The position numbers were made by a program, and so were the translations under genes. The notes under the pieces were generated by a model, which was not told where the DNA came from, made no database searches, and saw only the letters and a list, made by a program, of their open reading frames with translations. Below are positions 1-64,000 of a stretch of DNA of 64,000 bases, piece after piece; the first letter of the stretch is position 1, and the number at the start of each line of letters is the position of its first letter. The stretch lies in the NCBI GenBank assembly GCA_951406725.2, contig OX597819.1, positions 118,544,001 to 118,608,000 of the forward strand. The letters run 5' to 3'. Origin of the DNA: Octopus vulgaris (Eukaryota).

Positions 1-49
1 TCTATCATATATATACCTATATCTGTATACATATCTATCTATCTATCTA

Positions 50-102
<53 letters not shown>

Positions 103-417
103 GTATGCATGTAAATAATTACACAAGTAGAAACACAGACACAAGTACACACACACACACACAAATATATATCTCGAATGTGCTTCTGCTTTAAAGCTCT
201 GGTCATGCTGGAGTACCACTGTTTGCAGTGCTGCACCATAACTTTAAATCTCCTCTGAAATGTAGCATTTTGTGAATAAAGGAATTTGTTGCCACCTCAC
301 ACACACACACACGCGCGCACACAAACACACACACACACACACACGCACACATATTTCAGGCGCACATATATTAAGTTGGACCTATTAATATAAATATATA
401 TATATTTGTACATAAAA

Positions 418-805
418 GGAGGCGCAATGGCCCAGTGGTTAGGGCAGCGGACTCGCGGTCATAGGATCGCGGTTTCGATTCCCAGACCGGGCGTTGTGAG
501 TGTTTGTTGAGCGAAAACATCTAAAGCTCCACGACGCTCCGGCAGGGGATGGTGGTGATCCCTGCTGTACTCTTTCACCACAACTTTCTCTCACTCTTAC
601 TTCCTGTTTCTGTTGTGCCTCTGTTTCAAGGGGCCGGCCTTGTAACTCTCTGTGTCACGCTGGATATCCCCCGAGAACTACGTTAAGGGTACACGTGTCT
701 GTGGAGTGCTCAGCCACTTACACGTTAATTTCACGAGCAGGCTGTTCCGTTGATTCGGATCAACCGGAACCCTCATCGTCGTAACCGACGGAGTGCTTCC
801 TCCTA
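418..805 (+). mobile_element. tRNA-derived SINE (GGAGGCGCAATGGCC-head family), full length
   Basis: A-box TGGCCCAGTGG near 428-438 and B-box GTTTCGATTCC near 472-482. 9-bp TSD TACATAAAA at 409-417 and 806-814. The same head recurs at 16165-16281, 33629, 35150 and 58522. Confidence 0.85.
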
Positions 806-1102
806 TACATAAAAAGACATCATCTGTCAATCTCCAACCTTTGCTTTCTCTTCTTTTGAATATATTTAATATATTTGATATATCTAATTTATCAGCATAA
901 TTGCCTATAAGTTGCCCATCTGCATACAAACACATAATCTCTCAAATTGAATTTCATTTAATGATTAATGTAATACACAATATCGAAAGAAACTTAGCCC
1001 ATAAAATCAGACAGACAGAAAGACAAATATACGCACATGAGCACTTATATACCTCAACCAATATTCATACGCACATACGCACATGTCTCTGTCTCCAGTT
1101 CA

Positions 1103-1112
<10 letters not shown>

Positions 1113-1200
<88 letters not shown>
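1113..1200 (-). repeat. (ATT)n tail of the adjacent LINE
   Basis: Perfect (AAT)n run lying directly 3' of the minus-strand LINE ORF and its short 3'UTR. Confidence 0.8.
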
Positions 1201-1201
<1 letters not shown>

Positions 1202-2570
1202 TGTGTACAGTGCTCAGGTGCACTACAACTCATCTAAAGTGTATATATAATCAGGTGTAGTTTCGACGGATTTCGGGAAGCATGAGGGCCTTAAAGGATG
1301 CAGTGTCATGACAGTCAACAACTGATGCAGGCAGTTTATTCCACGCTTCAGCAACCCTGAGCGTGAAAAAATGTTTCCGAAAGTCATGGGAGCTGTGCTG
1401 TTTTCTGACTTTGTAGGCATGTCCACGTGTGTTAGACACATGGAGATCAAAAAGGTGTTCAGTGTTGTTGTTGGTGAGGTGGTTGATAACCTTGTGGGTG
1501 TTTACCAAGTCCGTCGCCAGACTCCGGAGCTTCAGTGAATCCATGCCCAGGGAAACAAGGCGCTCAGAATATAGTAGGTGTCTGATGGAGGGTATGCGTT
1601 TGTTGCACGTCTCTGGACAGATTCCAGGAGGTCAATGTTCTGAGCAAGATAGGGATTCCAAACTGATGATGCGAATTCCAAGTGTGGTCGTACCATAGCT
1701 GTATACAGTTTTAAATAGATGGCTGGAGAGCGGCTAACAAAAGTCTTGCTGAGTGATGCCAAGACACCCTCGGCCTTCTTGACAATTTTAGAGATATGCT
1801 TTGTCCAACGCAAATCACTGCTGACAGTGATGCCTAGGTCACGCTCGCAAGTGGATTTCTTGATATCAGTGTTGTGGAGGGAGTATGTGGACGCAGGGTT
1901 TTTTCTCCCAAAATGCATGGTGGTACACTTGTCCACAGCCAGTTTCAGTTGCCAGTCTGTGATCCATTGCTGCATTGTGTCCAGGTCTGATTGCAGGAAA
2001 GAGTTGTAGGCATCAGGATCAGTCCTCTTGATTTCAAGGTACAGCTTGATGTCGTCTGCATATTTCAATACTGTGGCATTCTTTAAATTGGCATCTATGT
2101 CATTAATGTATGCCACAAACAGGAGGGGACCAAGGACAGATCCCTGTGGTACACCCGATGACATCTCATATGGTGTAGAGTGCTGTCCTAGAACTGTGAC
2201 TACCTCCTTTCGGCTGAGGATGAAGGATTTCAACCAGTTAAAAAGGTCATCCCCCAGACCCATTGCAGAGAGTTTCACCATAAGCCTTTTGTGTGGCACA
2301 GAGTTGAAAGCCTTAGCAAAGTCAAGGTAGACAACATCCACCCATGAGCCACTGTCAGTGATCTGAGTAATGTCCTCAAGGAACTCGACAAGCTGGTCAC
2401 TGCAGCTGGAGTTAGGGACAAATCCATATTGTGAGGGTCGGATGAGACTGTGAGAGCTCCAGAAGTTCCAGAGTATTTCTCTGACACACGATTCCATCAG
2501 TTTTGCAATACAGCTAGTGAGACTGACTGGGCGATAGTTGACAGGTGATGTGCGGTCACCCTTTTTGAAC
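1201..2570 (-). mobile_element. 5'-truncated CR1/L2/Jockey-group non-LTR retrotransposon (RT + C-terminus) with one frameshift
   Basis: Motifs NYRPVSLTS, LDFAKAF, GVPQGSVLGPLLF, YADD, ERDLGI, RPHLEFASSVWNP and FFTLRVAEAWNKLP. Adding one T at 1599-1601 fuses ORF 1532..2665 to ORF 1251..1544 (RRATKRIPSIRHLLYSERLVSLGMDSL). The ORF N-terminus before FKKGDR is microsatellite-derived. Confidence 0.93.
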
Positions 2571-2976
2571 ATATGTGTGTGCGTGCCAGCGTGTGTGTGT
2601 ATAAATATACACTTGTATATATTTGTGTGTGTACTTAAAAAGATAGATAATGTTGGAAAAGGCACAAACTTCTATTTTGCAGTTTGTTTAATATTTGTGT
2701 TATAGTGAGTGATTTAAAGTATAACCGGTTTCGATGTATTTCTCTCCTCCAGGGTTAACCAAAGGAAACAAATATATCAACCGCTTGTACCCATGTTTTA
2801 GTTCATAGGGAAATTGTTCTTAAGAGTCATTCCTTATAAGTGCCTTGGCTTAGCAGCCTGTGCAAAAGAAATATATATACGTCTTGTCTACGTAGGTTTG
2901 AGGTGGAGTTCAAGATTTCAGGTTTCAGGAATTCTATTGCAGAGAAGTCTTTTGAATTTTATACATGGTTTCTGTT

Positions 2977-3187
2977 TTTCTACTCTAGGCACAAGGCCCG
3001 AAATTTTAGGGGTGGGGGCCAGTCGATTAGATCGACTCTAGTACGCAACTGGCGCTAAATTTATCGATGCCGAAGGATAAAAGGCAAAGTCGACGTCGGC
3101 GGAAATAGAGCTCAGAACCTAAAGACTGTTTAAATACCGCTTAGAATTTAGCCCGGCGTACGAACGTTTCTGCTAGCTCGCCGCCTA
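2977..3187 (-). mobile_element. tRNA-derived SINE (AGGCGGCGAGCTGGC-head family; central GCCTTTCATCCTTTCGGGGTCGATAAA-type domain, Meta-SINE-like)
   Basis: Homologous to 3526-3760. 10-bp TSD GGTTTCTGTT at 2967-2976 and 3188-3197. Confidence 0.8.
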
Positions 3188-3259
3188 GGTTTCTGTTCAG
3201 GATGTGGCCAGCTGTGTGTTTTTAGAATATATTGACAAAAACATTAAAAAAAATATGAA

Positions 3260-3302
<43 letters not shown>

Positions 3303-3342
3303 TCATATACATTCTATTGGACGCCCATGAATACCCGAATAC

Positions 3343-3510
3343 TTATTTCTTTATTACCCACAAGGGGCTAAACACAGAGGGGACAAACAAGGACAGACAT
3401 AGGTATTAAGTCGATTACATCGACCCCAGTGCGTAACTGGTACTTAATTTATCGACCCCGAAAGGATGGAAGGCAAAGTCGACCTCGGCGGAATTTGAAC
3501 TCAGAACGTA
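3343..3510 (-). mobile_element. SINE of the same family, head missing
   Basis: Reverse complement matches about 3588-3755. Confidence 0.85.
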
Positions 3511-3525
3511 GATTAATATGCTTTA

Positions 3526-3760
3526 AGGCGGTGAGCTGGCAGAACCGTTAAGCACGCTGGGCGAAATGCGTAGCCTTATTTCGTCTGCCGTTACGTTCTG
3601 AGTTCAAATTCCGCCGAGGTCGACTTTGCCTTTCCTCCTTTCGGGGTCGATAAATTAAGTACCAGTTACACACTGGGTCGATGTCATCGACTTAATCCGT
3701 TTGTCTGTCCTTGTTTGTTCTCTCTGTGTTTACCCCTTTTGTGTAGTAAAGAAACAGTTT
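3526..3760 (+). mobile_element. SINE of the same family, full length
   Basis: tRNA-like head with B-box GAGTTCAAATTCC. 15-bp TSD GATTAATATGCTTTA at 3511-3525 and 3761-3775. Confidence 0.9.
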
Positions 3761-4100
3761 GATTAATATGCTTTATTTGTATATTGTATAGTTATGCATG
3801 TAACCATATTTTTGTTCCATTCTAAACAAAAATATCCGAAGAAAAGAAACGTAAATCTCTGAATAACAGTTTTTGAGATATTTCTCGTGCTCTATAATAT
3901 AATATATATATATATATATATATACATATATACATATATATATTCATATATATATATACATATATATATGTATATATATCAATATAGGGTAGCAAAAAAA
4001 TTCAAGAAAAAATTCAAGAAAAATTTTCTGCAACCAGCGGTCAAGTGAGAAAATAGAAATAGTCACAGACTATATAATATATTCAACAAAATATTAAGGA

Positions 4101-4281
4101 AAGACCCTTACAGTCATTCGACTCACTTGAAAAGAGCAGCCAAAACTCTAACCGCAAAAATAGTAGTAATTCTGAAAGCTAAATGAGAAATAAAATTGTC
4201 CTTTAGCTTTCAGAATTACTACTATTTTTGCGGTTAGAGTTTTGGCTGCTCTTTTTAAGTGAGTCGAATGACCTGTAAGGG

Positions 4282-4285
<4 letters not shown>
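4101..4285. repeat. Long inverted repeat (fold-back) with ~83-bp arms and 18-nt spacer
   Basis: 4101-4183 matches the reverse complement of 4202-4285 with 2 substitutions and 1 indel. Confidence 0.95.
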
Positions 4286-4332
<47 letters not shown>

Positions 4333-4396
4333 TAAATGAGGTACTCAGAAGATCGGATGTTTTATATTTACAGATATTCATTTGTATATTACATTT

Positions 4397-4434
<38 letters not shown>

Positions 4435-4956
4435 TATCACTTAGATCATTAGCGCTTTCTCCAATTCTAGTGGGGTTTTCAAATCAAACTAAGTTCCTGT
4501 GTGAGGAGCTTTGACCAATTTATAGAGTTTGTAGTGGTGGGGAGGAATATAAGACAGTACAAGAGGGTGATGGATGAGGAGAAAGTGCGAGAGAGAACAT
4601 GTGTGTATGTGTGTTTTTGTATTTGGGATGGTGCTAAAGAAAAAGAGGGGAAGGGAGAGGGAAGAAGAAGAAAATAATTTTTTCTTTTTTGGTCTGCTGG
4701 ACAGAATATTGACTCCAAGGGGGTTCTAAGGCCTTGGGGAAAAAAAGAAAGAATTTCAGTTTTGACCACTTCACGGTGTCACTGAGTGTGTGCTGGCAGG
4801 GAGGTAGGCCATAAATTATATTTCCTTTTATCATTGTGAGAGAGTGCGTGTGTGTGTGCGTGTGTGTGTGTGTGCGTGTGTGGGTGTCTGTGAGTTTGGA
4901 GAAGGGAAGAGAGAAAAAGAGGGAGGAAGGGGAAAAATTGTGTTGATATTTATACC

Positions 4957-5000
<44 letters not shown>

Positions 5001-5144
5001 CAGAAATTCGGGGTGAGTACTTGATAATTGTAAGCACCTGTATATGCTGTTGCCGCATTACGTCGTACGCGAATGAGAGGATTTGCATCCCTAACCAAGA
5101 ATATTTGATGTAATACATGTCCTTGAGGAAGTAGTTGTGCGCGG

Positions 5145-5214
5145 CTGAAGAAGGCCACAGACACACATTATGCATTGTTATAAATCCATCTAATAAAGGC
5201 CCGAAACATATGTA
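5145..5214 (+). ncRNA. Hammerhead-like motif with helix I disrupted
   Basis: CTGAAGA-AGGCC...GGCCC-GAA-ACATATGT-A. Stem III is palindromic and the triplet is GUA. It lies in an insert between (TA)n tracts. Confidence 0.5.
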
Positions 5215-5344
5215 CATAAAATTTTAATAATTTGAAACTGATTTATTGGAAGTCCACCTGAATCCTTGGCCTATTTATTAAAATTTTATGTTTTTATTTT
5301 TCCTTGATTAATTTTTTATATATATATATATATATATTTTTTCC

Positions 5345-5385
<41 letters not shown>

Positions 5386-5703
5386 TAATAAATAAAATAA
5401 AACATATGCATATATATAAACATATATGTACGTACCTACCTCTACATGTACATATACACGCATATATGAGTACAGGACACCAAAAGGACGTCGACACAAT
5501 GTGAAACGAAAACATAGACACAAAACAAAGGAACTGGACATTTATTGAAAAACAGCAAAATAATAGAGTACAGGACAATTAACACAAAGACATGCTTATA
5601 CATGAAATATTAGAAAAAAACCCCACCTTTTATCGATTCAAAATGAACAGTCAAATTACACCATCCTGAAAATTGCATATCATATATATCATATATATCA
5701 TAT

Positions 5704-5749
<46 letters not shown>

Positions 5750-5771
5750 CATACATACAAGTATATATATT

Positions 5772-5814
<43 letters not shown>

Positions 5815-5818
5815 ATAT

Positions 5819-5923
<105 letters not shown>

Positions 5924-6561
5924 AAATTGGGAGAGAGAGTGAACGTGGAAAGTGCTCACTTGTGCAAATGCAGTCGGTTGAAAATTCCGCTTATAGGCGC
6001 CAGTAAATTTCAGAGGTCATTAGGAGAAAGTGCACAGTTTTAGCTTTACTGCAAACTGGCCACCCCATATTCTTTTCTACCGTAGGTAGTAGGCCCGACC
6101 CCATATTTATATGGAGCCTCATTTACTCGATTGACAGAATAATATTTACCGTTAAGTTAATTTCAGGAACATCACCGCTGTTTTAAACTATTTACAATTC
6201 CTATGGATATATATATATATATATGTGCGGGCACGCGCGTTTGCGTATGCATGTGCATGTGTGTGTATACATATATCCAGAAACACGTATAATAAACGTT
6301 GACAGAAATGCATTAAAATAAATCGTATATGTTTGCTACACATAAAGAGAGGACACGCAGATCAGAGGAATTTCTTCTTCTTTCAGTAAATTAATAAGAA
6401 ACACCTGGCCAACGTTGAATTTATCGATGTGATATTTAATACAGTAATTCAATGTTAATTAACTTCCTCTACTTAAGAAATCAATTAAAATAACAACCAT
6501 ATTAATTAGAATTTACTTTGATATATGCAATACATACATAGAGATTGATAGATAGATACAT

Positions 6562-6686
<125 letters not shown>

Positions 6687-8208
6687 TAATCATTCATATG
6701 CAGATGTATATAATTAGTTAACACGTATATAATCTCTATGCATTTGTCGGTGGTCTTATATTTCGCATGTGTTGAATGTGGTGAGAAATCTCTACTAAAG
6801 AAACATGCGTAAAAATATACAAAAACACGAACGTTTAACGGATAGATAAATAATTAAGTGAAGACTTGAGGATATTGTAGCAAAGAACTTTCGTTTTATA
6901 TTCTATATATTCAGTTACTTCGTGATCTCTTTGAATTAATATTTCATTCTGTTAGAAGTTCAATCCCTTTGAAATTCTTTCTGTTTAAACGTGTTTCTAA
7001 CAGATACGTATCGTAAGGGATATCAATGCAATCTCTGTCATTCTCAATGCCACGGTGTGATCCTTCTCTCTTGTCGTTTACCACCCTCATTCATTGGTCG
7101 TTTTACTCAGTAATTCCTACCTTTTGAGAAATACGTCTCCCGAAATATCCTATGCTATTTGTAACTGAGACATGGTTCGTTCACTAAGCCTGTTTCATTG
7201 GTCGTGTTGCATCTGGTCCTGTCACGGTTGATCTATCGTGCGGGCACTCATTACCACAACTGAATATGTAGTAAATTACATTTTTATTTCGTTTTTGTAA
7301 AACTGTTAAGCCGGTTGCTTTGAAGTTCTATTTGAAATTTGATGGCGTTAAGGATATACATTTGTGTTGCTCATTACTCTGATATCCTCTCCAGAGACTT
7401 AGAATAAAGGCATTGTGCAGATATTTCCAAAACGCTGTGGTATGCTTTCAGAATTGCAATTCTCGGAGTTTATGTGCATCACATTGTGTCTAATTTTTCT
7501 TCTTGTAAATCAAGAGACCTTATATAATCTCCCTTATCCTCTGGACTTTTGCCCCCAAAACAATCTTAGCAGTAGTCATTTATATTTCCAGTGAGAGAAA
7601 CTAAACATTAATATGATAGATTAGCATTTTTTTCAGATTGGCCAGTTATTGTTCCTGTTCTTTTATACGTTGTTATTGGCATCGGAGCCGCCTTTGTTAT
7701 TGTAGATGTTTAGCACCTCTTTGGATCTCATTCAACTGATCTCTGATGAAATACGTGCGAGTAAGAAACATCGTGTTTGTCAATAAAATGCGCCATACTG
7801 CCCGATCTGCGTTTTGTTCACTCCAAACCAATATCTGATAAAACCGTTCCAAAAACGACCGTTCCACATTAATTTCTCACAATATCAAATATGTCATATA
7901 TTCGTTTTTAAGTTAGTATGATCTTCTAGAGTCGAATATATTTGATATTTCTATTACATCTGGTAATAAAGTAGACTCGCTAATGCATGATTTTGTGGAT
8001 GATATTGATGGTGGTTAATTTCTCTTTTCACCACCCGTATTAACATTACAGCTGTTAATTTTAGCTCTTTCCTTGTTTGCATAATATCTGTGCGTTTCCT
8101 CATTGTTGTTAATACTCATATTACATGTCATGGTTCTTCCGTCATTATTCGAATTACCAAAGCAGCCAACACCCATGTTTTTTTTTTCTATTTTGTACTG
8201 GTATCTCT

Positions 8209-8614
8209 CTCTTTACTCTTTTACTTGTTTCAGTCATTTGACTGCGGCCATGCTGGAGCACCGCCTTTAGTCGAGCAAATCGACCCCGGGACTTATTCTT
8301 TGTAAGCCCTGTACTTATTCTATCAGTCTCTTTTGCCGAACCGCTAAGTGACGGGGACGTAAGCACACCAGCATCTGTTGTCAAGCAATGCTAGGGGGAC
8401 AAACACAGACACACAAACACACACACATACATATATATATATACATATATACGACAGGCTTCTTTCAGTTTCCGTCTACCAAATCCACTCACAAGGCATT
8501 GGTCGGCCCGGGGCCATAGCAGAAGACACTTGCCCAAGATGCCACGCAGTGGGACTGAACCCGGAACCATGTGGTTGGTTAGCAAGCTACTTACCACACA
8601 GCCACTCCTGCGCC
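8209..8614 (-). mobile_element. tRNA-derived SINE (GGCGCAGGAGTGGCTGTGTGG-head family; CORE-like CTTGGGCAAGTGTC segment; internal TA/CA microsatellite)
   Basis: Head A-box TGGCTGTGTGG and B-box-like GGTTCAGTCCC. Homologous copies at 35491-35896, 42470-42753 and 52380-53300. Confidence 0.85.
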
Positions 8615-8768
8615 TATATATATATATTTTTTTATGATTTGCTTCATAATTGTCCTGGTAAAACAAATCTGTTATAGTACAATTATAAAAAAAAACTAAA
8701 AATTATATCTAGATCAAGAAATATTTCATCGAATAGCGGAAATGGTCTGAGTGATTGAACTTTCGATC

Positions 8769-8939
8769 CAATTCCTCATGCAGTTCTATATTTAGGAATG
8801 AGAACCAAGGTCCGAAATTTCACGAAAACATCTGATGAAGGCTGGGGGGGTATATCAGCCGAAACGTTGTGTTAACATCAAACAAGATGAGAACAAATAT
8901 CCGTCAATTGTAAATAATGTAAATAATGTGCAATTCCTC
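8769..8939 (+). mobile_element. Hammerhead-bearing SINE-like element, 5'-truncated copy
   Basis: Homologous to the reverse complements of 35910-36070 and 55993-56156. Confidence 0.8.
8827..8873 (+). ncRNA. Minimal type I hammerhead ribozyme
   Basis: AACAT-CTGATGA-A-GGCTG-(11 nt)-CAGCC-GAA-ACGT-T-GTGTT. Helix I is AACAT/GTGTT, stem II is 5 bp, stem III is the palindrome ACGT, and the triplet is GUU. Confidence 0.8.
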
Positions 8940-9675
8940 GCGGTAACTGCTACAAGTCTTTACGCTGTAGAACCCTGGTCTCTTTTAATTTATTCTAGTT
9001 AGCAATCCACGGCGTTGAAGAAGAGGAAATGTTAAAGCTGTAAATGGGGTGTTTTTACGGTGCCTGTCACATTTCTTGGCATTGTGAGAGAAGGGGAGCG
9101 ATGACACTATTGCCATGCAGTAGCCGTTTTGTCTTATCCTTGATCGGTAATTGCGGCATAGAATAGTGACACTTGAATAAAATGGGTGATTGATCATCAT
9201 GAAGGATAAAACTTCTCGATGACTTCTGTTTGTAAAGTAACTATTTATAAGCAGATAACCGTGGACAGTGGTGATTGAAGAATACCTCAAAGGTATTTCC
9301 TTTTTAAGATGGTGAAAAATTGTCAGAGGAAGTTTTGAAAAGCATCACCAATTTGTCAAGCGTGAGGCTTTGATTATACATATTGGCCGCAAAAATCCTT
9401 CGTACCGTTGCTCTATGACTCATCCACCTTGTCGGTTATCTAACATTCTGCTTCCCACGCCTTCATACCATCCTGATCACGGAGTTGGTGGCACTTAGCC
9501 ATGGTGCTACCTCAGTGTAAGAACCACGAGACGACCTATTCTTCCTTTTTACGGCCTGTTCATGATGTGGATGCCACAACATACCGATACACACGCGCAC
9601 AGATAAAAAAGATAGAACCAACATACATACACACCTCTATCCATCTATACATACTTACATAGATCCATCCATACA

Positions 9676-9707
<32 letters not shown>

Positions 9708-9739
9708 GCCAAATCAGCCAAATATCATACGTCGTTTCA

Positions 9740-11330
9740 ATAATTAACTGGAAAGAAAACGCTTTTGAATAAGCGTCAAAGTGACATTCTTGCTGATGTT
9801 GCACCTACAACGCCCAAAGAAATTAACAACTATATCAGGAAATTAAATCCAAGTTGTGAAAAGCGAAATATGAGATCGCAGATTACACAATTCATACTGA
9901 ATATTTCTTACTAAATACCGCCGAAAAGCAACAGGAAAACTATTCGCAGAAAAGTACACGTAACCTGGCTAAATGTATGCTATCATCCGTGAGCTGCAAC
10001 TTTTTTTCTTTATGCTTTTTTGTCAGTTGCCATTGTTATATACAGAAAACAGAATGGTGAAACGATTTTCTGAGATTGTAAATTATGGAGAAGCAAGAAA
10101 TACTTTTTTTCCCCTTCATCTTCGAAATGTCAATTCTTTTCACATACTTAAACAACAATGAATTAAATGTTCTAGTGTAGAAGATGGATACATTTCCCTA
10201 AGAGAATTCCTGAGAATAATCGTCGTAAACGGTATAAATTGAATTATGTATCACAGAAGGAGACTCACACAAAGAGTTCATTCAGACAGCTTTATGGAGT
10301 CTTCTTATAAAATGAAGTTTTATTAGAAGCGGACTACTTTACCCAATGCTCTTTCTTCGTCTAATTCATATATATTTTTTTTATTGCAAGAGCCTTAGAA
10401 TCATGTGGTATTTTCATCAAAGTGGCGATACACACAATGAATGATTTCTTAAGCTAGTTGAACGTTTGTAACATTAGGATCCGTATGTGAAGTCTATGTC
10501 AGGAAGGTCAAAGAAATCCAGGAAAAATAACCTGTTGAATCTATATTATTTGCCATTTGAATCACAAAATACATTTATTTCTCTACTTCAATCGCACTTT
10601 GGATCACGCACTGAAGGATCAAAAGCAAAATGCTATTCGGTGAGTGTTCATGCTACACCTGTACATATTGTATAGATATTTATCATAACCTATGTTCAAA
10701 GCATCTACTTTCAGTTTATGATTTAATAGGAGATAGGAAACTTCTAGAGACTTGTGGAAATAAATTCTGACGTTGCAACTCCTTTAAAAGAACCATTGAA
10801 TAAAGTGGTATTCGCATGGGAGAATGATGTAATCAGTGATATGATATCGGTGCCAAAATGGCAAAAAGAAAGGCCTTCAAAAGATATAAATAAAATGGCC
10901 CACTATATTCTTCTCACGTTTTTGATGCAGCACATTAAATAATTGCGTCGAGGATTCAACAGAATACTTTATTTAAAGTGCTACCTTTTTTTCTCAAAAT
11001 GAAGAAAATGTCTAATATTTTTCTGAGAAACAAAAAGATGTAGCAAAAAGTTTCATACACATAGACTGCCAATGATAGCATCTTATATCACTTACTCTAC
11101 GTTAAAAGCCATTCTAGGGGATGTAATAATTATTCATGGAGTCTTAATAGTATCTAACTGACTCATGCAGAATATTCGGAAGCTAAATCTAATATCTAAG
11201 AGCAGGAGTTAAATAACGCACCAATTAAATACGGGTCCTTTTCTAGATGCACTTACATATTACTTATCTGATTCAATACTTCTGCACACGCTAGCATCTG
11301 AGTAACTTAAATTCGACGTAGTGAACAGAA
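9740..11330 (+). pseudogene. Decayed coding-like block, copy 1 (unknown family)
   Basis: Collinear with 12320-13830. Shared peptides KT.L.K...V...KE.N.YI..LNP, LYTENR.VK, K.MSGR.KK, L.SHF...K.KCY.V and E.N.DVA..LK. Many stops and frameshifts. Confidence 0.55.
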
Positions 11331-11903
11331 GAAAAAGCATATATTTACCTATCAGTAATTTCAAGTAAATCTATATGTAAATGGAATGAAGTCAAATGAT
11401 GAATGGACGGAAGAAACCTTCATACATAATTACCATTGCATATTTAAATACATGTCGGCATGGAGGCTCTCTTCAGCAGTCATCTTACACATTCTTATAA
11501 ATGCGTCAAAGAAATTAAAACAAGTAGAAGAAAAGGAAAAGTTATAAGTAGATGAAAGTGGAAAATAAATAGGTAACAAAAAAAGGGGTTTCCATGTAAG
11601 AGTATGGAGAAAGACAAAGGAAGATAGCAGAATGGTTAAGAAATATATATAAGACACGTTATTACTGATAAAAGAGAAAAGAAAATAGCGGAAGGAAGAA
11701 AGGAAAAAAAAGATGACTTAGGAAAGGATATATAAAAGGAACAGGAAGGAGAAAAGTGTCTCTACTGAAAGGGGAGGTGTAAATACTAAGAACATTTTGT
11801 GGGGTCAACAACATGGAGGAGGAAAGATGTATGTGAGCATGAAAACACATATATGCTTACACACACACATATGTATAAATATATCTATCTAACTATATAT
11901 AGA

Positions 11904-11934
<31 letters not shown>

Positions 11935-11971
11935 GTACGTTGGCTAAACTAATATGACCATTCCGAAATAT

Positions 11972-12028
<57 letters not shown>

Positions 12029-12051
12029 CATTTATATATATATATATATCA

Positions 12052-12099
<48 letters not shown>

Positions 12100-12161
12100 A
12101 GATAGATAGATAGACATAGATAGATATTCAGATAGATAGATAGATAGATATATATATATAT

Positions 12162-12201
<40 letters not shown>

Positions 12202-12319
12202 ATACATATGTGTGTGAGTGTGTTTTTGTGGTGTACCTGTGTGGTTGTGTGGGTTTGTATATGTGGCGGTGTGTGTCTTTATGTGTGTGTGTGCATGTGT
12301 GGTGGGGTGATCCACCTTC

Positions 12320-13830
12320 TAATAAAAAATGCTGGAAAAAACGGTTTTGAAGAAAAATAATTGTGAAAATTTCGATCATGTTTCATCTGAAGTCGCAAAA
12401 GAAGTCAACCAGTATATCATGCATTTAAACCCATGATATTAGAAGACACAGATTATGTGGATGATATTAGAAAGTTAGTATTGAGATACACTGAACACAA
12501 AAATTTGAAATGCATACACGTAAAGTACATGTAACCTTACCAAAATATACTTAATTAAGTGAGAGCATCTATTGTATTCCAGTTGGCGTGTCTATATACA
12601 GAGAACAGAACTGTGAAGTTCATGTGAAGGTTTGTATATAGAAGAAACACTTTATTTTGTTTACCGAATTCATTTCAGAGACATAAACAGGAAAGAATTA
12701 AATGGTATACTATAGAAAATTTAGAAATTACGGGGAGTGAATTATTAAGTATGATCATTGCAAACACAATAAATTGAATTAAATGCCCAACAGAGTTCTC
12801 GAACGATCCGTTGAATCAGAAGCCTTCGTGTATTTTTCTTTACAAAAAAATTATTTCAGAAGAATGGGGGCTGATATGAGTAATGTCTTCACTGTCTAAT
12901 TCACAGATTATTTTCGATAGAATGGAGCTTCGATTACCGTGGTGGTATTTTCATTTGAATTGTGATGCACAAAATAGTAGCTTTCTTAGGGTTCTTGAAC
13001 TTCTGTAACTTTGGCATCCGTATGTAAAACCCATGTCAGGAAGGTGGAAAAAGCTAGCAAATTAAATATTTGTAACTATATTATTTGTTAGCTGAATCGT
13101 AAACTACATTTATTTCTCAATGCTTCGATCTCATTTTGAAACAGTCTTAGAAAAACCGAAAGGAAAGTGCTATTTTGTAATAGGTGATGTGCATTTTGAA
13201 CACGAATTTATAAGCTACTTTCAAAACCATTTACTTTTCCATTATGATTTAAGGGGGATAACTATAGTTTGAAGACCTGTAGAAACAAACACTGATGTTG
13301 CAAGCGTTCTAAAATAAGCTTTCAATAAAAGAGCACTCACATGGAAGACTGGTTTGTTATCGGTTCCACAAAGGAAGGAAAGTTTAAGGAATATCAAAAG
13401 ATATTAATAAAATCTGCTCTCTACATTTCCAGTTTTTCAACGCTGCAAGTTCGTAGAATATGCATGTCGAGGAATCAGCAGAATATTGAACTGAATGAGT
13501 TGTTTTCTAAAAAATTAAGAACATATCCTTAATATTTATCTTTAAAATTTGTTTTACACTCGACAAAAACAGCAAATAAATTGACTGACATATTTTACAA
13601 ATTATTGTATCGTATATCAAGTACCTTGTGATGAAAATTCATTCTATAGAATGTGATAATTTTCATGAAATCTTAATAGAATCTCTCTGGCTCTTGTACA
13701 GGTTCCTAGAGTTAAATGTGATACCATAAGTGAATAAATTAAATAAGTTCACTAGTCATATACATGTCATCTTGCAGGTGCACATACATACTCTTTATAT
13801 CTTGTTCTGTACAAACTAGTTTCTATAGAA
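12320..13830 (+). pseudogene. Decayed coding-like block, copy 2
   Basis: Diverged direct duplicate of 9740-11330, offset about 2.55 kb. Confidence 0.55.
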
Positions 13831-13956
13831 CGTGTTTATAAAGTTGCTATAGGTAATACAATTAAAGTTTGTCTTCAGCAGTAAATTATCTTTAAACTAT
13901 AAATATATTACATAGAGTTAGGTGATAAATGTTCGGCAAATGACATTGGTATATAG

Positions 13957-15165
13957 CACAAGACAACTATTAAAAAAAAACATTCTGTTGCATGGAATTT
14001 CTTTTAATGATTCCCTCATTTTGTGTGCTAATTTAAAATCTGTAACCGGTTTTGCCCTCCATGCTTTAGTTTCCTTCCAATTTGAATATGAGTTGTTTTT
14101 ACATTTATAGTTAAATTTAACATATTGAGATACATATAAATTACCTATAAAGAATTGACACTTGTGTCTTTTCAGATGTGATCATGGCTTTCTAGAGCAG
14201 ATATAGATGTGTGAATGATGCTTATGTCTCCTGCTATATCTGTAACTCCTTCGTCGATGGCGCAATATCACATTGCTTGTGAGAGGGGTTTACAAAGCCT
14301 ATTTTGGAATTTCCCAAGAACACCAAAACAGAAAAAGGATCCCTCATGTTTTGTGTCATAACTAAGAGGGAATGCTTCATGACTAGACAAAAGAAAAACC
14401 GAAATGGTTTATCGATTGAAGCTCCTTTGGTTCGGCCAGAGACCAAGGACCACACAAGTGACTGTTATATTTGTATGGCCAACGCAAAATGAATCGGCAT
14501 GAAAAATATGCGTAAAATATCTTATTCTATTATTTCCTCAGCATTTGAACCTACTATGCACTCCGAGACACTCCCGATTTCAGATTTCCTTTGGTTTACC
14601 TCTTCCGAAGAAGAAGCTAGCAAAAAAAAGCACGAAGATGATAATGAAGATAAAAATAACAATACTACTTCAGAATTCAAAGACTACTCTTTAAGATTTT
14701 AGCAAAACAAAACTGAATGATCTAGTGTATGATTTGGGACTCGCCAAAAAATCTGAAAGTTTAGCCTCAACGCTGCAAGATAAATTTCTACTTGAACAAA
14801 CTGCAAAACACTTGGCACATAATAACATTTATTTTACACAGTATCAGAATAAGAAATATTATTTTTATAGTCTACTTCTCATTGAGGGGTGTAGTAACTC
14901 GTATATATGAATAAAGTTAGAATCTGAATGCATAGATATTTGTTCTTTTCCACCTAGTTTGATATAATCAGATGGATTGTATCATATCTCGGGAAATATT
15001 CGAAATTTGGAAAAAAAAAACAAAAAAAACCTTACTTGCAAAATATCTAGAGCTTACGGAGAAAAACTAAATTGATATTTGAATTCAGCATTGCCAGATT
15101 CAATAATAATCCTGTTGGAAATTGTAATCATCATTAACAATTTAAACTATGTTGATAGCCATGCT
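13957..15165 (+). mobile_element. Internally deleted DNA transposon, probably Chapaev3 (Transib/Chapaev group)
   Basis: Remnant peptides RCVND...CYIC, ETKDHTSDCYIC, ISSAFEPTMHSETLP and NDLVYDLGLAKKSESLASTLQDKFLL. Subterminal TTTGAATTCAGC. The family call is from recall and the ends are approximate. Confidence 0.55.
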
Positions 15166-16164
15166 TACTGCTGCAGACTTCCAAGGTATTCGTTCATGAT
15201 GGTTAACCTTCTCGCTCGTTTGTATGGCATCCAGGCTATTTTCACATTCTATTTTTTTGATTTGTGCTAATTGATCCACGGGGATAGAGACTCAATTTCC
15301 CCATAATATATGCTATCCAGAGCTTACATTGCAAAATATATCTTTCATCCTCTAACTTCTGGCTTATTTATCTTATCTCTACCTTGATTTTGCTGCTGTT
15401 ACCTAGATATGTTCTTACATGGGTTTGAATGAGAGTTTTTCGTTGTTCCAAATTTCTGGACTCACAATCTTCAGGATATCTTTGAGGAACACATTTATGA
15501 AATGTTAGCACATTTTGTGGCTATATACATTTATTCGCCTTACATCAGTACTATGCGATAAACTTAATTTGATGCTGGAATTAAAAGTTCTTGAATTGTT
15601 ACGCTTGAACACAGTTTTGCTTCGCAACCGTGCCTTAAATTATTGCGGTTTGACTCGGTTTTGCAGGTCCAACATTGATCTACATCGTTTTTGTTATATA
15701 GACCGTATAGACATAAACATAAATATAACCAGGAAATCAATGAAGACACAAAAGTAAAAAGTGTACAGCAACTAACGTTTCATATTCCCTTCAAAATAGA
15801 TAACAGTCTACCGGAATGAATGTGATCATGATCGTAGTGAGAGCGTTGTTGTCTTCTTGCAATCAAGAATCACTCCATTAACCACAAAGAATAATCACTA
15901 ATTCGAGCCTACTCTAAGCTACTAAGAATGAGTGTGGCAACTTGAAGATCCACCCACCACACGCGATAGACTGGCGGTTGCACGGGCGCGAAAGCTACGC
16001 TGTTATTCTCATTCCGTAAACGGTGGCTTTTAACGGAGGGAGAGCTGGGGTACAGAAGATTCGCAATCTAGACTAGGGTCTGAAAGTTTACTACACCATA
16101 GTCGGTTTCACCATGGTTTCTCTGCTTTGTGGCAGAAATAGGAATAAAGACACAGTGGGGTACA

Positions 16165-16281
16165 TCCACGCCTCGCCGGAGGCTCGTGGAGCTTTGGTGT
16201 CTTTGCTCAATAAACACTCACAATGCCCGGTCTGCGAATTGAAACCGCGTTCTTACGACCGCGAGTCCGCTGCCCTAACTA
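16165..16281 (-). mobile_element. SINE head fragment (family of 418-805)
   Basis: Reverse complement matches about 418-545. Confidence 0.8.
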
Positions 16282-17741
16282 CTGGGACATTGCGCCTCCA
16301 CAGCGTTGTTGTTGTTGGTATTAATTGTAGTAGTCAAATTGCGATAGGTTATGCTGCTTGTGAAGCGAGTGTCACTAATGAAAATTACAGTATTCCCTCG
16401 AGTCTTATAAATCTTAGTGTAACTGAGATTAGCGATTGGATTGTCCACGCTTCAGTATTTTTCTGAAATTTGGTTAGCATTCAAGATAATCCTGAATTAA
16501 GGTGGAATCACGGCACCAACTGAGAATATATATACGACACAGGTTAATCATACGCAATAACAACAGGAATAAATACAACACGGACGCATTAAATAGGTGA
16601 CGGTGTGGTTTTCACCATCGGCATTACCAATACTTGGTGATGAATACATATTCAGAGAAGTAAGAAAAAGAAGAGAATAAAAAAAAAATTAAAAGAACGG
16701 AGAGACTAAATGTAAAAACTTAAGGCCAAAAATCGTAAATAAAAATGAATATACCTACAAGGTTATACGTGATGAGGCTACTTCATTTTACCGATGCAAA
16801 ATATTTGTGTATGCGTATTCTAGGAGCGTATGGGCACGGGTGTATGTGTATGAGCGTGAAGATACCAGAGAGAGTGAGAGAGAGAGAGAGAGAGAGAGGG
16901 CGAATTAGAGTAAGAGAGAGGGAGAGAAAAGGAGATAGGATGGTAATTCTCTTGATTGTGAAAAGAAGGTAATATACGCACACATATACATACATGTTCT
17001 CACACACATATACACACGGAAACACACACATGCAGAGAAGCACACAGACACACATATTCGCAGTCTCAGAAAGAAACACACATATATTGTATATATATGC
17101 CAATATTCAAACATATGCATATGCATACATATCTCTATATACACAAGATTTTTTATGCACAGAGATTATATATATATATATATATATCAGAGAGGGAGAG
17201 AAAGTGAGAGAGATAGCGAAAATGCGTGAGAGACATACAGCCAGACAGAGAGACAGACAGAGAGATGATCGATAGATGGATAGATATACAGAGGGATACA
17301 TAAGTAGATAGATTTAGAAATATATGCACATTTGTGCATATGTATACATTTAAGCATATGCATACACAACTATATTCATATAAAGTGAGCAAGGGAGATG
17401 GAGAATATAACTAAATATTTATGTATATATTTGTGTACTATTCTAATTTAAAAAGAAAAAAATGAAAAGAAATGTTTTCCCGCTAAAGGCATTCCAAGAT
17501 AAAAATAGCAAGGAAAATATGTAAAAAGTAAATACATATAATTGAAATGGAAGGCAAAAGAAATTCGCTGGTACGTGATAGAAACGTAAGTTTGCACAAA
17601 CATTGGAAAAAGATTAGAAAAGTTATATAAAGTGGCTGAGAATGTAGCAAGTTAAATGCAAATTACTGAGTGTATATTGAAAAATACTTCGATAAATTTT
17701 AATGTACATAAATACACCAATACATACATACTTACATATAT

Positions 17742-17788
<47 letters not shown>

Positions 17789-17796
17789 TTATATAC

Positions 17797-17836
<40 letters not shown>

Positions 17837-18202
17837 ACTTTTTGATATACACACACACACACATATATAAATATGAAAAGCTGTATATCTATATAAATGC
17901 ATGCGTATATATATATTTGTGTGTGTGTATGTGAGCGTGTGTTTGCATACAGAGAGAGATACATAGATACCTTGCATTTATGTCATATTTTGCCAATAGC
18001 TTGCTGTATATAACGTCTAGGAAACAGAAAGCTGTTGGTAGTCATACTGCATTTCAATTGAATGTGGAACCATGACTCATACAATGGACTGCAGTAGATA
18101 CATGCATCTATGCTTAGATACAGTTTTACATAACGATACACACACATACCTGCGCGCACACTACACATACACAGTTAAATACAAACACACAGGAACACAC
18201 AC

Positions 18203-18333
<131 letters not shown>

Positions 18334-19156
18334 TTTCCTTCGCCATTTTCAGTCAGAGAGTGTATATAGGGTTGGTCAACGCCGTCAGTGTGAATGCTTG
18401 TATATTTCAAACTCATTTTCCATTCCTGTTTTCAAAATGACTCCTGTTGAAGCTGTTAGTTGGACAAACGTGCCCATTTTTTAAATTCAATCCGTAGAGA
18501 GAGTTCATGTATTATTTCACATAATTTCAACAACACAAAATGTACCCACTTTGTGGGTGGTTAATTTACACGAATGCTTTAGCGAAATCGAAACGTATTG
18601 CAAACACATTTCAATGTTCGAGCTGTTGATTCAGTACCCAGGCACAATGGTGCAGTAGCTTTGTAAGGTTAGTCGTTCTTGTGCTTAATCCAATCTGCGT
18701 CTTTGTAAACAAACTATTTTCTTCAAAGAATATGTTCTAGTTACATCTGACAATGCGTTTCATAATTTTGATAACGCCTAAGGTCAGAAATAGGCATTCA
18801 GTTCTTAACACTCAATCTAATTCTTCCTTTAGTCATGGGCAAGTGTATATTAACACCCTTTTAATATTCTGTAAAGTTTGCTACTTGTAATGATACTCTG
18901 GATAAATACTGGCTTGGATTCATGAAAGATTTATTATATAACATCAAAAGGATATCAGGAAAACAATAAGCTCTTTGCTAAGATCAAAACGGAACAACAC
19001 GGAAATGCATGAGTTCTAGGATCTAATGTCCATACCCACAATCCAAAGCAAAATGTATTTGCAGAAGTTATCGTGGAGAATTTCTCCCGAGACACTTTTT
19101 GGGGGCTCCATTTGTATCATGTCATGTCCGTTTAAAATCGAAAATATATATAAATA

Positions 19157-19957
19157 TAAATGGTCTGATCAAGAACTATACGGACTGTTGTCACAGTAAC
19201 GAAGATAAAGCACGCAGGGAAAAGCTGCTTGGTACTGATTGACCTTGCACGCTACTGTGTACGTGTAGTAAGTGTTCACGTTCTGGCTAACTTTTGCTGT
19301 TTGCAGTAGCGTTTGGAAGGAAGATGTATAGCGTGTGATCGTCGCATTGACCAAGACAGAGAAAGTTGCCGAAGCGATATACCTGCTCAAAGACCTACGC
19401 AATGTTGTAGAAAGTGTATGATGAGGGCTTTATGAGCTGCACAAAGGTATAGGTGGTTCAGCCGTTTCCAATATGGCAGAAAAATATTAATGAGCGTTTT
19501 TGGAGGCCTGCAACCAGGAGAGGATCTGCAGATTAATTACGGTTCAATCCATTCCATTATCACTGAAGATTTGTGTATGAGACACGTGTCTGCCTAGTTT
19601 GTGCCAAAACCGCTTTCGGCCGACCAAAACGACTCTTGAGTTTCAGTTGCATAAAATTTCCTTCATTGAGCCACGAATGATGAAAACATCTTGAAAACTT
19701 TGCTTAGGTTTCTGAGAAGGTATGGCGAAGCTTTTGGCAGAATTTGATGCAGATTCTCTGCTCAACTTTCTCTGTCATGGTCAATGTGACGATCACACGC
19801 GAAACACGTTTCGTCCAAGTAATTTTCTGTTAGCATCGGTGGTGAACTAGAACTTTAAAACTTAAAGCGCATGCACAGTAGAGTTCATGGTCAATCTGTG
19901 TCTTTATTCTTTCTTTAATATCGCAACAATCCGGATACTTATTGATCGGACGAAGTA
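19157..19957 (+). mobile_element. Non-autonomous mariner derivative with long inverted arms
   Basis: + strand remnants TCSKTYAML..VYDE, WFSRF and IHSIITEDLCMRHVSA*FVPK (WVP-type motif). 19331-19367 is repeated inverted at 19764-19801, where the minus strand reads MTEKVEQRICIKFCQKL. Degenerate TIRs gtc[t/c]gatcaa..ta..cgga.tgttg. Confidence 0.75.
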
Positions 19958-20032
19958 CGCTGTAATATTTTATCAAAAGCCGTTTCGCGCAACATTGAAT
20001 ATAGATAATTAAACAAATGTTTATACATGTGT

Positions 20033-20107
<75 letters not shown>

Positions 20108-21459
20108 TTGATATGTAAGCGTATGTATACATGCAGGTATGCATGTCTGAATATAATTGTCTGCGTATTAAAAAACAATAAGAAAGTATATAATATCTAA
20201 GAAAACGTTGGTAAAAAAGAAAAAAACTATCAGAGAGAAGTTACTTTCAATGCACTACTTTCAATAAATGAGGATTTAAATTATAGGTATTCTATTTTGT
20301 TCGTATAAATATTGCATTAATTTAATAGGAGTGTCAAATGTTATAATAATGTGTAAAATTTATTAGAAAACGAAAACGAGGAAGGGAATGTTGAATTAGG
20401 GTTTAAATACTGGTGAATATTAAGAAAGAAGGAAGTCTAAATGCATCAGGAGGAGAAGAAGAGAAAGCAAAGGTGTTTAATATTTCGTAGAGATTATGAT
20501 AAAATGATGGGTTCGGTGCGATAAATATGAAGTAGGATTGCTTAAGGGATACAAAAATAAAATAATACATCTTGATAATTACGTAGGAAGACATATATCG
20601 GCAGCGTGTGGAAAGCAAATGATCATTGTGGGATAAAGTCCTTAAAAAAGAAACATTAGGAAATGTAACAATAGATTCCATAGAAATAAAAATATAATAA
20701 AAATGGATGCAATTTTCTCAACGTGAATTGAATTCCATTTCCTAGTTCGAGAAAAGGAGAGTCACATTTTAATTGTTCCGCATATTCTTGTTGCATATAT
20801 TTGAACTGAGCTATGTATGGACATAGAATGTTATAAAAAAATACAAGTTTACGAATTGTAGAAGTAGAAAGTAATTAACCTAAAATAGGAAAGATGAATG
20901 GAAATGGAAATTAAGAAAAGTAGAAAATTATAATGCAGAAGACAATGAATGTATTTAAAACTTTGTGTTGTGGAAATGGTTGGTTGTTAGCCGTTATGTG
21001 AAAGAAAATGATGCATTATTCATGAAACATTATATAATAATATCTGATATATTTATACATATATTATCTGTAAGATATTATTTAAGTTATCATGCAATGA
21101 TATTTCGACAAAATTCGAAGTAAAAAATGAAGAAAAACACTAAGAGATAGTGTTAAATGCCATGTTAAGGGAAACTTTCTTGCATTATGAATTCGTCATT
21201 ATGCTAATGTGAATACCCGCACTAGATATATTTGACTTTATTTATTATTATTATTTACCAACTTGTTACCCATTTAAACAGTTGGCTACAGGATTGTTTG
21301 AATAATCGTTTGGTCGGTGATGTGCATGTCCCTTATTGCCTTAAGGGTCACCCTAATAAATGGCCACAACCTAACCAACGTTCTGTATTCCTGATGTAAT
21401 AAAAACCACTGAAGTTCTCGAATTAACAAATTGTCTTCTACTTGTGTAAGCCATAGTCC

Positions 21460-21800
21460 AGTGACCATGCTGGGTCACCATATTGAAATGCCTTTGTAGA
21501 ATAGTTAGAACCTAATAGCATTATTTTAAAGTCTGATAAATATAATGTCGGTCACTTTTGCAGAATCGCTAAGTTACATAGGAGTAAACAATCCAAAATT
21601 AATTTCAAGCGGTGGAACGGGTAAAAAAAACGGGCACAGAGAGACACACATATCTATAGTTTGTGCTTCTTCGGGAACCCTGTACCGAATGATCTCCCAC
21701 AGCATTGGTCAGTTTGGGGCCTAGAGTAGAAGAAGATTGCCTACGGTCGCGCTCAGAGAAAGCATAAATCACATGGTTGCACAGCAGTATTCCTAATAAC
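21460..21800 (-). mobile_element. Old SINE copy (family of 8209-8614)
   Basis: Recognisable blocks ccatgctgg, ttttgcagaatcgctaagttac, gcattggtc, agtagaaga and acatggttgc. Confidence 0.6.
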
Positions 21801-22929
21801 ACCACAATGTTTTACAAAGAATAGTTTGCACCTACGCATCAGCATTGATTACATAAGCGCATTTCACTTAGCCATCCACAAGACACGTATTTTATCGACC
21901 AATGCGAAGCCTGAATACATCAAAGCAGAATTACATCGGATCAACGGGATAAAGAGAAAAGATATTGAAGAACATCCAATGCACGCTAAGAAATGGATAT
22001 ATTCTTAGTATATTTAATACTGGTGCGTTCCTGTCTGTCAGGTTAGGGTAATTACTTTATTTAGTGAGCGATACAAATAATGAGAATGCGAAAGGGAAGG
22101 AAAGGTTAAGACTGGAATATAATATACAGTGTAACGACGTGAGATTAACATGAAACAAAAGGAATATATGCTTGAATTAATAACGACTCAGATGTGCTCG
22201 GAAGAGAGAAAGGAGTCAAAAGAGGACATAAAGACCGACAGGCTTAACGTATCCAAATTCTGATTTGTAATAATGTAAATGTGTATGAATGCCTTCATGT
22301 GCATGTGGTTATGTGTTTGTAAATGTTTGCATGCGTAAATAGTCTTTATCTGCGCGGTTAAATGATCGTTGTGCGTATAGATAAACACACATACACATAT
22401 ATGTATGGATGGAAGTGACATTTCATGGCAGACTCAGTATGGCTACACCTTCCCTTCTTTTATTTATTTTATGTATTTGTATTCATTCTTATAAAACTCC
22501 ATGTACTAGATCGAATGTACTATAAATATGGCGAATATCATTTTCGGGATTTTCTTTGTAATCACCGATTGGCATTTGAAGCCGAAACGGCCGTAAGAAA
22601 TATTATGTAATTTTGCGTTATATCTTGTATTAAGAAATGATTAATCCATGCTGGTCGATTTGTGTGTTTTTTGAACAAAAGTTCTCTCCATTTTCTGCTT
22701 ACTTCAGTTCCATTCCCGACAAACATTTGTTTATTCAGTTATTACCTGTACCCTACGAGCATAATGTGCTGCTTGCATACCCATGCCTAGGGATAACATA
22801 GGTAACTCATACTGGTAGTAAGAACGGATATTTTCATCCCACAGACACTTATTCCAACCGCTAAATCTGCTCAACGTTACATATATATATTTATATATAT
22901 GGGTTTGGGCGTGTGGGTGTACATGTCTG

Positions 22930-23095
22930 TAGCGTCGCTACGTGGAAAGAAGCTTGATTACCAATCCCATTTTTCGTGTTTCAGTCCCACTCCGTGACAA
23001 AGTGGGCAAGTGACTTCTGCTATATTTTCGGGCCGACCAACAGCTTGTGAGGGGTAAAATAGACGGACACTGAAAGAAAACCGTCGTATATGTGT
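22930..23095 (+). mobile_element. Old SINE head (family of 8209-8614)
   Basis: tcagtcccactccgtg..gggcaagtgacttctgctata..gggccgaccaa..agacggacactgaaagaa. Confidence 0.65.
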
Positions 23096-23538
23096 ATATA
23101 TATTCATATATTTTTGTGCGTGTATGAGCATAGAGTGTGTTTATGTATATGAGCGTGTGAGTATGTTTATATGTGCATAAGAATGAATATTACAACCTTA
23201 ATGTATTTTATATATAATTACATATATACCCAGAGAAGAAGACCTAGTGAAATCGTTTCGCATTATTAACTGATGTATATAGCGGGTGAAAATACTGACG
23301 ATTGAGATACATACTGTACATTTACATAGTACAAAATATACCGTATGATGATCAATAAATGACCGGAACACAGATTTATGGCGAAGTAATTTTACTGGAA
23401 ACCATTTACAGGCTAAATACGAAGCCAGAAATGTTTCACTTCCAAATCGTATGCTGATATATTTAATATCTGACATCCACTAATTCGGTTCGTACTCTTA
23501 GCCTATATACATGCCTATATACATACATACACATAAAC

Positions 23539-23570
<32 letters not shown>

Positions 23571-23832
23571 TTATATATATATGTTTATGTGTGTGTGTAT
23601 GTATGTATATAGGCATGTATGTGTATGTATATATATATATATATGTGTGAGTGTGTGTGTGTGTGTGTAGGCGTGTGTATTTGCATATGTATATATATAT
23701 CTATGTATGTATGTATATGTATAATTATATGCATATATATGGGTGTGTGAGTACATATGTATTCATGTGTCTATGTATCTACAAACATATATGTATATAC
23801 ATACACTCATGCACGCGCGGACACAAACATAC

Positions 23833-23916
<84 letters not shown>

Positions 23917-25496
23917 ATGTATATTTTTTTGTGTTTTGTGTGTGTTTGTGTATGCTTTCTACTAGCATATATACATTTTTCACCTTCTAAGTACCCAGTC
24001 GTACAGCGTAAGTTACGTAGGGGCCTGATCCATTTGTATCTCAATATAATTATAGCTGACATAGAAGTTTGTTGGTTGGGAGGGAGGCAAAGAGCTGTTT
24101 TGCATTACATATCGATTGAAGGAGAACAAGAATAAGACGGGGGTAGCAGAAAGAATTAATAGAAGAAATGAAAGATGCGTGCACATATAAGATTTCATGA
24201 CAGGCAGTGAGTAAATGACCGGTAAACACGCACTGTGACAGAGAAAGAAATGGAGATCGAAGTGCTGGTGAAGACGGACAAAATTATATGTCAGGAGTTA
24301 TAGAAAAGAGAAATTTTTTTAATTTAATTTCATTTCTATTAATAGTTATTTTTCCTTGGGAAATTAATATTCGTTTCCTAATTTTTATAAGTACGATGAC
24401 GTGTTAGAAGTCAAATCATAATTTTCACATGCATGCGATATTTCCGGACGTTACCCACAGTGGTAAGAGTATACTTTGCAAATGTCTTGGCATATGGCAG
24501 GTAACACTTTTTCCTTAGCGTACACGTTCAAGCAACTTGATGTATCTAGCGGCCGTGTAGTGATCCGATTTGTGTTATCTGGATATATATGTTTGTGAGT
24601 ATTTCATATGGTGTGTATATATGCGCGTGCGTGTGCGTATTACATAGGCGCAGACTCCTCACCTGCCATATAAATTAATTGTGCAATACATATTTTATTA
24701 GCTTGTCACAAATGCATTAAAATTTCCATATAACTGGACAGGTGTGTTTTTCCTGCATTATATATGTGTAAGTGTGTTTGCGTATGTATGTGTGTATGTG
24801 TGCATGTATTTGTACATCTTTGAACGTGTGTATTTATGCATGTGAAGTCTATCCGAGTAAATGTGTATGAGTATTCCGTCTGCACAACCATAATTTATTG
24901 CCGAGAAAACATTTAGGAGCTGCAGTTTGACGAGCTGAAATTAAAATGATTTAATACCCTATAATTTCAGATTAAACACATCAATGTACGTTAATTAGCG
25001 ACTCATATTCCACCAAACGCCTCTGCGCTGTGGTAAATGTTATAGGCCATAGCTGAATGATCTCGGCAATGAGAATCTGCGACTGGACTTCAGTCAACGT
25101 AACTAATTATGCAGTGAAATGATTAATTACAGATATGATTATTTAGTCTAACCATATCATACATTCTGATAAGTTTGATCATCCTGGAAATTCGAATGTA
25201 AATTTATGTCTCCATTTAACAATCTATTTATCTATACACACAATATACATGCCGTATATGCATATGCGTGTGTGTTTGTATATACATATGTATATTTCTA
25301 GTGTTAGCTGTTGAACGAAACAGTATTCAATGATATAGTAGAATTGTTTCAATTTTGTTCCAGTCAGGCACTTTAGACTCTAACGTTTAATCTGTGCACA
25401 AGTTCATCAGGCATGTTATAATTCACACGAGTTATTTATAAGTTATAATATCTCTGATATGTATGCGTGTGTGCGTATTACATAGGCACCCACATG

Positions 25497-25681
25497 CCAT
25501 AATAGATCGTTAACCACTACACACACTTTTTCTCCACTTGTTTTTTCTGTGTCCCTCTTCTGTAGAAGAGCGTAGCCTCGAAACGTAAAGGACTTTTTTC
25601 TATTCTTGAGCGTTATACTAATACATCTGTTTGTTTTGTATACCACCTGTCTTCGTCTTTTGTTTTTTTCGTAAACTCTCC

Positions 25682-25683
<2 letters not shown>
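25497..25683 (+). mobile_element. Short repeat carrying a variant hammerhead (family also at 41092-41275 and truncated at 47668-47737)
   Basis: Shares gccat.atagatcg.ta.ccactacaca with 47668. HHR-like motif at 25551-25593: GTCCCTCTT-CTGTAGA-A-GAGC-GTAG-CCTC-GAA-ACGT-A-AAGGAC. Confidence 0.65.
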
Positions 25684-25757
<74 letters not shown>

Positions 25758-25759
<2 letters not shown>

Positions 25760-26016
25760 TAGAAGAAACACGGTACTCAGAAATCTGTATGGTTTTATAT
25801 TTACACATTTTTATAAATATGTGATATGTTTTTAGAAATCATATATTGGCTTTTGCATCTACTCTAGTAGACTCTCCAGACTTGAATTACATAAATGCCA
25901 GTGCGAAAATTTGGAGAGTCTACTAGAGTAGATGCATGCACTAATATATGATTTATAAAAACATGTAACATATTAATAAAAATCTGTAAATATAAAATCA
26001 CCTTATTTCTTCCAAT
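25758..26016. repeat. Palindromic fold-back/MITE-like element
   Basis: Perfect 25-bp inverted core at 25854-25878 and 25912-25936. Imperfect arms extend to 25758 and 26016, with a 33-nt spacer. The left end resembles 4326-4400. Confidence 0.9.
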
Positions 26017-29000
26017 ATATAATACCTGTACATCATCTGCAAATCTTCTAATATATATATCTGTTATCCGTGCGTGTGTCTGTGTGCGCTTGGGTATGTA
26101 TGTAACGTAGGCATGTACACGCACAAACATACACATATGAAAACTACACCATTATTCGCAATACAAAACTAACAAGGAACATTTTTCAAATGTCTCCAAT
26201 TGTGTCTCAGGTTGCTGAGTAAGACCTATATTAATAAGAGTTAAAAAATCGAGAACAGCAAGAAAGCAAATTTTCATATACTGACAGGAGAGATAAGCGC
26301 CCCCAAAAATCGAAGATAGACTACTGGACTAGACTATATGCGCCTGTTAAATTCCTGACGCGTCAGCAGTGACTAAGTTATTTTGTGATTTTTGCACTAG
26401 CATTTCGCTAATTCAGCATTAAATTTATATGGTAAATATATATATATACTGACAGCCTGAATTTAGCCAAAGCATTCGGTGACGGAGTAGTCACTGCTGA
26501 TGATTCTGCAATTTTACACCCCAGCCATATATATATATACATGCCTACATAAATACACACACGTATATATACACACATATGTGTATATGTGGGCGTCTTT
26601 ACGAGCGTTTTGGGGGTTGATGTTTTGTATCCACGTCTTTAAAGTAGCGATTTAATATAAACACGGATTTAATTTACATAAACATCAATGGAATATATAT
26701 ATATCTTGTTCTATCGACAAAATAGAGTTTCATGTTATCCTCTAGTGGTTTTCCAAACACTGCAACGAGTAAAAAGAAATTCAACTATCAATTATATTTT
26801 TAAATAAAATGAGGGACATAAAACGAGAGAGAAAGTAAGATGGGAATGCAATAGTAGTTGATCCAGAATATGTATGTCGTCATATAAAGGTGATGTTAGC
26901 GTCGGTAGAATAATGAATTTAATGAACTGCTGTGTAAAATAAATGCTTAAAAAAAGAGAAGCATAAATAATGAGAGAAATGGCGAGCGGGAGAAAGAGAA
27001 TGGAAAATAGATTTGTCGATATGAAATGTGAATTATAGATTGCAATGATGGTCATGAACGTCGGGTTTTACATATATTGCTGAAGGCTCGATCCCAAAGA
27101 CTGAGAAGCATTTGGGACCGCAATTGTAACATGAAAGTAATTGTTAATAGGTGGAAACCAAATACTGCAAATGATACTTTGCACAGAACACTAGTCACTT
27201 GCTCACAGCAAAAGATATTCACATATGCACGAACCAAAATTCCACTGCTTTCCTTTCAGAGGAGAATGAGGAAAGCACAATTGTTGTTATATTTATACGA
27301 AGAAAAGTCTTCTTCAAATATGAGATCAATGTAAAACAAATTTAATCAGAAAAAAGTGTATGCAAGATTGGATAAGAATGACTACGACATTCAAAGAAAG
27401 GCCTGTTTAATAATTTGCTTCTGATGTGTGGTATACCTTAGCTCAACCCTTCCTGAAGTAATCGGAAAACCACTTTCCGAGCAGAAGTTTCCATCAAAAT
27501 ACAAACCCACCTTTCAAAATCATCAGCAGCAGCATCGCTTCTTAATCTTTTTTTCAGTCATGACCCTAATTTTCATCAAGAGATTTTTCGCAACCCCAGT
27601 TATTAAATATGCATTTGTGAAATAGCATATAAACTGAAATTCAAGTGTCTGAATTTAATTTTCGCGACCCCATTTCCAATTTTAGAAGCGCTGTGCTACA
27701 TGAATTAACTCCTTGAATGACTACACGCATTTTAAACTTTACACGCAGCTTAATTCAGTTCTAGTTTTGTAAGTGTGACAAGTATGCACGACTGAAACAG
27801 TCGGAACCTAGAAGTTTAATTGTTGTAATGCCGTATCATATTTTCATCGTTCAGTTGTATATTTTTAATTCCCGGGCAATTTTCTGATTGCTGAGTCCTC
27901 AATAAAATATTATCCTAGTGAAGGATATTTTAAATAGAATATTTCCGACGAAAATGTTATAATGGAATGGAAGGTTCATGATACCTGAGGAGTATATCTT
28001 TCTCCTATTATAATTAATTTTGTAGTTTCAAGGATCTGGAGCACGAAGAATTACACAAGCGGAGTACAATTCAATAGCCGTTTATTTTAGTGAGTTCTCG
28101 TTCATGTGGTTCGTTCTCAGTGACGATTTGTCGTGCTAAATAGAAAATTCGTACTAAATCCATCTTCCGTTTACTTTATCAAATACATACTCAGTCTTTC
28201 TCAGCGTCGAGCGTGCGAAGAGTAAGGGAGTGAGAGAGAAAATGTCGTCGTTCTCTTGCTTAAATAATGGTTGACGACGAGAATCTCATTGTCGGCTCAC
28301 GCATGGCAAATGGTTGCAGTCTAGATCTCGTTCTTGTCTCGCACATGGCAATGGCTACCGGTGAGATCTCGTTCAAAATAGCGCAGATCTCTTGTGCCTC
28401 GCTACAGGGTGAATGAAATAAAAAAGCGGTATTTTGTCATTAAGAATTCAATGAATTCTACTGAGCGACTATGTCACCGTTTGTATTTTTCCCGTAGATC
28501 ATTCGTGTTATAGAAATGATTACATCGTGTATACTTGTAGTAGCTTAAAGAATGTAAATTACGGTAAGAATAAATAATTAGATAATTTCTATCAGGTTAT
28601 GCACCTTCAATCCCTAATGCTGTTGTCAATGCACCATCGTGTAACACTGAACATCTTGGGGGAATCTGGAAAATGGTGGAATCAGAATCTCACTGGGACT
28701 CGACATATACACTTTCCAGAAAAAATAAAAAAAACATCAAACAGGGAAAAGGTCTGTTACTTTATAGATCATGGGGAGATATTGTCTTAGCTGATGCTAA
28801 TGGAATTTGAATGTAGATCGCATTCTGTGATGTGTGTTAGGATTTTTCCTGCGAATGGCATGAGTGATATGTTTTTTAGTTATAGAAGTGTACAAAGCAG
28901 AAACTTTCGAAATTTTGAGGAATTAGTTCGTGCTCCCACATTGTAGTAACGGGGCGAGTAGTTTTTCTTATATTTACAGTCAACCAGAGTAAAACTCGCC

Positions 29001-29057
29001 CATTCTATATCCTTTAGGGAAACTACTGATTTCCTTACACGTTTGACTCTGTATCTC

Positions 29058-29114
<57 letters not shown>

Positions 29115-30416
29115 CTTAGTATAAGCTTAAATAAGCGCAATCAGTTATGGAACAGATGGATTTACGTCTACCTGAAGATTTTGAAATGACAAAAGATGAC
29201 ATACAGCGAGAACCCCACTGTCTAAGCAACGAATATGATGCCCAATAAGTACAGTTATCAACATTATTGTACACAGGTGAAATCGCAGAATTTCCTTTCT
29301 CCAAGAGAGTGAGGTCTAAACAAATGTTCCACGCATCTCACTCTCAGCAGTTGGAAGGGCGTTGAATCAACAGAATTCATCCACCCGTGACAGATTTTGT
29401 TGTTCTTACTGCAGGGTGTCGTCCAACAAGAACCACATTTCTTACAAAGTAGACTCGGAAAAGCCGCCGGTTTAGCTGCTGATGGCCAAGATAATGCCAT
29501 CAGAAGCAGTAAGAGTGACTACATACTTAACGAAAGAGCCACGTAAGTACAGATACCTATTTCGTTTTCTACTTATTCCAATATTTTCATTCTCAAAAGG
29601 CACAAAGTGTGAACTATTTGTGAAGGGAGGGGGTTCGTCGATTATATTGACTCCGGCACTCAAATGTTTTTGTTTTTTATTATCTACTCTGAAAAGATGA
29701 AAGATGAAGTCATCAACGGAAGAATTTAAACTCAGAAATAACCAGAAAATACATGCCATATACCCGTGGCATAATGCACCGAAATTACTATAAAATTAAA
29801 TTATTTATAGACTGAGTTTATTAATTCCGCTATTAAGATCTCAAAACAACAAATCGAAAAGCCAAATCAGTAACTTTTATTTAACGAAATTCTTCATCTC
29901 CAAATTTCTGTGTAACCCATTTTTTAGGATTTCACTGCTTCATATTTCTATATAGTTTCATATAAGAATAATAATAAACATCCATTACGTCACATCTTTC
30001 CATGCGACAGAATTAAATGGTTGCTTCTTCCACTGCGTTCTTCTGCCCGAACACGTTCTCCGTCTTTCTCTTTCTCTCTCTCTCTCTGTCTTCATATAGA
30101 TGTTTGAGTGTGTATATCTGAAGGAGTTTGCGATACCTTAATTACATAGGGAACACTCATTTCAAAATTTCCATTGTTTTTAATCTTACATCAGGCTTAT
30201 AAACATGTCAATTATTAATGAGTTAGTAACCAATGATGTATAGTTTTTCTCCATAGGCATCCATAGAAATTGTTTCAATAGAAATTTGATTCTTTTCAAA
30301 TTATATGAAAATTAATATATTTTACTATAAAAACATTCAAATGGAGCATGGCTATGGAAATAACTCAGATGTTTAATAAAGGAGAAAGTTATAAACACAA
30401 CACAATATTAATCACC

Positions 30417-30600
30417 GTCAGGGTGGATAGCGGGCAGAATAGTTTGCACACCGTACAAAGCGCCAGGCGTCATTTCGTCCGTTTCACCGTTCTGAGTTCA
30501 AATCTCTCGGCTTCGCTCTCGGCTTCAACCTCTCGGCTCCGCTAAAATAAGTACCAGTTGAGTACTGGATTCAATATAATCTACTTACTCGTCTTCCGAA
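30417..30600 (+). mobile_element. Degenerate SINE (family of 3526-3760)
   Basis: ggcagaatagtt-gcacaccg..cgttctgagttcaaat..aataagtaccagttgagtactgg. Confidence 0.65.
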
Positions 30601-31249
30601 TTCGTAAGCTTCTGTCAAAATCTAAAACGGATATTAGTCCAGGGAGTTCATGAAAGAAAGAGTTAACTATGAAATGAAACGGATCATATTTCAAAGTTCA
30701 CAGCCATTGGCTTACATTTTTGTAACCTACAGTGGGAATGTAATATGCGGATTCTAATTATTTGTAAAGAACATTTTTCATAATGCGATAAATCGTTGCA
30801 AATTTCGCATATATTCTCTCCTTAGAAGTACTTCAGAAACACAGAAAGATAGAGGAACTGTACCAAATTTCGGGTCCTAGAACAGCAGCGCGTGTAGGGT
30901 GCTGCGGGGAATAACAACGACATACATAGATATATATGCAAACACAAACACATGTACGGACACACGCAAACACAGGTGCATATAAGGATATACAAAGTAG
31001 AAGGACAGAATGAAATAAGTGGGGCAGGAGTACAGAGACGGAAAGTGTTGGTGAATAGGTCACAGATGTGTGACAAAAGATTTGCGGACAATAGACATGA
31101 GTTAGATGAAGAATAGTAATAAACGAATGAAGGACTAATATGTAGTGCGTGTGCTTATTTGCACTCCCACCCCACATAAAATCACTGTCCCGAAATTCAA
31201 AAATCTCTCCCCCCTCTCTCTCTCTATGTTTGTGTGTGTATATACAGAG

Positions 31250-31520
31250 TAAAAAACACCCTCAATCATGAATGACCATGGGACTGCAGACTACCTCCGA
31301 CGCACAAGTCCGGGCTAAGTTGTTTTATAAAAGACCAGCAGGGGCACCTGCATATCAACCTCCCCTCTGTACGCTACTCATTTATACAGCTGAGTGAAGA
31401 AGACCAACGTGAAATAAAGTATCTTCATCAAAAAGACAACAGACACTCCTGTCCGGGAATCGAACTCTGGACCTCATGATTATGGGCCCAAGGCTGTAAC
31501 TAATGAACCATGTGTGCCAT
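31250..31520 (-). mobile_element. Degenerate tRNA-headed SINE
   Basis: B-box on the minus strand (gggaatcgaactc on +). Body catttatacagctgagtgaa..caacgtgaaataaagt. Confidence 0.6.
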
Positions 31521-31739
31521 TATTCAGTTTTATTTCAGGCTTTCTTGCCAATAGAGAAAAAGCATGTTTCTAACATAAATGCAAAGCTACTTCATTGGAA
31601 TTTCAACATCAACAACATGGTATTTTTGTTGATATGTATGCATGTAAATGTGGAGTTTTGTATGTTTTGTTTCATATGTGCATTTTCATGCATAAAGCTG
31701 CATATCTAGACATGTTCTTATATATTTAAATTATAAACT

Positions 31740-32750
31740 TCTGGAAAGTTTTAGAGATCTGTAGCCTTCGAATTAGCTTTCACTTATCTGCTTTTAAGAC
31801 TCCTAATTACTCAAGATTGGTATTTATACAGTGAGGTACAAATCCCAGGGACCCGATAATTACAGGTATAAACCTAAATTTGTAATCTGGATAAAGTAAC
31901 TGCAGATTTCTCAATAGTTCAGCGTTGGTATTCTCTTTTTCACTGATCTTGACACTTATGTCTACACCCGCAGGGCAGCTAATTTTTTGCAACATTACAC
32001 AGTTGCCCTTCACTAGCCAAAATTATTATATCAGGTCTGTTATGCATAGATTTTATTGAGGTTTTCACTTTGACATTCCACCAGTTTCTTTCTATCATGA
32101 GTGGCTATGGCTTCTATACTGTGAGTTGCTATTCGTTGGTCTTCTGGATTATCTTTCCTACGGGTTTCGTTATAGAGTGTCCAAGCTACAACATCATATC
32201 TCATACCTAGATTACATTTTTGAACTATTTTCGGTGTTATCGCCACATAGTCTATATCGGTTATCACATCTTACTGCTTTTCTTGAATCTTTGTTCCTGT
32301 TGTGTCTCAGGTTGGTATTTCGTGTTCCTGGATTGCAAACGCATGCCCTTCAAATTAGGAGGTAATAATCCGGTTATTGGTCCATGATAAACTGCTTTCA
32401 TGATCAATGTTACTATCATCTCAGAGCTTTCTGCTTACATATCCATGCAAAGTCTTTAGATCATATATACTCGACCTTCCATCTGATGATGCATTGCTGT
32501 AGAGTCGTGCAACTTCTTTGGTCATTTATTTTAGACTACCAGACGAGGAAGTTTTCTCAAGGAGCTGCTTTCTAAGTCTTATGTTGCCATCAGCCTCATG
32601 TATGCAAACTTGCTCAAGGGATGCATTTCAATATTCGATGTTTAAAAGGTGTTGCCGAAGGGATATGATACAACATCCAAAGGCATTTTAGATCGAAGTT
32701 AAGCCTCTGTTGCCTTGTTTTCGTTTTAGGTAAGGGCAGTATACGTCGCT
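31740..32750 (-). mobile_element. R4/Dong-like (restriction-like endonuclease) non-LTR retrotransposon, decayed 3' part
   Basis: RPDII.., ISCPAGVDISVKISEKE...LLRNLQLLYPDYKFRFIPVIIGSLG (RLE domain) and RYDVVAWTLYN (RHD-type motif). Confidence 0.75.
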
Positions 32751-32812
32751 ATTTGTATGCATGTACGTATGTATGTAGGTAGGTATATGTGTGTATATAT
32801 ATACATATATAT

Positions 32813-33043
32813 ATTTCTTTACTACCCACAAGGAGCTAAACATAGAGGGGACAAGCAAGGACAGACAAAGGGATTACGTCGATTATATTGACCCCATTGC
32901 GAAATTGGTATTTTATTTATCGACCCCGAAAGGATGAAAGGCAAAGTCGACCTCGGCGGAATTTGAACTCAGAACGTAACGACAGACGAAATACCGCTAA
33001 GCATTTCGCCCGGCGCGCTAACGTTTCAGCCCGCTCACCACCT
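32813..33043 (-). mobile_element. SINE, full length (family of 3526-3760)
   Basis: Reverse complement is collinear with 3526-3755. Confidence 0.85.
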
Positions 33044-33496
33044 ATATATATACATATATAGATGTATGTATCTGTGTATGGATGTACGTGTATTAGTGTG
33101 TGTATGTGTGTATGTGATTGTGTGTGTGCTTGTGCTGCACATACACAACCATAAAGTCATTTGATAAAGAACTGATACCTCAAGACTTCAGACTAAAACC
33201 TCTATGGTATTAGTGAAATTATTTTCCCCTCTTATCTCATATTACGTATGGCTTTTAGCTTATCATATAACACACAAGGGCACATTAATGTTTGGATAGA
33301 CCAGGTTTTCTATGCATGAACCAGTTAAATTTTATTGCAACGAGGTTCAGTGTGACCCGATAGCCGGTTAGTCGGCTGTAGTTCCTTTCAGTAGAAACTT
33401 TAATCCCATGGTGTATATATGCATATCTATATGTATGCACACAACACACACAAGCACACACAACACACACACACACACACAGACACACAGACACAG

Positions 33497-33531
<35 letters not shown>

Positions 33532-33593
33532 AATATTTATATATTTATATATATATATATATGTGTGTATGTGTGTGTATGGTTGAGTGTGTG

Positions 33594-33627
<34 letters not shown>

Positions 33628-33628
33628 C

Positions 33629-33885
33629 CAATGGCCCAATGGTTGGGGCAGCGGACTTGCGGCTTCGATTCCCAGACCTGGCGTTGAGGGTGTTCATTGA
33701 GCGAAAACACCTAAAGCTCTATGAGGCTCCGGTAGAGGGGCTGGGGGTGATCCCTGTTGTACTATTTCTCTCACATTTTCTTCTGTTGGTTTGCTCACTT
33801 AGCCATCGAGGTGGCGTCATTTGAAGGCTAAACAATGAGAAGCGTATTGCGTAGCAACATCTGATAGCCTGGTCGGTCACGTGAT

Positions 33886-33892
<7 letters not shown>
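33629..33892 (+). mobile_element. SINE (418-type head, tail ending in (GATCACGT)n)
   Basis: Head caatggcccaatggtt..ttcgattcccagacc. The tail is homologous to the reverse complement of 34859-34990. Confidence 0.8.
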
Positions 33893-33936
<44 letters not shown>

Positions 33937-33939
<3 letters not shown>

Positions 33940-34820
33940 GGTAGGTGAAAAGTAAGTAGGCAGGAAAAAGTAGTAATAAACATCATATTCCTTTTATAAA
34001 TTTATTGAAAAAAATGTATACATGTTCTGTATTACATGGGGAAATGGAAATAAATCTTCATATTTCAACGTAAGTACCAGCGGCGACAACCAGTTTCCAC
34101 AAACGGCCAAAGATGGAATGGACAAGCTTCTGATAGACGTCGTCTGGGATATTATTCGGAACCTCCTGAATCAGTGTAACCAAGTCCTCCAGTGTGGGAA
34201 GTTTTTCTTGTGTTACTTGTGTATAACACCACAGGTAAAAAGGTCATTGAGTCAGATTTAAACTTCTTGAAGTTCTGAACTTCTGGATTTGTGTGGTCAC
34301 AGTCTACAATTTTAGGTCCTGCACGTGATGGGGTTTCCATGGATGAAAATTCATTTCTTTATGCAGTACCGTTCGTCTTGGATCTTGTTCGTCTACTTTT
34401 TTATTGTTTGTTTTTGTGCGGGCTGCGATTAAACATTGACTGCAATGCTGCCACGTTCTCCGCTGATCGGGATATGGTTGGATGTCGACCTGCTGCGCCG
34501 TTCACAGAGCGCCCGTGGTCATTAACTTTGCATGACAAATTTTTATTGTCTCTGGACGTAGTGTGGCATGTTTACCTTTCCAGGCATGCCACCAACTCTC
34601 AAAGCAATGGAATTCCACACTTCATAGCGTGCTGCTATCTTAGCCCCCTCCTGAACAATCGAATGACTGGCCATCTGGAAAATAATAAATTAGTAATACG
34701 ACAATATGAAGTAAAGAATTTCCCATCAGTGATGTCCCTTTAAAAAGTGTTTTCGTCAGGACTTCAGTGTTAATAAAATTTCTATAAGCAATTACTAAGG
34801 CCTAGTTATTTCACACCCAC

Positions 34821-34822
<2 letters not shown>
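33937..34822 (-). mobile_element. Internally deleted Tc1/mariner-type DNA transposon in (TA)n
   Basis: Minus-strand remnants GRHPTISRSAENVAALQSMFNRSP and FHPWKP, plus a D.FLWG/TLEDL-like C-terminal stretch. Degenerate TIRs, TA-flanked. Confidence 0.6.
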
Positions 34823-34858
<36 letters not shown>

Positions 34859-34865
<7 letters not shown>

Positions 34866-35152
34866 ATCACGTGATCACGTGACCGACCAGACCATCAGAT
34901 GCTGTTACACATCGCTGGTCACAATGCGTTCGCATTGTTTTAGCCTTCCAATGACGCCACCCCGCTGGCTAAGCGAGCAGGCCAACAGAAGAAAGAGTGG
35001 CAGAAAGAGTGGTGAAAGAGTACAGCAGGGATCACCCCCCCTGCCGGAGCCTCGTGGAGCTTTTAGGTGTTTTCGCTCAATAAACACACACAACGCCCGG
35101 TCTGGGAATCGAAACCGCGATCCTGCGACCGCTGCCCTAACCACTAGGCCAT
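34859..35152 (-). mobile_element. SINE (418-type head, (GATCACGT)n tail)
   Basis: A-box TGGCCTAGTGG and B-box GTTTCGATTCCC on the minus strand. Inverted relative to 33629-33892. Confidence 0.85.
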
Positions 35153-35199
35153 ATATATATATATATATATATATACGTGTGTGTATGTGTGTGTGTGTA

Positions 35200-35232
<33 letters not shown>

Positions 35233-35490
35233 GTAAATTTAGTAAATGTTTTCATGCGCTACTAATAGTTCCATCCAGTTTAAACCATTCAGATATGTTA
35301 TAACACGTCAGGTACTTACACGCAAGTCTCTAAATCTCCCCAGTTTGTATAACAAGCAAAAATATGACCATAGAATAACAGCAACAGTAACGAGAAGAGG
35401 CGGCAGACAAGTAAATATAAAAAGCGGAAAGCTGAAGACATTTTTTCTTTCTTTTCTTCTTTCCATTTCCGTTCGTTTTCAAGTATTCTG

Positions 35491-35896
35491 TTACTCTTTC
35501 ATTCGTTTAAATGTTTCAGTAATTTGACTGCGGCCATGCTGGAGCACCGCCTTTTTAATCGAGTAAATAGACCCCAGAACTTATTCTTTGTAAAGCCTAG
35601 TACTTATTCTATCCGTCTCTTTGGCCGAACCGTTAAGTTACGGGGATGTAAACACACCAGCATCGTTGTTAAGCGATGTTAGAGTAGGGCTATCACAGAC
35701 ACACAAACACACGCACATATACATATATATACGACAGGCTTCTTTCAGTTTCCGTCTACCAAATCCACTCACAAAGCTTTGGTCGGCCCGAGGCTATAGT
35801 AGAAGACATTTTTCCCAAGGTTTCACGCAGTAGGACTGAACCCGAAACCATGTGGTTCGTAAGCACGCCACTTACCACACGGCCACATCTGCACCT
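35491..35896 (-). mobile_element. SINE, full length (family of 8209-8614)
   Basis: Collinear with 8209-8614. Confidence 0.85.
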
Positions 35897-35909
35897 ACAA
35901 GAAATTCAT

Positions 35910-36165
35910 TTCTATATTTAAGAGATATGGAATTATGTACATTATTTACATTCCAGGCATATTTCTCCTCATCTTGTTATTTGTTAATACAACGTTTCGG
36001 ATGATATACCCTCCAGGCTTCATCACGTGTCTTGGGGAAATTTCGGACCTGGGTTCTCACTACTAAGGTATTTTTCGATGTTGTTTTTGTTAATATTATT
36101 ATTATTCAGGTCACTGCCAAGAATCGAACTCCGAATCTTGAGGTTAGTAGCCCGTGCTCTTTTTA
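35910..36165 (-). mobile_element. tRNA-headed hammerhead-bearing SINE-like element
   Basis: Minus strand: gagcacgggctactaacc...GAGTTCGATTC (B-box), (AAT)n linker, mutated HHR at 35986-36031, then a 3' body shared with 8874-8939. Confidence 0.8.
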
Positions 36166-36459
36166 CTTTCTTTTCGAATTTTTCTCGTATTTTCTCATAT
36201 TTTGTCGTCCAGTTATCGCTCTTATGCCATATGGACATAGTCTGAGGATTGCACGAAAGCACCAGACATGTTATAAAATTGCTGTCTGAGTCGTTTAAAT
36301 CGCATGAAATATTAGAAGCACATGGAAATTTATACTGTGCTTATTTAACAATATTTATCGCTAACCAGACGCAGTGGTTCTTTGTTGATCTTAATTTCAC
36401 GGAAGAGTATATTATATATTAGGCAACGTTTTGAAATATGAAATTCACCACAATATATT

Positions 36460-37620
36460 TCAACAATGCGGAAATTTTATTCATCAGAGGAAGTATCATT
36501 ATAATCAACACATTTTTGCGAACGAATTACATGTTTGTTTATTCCGGTAACATAAAAAATCTGGATTTTTGGAGCTGATGAACTCTTTGAACGCACTTTC
36601 AGCATCGGTTCGATTTTTGAACTTCTCTCGCAGGAAACCATCAATTTGCTTGAAAAAGTGGTAGGAGAAAGGTTTGGGTAATAAGATGGTTGAAGAAGAA
36701 CTTCGTTGCCAAGTTCCTTCAACTTCTTGAGCACTATTAGCCAGGGGTTTGGTCGAGCATTGTCACGAGGAATTATTGGTTCTCTTCCGATGACCAGTCT
36801 GATACAGAGGAGTTGCAGTTCATTTTTCGTTCATTTTGGCAAATTCATGCCACTTTGTTTCTCCAATAATATCTTTTCCCGGGTTTCAAGAAGCAATAGC
36901 TGATAAGGCCAGCACTACACCACTACACAGTCATCATAACCTTCTTTTTGACGAGTTCGGATTTAGGGAAGGTTTTTGCTGCTTCATTTTGGTCCAACCA
37001 CTGCAAAGAAGGTTTTTTTCTATGATTGTACAGAATCTACTTTTCATTGCATGTTACAATACAGACGAGAAATTGATCGGTCTGGTTACGAACAAGAAGC
37101 AACGTGCAATTTTCATATCTGCACATTTTCTGATTTTCATTCAAGTTGTCGAGCTTTCTTGATTTTCCGATCGCATGCAATTTACTGCAGGCAGTTTTCC
37201 GGCTAATTTGAAGCACTTTTGTCACTTCTCGACTGATTTCCCGTGGATGTTTAACAATGACCGTCTTTAATTGATGGCGTCCACTACGCTCACGATTTTC
37301 AAGTCTCAGCTCTCCTCTGCGAAATCGTTTAAACCATTTTCGAGCTAACTACTCACTGATCATTTCCTCACCAAACGTTTCGTTGATATCGTGAGCAGTT
37401 TCAGTTGTTTACGTCTGTGTTTGAGGTTGAAGAGCAAAATTTCTCGAATATCGCACTTTGGCAATTCCATTTCATTTGTAACAAAAGTGAAAAAATGTCA
37501 TTGTTAATTTATTGATGCGTTTGGGCAAATCTATGTCTATTATTAGACCATTATATCTATTATCAAACAATTGCAAAAAATTGGATGAAAATACACTTAA
37601 AATTCTGCAAAGATCCGTTA
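36460..37620 (-). mobile_element. Decayed mariner (Mos1/Hsmar-like) transposase
   Basis: ENQKMCRYENCTLLLVRN...IVTCNEK (IVT.DEKW), a HDNARP-like segment, and LKELGNEVLLQPSYYPNLSP (HPPYSPDL). Confidence 0.85.
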
Positions 37621-38647
37621 CAAATGCTTCATTGTTTAAAGCGTTGCCTACTTTTTACTCATACTGATATATTATTATCCCGCCCACAAGCTTATTTATT
37701 TATTTATTTATTTGTGTATGTATACACATATATGTATGTATTTTGTAAATTCATGCCACTTTGTTTCTCCAATAATCATCTTTTCCCGGGTTTCAAGAAG
37801 CAATAGCTGATAAGGCCAGCACTACACCACTACACAGTCATCATAACCTTCTTTTTGACGAGTTCGGATTTAGGGAAGGTTTTTGCTGCTTCATTTTGGT
37901 CCAACCACTGCAAAGAAGGTTTTTTTCTATGATTGTACAGAATCTACTTTTCATTGCATGTTACAATACAGACGAGAAATTGATCGGTCTGGTTACGAAC
38001 AAGAAGCAACGTGCAATTTTCATATCTGCACATTTTCTGATTTTCATTCAAGTTGTCGAGCTTTCTTGATTTTCCGATCGCATGCAATTTACTGCAGGCA
38101 GTTTTCCGGCTAATTTGAAGCACTTTTGTCACTTCTCGACTGATTTCCCGTGGATGTTTAACAATGACCGTCTTTAATTGATGGCGTCCACTACGCTCAC
38201 GATTTTCAAGTCTCAGCTCTCCTCTGCGAAATCGTTTAAACCATTTTCGAGCTAACTACTCACTGATCATTTCCTCACCAAACGTTTCGTTGATATCGTG
38301 AGCAGTTTCAGTTGTTTACGTCTGTGTTTGAGGTTGAAGAGCAAAATTTCTCGAATATCGCACTTTGGCAATTCCATTTCATTTGTAACAAAAGTGAAAA
38401 AATGTCATTGTTAATTTAGTGATGCGTTTGGGCAAATCTATGTCTATTATTAGACCATTATATCTATTATCAAACAATTGCAAAAAATTGGATGAAAATA
38501 CACTTAAAATTCTGCAAAGATCCGTTACAAATGCTTCATTGTTTAAAGCGTTGGCTACTTTTTACTCATACTGATATATTATTATCCCGCCCACAAGCTT
38601 ATTTATTTATTTATTTATTTGTGTATGTATACACATATATGTATGTA
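36841..38647. repeat. Near-identical ~907-bp tandem duplication
   Basis: 36841-37740 matches 37747-38647. Identical ORFs are offset by 907 (36976/37883 and 37037/37944). I spotted only 1 indel and 2 substitutions. Confidence 0.95.
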
Positions 38648-39751
38648 TGTATGTGTGCGATATGATCCCGCACAGTTATCCCCAACTGAATGCGATTGCC
38701 AAGATATTGAAGAACGACGGTGATATAATAGAACGCGCTGATACATATATATTGAAACCCGTACCACGCATTTACCACCTATGAACAATCAGGAACAATA
38801 AGCCACGTAATATAGATGAAAATATAAAATACAAAACAAGAGCTAATGACATATTTTAAACGTCAGTTAACTTGCTAGAGGGAAAATACTATTTAAGAAA
38901 CCATAAATACACAAAAACTGGGTAATGAAAAACTAATTCAATGTGATAGAGAAGGAAATGACAGCGATAAAGATACATATAAAAAAATTAAAAAGCGCTC
39001 AATATGGTGCAAGAGATTCAGAAAAAAATTCTATTAAAGAACAGAAAATATTTTACCTTATTCTAAATCATATACAAAGGCAGAGAAGTTATTTACTCAC
39101 AAGTAAAATAATTTTAGTGCAATAACTTATGCCCTATTCTCGTGGGCTTAGAAAAAATATTTAGCACTTAAAAAAGTGTCTCATTTTCTTTACACTTTGC
39201 TTCAAATTGAACGATAAATGGAAGAAAATTTAAAAACATCGAACTGATCTCTATATTAGTTGAATTTTAATGTTAGAAAACGGCCCGGAGATAAAAGCGA
39301 TATTACATACAGACTATATTGCTTGCAAATTTACTGCATGAAAAGTTTTACATTTCAGCATACGAGGGAAATCATTTCATGTTGAAATTGCATTTAGTGT
39401 ATCTCCGTATTTTATGTATTTTTACTGGAGCTATAATTTCAAATTAGTCGTGAACTCACATTCGCATATACACATCGACACAGAAACATCCCTATGCATC
39501 GGCATACATGTATAACTATATATATATATCTGTGTGTGTGTGTGTGTGCTCGTATGTATTCGTAAATGTGTGTATTTGTGCGTACGTATATATATATATA
39601 CATATTCTATATATACGATATATTCTCTCTCCCTCTCTCTCAATATATATATATATATATATATCAATATATACGTATATATAAATGTCTATATGTACAT
39701 ACATATTTGTATGTATATCTATTTATATCTATACCAATCTATACACACACA

Positions 39752-39787
<36 letters not shown>

Positions 39788-40062
39788 GATATGTAGATAT
39801 GTATATATATATATACATTTATGTATGTATATACATATATATATACATGTCGTAATCAGTGTATGCTTATACATGCGTGTGGTAAACAGAATGCATGTGT
39901 AGATTAGTGGATTATTGCGCTGTGTCTCTAAAACCTGAAAACTTCAATGCCCTTTGCACATTTTTTGCATTTTGAAAGCAAATACACACAATTACACACC
40001 AAATACACACCAAATCAGGAATCCTTCGTAGCTTATATACCATAAAACGCTTCAAATATAAT

Positions 40063-40318
<256 letters not shown>

Positions 40319-41141
40319 GAGCTCACTCTCCGAAAGTGGTAGTCAATTTCAGTATCAGTTGCACCCACAACCACATAGAAATCAATAGAAGAGAATGATG
40401 TAAAAAAGATCATGCTAGGCGTACAAAAAACTCTACGCACGTACAGATACTCTTGCATAGAAGCAAAAAGACATATAAGCACATACATGCATACATGGAA
40501 ATACATACCAATGCATACAATTGTATGCATGCGTATATCATTATATGTTTTATTATATATCTTTTATTTATTGAATTCACTAAACCGAAGTAAGAAACAG
40601 ACAAACCCACGTCAGTTGTCAATTGAGAAAACACACATTTTAAAGTAAATATATAATAAAATGCTTCCAAATAAGGAAGCGTAGTGTTAGAGACATAAAA
40701 AGGGATAAATTCAAGGAAGGAATGAAAATCAAAAATATTTACCATTACAGATATATCCCAGACGGATCAGTTTCTACCTCTTTCTAGCAAACAGACAGAA
40801 TATATTTGCTAAGGCAAGGTTCGTCAGTAGGAAGCCTTCTTAATCCTAGATGCACAGAGAGTTAGAATACGTGTAGATCTAACGGTTTGTATATCTTAAC
40901 TTTCCAAACCTCCGCGCAAACGCAAAACATACCCGGTGACACATAACATTCCGGTAAAAAATGTTACGAACAAATCTATCAAGCAATAAGTAAATATATG
41001 TAGGTACCTCTCTGACTACATTACCTCACATACACACAACACACACACACACACACACACACACAATCATACATACCTACATTCATTCATGCTGCACTAC
41101 ATTTATGGTTATTTCCTGTTGTCTATTTTCTCCCTCTTTAT

Positions 41142-41185
41142 ATCCTTTTCTGTTGAAGAGCGCAGGCTCGAAACGTAACAGGGAT
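41142..41185 (+). ncRNA. Variant minimal hammerhead (CUGUUGA core)
   Basis: ATCCTTTT-CTGTTGA-A-GAGC-GCAG-GCTC-GAA-ACGT-A-ACAGGGAT. Confidence 0.6.
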
Positions 41186-41351
41186 TCATTTTTCCCGAGC
41201 GTCAAACCCAAGCACTTGCTTGTTGTTCATGCACTTGTCTTCCACTTCCATTATTCAGTACATTTAAACTATACACACATATACACACAGTACATTTAGA
41301 CTATACACACTATATACACAGTACATTTAAACTATACACACACAAACACAC

Positions 41352-41382
<31 letters not shown>

Positions 41383-41424
41383 GACGGTCAAAAATTGTGA
41401 AGCATGACTGTCACCACTACTACA

Positions 41425-41469
41425 TGAACCTGAAGATTGCAGAATTTAATGCATGAAAGTACTAGTTCA
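41425..41469 (+). ncRNA. Minimal type I hammerhead ribozyme
   Basis: TGAAC-CTGAAGA-T-TGCA-GAATTTAA-TGCA-T-GAA-AGTACT-A-GTTCA. Perfect 5-bp helix I, palindromic stem III, CUA triplet. Confidence 0.8.
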
Positions 41470-41564
41470 ATCAGAATGAACATTTAACATTCTATTATTT
41501 TATTTTATTTTATTTAAGATTGTAAATAAAACGTGAAAATCAGACAAGGTTGGAATTCCATTTA

Positions 41565-41631
<67 letters not shown>

Positions 41632-42223
41632 ACATATACGTCACAATTTCTTTCTACCTATTTCACTTACGGCTTGGAGATCGATCCGGAACAATAGTTG
41701 AAGTCACCACCTGCATATATCAGGCAGTGGGATTGAATTTCAAACCTCGTAGCTAGAAAACGTTCTCGTTAACTACAGAGACATGCCTGAATGGATGGAT
41801 TTCGAGTACTAATGTAATCTGTAAATGTAAATTTGTTGGTATTGTATCCGTTACTGTGCAATTCCACTTGAGATCGAGTGAGAACGAATTGAGAGAGAGC
41901 ACAATTCGGAAAGTACTTGCGCGTAGGAAGTTATATGAAGGTAGAACGTCACAGTTGACTTACAATGGATAACTCGAAAGTAAATCAAAAACAGATAAAT
42001 CGTTCTCCAACTATATTTTTAAAACAGCGTAGCATCTCAGTGAACGGTGGGTACTTTTCCAGAAATCCATATGCTATCTGATACATCTTAAGGAACTGAG
42101 AGCTAAAACAAACAAAAATAGTGCCGTTAGAATTTCATTCGTCAAAACTCAACAAAACGCACCACTTAAACATCATACAACACCACACATGTATGTATGT
42201 GTGCGCGTGTATGGGTGGATGTT

Positions 42224-42259
<36 letters not shown>

Positions 42260-42469
42260 TGTGTGTATGTGTGTGTGTGTGTGTGTGAGCATGTGTGTAT
42301 GATTTTAGCAATAACGGGCAGAAGTGATTGAGTGACTTAAAGTTCCGAGCAGTGGAACTTGTCTGAGTGAAAAATGCGAGACTACAAAACTCTTAAATTG
42401 CCGATTATAAAGAACAACAGAAATATACCCATATTTTGTGCTTTATTTCTTACTCTGTTTATAATGAGA

Positions 42470-42750
42470 CACGGAGACGTAAACACACCAGCATCGGTTG
42501 TCATGCAATGCTAGGGGGACAAACACAGACACACGAATATATAGACACACACTTATATATATACATATGTATACATATATACATATATACGACAGGCTTC
42601 TTTCAGTTTCCGTCTACCAAATCCACTCACAAGGCATTGGTCGGCCCGGTGCTATAGCAGAAAACACTTGCCCAAGATGCCACGCAGTGGGACTGAACCC
42701 GGAACCATGTGGTTGGTTAGCAAGCTACTTACCACACAGCCCCTTCTGCG

Positions 42751-42753
<3 letters not shown>
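42470..42753 (-). mobile_element. SINE, 3'-truncated (family of 8209-8614)
   Basis: Near-identical to 8350-8614. Confidence 0.85.
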
Positions 42754-42838
<85 letters not shown>

Positions 42839-43175
42839 TAGATAGATAGATATATCTTTGCTGTTGAGCAGAAGTGTTCTAAATCCAAAACTTTGCTTTT
42901 CGGAAAAATGGAATAGTTTCAACATTCCATACTGTACTTTGAAAAGCTTTGATATCTTGGCATCTGAAGAAGCTGGAGATACGATAATTCGACCAAAAGA
43001 TCCGTCTATTGCAACCCAAAATAAATATTGAAAAACGAATTTGCCCAAATTTGGACGTAGGACATAATATAACGTTTAACATAATACAACGATATATATA
43101 CACGCACACACGCACAAACACACGAACATATATATTTATATATATATCTATATCTATCTATCTATCTATCTATCA

Positions 43176-43233
<58 letters not shown>

Positions 43234-43241
43234 ATAGATAT

Positions 43242-43273
<32 letters not shown>

Positions 43274-43449
43274 ATATAACATACATATATATTTACGTAT
43301 CTGTAAACCCGGAGAAAAAGTGTAAATTGATATGTAAACATCACAAATATATGCGTAGTAATTTGGAGCTCCATTAACAACTTAAACTGTATTAAATCTT
43401 TATAAACGTTATAATTAAATAAGGCCAGGTGTAGTAACTTGCATACGTG

Positions 43450-43499
<50 letters not shown>

Positions 43500-43501
<2 letters not shown>

Positions 43502-44432
43502 ACTGAGTGACCACTTAGACTCATGTGCTAAAGACTTAAACCCCAAATTCTATATATTCCCCTTCTACCAATGTAAAGACGGGATCACCACACAGGAGAG
43601 AATTAACAAGGAGAATCTCTTTATTGAAAAATTCCAAACACAACTTAATATGCAAACTCCTCGTTGATCAAACTTCCTTTCTCTACCTCACTCTTCATGG
43701 ATGGACTAACACAAATATATAAAGATACCATGCATTCACCACTTCAAGCTAAAACTTATATTCTTTAAATATCATTTTCACTATTGTTGTTGTTACTACT
43801 ATCATTTTTATTATAAATGATATGACAATTTGAAATGCAATTGTCTATGCAGTTTTATATTATTAGAAAATAATATAAATAAAGTGTTAAAATCTGAAAG
43901 TTAAGTTAACAAGCAATTATATAAAAAAGATAATGCAAATGAAGCTAAAATGATAGTTTTATAATTTGGGTTTTATTGAAGAACTCAAAAGAGTTGTCTC
44001 CCCTTACTCACAACACAGGAACTGAAGAACCAGGACCACAATTACTACTACTTCCTGTCCTGCAACATGCTGAATTTAACAACACAACACATCACATGCT
44101 CTTAATCCCTTTGGATCTTAACACCTCAAGGTAATTTTTTGGTAAACAACCATAAAACTCAAGATACACAACGAACTCACAATGTATCGGAGAACTTATT
44201 TTTTAATTTATGTACATTTTTATCATTATTCTTTTACAAAAAACATTGCAATTTTCTTTTTTTCCCCTTTCTAATTTTTAAAAAACCTCTTAAAACATAA
44301 ATATTCTTGACAAGTCATACATTGACGAAAACCGGTTGAATAAATATATATATTTATATATTTTATCATTTTCTCATTTTATTAAAATTTTCTTTCATTT
44401 GAGCATTCTGCATTTCTAAAAAAATTTTTCCT

Positions 44433-44436
<4 letters not shown>
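43500..44436 (+). mobile_element. 5'-truncated Penelope-like element (GIY-YIG C-terminus + 3' region with decayed HHR) in (TA)n
   Basis: Open frame 43500-43667 PLSDHLDSCAKDLNPKFYIFPFYQCKDGITTQERINKENLFIEKFQTQLN. HHR-like motif at 44302-44342: TATTC-TTGACAA-GTCA-TACAT-TGAC-GAA-AACCGGTT-GAATA. Confidence 0.8.
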
Positions 44437-44492
<56 letters not shown>

Positions 44493-44891
44493 AGTGCTTT
44501 AACGATCACTGCCAAAATATTTTGAATGAAAAGAAGACAAATTTTACATACACACTACGCAATCTGATTACGCTCTAGTATGATTCATTAGAATTAAGCA
44601 CCGTAATTCATATCATTTTATAATTAAGACACATATTCAGTTAATGTACGTAAATTAGTATATAAATATGTTTGTTAATGCTATAAATTGTTTTACGGTT
44701 TGTATTTTATCAATCTGTATCATTTCTGAAAATTAGTATTTATCTTCTCACATTCTTTTTAAATTTAAAATTTTAGAAACCAAATTTTGCGGATCATTGC
44801 TGAAAAATGCCGCTAAAATAAAAATTAGCAAGAAATAAATTCACGTTACTAAAACAAATCTTTCTAAGTTTTTCTGTCTTCAAATATTATC

Positions 44892-44913
44892 AGTAATAAT
44901 AATAATAATGATG

Positions 44914-44947
<34 letters not shown>

Positions 44948-45059
44948 TAATAGTAGTAGTAGTAGTAGTAGTCGTAGTAATAGTAGTAATAATAACAACA
45001 ACAACAACAACAACAACAATAATAATAATAATAATAATAATAACAATAATAATAATAAT
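44892..45059. repeat. Compound (AAT)/(AGT)/(AAC) trinucleotide microsatellite
   Basis: Read directly. Confidence 0.9.
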
Positions 45060-47564
45060 CATTTCAGTGTCAGTTGACCCCACCACCACAAACATCAGTC
45101 GAAGAGAGAGAATGATGTAAATCTGTCTAGTCTGAAGCATGTGTATATGGAGTCAGGACAGTTCTAAACGTACACGTAAGTAAAACCTCTGTAGATTAAA
45201 CAAGGAGTCAATGCATAAAAGTTTCCTGTTGAACAGAATGATTAATATCATGATATTGGTGAATATATATTCTCATATTTTCGTATTATGTTCCTCTGTG
45301 GCCACAATTCCTTTTTCTATATTTAGATTTATTTAACTATGTAACTGAAACATATGTTGGTAAAAGAAATATTATTGCTAGCAGATATACATCCATTTTT
45401 GCTGTATGTTCAATCTCATTTTCAGAAAGGCAATGTGGATCGTTGATTACATAACCGATTTCCATATCTTCTGGTCATATGATTCGATACTCTGTTTCGT
45501 GTAGCAATGGGTATTGGAGTAAAGCATTTGAGTTAAAGTTGCTTCAGTTCACTCCACTGGCAAAATTTAGTATCACAGACAAGGCGCCTATTGAATTCGA
45601 TTTAAGTGCAACTCAGTGAATACGTCAGTGAGAAATCTTCAGGCATGGGGAAACATCCTTACTATACAGGCGATTCTGTCTATCATATTAGTATATTTCA
45701 CACATATTTGCTTATATTTAATGCAATGCGTAATTTCCAAAGTGGCCATAAAGTAAACAATTTAAATTAAATTAACATGCGTTTAATGAAATTAATGTAA
45801 GCCGGCAGTTTTATCCGTATTTTAAACATTTGAGTGAGATTCTTCTGGGCGATTGGAACCATGTTTGGATTTTATTGGGAAGTATTTTCTGATATCTACC
45901 CAAAAAATATTCAACTAAGAGTAAGAAATATAACTGATTTTCAATGGATTTGATAGAAATAGCAGCAAAAATTCTCTAAAATCTCTGCTGAGAATTTCTC
46001 CTGAGAATATTCGGCGTAGTCGAATTGACGCTGCCTATTTGGGTTCTCTCCTTCGATGCTGTCTCATTTGATATCAGATATTTAAATCTTTCTCTCGTTC
46101 ACTCTCTTGCTTTCTCACTCTTTCTCTATGTTTATGGGTGTTCAATCAATAAACTGTAATCTCTCTCTCTCTCTTTCTTTTCCACACACGCTCTCTGTCT
46201 CTGTCTCTGTCTCTCTTTCTTCCACCTTTCTTCTCAGAATATTATATCCATGCGGGTGAGCATGCGCGTGTGCGCCTGCATATGTGTTTAGTTCCAGTGC
46301 CGAAAAGTAGTGCCATCACAACAGACTGAATATCCCGTCTACCATACGAAATCGTCAGCCTCCACACAGCCGTTTCAAATCATCAAATCACGAATTCCAG
46401 AATCCATACAAACTGCATAATATAATTAGTGTATGCAGTGTGTGTAGAATAAAACACCAAGATCGAGACTAGGGTGATTTTGATAACATGACAATTTACA
46501 GTGAATAAATTATCAGAGGTGGCAAATATTTTCAGTCAACTCTGAAAAGGCCAACAATTTTTGAACTTAAATATGTTTTGAAAGGAAAGATCACGCAAAT
46601 TGGAGCAATCTGAATATAGCGACAATTAAATGGCTACCGTATTTCAAAAGAAGAGGGAAAAATATACCAAAATAATATTTTTAATAAGATGATTTATTTT
46701 GGAAATAAGTCAAACAGGAGTGATGTAAGTGAAACCAGTAGGATGAAGAGAAGTTTATCTAATGTGAAATAGTTAACAAAACATGGTTTATTTAGTACGA
46801 ATAGAAAAGCATGGAGAAAGTAGTTATATCAGGGTGTAGTAGTTGAATGGACGCAGCTGCTTAGGCGTTGCGGGGTGCATTGGACATACACAGGGGCTCG
46901 AGATATATATGTGACCTGGTTGATTGCTAATTCGATCTGGCAAGAGGGCGTTGTGCACGTAACCAAATGAGTTAATTTTTGTTGCGTTAAAAATCGATAC
47001 GAGATAATTGCTACGAATATGTTAGGTTGAGTGTGAGTGCGTACAAGAAAAGCAAGAAATAGCCAATTCTGATAAATATAAATGAATGATGTAAATCATT
47101 GCTAATTAGAGAAAGTGTGCCGATTTAGCACTTCACTATCGTGAGACTAGACGCGGTAATAATCATCAACTTCTGAGTACACAAACGAATATTTATAGAT
47201 ATAACTATAACCGAACTAGTAATTATCTGGTAATATTACTATTTCTGGAGACATAAATTTTATTTTACGATGAATTACTTCAAAGGTATACGAAGGAATG
47301 TGTGTCTACAAAAGTGCACGTTGCGTATCTGTCGCCGAACCCAATATAAACATCAAAGATGATAAAAAGAGTACGACGGTGGGGAGAAACGAGCTGAAGA
47401 TAACAGTGATGCTGATGATGTAAATGCAGTTGACTGTAAATACAACTGGCATACACTCACATACATTAACATATGTATGTGTACATATAGGTACAACTAC
47501 TTAAGATTAGAAATATTCTTACATGCAAGCGAACAGTTGCATACACACACATATACACGCATAC

Positions 47565-47609
<45 letters not shown>

Positions 47610-47737
47610 TAATATATATTTATGATATATATATTTATATATATTTATATATATATATATATATATTCGCCATGATAGATCGCTAGCCACTACACATTCT
47701 CTACTTTTATCTCCTTGTTTCTTTCTTTCTTTCTTTC

Positions 47738-48333
47738 TGTCTTGCTTCGGGAACTGCATTAGGTATGATTAGTTAAATTTTGGTAGTAATGACTTATGTC
47801 CCTCTTAGCGTGTGGCATTTATGTGTAATAATGCCCTCTATACAATATAAATAAATATTTTCAAGTGAAAAAATTATTTTCGAATTTTTTCTCTTATGAG
47901 GTTTTTCACGCTAACTACCTGATAATTTCTTGTTAAGATTACTTATTAAGATTTTATCCTTAATTGTTAAATTTATTCCGAAGAAAAACTTTTCCTGCCG
48001 ACATGCAGTTCGAAAAAGCTCGCCATTTACCGAATATATGATGAATAAACATTTCCATGTGCTTCGCCGAGGGGAGCAGATGTCTGTTTGGCCTCACTAG
48101 TTATGTTGGTTGTTTATTTATGATGTGTTCAGAATATGTTCTACTGATGAACAAAATACGTATTTGATACGTTAATTGCGAAATCACAGGTGATATAGAA
48201 GTAAATTCAGTTTTTTAAATGTCTTGCTTCGGGAACTGCATTAGGTATGATTAGTTAAATTTTGGTAGTAATGACTCATGTCCCTCTTAGCGTGTGGCAT
48301 TTATGTGTAATAATGCCCTCTATACAATATAAA
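47738..48333 (+). mobile_element. Retrozyme/pLTR-like element: 482-nt unit bounded by 114-bp direct repeats, containing a hammerhead
   Basis: 47738-47851 matches 48220-48333 with 1 mismatch. Non-coding and ends in (TA)n. Confidence 0.75.
48139..48200 (+). ncRNA. Type I hammerhead ribozyme
   Basis: TTCTA-CTGATGA-ACAA..ACGTAT-TTG-ATACGT..TTGC-GAA-ATCAC-AG-GTGAT-A-TAGAA. AUA triplet and an A.C mismatch at the base of stem II. Confidence 0.8.
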
Positions 48334-48334
48334 C

Positions 48335-48365
<31 letters not shown>

Positions 48366-48421
48366 TTGTTCCAAGTCCTCGTGTTGTGTTTTTTTGTGCT
48401 TTCATGTTTGGATTAACTTTG

Positions 48422-48463
<42 letters not shown>

Positions 48464-48672
48464 TATATATATGTATATTTTTATGTATATATATATATGT
48501 AAATATATATGTATGTACGTATATATAGTTGTGTATGTACGTATATATGTGTGTGTCTGTGGAAGTGTTTGTGACTTTATAAAAGCAATTCTGTTGTATA
48601 TTTCAACTTGCATGGGTTGCTGGGATTGATTCTAATAACAGGTGTCTTGTACAATTATAAATTTCTGCAGAT

Positions 48673-48906
48673 TTATTTCTTTATTACCCACCGGGGGCTT
48701 AACATATAGGGGACAGACAAGGACAGACAAACGGATTATGTCGATTACATTTTGACTCCAGTACGTAACTGGTACTTATTGTATCGACCCTGAAACGATG
48801 AAAGGCAAAGTCGACCTGGGCGGAATTTGAACTCAGAAAGCAAATGCAGACGAAATACCGCTAAGCATGTCGTCCAGCGTGCTAAGCATTCTGCCAGCTC
48901 GCCGCC
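48673..48906 (-). mobile_element. SINE, full length (family of 3526-3760)
   Basis: Collinear with 32813-33043. Confidence 0.85.
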
Positions 48907-49723
48907 CAATTTATACCATATATTGAGTAAACTTTGATTGGCAGAAAGCATTGAGATGTTAGTCAAATGCATTGTGTCTGTAATTCCAAGTGACAGCATT
49001 GTCATTCATGCCTGAGGAATTCTTTTAAGATTAAACATGTGTGTGTAGAATATATAGAATGAGGTTTCAGCACTGATTCCCCTCCCCAATATCTCTTACT
49101 AAATGCGTTAACTTGTCCATATGTACCAGGTCGGAACTATGTTGCCTGAGATACACCAGAACGTTAGTAATTTAATTATCCAATTACTTCAGTACTTTAG
49201 TATATCGAGTTGGAATCCTATAATTAAAACAACCACATATAACTACATAGATAAATACATACAATCACATCGACGTACGTACACTTTGCTCTCTTATATG
49301 TAATTATATATTTATCTAAATCCTGTACGACTCTCTTCTTTTATTCTTTCCTTCTATCTATCAACTCTTTCTCGCTGACTTCGTTCAATCCACCCTTCTT
49401 TCTTTTGTTCCCCCTCTCTCATATTTCCTTGCCTTCTCCTCATGCTCACTTTCCCCCCCTCTTTTCACATCAGTGTGTCTCTGTCTTTTTCTCTCGACCC
49501 TCCTTAATTCTTCCGTCACTCTCCTTCTACATCTCTCTCTTCTCTCTTCACATGACAGGTTTTCCGCTAAGCATGACCTTTCTTTCTTGGTTCGGCCATC
49601 GTCCGTGTAACATCTATATCCCTCCCTGTGCCTGTGAAATCTTGTTCAAATTCCGACGAGGTTTACTTCGCCTTTCATCCTTTCGGGGTCAATAATTTCG
49701 GGCCTTGCGCCTAGAGTAGAAAA

Positions 49724-50510
49724 GAGCAAGCAGCTGAGACGAAGGGAGTCGGTGGATGTGCCAAGCAATTGTTAATCAACAAAATTTTTATGCCAGAGGT
49801 GCGGGAGCATAGGAGGAACCTAATATCAATGAGGCTAGACAACAAGAAAGACATGGACTCTGTTACCCACTCATGGATGCTAGAAGGACTTCAACTTGCA
49901 AAAGTGTTAATATTCAATGCCATAGCTGATCTGATTTCATCGTGAGACACTATTTTGAAATTAAACACAAAGATTGAGAGTATTATCATCGATAGAATAC
50001 AGTATCTCAAAGGCGCATTCCAAGCAGACAGCCTCTCTTTGATGTTGTTAATAATTTCCGCAAACCTATTGTCATCAACGTTTAAAAAGTCTGAAGGATA
50101 TCTCACTGGGTCACAAGGAAAAAGAAATAGCAACATTTAACACTGTTTCTTTGTGGATAACTGGAAACTTTATGCAAAGTATATGCATGAGGTGAAAAAG
50201 CTCCTTGACCTAGTTACAACATTCTCAAAGGATGTAGGATTGGCTTCTTGGTTAGGATAAATGTTATTACATGGTTGTGAAAAGAGGGAAAGCTATAAAC
50301 TAGACTAGTAAAATCTTCATTAAGGATTTGACTATTTCACTTGTATCTGACGAGGAATGTTAAAGGTATCTAGGGGTGGATGAAAATATATCTTACTGTG
50401 GGACGTGTAAGAAAAGACATGTCACTAAAGAATATTGCTGCCGAATAAAGAAAATTTAGACCTCAGAAACCTCTGCATTCAATAAAACAGTGGTCCACAA
50501 TGTATTTGCA
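49724..50510 (+). mobile_element. R4/Dong-like non-LTR retrotransposon RT fragment, decayed
   Basis: GCAKQLLINK...RRNLISMRLDNKKDMDSVTHSW (WLDYKKAFDSVPH), KGAFQADSLS (GIFQGDSLSP) and FFVDNWKLYA (FVDDLKLY). Confidence 0.8.
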
Positions 50511-50534
50511 ATGGAGTCAATCTGTAATTCAAGA

Positions 50535-51600
50535 TCAAACTCCATCACACCCACCACATTTGAGGACGTAGATTAAGTTCTTCGATGCACAGGTGAAGAG
50601 GTTTGTTATGTTGAAAGTTATACCTGCCCTAAATGCTGCGCCCTCCAAGATGGAAGTCAAGCACTTAGGGCAGCTGCATTTTTTTACCATAGGAGTTGTA
50701 TCTTTGGTGGGTAACAGGACACTGGTAAGTAATCTTTTTATGGATTGCGGTTGTCTCATGCTTTTAATAATCCTATATGTTTAAAGTGCATTTTAACTCC
50801 CCGGTTGTTCATAAGGACGGTTATGTTTTGGTGGATGATGTGGTACGCTTTGGTGTTTTTAGGATTGTGTGTTGATACGCAAAACAAAGTTCTAAGTGTT
50901 TCATGGGGTTTTCTTGCTTTTTGTAATTCTTGGATGTCTATCGTTTTTCATCTTCTATTCCATTATTGATTAAAGTAGCCGGATATTTTCTTTCTAGTAA
51001 TGTGTTTTAACTTTTTGGAGTCGTTTATCTCGGGTTACGGGATTTGACGCAATCGTGCAAATTCTTCTTGACAAGTGGGTGACAGGAAGAGAATAGAAGA
51101 TATTCTTTGGCGTACGTTGGTTGAAATAGATGTCGTTTTCAATTTTATTATCATTTTATGATTAAGATGTCCAGGAAGGTAATCTTAATCATAATGCTAT
51201 TTGTGGCTGTATTCCATTGTACATTTGATATTGTGGTTAATGCTGTTGATTAGGTTTTTAATTTCTAAGAGTTGCTCAATTTTATTCGACCAGAGAATGA
51301 AACAATCATCGAAATAGTGTTTCCAATTGACTGGTATTTTTGGAAGTTGTCTCCAAATCTCGCTCTAGTGTGCTCCTATACTTGGACGTCCAAGTATGCC
51401 ATGATATAGTTAGCAAAAATAGGAACTACACTCGTGACCATCTCAGTGCTTGATTCTTGACTGTAGGAGTTCTCGATGAAGGTAAAACGTTGTTTTGTAG
51501 GATGAATTTTATTCCTTGAGAAGGGATCTCAATTTGAGACCACTTCTGGCCGGTCCTTCCTGTGAAACACACAAACTCAGTATCTTTATTGACGTCTTCC
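50535..51600 (-). mobile_element. Penelope-like (Neptune-type) element, decayed RT + Cys finger + GIY-YIG start
   Basis: RQPQSIKRLLT...KKCSCPKC...FTCASKNLIYVLKCGGC. Upstream RT remnants PIFANYIMAYL, FDDCFILW, FLDI and TDIY-like. Confidence 0.85.
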
Positions 51601-52077
51601 TAAAATCTATTCTCCAGCTTATACTGAGCTTTATAAGGCATGACCTGGACTTTTTAAACCATCCCCCGAACAAAACCAGCAAGGGATCCCTTCAGTTTCA
51701 TTCCATATAATAAACCTTTACACTTCGATTTCTCACGAATAAAAAATAGAGCCCGTATATTTTTGGCTGGAAAAATTCCCAAATTACATTCCTCACAGAA
51801 TCGGAAGACGATTCATTATTCAAGGACTTCGGCAGATGCCAGAGTTAATTCGTTTTCAGTATATATGTTTTTACTATAGAAATCTATAGATGATTTAGTG
51901 AATCGCTAATGTGTATACAGAAGATAAATATAGACAGCAGTGTGCAATCTTTTACCAAAAAGTAAAACTGTAATTGTCAGTAAATATAACTATGGTGTTA
52001 GAAATACCTTCATTGCTAGAAATAAAACCGAAAGTGCTCTAATGCTGTAGTGAAATCACATAATTATATACATATAT

Positions 52078-52213
52078 ACTGACAGGGATTTTAATTGCCC
52101 GAAAACACCGATCAAGAATTCGCATTACTGACCAGCCAGTTACGGCAATTTCCTTCGAAATCAGTAAGGGATGGCTCGACTTTGGGAGATTCCGGAGTTA
52201 ATACTCTGTCAGT
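52078..52213. mobile_element. Small MITE-like element
   Basis: Inverted termini ACTGACAG(G/A)G...TTAA.T.CC.GAA. The same TACTGACAG start occurs at 26279 and 26447. Confidence 0.45.
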
Positions 52214-52322
52214 CTTTATTTTCACCATAACATCAAAGGGGGCTTCAGCGAAACGCTAATATGTATACAGAAGATTAATGTAGATAGTAATATTCAATGG
52301 TTTAAACGTGCCTTTAGTGACG

Positions 52323-52379
<57 letters not shown>

Positions 52380-52584
52380 CTCTCTTTTCTCTTTTACTTG
52401 TTTCAGTTATTTGACTGCGCCCATGCTGGAGCATCACCTTTTAGTCCAGAAGATCGACCGCAGGACTTATACTTTGCAATCCTAGTACTTATTCTATCGG
52501 TCTATTTGGCCGAACCGCTAAGCTACGTTGACGTAAACACGCCAGCATCAGTTGTCAAGCGATGTTGGAGAGACAAACACCCTC

Positions 52585-52627
<43 letters not shown>

Positions 52628-53051
52628 GTATGTATAAATATATATATATATTTAAATATAACCCAAACATAAGCAACAAGAATGAATCGGTAATTTAGTA
52701 CAATTGTTTCATACTATAACAATTTATTAAAGCTGCAAATGTTACAGCAAATATAATATGCTAAGTAATCTTCAGCTAATTTCATATAGGTTTTCCAATA
52801 ATGTAAAGATCTCAAATGAATTAGTAACATCTTAGAGAGTGTAAATATACTTATAAAGTTGTAGATGTGAGCTCTGGGAACTTGAAGCAAGATTCCAAGC
52901 AAACCATATATGCTTTCCAACAATGTAAAGTTCTCAAATTAATTAGTGACATCCCAGAGAAGGTAAATATACTCATAAAGATGTGGATATAAATTTCAGG
53001 AAACATGGAGAAAGATGCCAATCAGACCCCGATTAAGTTCGCATATATATT

Positions 53052-53141
<90 letters not shown>

Positions 53142-53300
53142 GGTTTCTTTCAATTTCCGTCTACCAAACCCAATCACAAGTCTTTGGTTGGCCCGAGGTT
53201 ATAGTAGAAGACACTTGCCCAAGGTGCCATGCAATGGGAATGAACCCGGAAACATGTGGTTGGTAAGCAAGCTACTTACCACACAGCCACTCCTGTGCCT
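52380..53300 (-). mobile_element. SINE (family of 8209-8614) split by an insertion in its internal (TA)n
   Basis: Tail half at 52380-52590 and head half at 53137-53300. Confidence 0.8.
52692..52781 (-). ncRNA. Type I hammerhead with extended stem II
   Basis: Minus strand: AATTAG-CTGAAGA-T-TACT.TAGCA...GCTGTAA-CAT-TTGCAGC...TGTTA.T.AGTA-T-GAA-ACAATTGT-A-CTAAATT. Confidence 0.75.
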
Positions 53301-55651
53301 ATACGACTTTCGCCCAGCGCGCTAACGTTTCTGGCATATATATATATATATATTTATATATATGGTACTCTTCTTTGCACTATGCCTTGGTTCTCTTCTC
53401 TGGACTATGTCGTTATATATATTGCAGAATTCATACATTATTCCAAATTTAAAACGCTTTGTTTTGTTGTAATATATTGCGTATATTCCGGGGAATTCCA
53501 ACATTTTTGACTCTGCAATGTTCAAAGCAAGCGAAGATGATGTGAATGAATATATCAATCATGAGCAAATAAAATCGGAAGAAGTTGAGTAAGGTTTATT
53601 CCACATTTGATGGTTACATTTTTCATGAGATAAAAGTATCTCCCGAAACAGTTTCTTCCTTTAATCTGATGATTACTTGTCAGGTTGTCATAGAATGTTG
53701 TAGCTGTGCAGATTTCCTATACACTTATACCAAAGATGTCTAGAGATTAAAAGGGGAAAATATAAATAAAGCCTAACCTATGAAATGTATGCGCCATTAT
53801 TCCTATGAGATTCACTCAGAAAATAAATAAATATATTTTCCCTCATACACTTACACATAAGTACATGCATTTATAGAAGCGACACAATCATGAATGAAGA
53901 TCATTCTTTATTTTGTACTCTGTTACTAGCGTGAGTTTATTGTATTAAGCATTTCAAATTATAATATTATGATGGCTAGTAAAAGTAGAAAACACATACT
54001 TGTTAAATTTGGCTTCGCTGCATTTTATACTAAAAGAGATGAAAACAAAATAAATAATATGGTCTTCCAAAGTATATTCTTTATTGCTTTTGTGCTATTC
54101 AACTTCTATGGATGTATTCTTGGTTACTTTAAAAGTAGGGAAACCTCAACTCACACAATAGACATATATATGGCTCAATAACTATATAATAACAGAGAGA
54201 AGTAGTATTCCTGTTGTCATATAAATGCAAAAGTGACTTTCATAATTTTATGGCAACTGACTTAAGTGAGTTCCCAACCCAACCATCAGCAATATATTTT
54301 CTCTACGTCGTCATGTGAGTAGATTTATGAATTTATGGTGTTTCAGTCTTGAATAGACTTTTCGTTTCAATGCTTTTGTATTAATAAAACTTTCATCATT
54401 ATCGTTGTCGTCGTCGTCGTCTTCTTCGTCTCCACCTTCGTCATCGCCATCGCCCACGCCGACATCATCATTTTGTACTCTTCCTCATTCTTCACTTCTC
54501 GTTCTCTTCCTGTTTTACCTCCTCCTCCTCCTTCACATTTTCATTGTCCTTTAATGAATTCCTTTATTTTTGCTTTTCAGTTAAACAATCTTGATCAATA
54601 TATATGATAGTGAACACGGCAAATGAGAAACAGTATGACATGAATGTGATTGAACATACGCTGTTAGGAGCAAAGTAGTAAATATTCCAAAAATGAATTA
54701 AAATCTTGATATTTTCACCCAAAATATTACTTAGTCTGTGTCAGTAAAAAAAAAAACATGTGGTTTTATATGCAGTAATGATTAGCTAGATATGCATGCG
54801 TTAGATATAAATACGAGACTTGTAACAGCAAATTTATATCAAATAAAAGGGCTCTGATCTTTATATGGATTATTAAATAAAGTTAAAAGGAACGAATGTT
54901 CAATTGAGAGGTAAGGGTTCTTTCTGAAATAAAATGAGAAAATTGCATCAGATGTAAGATATATTATTTCCTGTTAAATTATGTAACATTGATTTTCGAG
55001 CTAATGTATCAATATTTCATTGATTTCGAAGCCAATAGATCGTGCCATTTCGGTTGGCATTTGCCGTGTCAAATCGATTGTATTAATCAAACAATTAACC
55101 TTGTTATCATGCGTGTCATACATGATTTGATAGATTCTTTAGCGATCACAGCCCACAGATATTAAATATAAAATCAGAGGAATTATACTCCTATTAAATA
55201 TACATCAGTTAAACTCTATTTCAATTAAATATTCTGAAATCGCTGAATTATAACGCACATTTCGTACAAGGCAATAGTTAATGTATATTTTCATTAAATA
55301 TGATATATTAAGCGAAGTATATTGTCATGAAAATATAATTTATTAGGGAATTATAACCCCCTTTAAATAACATGCAACAAATCAAATTTATTCCAGTTAA
55401 ATATGCTATATATTGGAATACTAACTGCTGAAGCGAATTGTAACATTTCAATTGCAATGTCGCTTTAATATTTATGGAGGAAATTAGGCGGCCTTTAAGT
55501 TGGCACTAGCGCTATTACAATTCAGACAAGCCACTGAGTGATCATTAGCCTTCTTAGAATTAAGAGAAATGTTCCCCCGTTCATAATCTAATAACCACTA
55601 TGAAATAGCAGTTTCGTTTTCCTCACATTGTACTCTGCAGTCATCGGAAAG

Positions 55652-55691
<40 letters not shown>

Positions 55692-55992
55692 AGAAAAAAA
55701 AAAACATTTGATAATGTATCTGGACAAATTAGATGATGAATAGGTAAGGATTAAGAATTGATATGTAGAACTTTCTTTCGATATCGTATATTTGCCTAAT
55801 TCGTTATGTATTGCCCAAGATACTGATTGATGTAAAATACTTTACTGATTTCCTAAATTATTGTCACTGATTAACTATTGCGCTACTGTCTAATTTGTTA
55901 ATTTGTATACTCTAAGATGAGTGTAATAACTTTATAATTATCACATCTCCATGGAATGCTATTTGGGTTAACTGACTATGTTTAGGATTTCA

Positions 55993-56260
55993 CAGTTCTA
56001 TATTTAAGAGATGAGGAATTATTATGTACATTATTTACATTCGACGGATATCCGTCCTCATCTTGTTTGCTGTTAACACAACGTTTCGGCTAATATACCC
56101 TCCAGCCTTTTTCAGGTGTCTTGGTAAAATTTCGAACCTGGTTCTCATTCCTAAGTATTTTTGTGGTGTTATTATTATTATTGCTGTTATTGTTGTTTTT
56201 ATTGTTCAGATCACTGCTTGGAATCGAACTCGGAATATTGGGGTTTATCCACTACTCCAT
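55993..56260 (-). mobile_element. tRNA-headed hammerhead-bearing SINE-like element
   Basis: Minus strand A-box TGGAGTAGTGG (56249-56259), B-box GAGTTCGATTCC, (AAT/AAC)n linker, and HHR at 56075-56120 (core CTGAAAA, mutated). Confidence 0.8.
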
Positions 56261-57530
56261 ATGTATCATAAAGAGCAAAAGACAATTCAAGTCAATGAAA
56301 ACTCTTCTTACACAAGCCCAGGTACATTCGTCAGCGTCATCGAAGCCGTCAGTAAAAAAGTGCAGAAGAACTGACTTGTTGTTGTTAAACATCAAGACGG
56401 GTAAGGGTGATTAGGTGATGGGCTAGGACTTAGGGGCGGGAGACTCCAGACCTTGGGAAAAAACACTTTGGTCGTCTTGTTGTAGTCGAGGGCTCTTTGT
56501 TGACGCCCGAGACTACTGGGAGGTGACCCTCGAAGTCGCTGGAAATGGTAATCGCCAGGTCCAAATTCTTGAACGGCAGAAGAACTGACTGTATATTTGT
56601 CAACCTAGTTGACGGATTGGAGTTCTGCTTCAAACAGGGTCAAAATTTTCAGTGAAGAACAAGTTCACATGTGCTTCGGAAAACCTAATATACGTGCTAA
56701 GTTGCTCAGCGTGTTGAGAGCAATACATATACCAAACCAAACTCAGTCTACGCCACAGGATGACCCTATATAGATCCTACATTAAAATTCGAGAATACAG
56801 AAAACTAGCAATAATTGAACATACCGACATTTGCATCACTAGCGAACAATGGCAACTTCAAAATTTGTCCCCTTTATAATTGGAGTGACAATGTAACCTA
56901 TAGTCTGCGCATTAGCGAAGTATACTATTTTATCGCAAAATATTAACTCCTTTTGAATGCTTCGACCACAGATAACACTACTACAAGGAACTTAGAATAA
57001 TACCCACGCAAATATTAAAAACGATATATTCAGGACAGTCACTACACATGAATTTATTCAGAACAATTACAATCACTACAGCTACAACCAAAACAGGTAA
57101 TTTGACAATTGAAGAAAAGTCTACAACCATCATACCACTCCCATCTTTTTCTTTTATTCTTCTGTTCTCCTTGGTTCTTTCTTTCTCTTATTCCTCTTAC
57201 CGTCCCCTCCCTCGATTGCTGCTGCTGCTTAAGCAATCAAAATCCAGATACAATATCCCTCATATTAACTTTTCCTACAGAGCCTTTCCAAAAATAAAAG
57301 AGAGGCAGACAGAAAAAAAAATGGAAATGTCCTACCTATTTCCAGAGTATGGAAATATTTTAAAAATCGCATTTCATCTAAGTTTTTCACAATTTTATTG
57401 GTTTTTATAGTTTGTTTTCTACTTTATTCTGATTTGAAAAAGACGAGAAGACTGAAACCCGGTGCTAAAATGTTCTTCATATTAAAATTATTTTAGCATT
57501 TTCTACTTTGTCTTATTTTCGTAATATATC
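56261..57530 (+). mobile_element. Penelope-like (Neptune-type) 3' fragment: Cys finger + GIY-YIG + 3' region
   Basis: IIKSKRQFKSMKTLLTQA..SVKKCRRTDC, NKFTCASENLIYVLSCSAC*EQYIYQT..LRHRMTL, and FKICPLY...RISEVYYFIAKY*LLLN. Confidence 0.85.
56377..56575 (-). mobile_element. 199-bp retroposed insertion with (CAA)n tail
   Basis: 15-bp TSD GCAGAAGAACTGACT at 56362-56376 and 56576-56590. Confidence 0.8.
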
Positions 57531-57544
57531 TATATATATATATG

Positions 57545-59440
57545 AAATTGAAAAATATATGAAATTGAAAAACGAAAATACACACACTTTATATAATTTT
57601 AATGTAATTTTTTAATATATCGACCAGTTTCGCTTTCGGTATTCATGATATTATGATTCAATTATTTGAATATGCATTTTCTTCAGAAGAAATTTTTGTC
57701 CATGTTGTGTGTGGTAATATTTACAAGTGAATGACTTCTCAAGTAGAAAAAATAATTGGAGGTAATTGGTTATCGTTATTATTGTTGTTGGTGTTGTGGG
57801 CAAGGGAGATAACTGTTCAGCTTTCGGTAAGGGGAGGGGAATGGACAACAATTTAGGTTGTAAATCCTTCTTTAGTTGGGGATGTCTGAATTCGTGGATG
57901 CTGAGTTGTAGGGCACGTTGAGAACCCCTATCAATAAGTGATATTTGGTAGTTCCTGCCGGTGAGTATATGTTTAGCACAGGTAGTCGTGTGTCCTTGGT
58001 GCATATATTAGATGCTACAGTACTAATCCTTTTTACTAGGTTGAAGGGGTTATTAATTTTATTGTATCTGGGGTGGCATGAGTTGAAGGGTAGATATTTA
58101 TAGTATATATGACATCACAGAAATAGTCACGAATAGTAGTCTTCATGGGGTGTATTTACTTCTATTTCGGACTAACGATTCGTCGTCGTTGTATCTGTCG
58201 TAATTCAATAACGTCCTCTTTGTTGTTTGTTCCTTCTCGAGCCATTCCTGGCTCATAAGGGCCTGTTTCTTGACGTATAGGTTCTCCACCTGGACAGGAC
58301 TCCGGTCCGTTGCAGTTGAGCTGTAAGATGCAGGAGGAAAGAGTGAGAGAAAGTTGTGACGAAAGAGTCAGCAGAAGTTCGCCATTACCTTCTGCCGGAG
58401 CCGCGTGGAGCTTAGGTGTTTTCGCTTATAAACACACACATCGCCCGGTCTGAGATTCGAATCCGCGATCCCTAAACCGCGAGTCCACTCCTCTAACCAC
58501 TAGGCCATGTGCCTCCACACACTAACGTCCTCTTTCTGCAACGTCTTCTTTCATTTCGCTGTAATTAGGGCACTGAGGAGGGTGAGTGTAAATTTGAGTC
58601 CTTTGTAGATTATGTTGATTTGGTTTGGAGTTAGTTCTTTGTGAGTTAGATTGACGACTTTTATTACTTTTGGTTTCTTCTGTCTGTCTTGTGCTATCTC
58701 GTAGTCCTGTGTTTGCGTACTAGTGCTAAAAATGATTGGGGTGATTGGGACGGTAGCTGTTATGTAGTTGTGTCCTGATGATGTGGAGAACCCTGGTGTT
58801 GTGATTTATGCGACGGGTTCTTGGATGGGTCCCTATACGTCATGTTCGGGTGTGGTCCTTTGCAGAGCCGCTGTTGGTAATTATTTGGTGTGGTACTGTT
58901 TCGTTGTACGTGGTTGTTAAGTGGATCGTTGGAATAACAGTTCCGTTGGTATATTCTTGTGGGAGTGGGGGAGTTGTAATGTATCTCCGGCTGATAGTGA
59001 CCTTTTGTTTCTCTGTTTAATGCTGGGGTGCTCCTATTGTTAGGTTAGGTCCTGCATTATTTCCTAGTAGGGTAAGTGGTTCGGTTTTTTTTAGATAGGT
59101 ATCAGTCGCTGTTTGAGTGTTGTTTTGATTTTCTTCTTTTTAAGAAAGTGTTATTAGAAGCATGTACTGTTTGAAAGACAGTTCCATAGTCTGAAAACCA
59201 AGTGGCGTTTTTATCCCAGTATTGGAGTGCTTTCAGTTCTTCTTTCTGACAATCCTTTTCCCACTATTTGGAGTTCTTCTGTAGGTCGGGGCTTTTGTAA
59301 TTTTGTTAATGTTTTCGTTCATTTCTTCCTCAATGAATTTTAATTTATCTTCATTCGTCTGCTTACTCAATTTTAGAAGCTATATTTCCATCATTTATTC
59401 CAGTTCCATTTCTTCCCTGAGGCTTCTTTGTAACTCAGAT
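57545..59440 (-). mobile_element. Penelope-like element, internally deleted
   Basis: KVVNLTHKELTPNQINIIYKGLKFT (PLE N-terminal motif) and YLPFNSCHPRYNKINNPFNLVKRISTVAS (post-RT). Decayed HHR-like motif at 57617-57651 at the 3' end. Confidence 0.8.
58222..58522 (-). mobile_element. SINE (418-type head, third tail type) nested in the PLE
   Basis: 13-bp TSD TAACGTCCTCTTT at 58209-58221 and 58523-58535. A-box TGGCCTAGTGG and B-box GATTCGAATC. Confidence 0.9.
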
Positions 59441-59483
59441 TTATCTATATGTTTGTATATGTATACACACATACATACATAAT

Positions 59484-59577
<94 letters not shown>

Positions 59578-59579
59578 GT

Positions 59580-59735
59580 AATTTCCTGAGTTCGATTCCC
59601 GTGCCGAGTTCTGAAGCGTACTTGAAGAAAGACACTTTCTTTTTAAGTTCGTTCAGTTCGCGTAAATGTAGAAATGAGTTGTGACGTCACTGGTGCCAAC
59701 GTGTATCGACATCTATCTTTCTCTTGGGTAACATA
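59580..59735 (+). mobile_element. Degenerate SINE fragment
   Basis: B-box GAGTTCGATTCCC followed by an aagacacttt..aaatgagtt body. Confidence 0.5.
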
Positions 59736-62374
59736 TAAGTAAATGTCTGTGTGTGTGTAAATATTTCTATATTTGTAAACCCATTTGTCTTTTCAGGTAT
59801 ACATATGTAAGTGTTTCCGTAGATGTTTTTGTGTTCTTTCTACGTATGCATACCGAAGTATGTATATATTCTTAGTGCATATATATAATGTACTACTACA
59901 GAAAATATGAAAGGAAACCTATTTATATGAGCCTAGGTCAAAATTAGTGATTAAATTTCAGTGAAATATAAATTGTATTCCGTAATCTAAATATTATCAT
60001 CAAACTATAAATGAGCATATAGGAAATTAGAACTCATAATCATACGAAATCGATTTAGAATATTTCTTATCGTTTATTACGGCGATTGAATCTAATTGTG
60101 AATAATCGTTCTGAATTCCACCGCTTCCTACGTCTCTCTAACATACTTTTATATTGTTTCTGTTTCCCTGTGTGACTCTCTCTTCCTTATATATATATAT
60201 ATATGCGTCTGTATGTGTGTGTGTGAACTGGTCTGAGTATGTGCGTGTGTATATCTGTCTCTCTGTATGCATGTACGTACGTATGTATAATAATCTTAAT
60301 TGGTGGGTGAGAGATGAGTCTTAATTTGTTGGCACGATAATCATGAAAAATTGAACGAACACCTGAACTTATTTCACTATATATATATATTTTTTTTTTT
60401 TACGCAGAATCAGATACATCTCATTAACTTCTATAAGATTTAAGCATTTTTATGAGTTTATATCTAGGCAATATTTATTCATAATTTTTATCAACATTTA
60501 TTTAAAAATATATGAAGTTTTACCGGTATTTGAAAATTTTAATAATTCCTTTCACTTTTTGAGTACTGCTGTACAAGTTTGCCTTTGATTTTGTTTTTGG
60601 TTATGTGAACATGTTGAGGAAGATTATTATGATCTTAATAATTATTAACAAAACTAAAGAAATATGTATATATCAATGGATGTTTTGCAATATTGAGAAG
60701 CAAACTCATATTTCACATCCTCAAAATATAGATTGCAGGTACCTCATGCACGGTTATGGACAGATTCGATCTCATATTTGCTAGTGAATTACGAATACGA
60801 CAGAGTTTGACTCAGAATACAATGAATATAAGCATTCAGGAAAATTTGCTAAAAGAAAATTTGAAGACAAAATATTATTTAAACTTTACTAATAATTTTT
60901 CAATGCCAATTTTAATTCGATTTTCTTTGCAATAAATATTTGCAAAGTTTGAAAAATTTATGAGTCGTTTAAGAATAACATCTCAATTATGCAATCGTTT
61001 TCTCTGCAAAATATTAAAATGAACGGATATGCAATTCATTGTGATTTTCCGTGCAACGAAATGTAAATTTGGGATATGAAGTGATACGGAGCTACACATA
61101 TTTGTCAAAATGCTTTATCGAAAGAAAATGCCCGTCTACGAGACGTTATTATACAAGAGGGGATTGGAAATTACACGTATAAGTTTTGCCGATGATGTAG
61201 ATGTCCGATTACAGATATATGTAAAAGAGTTAAGGCCTGGGAGGATGACTATCTTTTACTCCTTAAGTGATGTATTTGTGTCGACAAAATTCAAGCTACT
61301 CAGTCAATGATATTTCTGCAAACCTTATCGTTCATACGTAGTCAATGCATCTACAGATGAAGAGTAACGAAGTAGTAGGAATGTCATTGTAATATGGTGT
61401 TTAAAGGCAATCAATTTTTTGCGACCTGCGCTTATCTGAGCAAAGCGTTGTGCCAGTTACGAATCAGGTAATTGTTATAGAAGGGCAGGAGATCAAGTGG
61501 GATAAAAACCGTTTTAACTTATCCTCATCTAACCCCACGAGGAGCAACCAAAATAACAGCTTGTTTTATTCAGTCGATATTCGAGAAAATATGCTAATTG
61601 TATACGCTCCAAAGATGGACCACTACCCAATATTTTGCACAGAAAACGCACACATAAATGTATACGAATATATTTCTGCGTGTATCTTATTAAATATGCT
61701 TTATTTCCATGTCCATGATTGCAGGTAAAGACAATTGTGTGATGGGGGACATATCCCTTGTGCACAGTGATAGAATATTGTATTGTCTTGAAAACCAATA
61801 AGGCATGGTAAAATAAAAGCGTTTTTTAAGCTTTAAAACCAAATTCAGTTATTATTATTATTTCGCAATAGTAAAATAAAACTAAATTATTTTAAATGCA
61901 CGACTACGTACATATAATTTGATGATTTCGTGATTTCCTGATTTCGTTCTCTAAGCTACATTACACTATGGTGGGTAACTTAAGATTTACTGTTCGCATT
62001 TTAATATGATTTTATATGCTTTTATTCTTATTTATTGTACTGCAACATGATTGTATGTGATTTTAACGGTCTTCTAGTGATTTTACGATAACAGGATTTG
62101 TGGCAGGCAGATGTAAAATCGTGTAAAATGTCTTAACTTGATTTTTATTTTTCTATATATTGTTTCTGAAAACCGACGTATAATCGTGGACGATTTAAAT
62201 CGACACAACTTAACGCTGCAGATTTCTTTCGGATAATCATATATGAGTATATACGAGTAGAGGATTTCTAGAAATTTAGTTTACTTTTCAAACTCGCTTC
62301 ATGTCACTCTCGTTATTTTGCGTGTGTGTTTATGTGAGTGTATCTGTTTGTGTGTGTGTGTGTGTGTTCGTGAG

Positions 62375-62405
<31 letters not shown>

Positions 62406-62444
62406 TTAAATCGTTAAATTAAAAGTTTAAATCGTTAAAGTTTA

Positions 62445-63135
62445 AAAGATGCGGCCATCTTGGGAAACAACCTTTCACTGCGTTACAGAATTATTTAAAA
62501 ACCTCCTCTGATATGTGGCATTTGGTGAATAAAGTAGTTTGATGCAGCTGCCTTATTTGAATTTCCTGCTGTGAGGTAGGCTCATCTGGAAACCTTGACG
62601 GGAAGAGATCCATTTTGTCTTCTTTTTTTAAGACAGCCACAACCACACCATGCAGATCTCTCACGCATTTCGAAAGGATATTCAAGAGCTGTTGGCCTTT
62701 CAAACACAAGTTGTTCCAGTATCCGGTCCTCTATTTTGATGGAGATGCTGGGACCTTTGGCACTAAGCATTGGCGCTCCGTTTTGCTTTTTGTATAAATT
62801 TCAATGATAATGTTTGGTGCAAGACATAGGATTTTTCGGATATATATCCCTGCATGTCCCTCCCGCCTTCATCCTATGTAAAAGATTATAATTCTTTCAG
62901 TCTTTCCCGGTAGCTGACCATAGTTGTGAGCAGTAGTTCAAGCAGCTGAGGATATATGCTTCAAATGTACCATCATTGTCACCTTTTATTGTGTTTTGAA
63001 ATTTCGGACGATCCATCCAGCTGGCCGCTTATATTTTCTTGCCAAATTAGCAATATGTACTTGGAAAGATTCATCATTGCACACGTTAATGCCCAGCTTA
63101 GGCACTGGTTTTGCAATTTTGCCTGTGCCAGTATA
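62445..63135 (-). mobile_element. Decayed CR1/L2-group LINE 3' fragment
   Basis: LGINVCNDESFQVHI..GWIVRNFKT, LNYCSQLWS, SYRERLKEL, and GQQLLNILSKCVRDLHGV..MDLFPSRFPDEP. Confidence 0.75.
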
Positions 63136-63225
63136 TCCTATCTGAATGTCATTCAGCTTTATACACACACATATATATATATATATTTATATATTTTGCA
63201 AGGAATTTTGTGGTGTCATCGGCAC

Positions 63226-63311
<86 letters not shown>

Positions 63312-63537
63312 TAGCTAATATGAAATAGTGAGATTAATTTCCCAACACCGCATTGGTGGAGGTTTTGTTCATTCTTTTGTGTTTCCATCAAAATTGGAGA
63401 TGGGTATCAAGACTTCTATGTGGCACACTGAACACTTATGAAGAGCTCGGTATATGAAACTATTGGTTGCTACGATGACTTACTTAGCCATATAAATCTT
63501 GCCCCTAAAATCACCATATATCTTCCAACGATTATGA

Positions 63538-63584
<47 letters not shown>

Positions 63585-63629
63585 CAAACACACACACATA
63601 CATACACACACGCACACACACACACACAT

Positions 63630-63722
<93 letters not shown>

Positions 63723-63787
63723 CATACATACATACATACATACATAGATAGATATACATACATATCATGTCAGATGTGTTATATTCA

Positions 63788-63840
<53 letters not shown>

Positions 63841-64000
63841 TGAGTGCATGTGTGTATGTATATGTACAAAACAAATTGACTAAGACAGTGAGCGAAGGAC
63901 TGATAGATAGATAAATATAGATAGATTGATAGACTGACAGACATCACGGGAGAGGGATAGCAACAAGATGAGGAGAATGCAAAGAGAGAGAGAGAGAGAG

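What the first reader, a model, noticed from the sequence alone, without database searches (positions are those of the whole stretch)
47738..48333. Retrozyme-like 482-nt unit: longer-than-unit copy with a hammerhead next to the repeat junction
Seen: a 114-bp direct repeat (1 mismatch) spaced 482 bp, no meaningful ORF, and a well-formed HHR at 48139-48200 (CUGAUGA, extended stem II, AUCAC/GUGAU stem III, predicted cut after 48195). The repeat starts 24 nt after the predicted cut, so the 5' end of the insertion lies just downstream of where an upstream HHR copy would cleave. It truncates another HHR-family repeat (47668-47737) just before that repeat's own ribozyme and ends in (TA)n. Inference: a ~1.24-mer copy of a self-cleaved tandem or circular RNA, as in non-LTR retrozymes or PLE pLTR tandems. 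This predicts a ~482-nt linear or circular RNA.
Basis: partly seen in the sequence, partly recalled or inferred. Interest (0 to 1): 0.75.

Follow-up and report, generated by a model that had tools for sequence, protein, structure and literature searches.

The report
Penelope-inserted hammerhead retrozyme copy
This is one single-ribozyme copy of a large, still-spreading family of protein-free repeats with a predicted self-cutting RNA, and the family's insertion ends (two fixed start points, one on each arm of every scored back-to-back pair but two) suggest that a Penelope-type enzyme writes them into TA repeats by copying one RNA, likely a circle, from both ends of the cut DNA.

Summary
The 114-bp repeat, 482-bp period, lack of an ORF and the hammerhead are real. 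The locus is a 1.24-unit copy of a high-copy non-LTR retrozyme family (137 distinct loci studied; units 478-497 nt; arrays up to 12.3 units). The hammerhead stems covary across subfamilies. A48151 is a lineage character, not a decayed G. Copies end in (TA)n at two fixed sites about 126 nt apart (A, B). Of 67 back-to-back pairs with both ends assignable, 65 are A/B and none A/A or B/B. This is the Penelope-like 'tail' signature, about three to four times longer than the published 30-40 bp. Units within an array are near-identical and share private variants with the opposite arm (8 of 8), which points to a one-monomer template, likely circular. Not supported: the 5' end as a cleavage mark, since 5' ends are scattered. 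This copy has one ribozyme and cannot release a monomer itself. Cleavage, circular RNA and the partner enzyme are untested. The scan noted the same pattern on other DNA of this genome. New member of a known kind; interest 0.5.

The parts
47566..47666 (.). (TA)n microsatellite, left flank
47667..47737 (+). Fragment of a second repeat family, cut before its HHR-like motif, with an expanded (TTTC)n; joined to the retrozyme through a 3-nt TGT microhomology. Its 3' half is absent next to the insertion, so this is either a target deletion or a template switch.
47738..48219 (+). One full 482-nt retrozyme unit, predicted highly paired (z -3.9 linear, -4.2 circular against shuffles)
47814..47850 (+). 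Hairpin (47814-47835) followed by start site A (about 47846, unit position 109); read through here, used as the 3' end in the second unit
47921..47976 (+). Hairpin (47921-47958) followed by start site B (about 47972, unit position 235), the family's other 3' end, about 126 nt past A
48139..48200 (+). Type I hammerhead ribozyme: CUGAUGA core, extended stem II with A-C at 10.1/11.1, 4-bp stem III, predicted cut after A48195; G48201 in place of the family's C shortens stem I by one pair
48220..48333 (+). Partial second unit ending at site A (about 48328); inferred first-synthesised part of the cDNA
48327..48365 (.). (TA)n target microsatellite, right flank

Best explanation
The locus is a 5'-truncated, one-armed, 1.24-unit insertion of a high-copy non-coding retrozyme with a type I hammerhead, likely written into a (TA)n microsatellite by a Penelope-like reverse transcriptase-endonuclease acting in trans on a monomer RNA that is likely circular. 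Steps. (1) Copies with two or more ribozymes are transcribed and self-cleave to a ~480-nt monomer that is ligated to a circle (inferred from characterised retrozymes; untested here). (2) A PLE protein cuts both strands of (TA)n (the target is shown; the enzyme is inferred). (3) Each DNA end primes cDNA at an internal site, one at A and one at B about 126 nt further 3' (the fixed ends and A/B pairing are shown; priming is inferred from the anole PLE). (4) The RT runs around the template for 0.1 to 12 turns (lengths shown; rolling circle inferred). (5) The cDNA ends are joined by microhomology to each other, giving a tail-out inverted pair, or to the target, giving a one-armed copy like this one (junctions shown). 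This copy holds one ribozyme, so it could not release a monomer by itself.
For: Family: 2,681 candidate places at first look, 40 scored; 137 distinct loci analysed (92). 3' ends: of 57 one-armed loci, 54 end at A or B in (TA)n. Of 80 tail-out inverted pairs, 65 are A/B, 0 A/A, 0 B/B, 1 A/C and 1 B/C (C is a minor site at unit position 209), and 13 have one unassignable end. Chance of 65 of 65 discordant at even odds is about 3e-20 (my arithmetic). Two internal RT start sites bounding a 'tail' are the PLE hallmark (PMC11167929); the 30-40-bp tail is often at one end only, and (TA)n bias is reported (PMC8557442 passages). Intact, very young PLEs exist in this genome: 775-781-aa RT + C-terminal GIY-YIG ORFs, and 40 of 40 scored copies of one family are about 100% identical. 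They also end in (TA)n at two sites 34-41 nt apart. Monomer template: 77 units in 19 array arms differ by 1.3 substitutions within an arm against 8.9 between arms; the 11 full units of L242 are 5-22 substitutions from every other sampled array; 8 of 8 rare alleles fixed in all units of a long arm are also in the opposite arm. 5' ends are spread over the whole unit. The ribozyme structure is conserved.
Against: No cleavage, RNA or circle was shown. The isolated hammerhead fold is not the energy minimum in this copy, and the 10.1/11.1 pair is a mismatch in most copies. Of nine predicted Xenopus retrozyme dimers only one cleaved in vitro (10.64898/2026.07.22.740005). No sequence homology links the unit to any PLE sampled (46 GIY-YIG loci, where the two strong hits were separate retrozyme insertions; 8 loci), so the partner is unidentified, and the tail is three to four times longer than in those PLEs. 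In the first set, 5' ends are enriched in the 24 nt just 3' of the cut (13 of 45 against 3 of 47 just 5' of it, Fisher p=0.006), and the 7.5-unit array L194 starts at the cut. So some templates may be cleaved linear RNAs; the adjacent bin is equally high (10 of 27), and the set is biased by the queries. L194 shows a period-4 pattern among its units, which a monomer circle does not explain. The anole PLE showed no difference in start site between the two strands in vitro, and used uncleaved RNA.
Confidence: 0.75

Rival explanations
1. Same PLE-driven insertion, but the template is a linear, partly cleaved or uncleaved tandem transcript from source arrays. No circle is needed, and array homogeneity comes from homogeneous sources.
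For: Hammerhead cleavage was dispensable for the anole PLE in vitro. L194 and L133 begin at the cut. Excess of 5' ends just 3' of the cut in the first set. Period-4 variation in L194.
Against: Private substitutions fixed in all units of a young array and in its opposite arm need a one-monomer bottleneck at some step. 1 of 76 5' ends lies at the cut in the youngest subfamily. Array-to-array transmission would preserve unit-to-unit differences, and no shared order of variants was evident (not formally tested).
Confidence: 0.17
2. The unit is the detached pLTR of an autonomous PLE. Dispersed copies are 5'-truncated PLE ends, and arrays grew locally by unequal crossing-over (the scenario discussed in 10.64898/2026.07.22.740005).
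For: PLE-type ends and targets; retrozyme-pLTR homology was reported for 24 of 57 Xenopus families.
Against: Upstream of the ribozyme every long copy continues into more unit; pairwise comparison of flanks at the first 30 loci showed no shared ORF-like extension. Arrays are dispersed over many contigs with exact A/B ends, and both inverted arms can be multimeric. No homology to sampled PLEs. An ancestral pLTR origin is not excluded.
Confidence: 0.06
3. A local duplication or assembly artefact with a chance hammerhead-like motif.
For: No Rfam hit; weak isolated fold.
Against: The same 1.2- to 1.5-unit anatomy occurs at dozens of loci on many contigs; covariation; conserved core with free N7.
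Confidence: 0.02

Closest known systems
Metazoan non-LTR retrozymes (Cervera and de la Pena 2020, PMC7229834; coral, mussel, axolotl)
   Same: Non-coding tandem units with one type I hammerhead each, low GC, highly paired fold, dimers to multimers, coexisting with PLEs. U-U at the base of stem II as in axolotl HHR_Amex2. Their proposed cycle is an RT making tandem cDNA from a circle.
   Different: Unit 478-497 nt, above their 170-400 nt for invertebrates, though within the 51-972 bp of the 2026 preprint. Cleavage and circles are shown there and untested here. In the parts I read they name PLEs as a candidate mobiliser without describing two fixed ends or A/B inverted arms.
Penelope-like elements with endonuclease (anole Poseidon PAc, PMC11167929; Neptune/Naiad anatomy, PMC8557442)
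   Same: Internal initiation at two sites giving a tail, AT-rich or (TA)n targets, 5' truncation, partial tandems, inverted 5' copy, tail at one end.
   Different: No ORF; period about 480 nt rather than 3-4 kb; full-size rather than minimal hammerhead; tail about 126-131 nt rather than 30-40 bp.
Vertebrate non-LTR retrozymes as PLE derivatives (Li, Clavereau, Pollet 2026, 10.64898/2026.07.22.740005)
   Same: Co-occurrence with PLEs; monomers, dimers and multimers.
   Different: They rely on distribution and pLTR homology and discuss local array growth. Here no pLTR homology was found, and the arrays carry insertion ends, which suggests they were made at insertion.

Membership tests
Non-LTR retrozyme | Head-to-tail tandem units of a few hundred bp, dimers to multimers | tested here: met
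   Period 478-497; arrays up to 12.3 units. The window copy itself has 1.24 units.
Non-LTR retrozyme | Type I hammerhead in each unit | tested here: met
   Core intact in 94 of 100 variants; stems covary; no Rfam hit at gathering score
Non-LTR retrozyme | No protein coding, low GC, highly paired RNA | tested here: met
   (z -4.2, -5.1 and -4.7 for three subfamilies; -1.6 for the sampled old copy)
Non-LTR retrozyme | Two consecutive ribozymes in the element (criterion for an active copy) | tested here: not met
   Not met by this locus (one ribozyme); met by relatives such as L003, L007, L194 and L242
Non-LTR retrozyme | Self-cleavage of the transcript | not testable with these tools
   Needs in vitro transcription
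Non-LTR retrozyme | Monomeric linear and circular RNA in vivo | tested here: inconclusive
   Only assembled contigs of runs not on record as RNA were available
PLE-mobilised element | Two fixed 3' ends (tail) with inverted 5'-truncated arm | tested here: met
   65 A/B of 67 assignable pairs; tail about 126-131 nt
PLE-mobilised element | Insertion into AT-rich / (TA)n targets | tested here: met
PLE-mobilised element | Sequence shared with an autonomous partner | tested here: not met
   No homology in 46 GIY-YIG loci plus one further tandem PLE locus; only 30 of 150 scored GIY-YIG matches (6,136 candidates) were fetched as loci, plus 16 longer stretches, so the search is far from complete
Autonomous PLE (pLTR of) | RT + GIY-YIG ORF between the repeats | tested here: not met

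The most novel reading that the evidence does not exclude
A single ~480-nt ribozyme circle is engaged by a dimeric Penelope-like enzyme whose two active sites are placed at two different RNA start sites 126 nt apart, one for each end of the cut DNA. Both then roll around the same circle. The retrozyme has evolved its own long two-hairpin docking module without homology to any PLE, possibly open to several PLE families. This would explain the PLE 'tail at one end only' rule in general and would give a protein-free, circle-based cargo format for PLE insertion.
Probability: 0.35. Interest if true: 0.72.

Novelty: new member of a known kind. Interest (0 to 1): 0.5.

Why it matters
How animal retrozymes get back into DNA has been proposed (circle, RT of a PLE) more than shown. 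This family records the reaction in many young insertions: exact start sites, a near-strict one-A-one-B rule for the two DNA ends, and single-monomer ancestry of whole arrays. These give nucleotide-level predictions for an in vitro assay of the kind already built for the anole PLE, and they argue that arrays are made at insertion rather than by later satellite growth. The locus itself is an ordinary dead-end copy.

Tried and rejected
Rfam scan: no hit. Energy folding of the ribozyme alone: uninformative. Expression: no RNA holder listed. Contigs of five runs guessed to be RNA hold pieces of the family, and two join unit end to unit start, but that junction exists in genomic tandems and contigs cannot show strand, ends or circularity, so I did not use it. 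The locus-specific 5' junction was not covered in three large runs (repeats are skipped there), so presence or absence in other individuals is untested. Search for the autonomous partner: a PLE-specific Pfam family was not in the library. GIY-YIG search plus BLAST gave no homology. Short AT-rich likenesses between unit ends and PLE ends were seen by eye, not tested, and not used. Within-locus against between-locus divergence in older copies: arms share sublineage variants but are not closer than the nearest other locus, so this test does not decide single-molecule copying. '5' end marks the cleavage site' and 'A48151 is a decayed G' were rejected. Literature searches: (0 papers with octopus + Penelope + hammerhead + circular RNA); none listed a paper on this family or on the A/B rule in retrozymes, but the library lacks most subscription papers. 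The word 'octopus' was my recalled guess from the repeat landscape, not a test.

Full report
Observation. The repeat is real: 47738-47851 and 48220-48333, 114 bp, one mismatch, period 482. There is no meaningful ORF. A type I hammerhead can be drawn at 48139-48200 with the cut after A48195. Rfam does not call it and it is not the minimum-energy fold in isolation, so I tested it on relatives. Across 14 variants chosen to span five subfamilies, 92% of cells pair, with double-sided changes in stems I and II and an invariant stem III. Related sequences can beat the shuffle control without structure, but the slid controls are also far lower. In a regex census over 137 loci, CUGANGA is intact in 94 of 100 variants while N7 takes all four bases. 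The triplet is AUA in 91 and AUC in 8. Position 10.1/11.1 is U-U, A-C, A-U, G-C or G-U by lineage. A48151 is thus inherited, not a lesion.

The family. The window lies in a 2.8-Gb genome. The element has 2,681 first-look candidate places (only 40 are scored per search, so this is not a copy number). Four searches with different parts and subfamilies gave 120 loci that collapse to 92 distinct ones. Two searches for long copies gave 45 more that I parsed (one fetched locus, L211, was left out of that count). These samples are the best-scoring hits and are not random. Subfamilies range from the window's own (482 nt) through 478-482-nt relatives to an old 497-nt form that shares 349 of 482 positions. 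The youngest forms dispersed arrays of up to 12.3 near-identical units. No copy continued into a shared ORF-like sequence where I compared flanks (30 loci), and the arrays are bounded by microsatellite or by an inverted arm.

Insertion anatomy. 3' ends fall at two sites, A (unit position about 109) and B (about 235), each just 3' of a predicted hairpin and running into (TA)n. Of 57 one-armed loci, 54 end at A or B. Of 80 tail-out inverted pairs, 65 have one A and one B end, none has A/A or B/B, two involve a minor site C at position 209, and 13 have an end I could not assign. 5' ends are scattered. The window copy is a one-armed A-ended insertion. Its 5' end joins a fragment of another repeat family through TGT, and that family's 3' half is missing locally, which fits either a deletion of target DNA or a template switch.

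What this matches. Two internal RT start sites that bound an optional tail were shown biochemically for an anole PLE, which cuts and extends both strands of AT-rich DNA and is predicted to be a dimer (PMC11167929; I read parts 1-2 of 4, not the supplements). PLE copies are described with partial tandems, an inverted 5'-truncated copy and a 30-40-bp tail often at one end only (PMC8557442; passages only). This genome has intact young PLEs with C-terminal GIY-YIG. They end in (TA)n at two sites 34-41 nt apart, and the one inverted arm found among 20 copies follows the same A/B rule. None of those sampled shares sequence with the unit, so PLE mobilisation is inferred from the footprint.

Template. 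In 19 array arms (77 units), units differ by 1.3 substitutions within an arm and 8.9 between arms. Eight of eight rare alleles fixed in all units of a long arm are also present in the opposite arm; they come from four loci. A one-monomer template copied repeatedly from both DNA ends explains this most simply, and a circle explains read-through of the cut site without a 5' stop. Against this: a modest excess of 5' ends just 3' of the cut in the first set, two copies that begin at the cut (L133, L194), and a period-4 pattern in L194 suggest that linear cleaved or multimeric templates, or later block duplication, also occur.

Known context. Animal non-LTR retrozymes are tandem type I hammerhead units expressed as linear and circular monomers, with PLEs named as the likely mobiliser (PMC7229834; passages and parts 2-4 of 6; its Supplementary Figure S9 on the life cycle was not seen and may bear on the mechanism). 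A 2026 preprint links them to pLTRs (10.64898/2026.07.22.740005; parts 1-3 of 5; supplements closed). The family meets the sequence criteria; cleavage and circles are untested. This locus fails the two-ribozyme criterion for an active copy. My searches listed no paper on this family or on the A/B rule in retrozymes. After I had formed my reading, earlier notes of this scan showed the same interpretation for 360- and 485-495-nt hammerhead repeats elsewhere in this genome; a look-up by this unit's sequence returned nothing. They are not independent support.

Verdict. A new member of a known kind. The locus is an ordinary dead-end copy; the family's footprint makes the proposed retrozyme-PLE mechanism directly testable. 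Interest 0.5.

Noticed in passing
L094:768-2204 and 2126-4468; L282 (reverse strand) 2280-3641 and 3551-5875: Two young PLE families carry a 454-479-aa frame with no clear Pfam match, overlapping the start of the 775-781-aa RT-endonuclease frame. Canonical PLEs have a single ORF, so this may be a frameshift, an intron or a true second ORF.
   Followed up: partly
L262-L281, L282: PLE family with 40 of 40 scored copies about 100% identical, including a head-to-tail tandem with a 4,271-bp period; likely active now.
   Followed up: partly
L194:2431-6061: The 7.5-unit array starts at the predicted cut and shows period-4 variation (unit 2 = unit 6, units 1 and 5 share a substitution, units 3 and 7 are alike), which suggests a tetramer template or a block duplication.
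   Followed up: partly
L033, L160 (unit position 209): Minor third 3' end, C, at a motif that looks like a duplicate of the B motif; it pairs once with A and once with B.
   Followed up: partly
L013, L041, L043, L159: Inverted arms often meet between unit positions about 12-54 and about 238-279, regions that pair with each other in the predicted RNA fold, so joining may use the RNA's own complementarity.
   Followed up: no
window 36835-38648: Tandem duplication of about 907 bp at 99.4% identity.
   Followed up: no
window 8788-8939 (copies at 35932-36066 and 56013-56158): Another repeat family with a CUGAUGA...GAAAC hammerhead-like motif at 8832-8864.
   Followed up: no
window 41405-41500: Minimal hammerhead and flanks that match, by eye, the 3' end of the very young PLE family of L097; likely a truncated PLE end.
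   Followed up: no
window 1532-2671 (-): 379-aa open frame with reverse-transcriptase motifs, LINE-like by recall.
   Followed up: no
window 48671-48926: Dispersed SINE-like repeat with copies at 3343-3506, 3527-3754 and 32809-33062.
   Followed up: no
window 47801-47933: In three large contig sets this part of the unit gathers far more depth than the ribozyme part, so the motifs around site A may be shared by many more diverged relatives (depth is no copy number).
   Followed up: no
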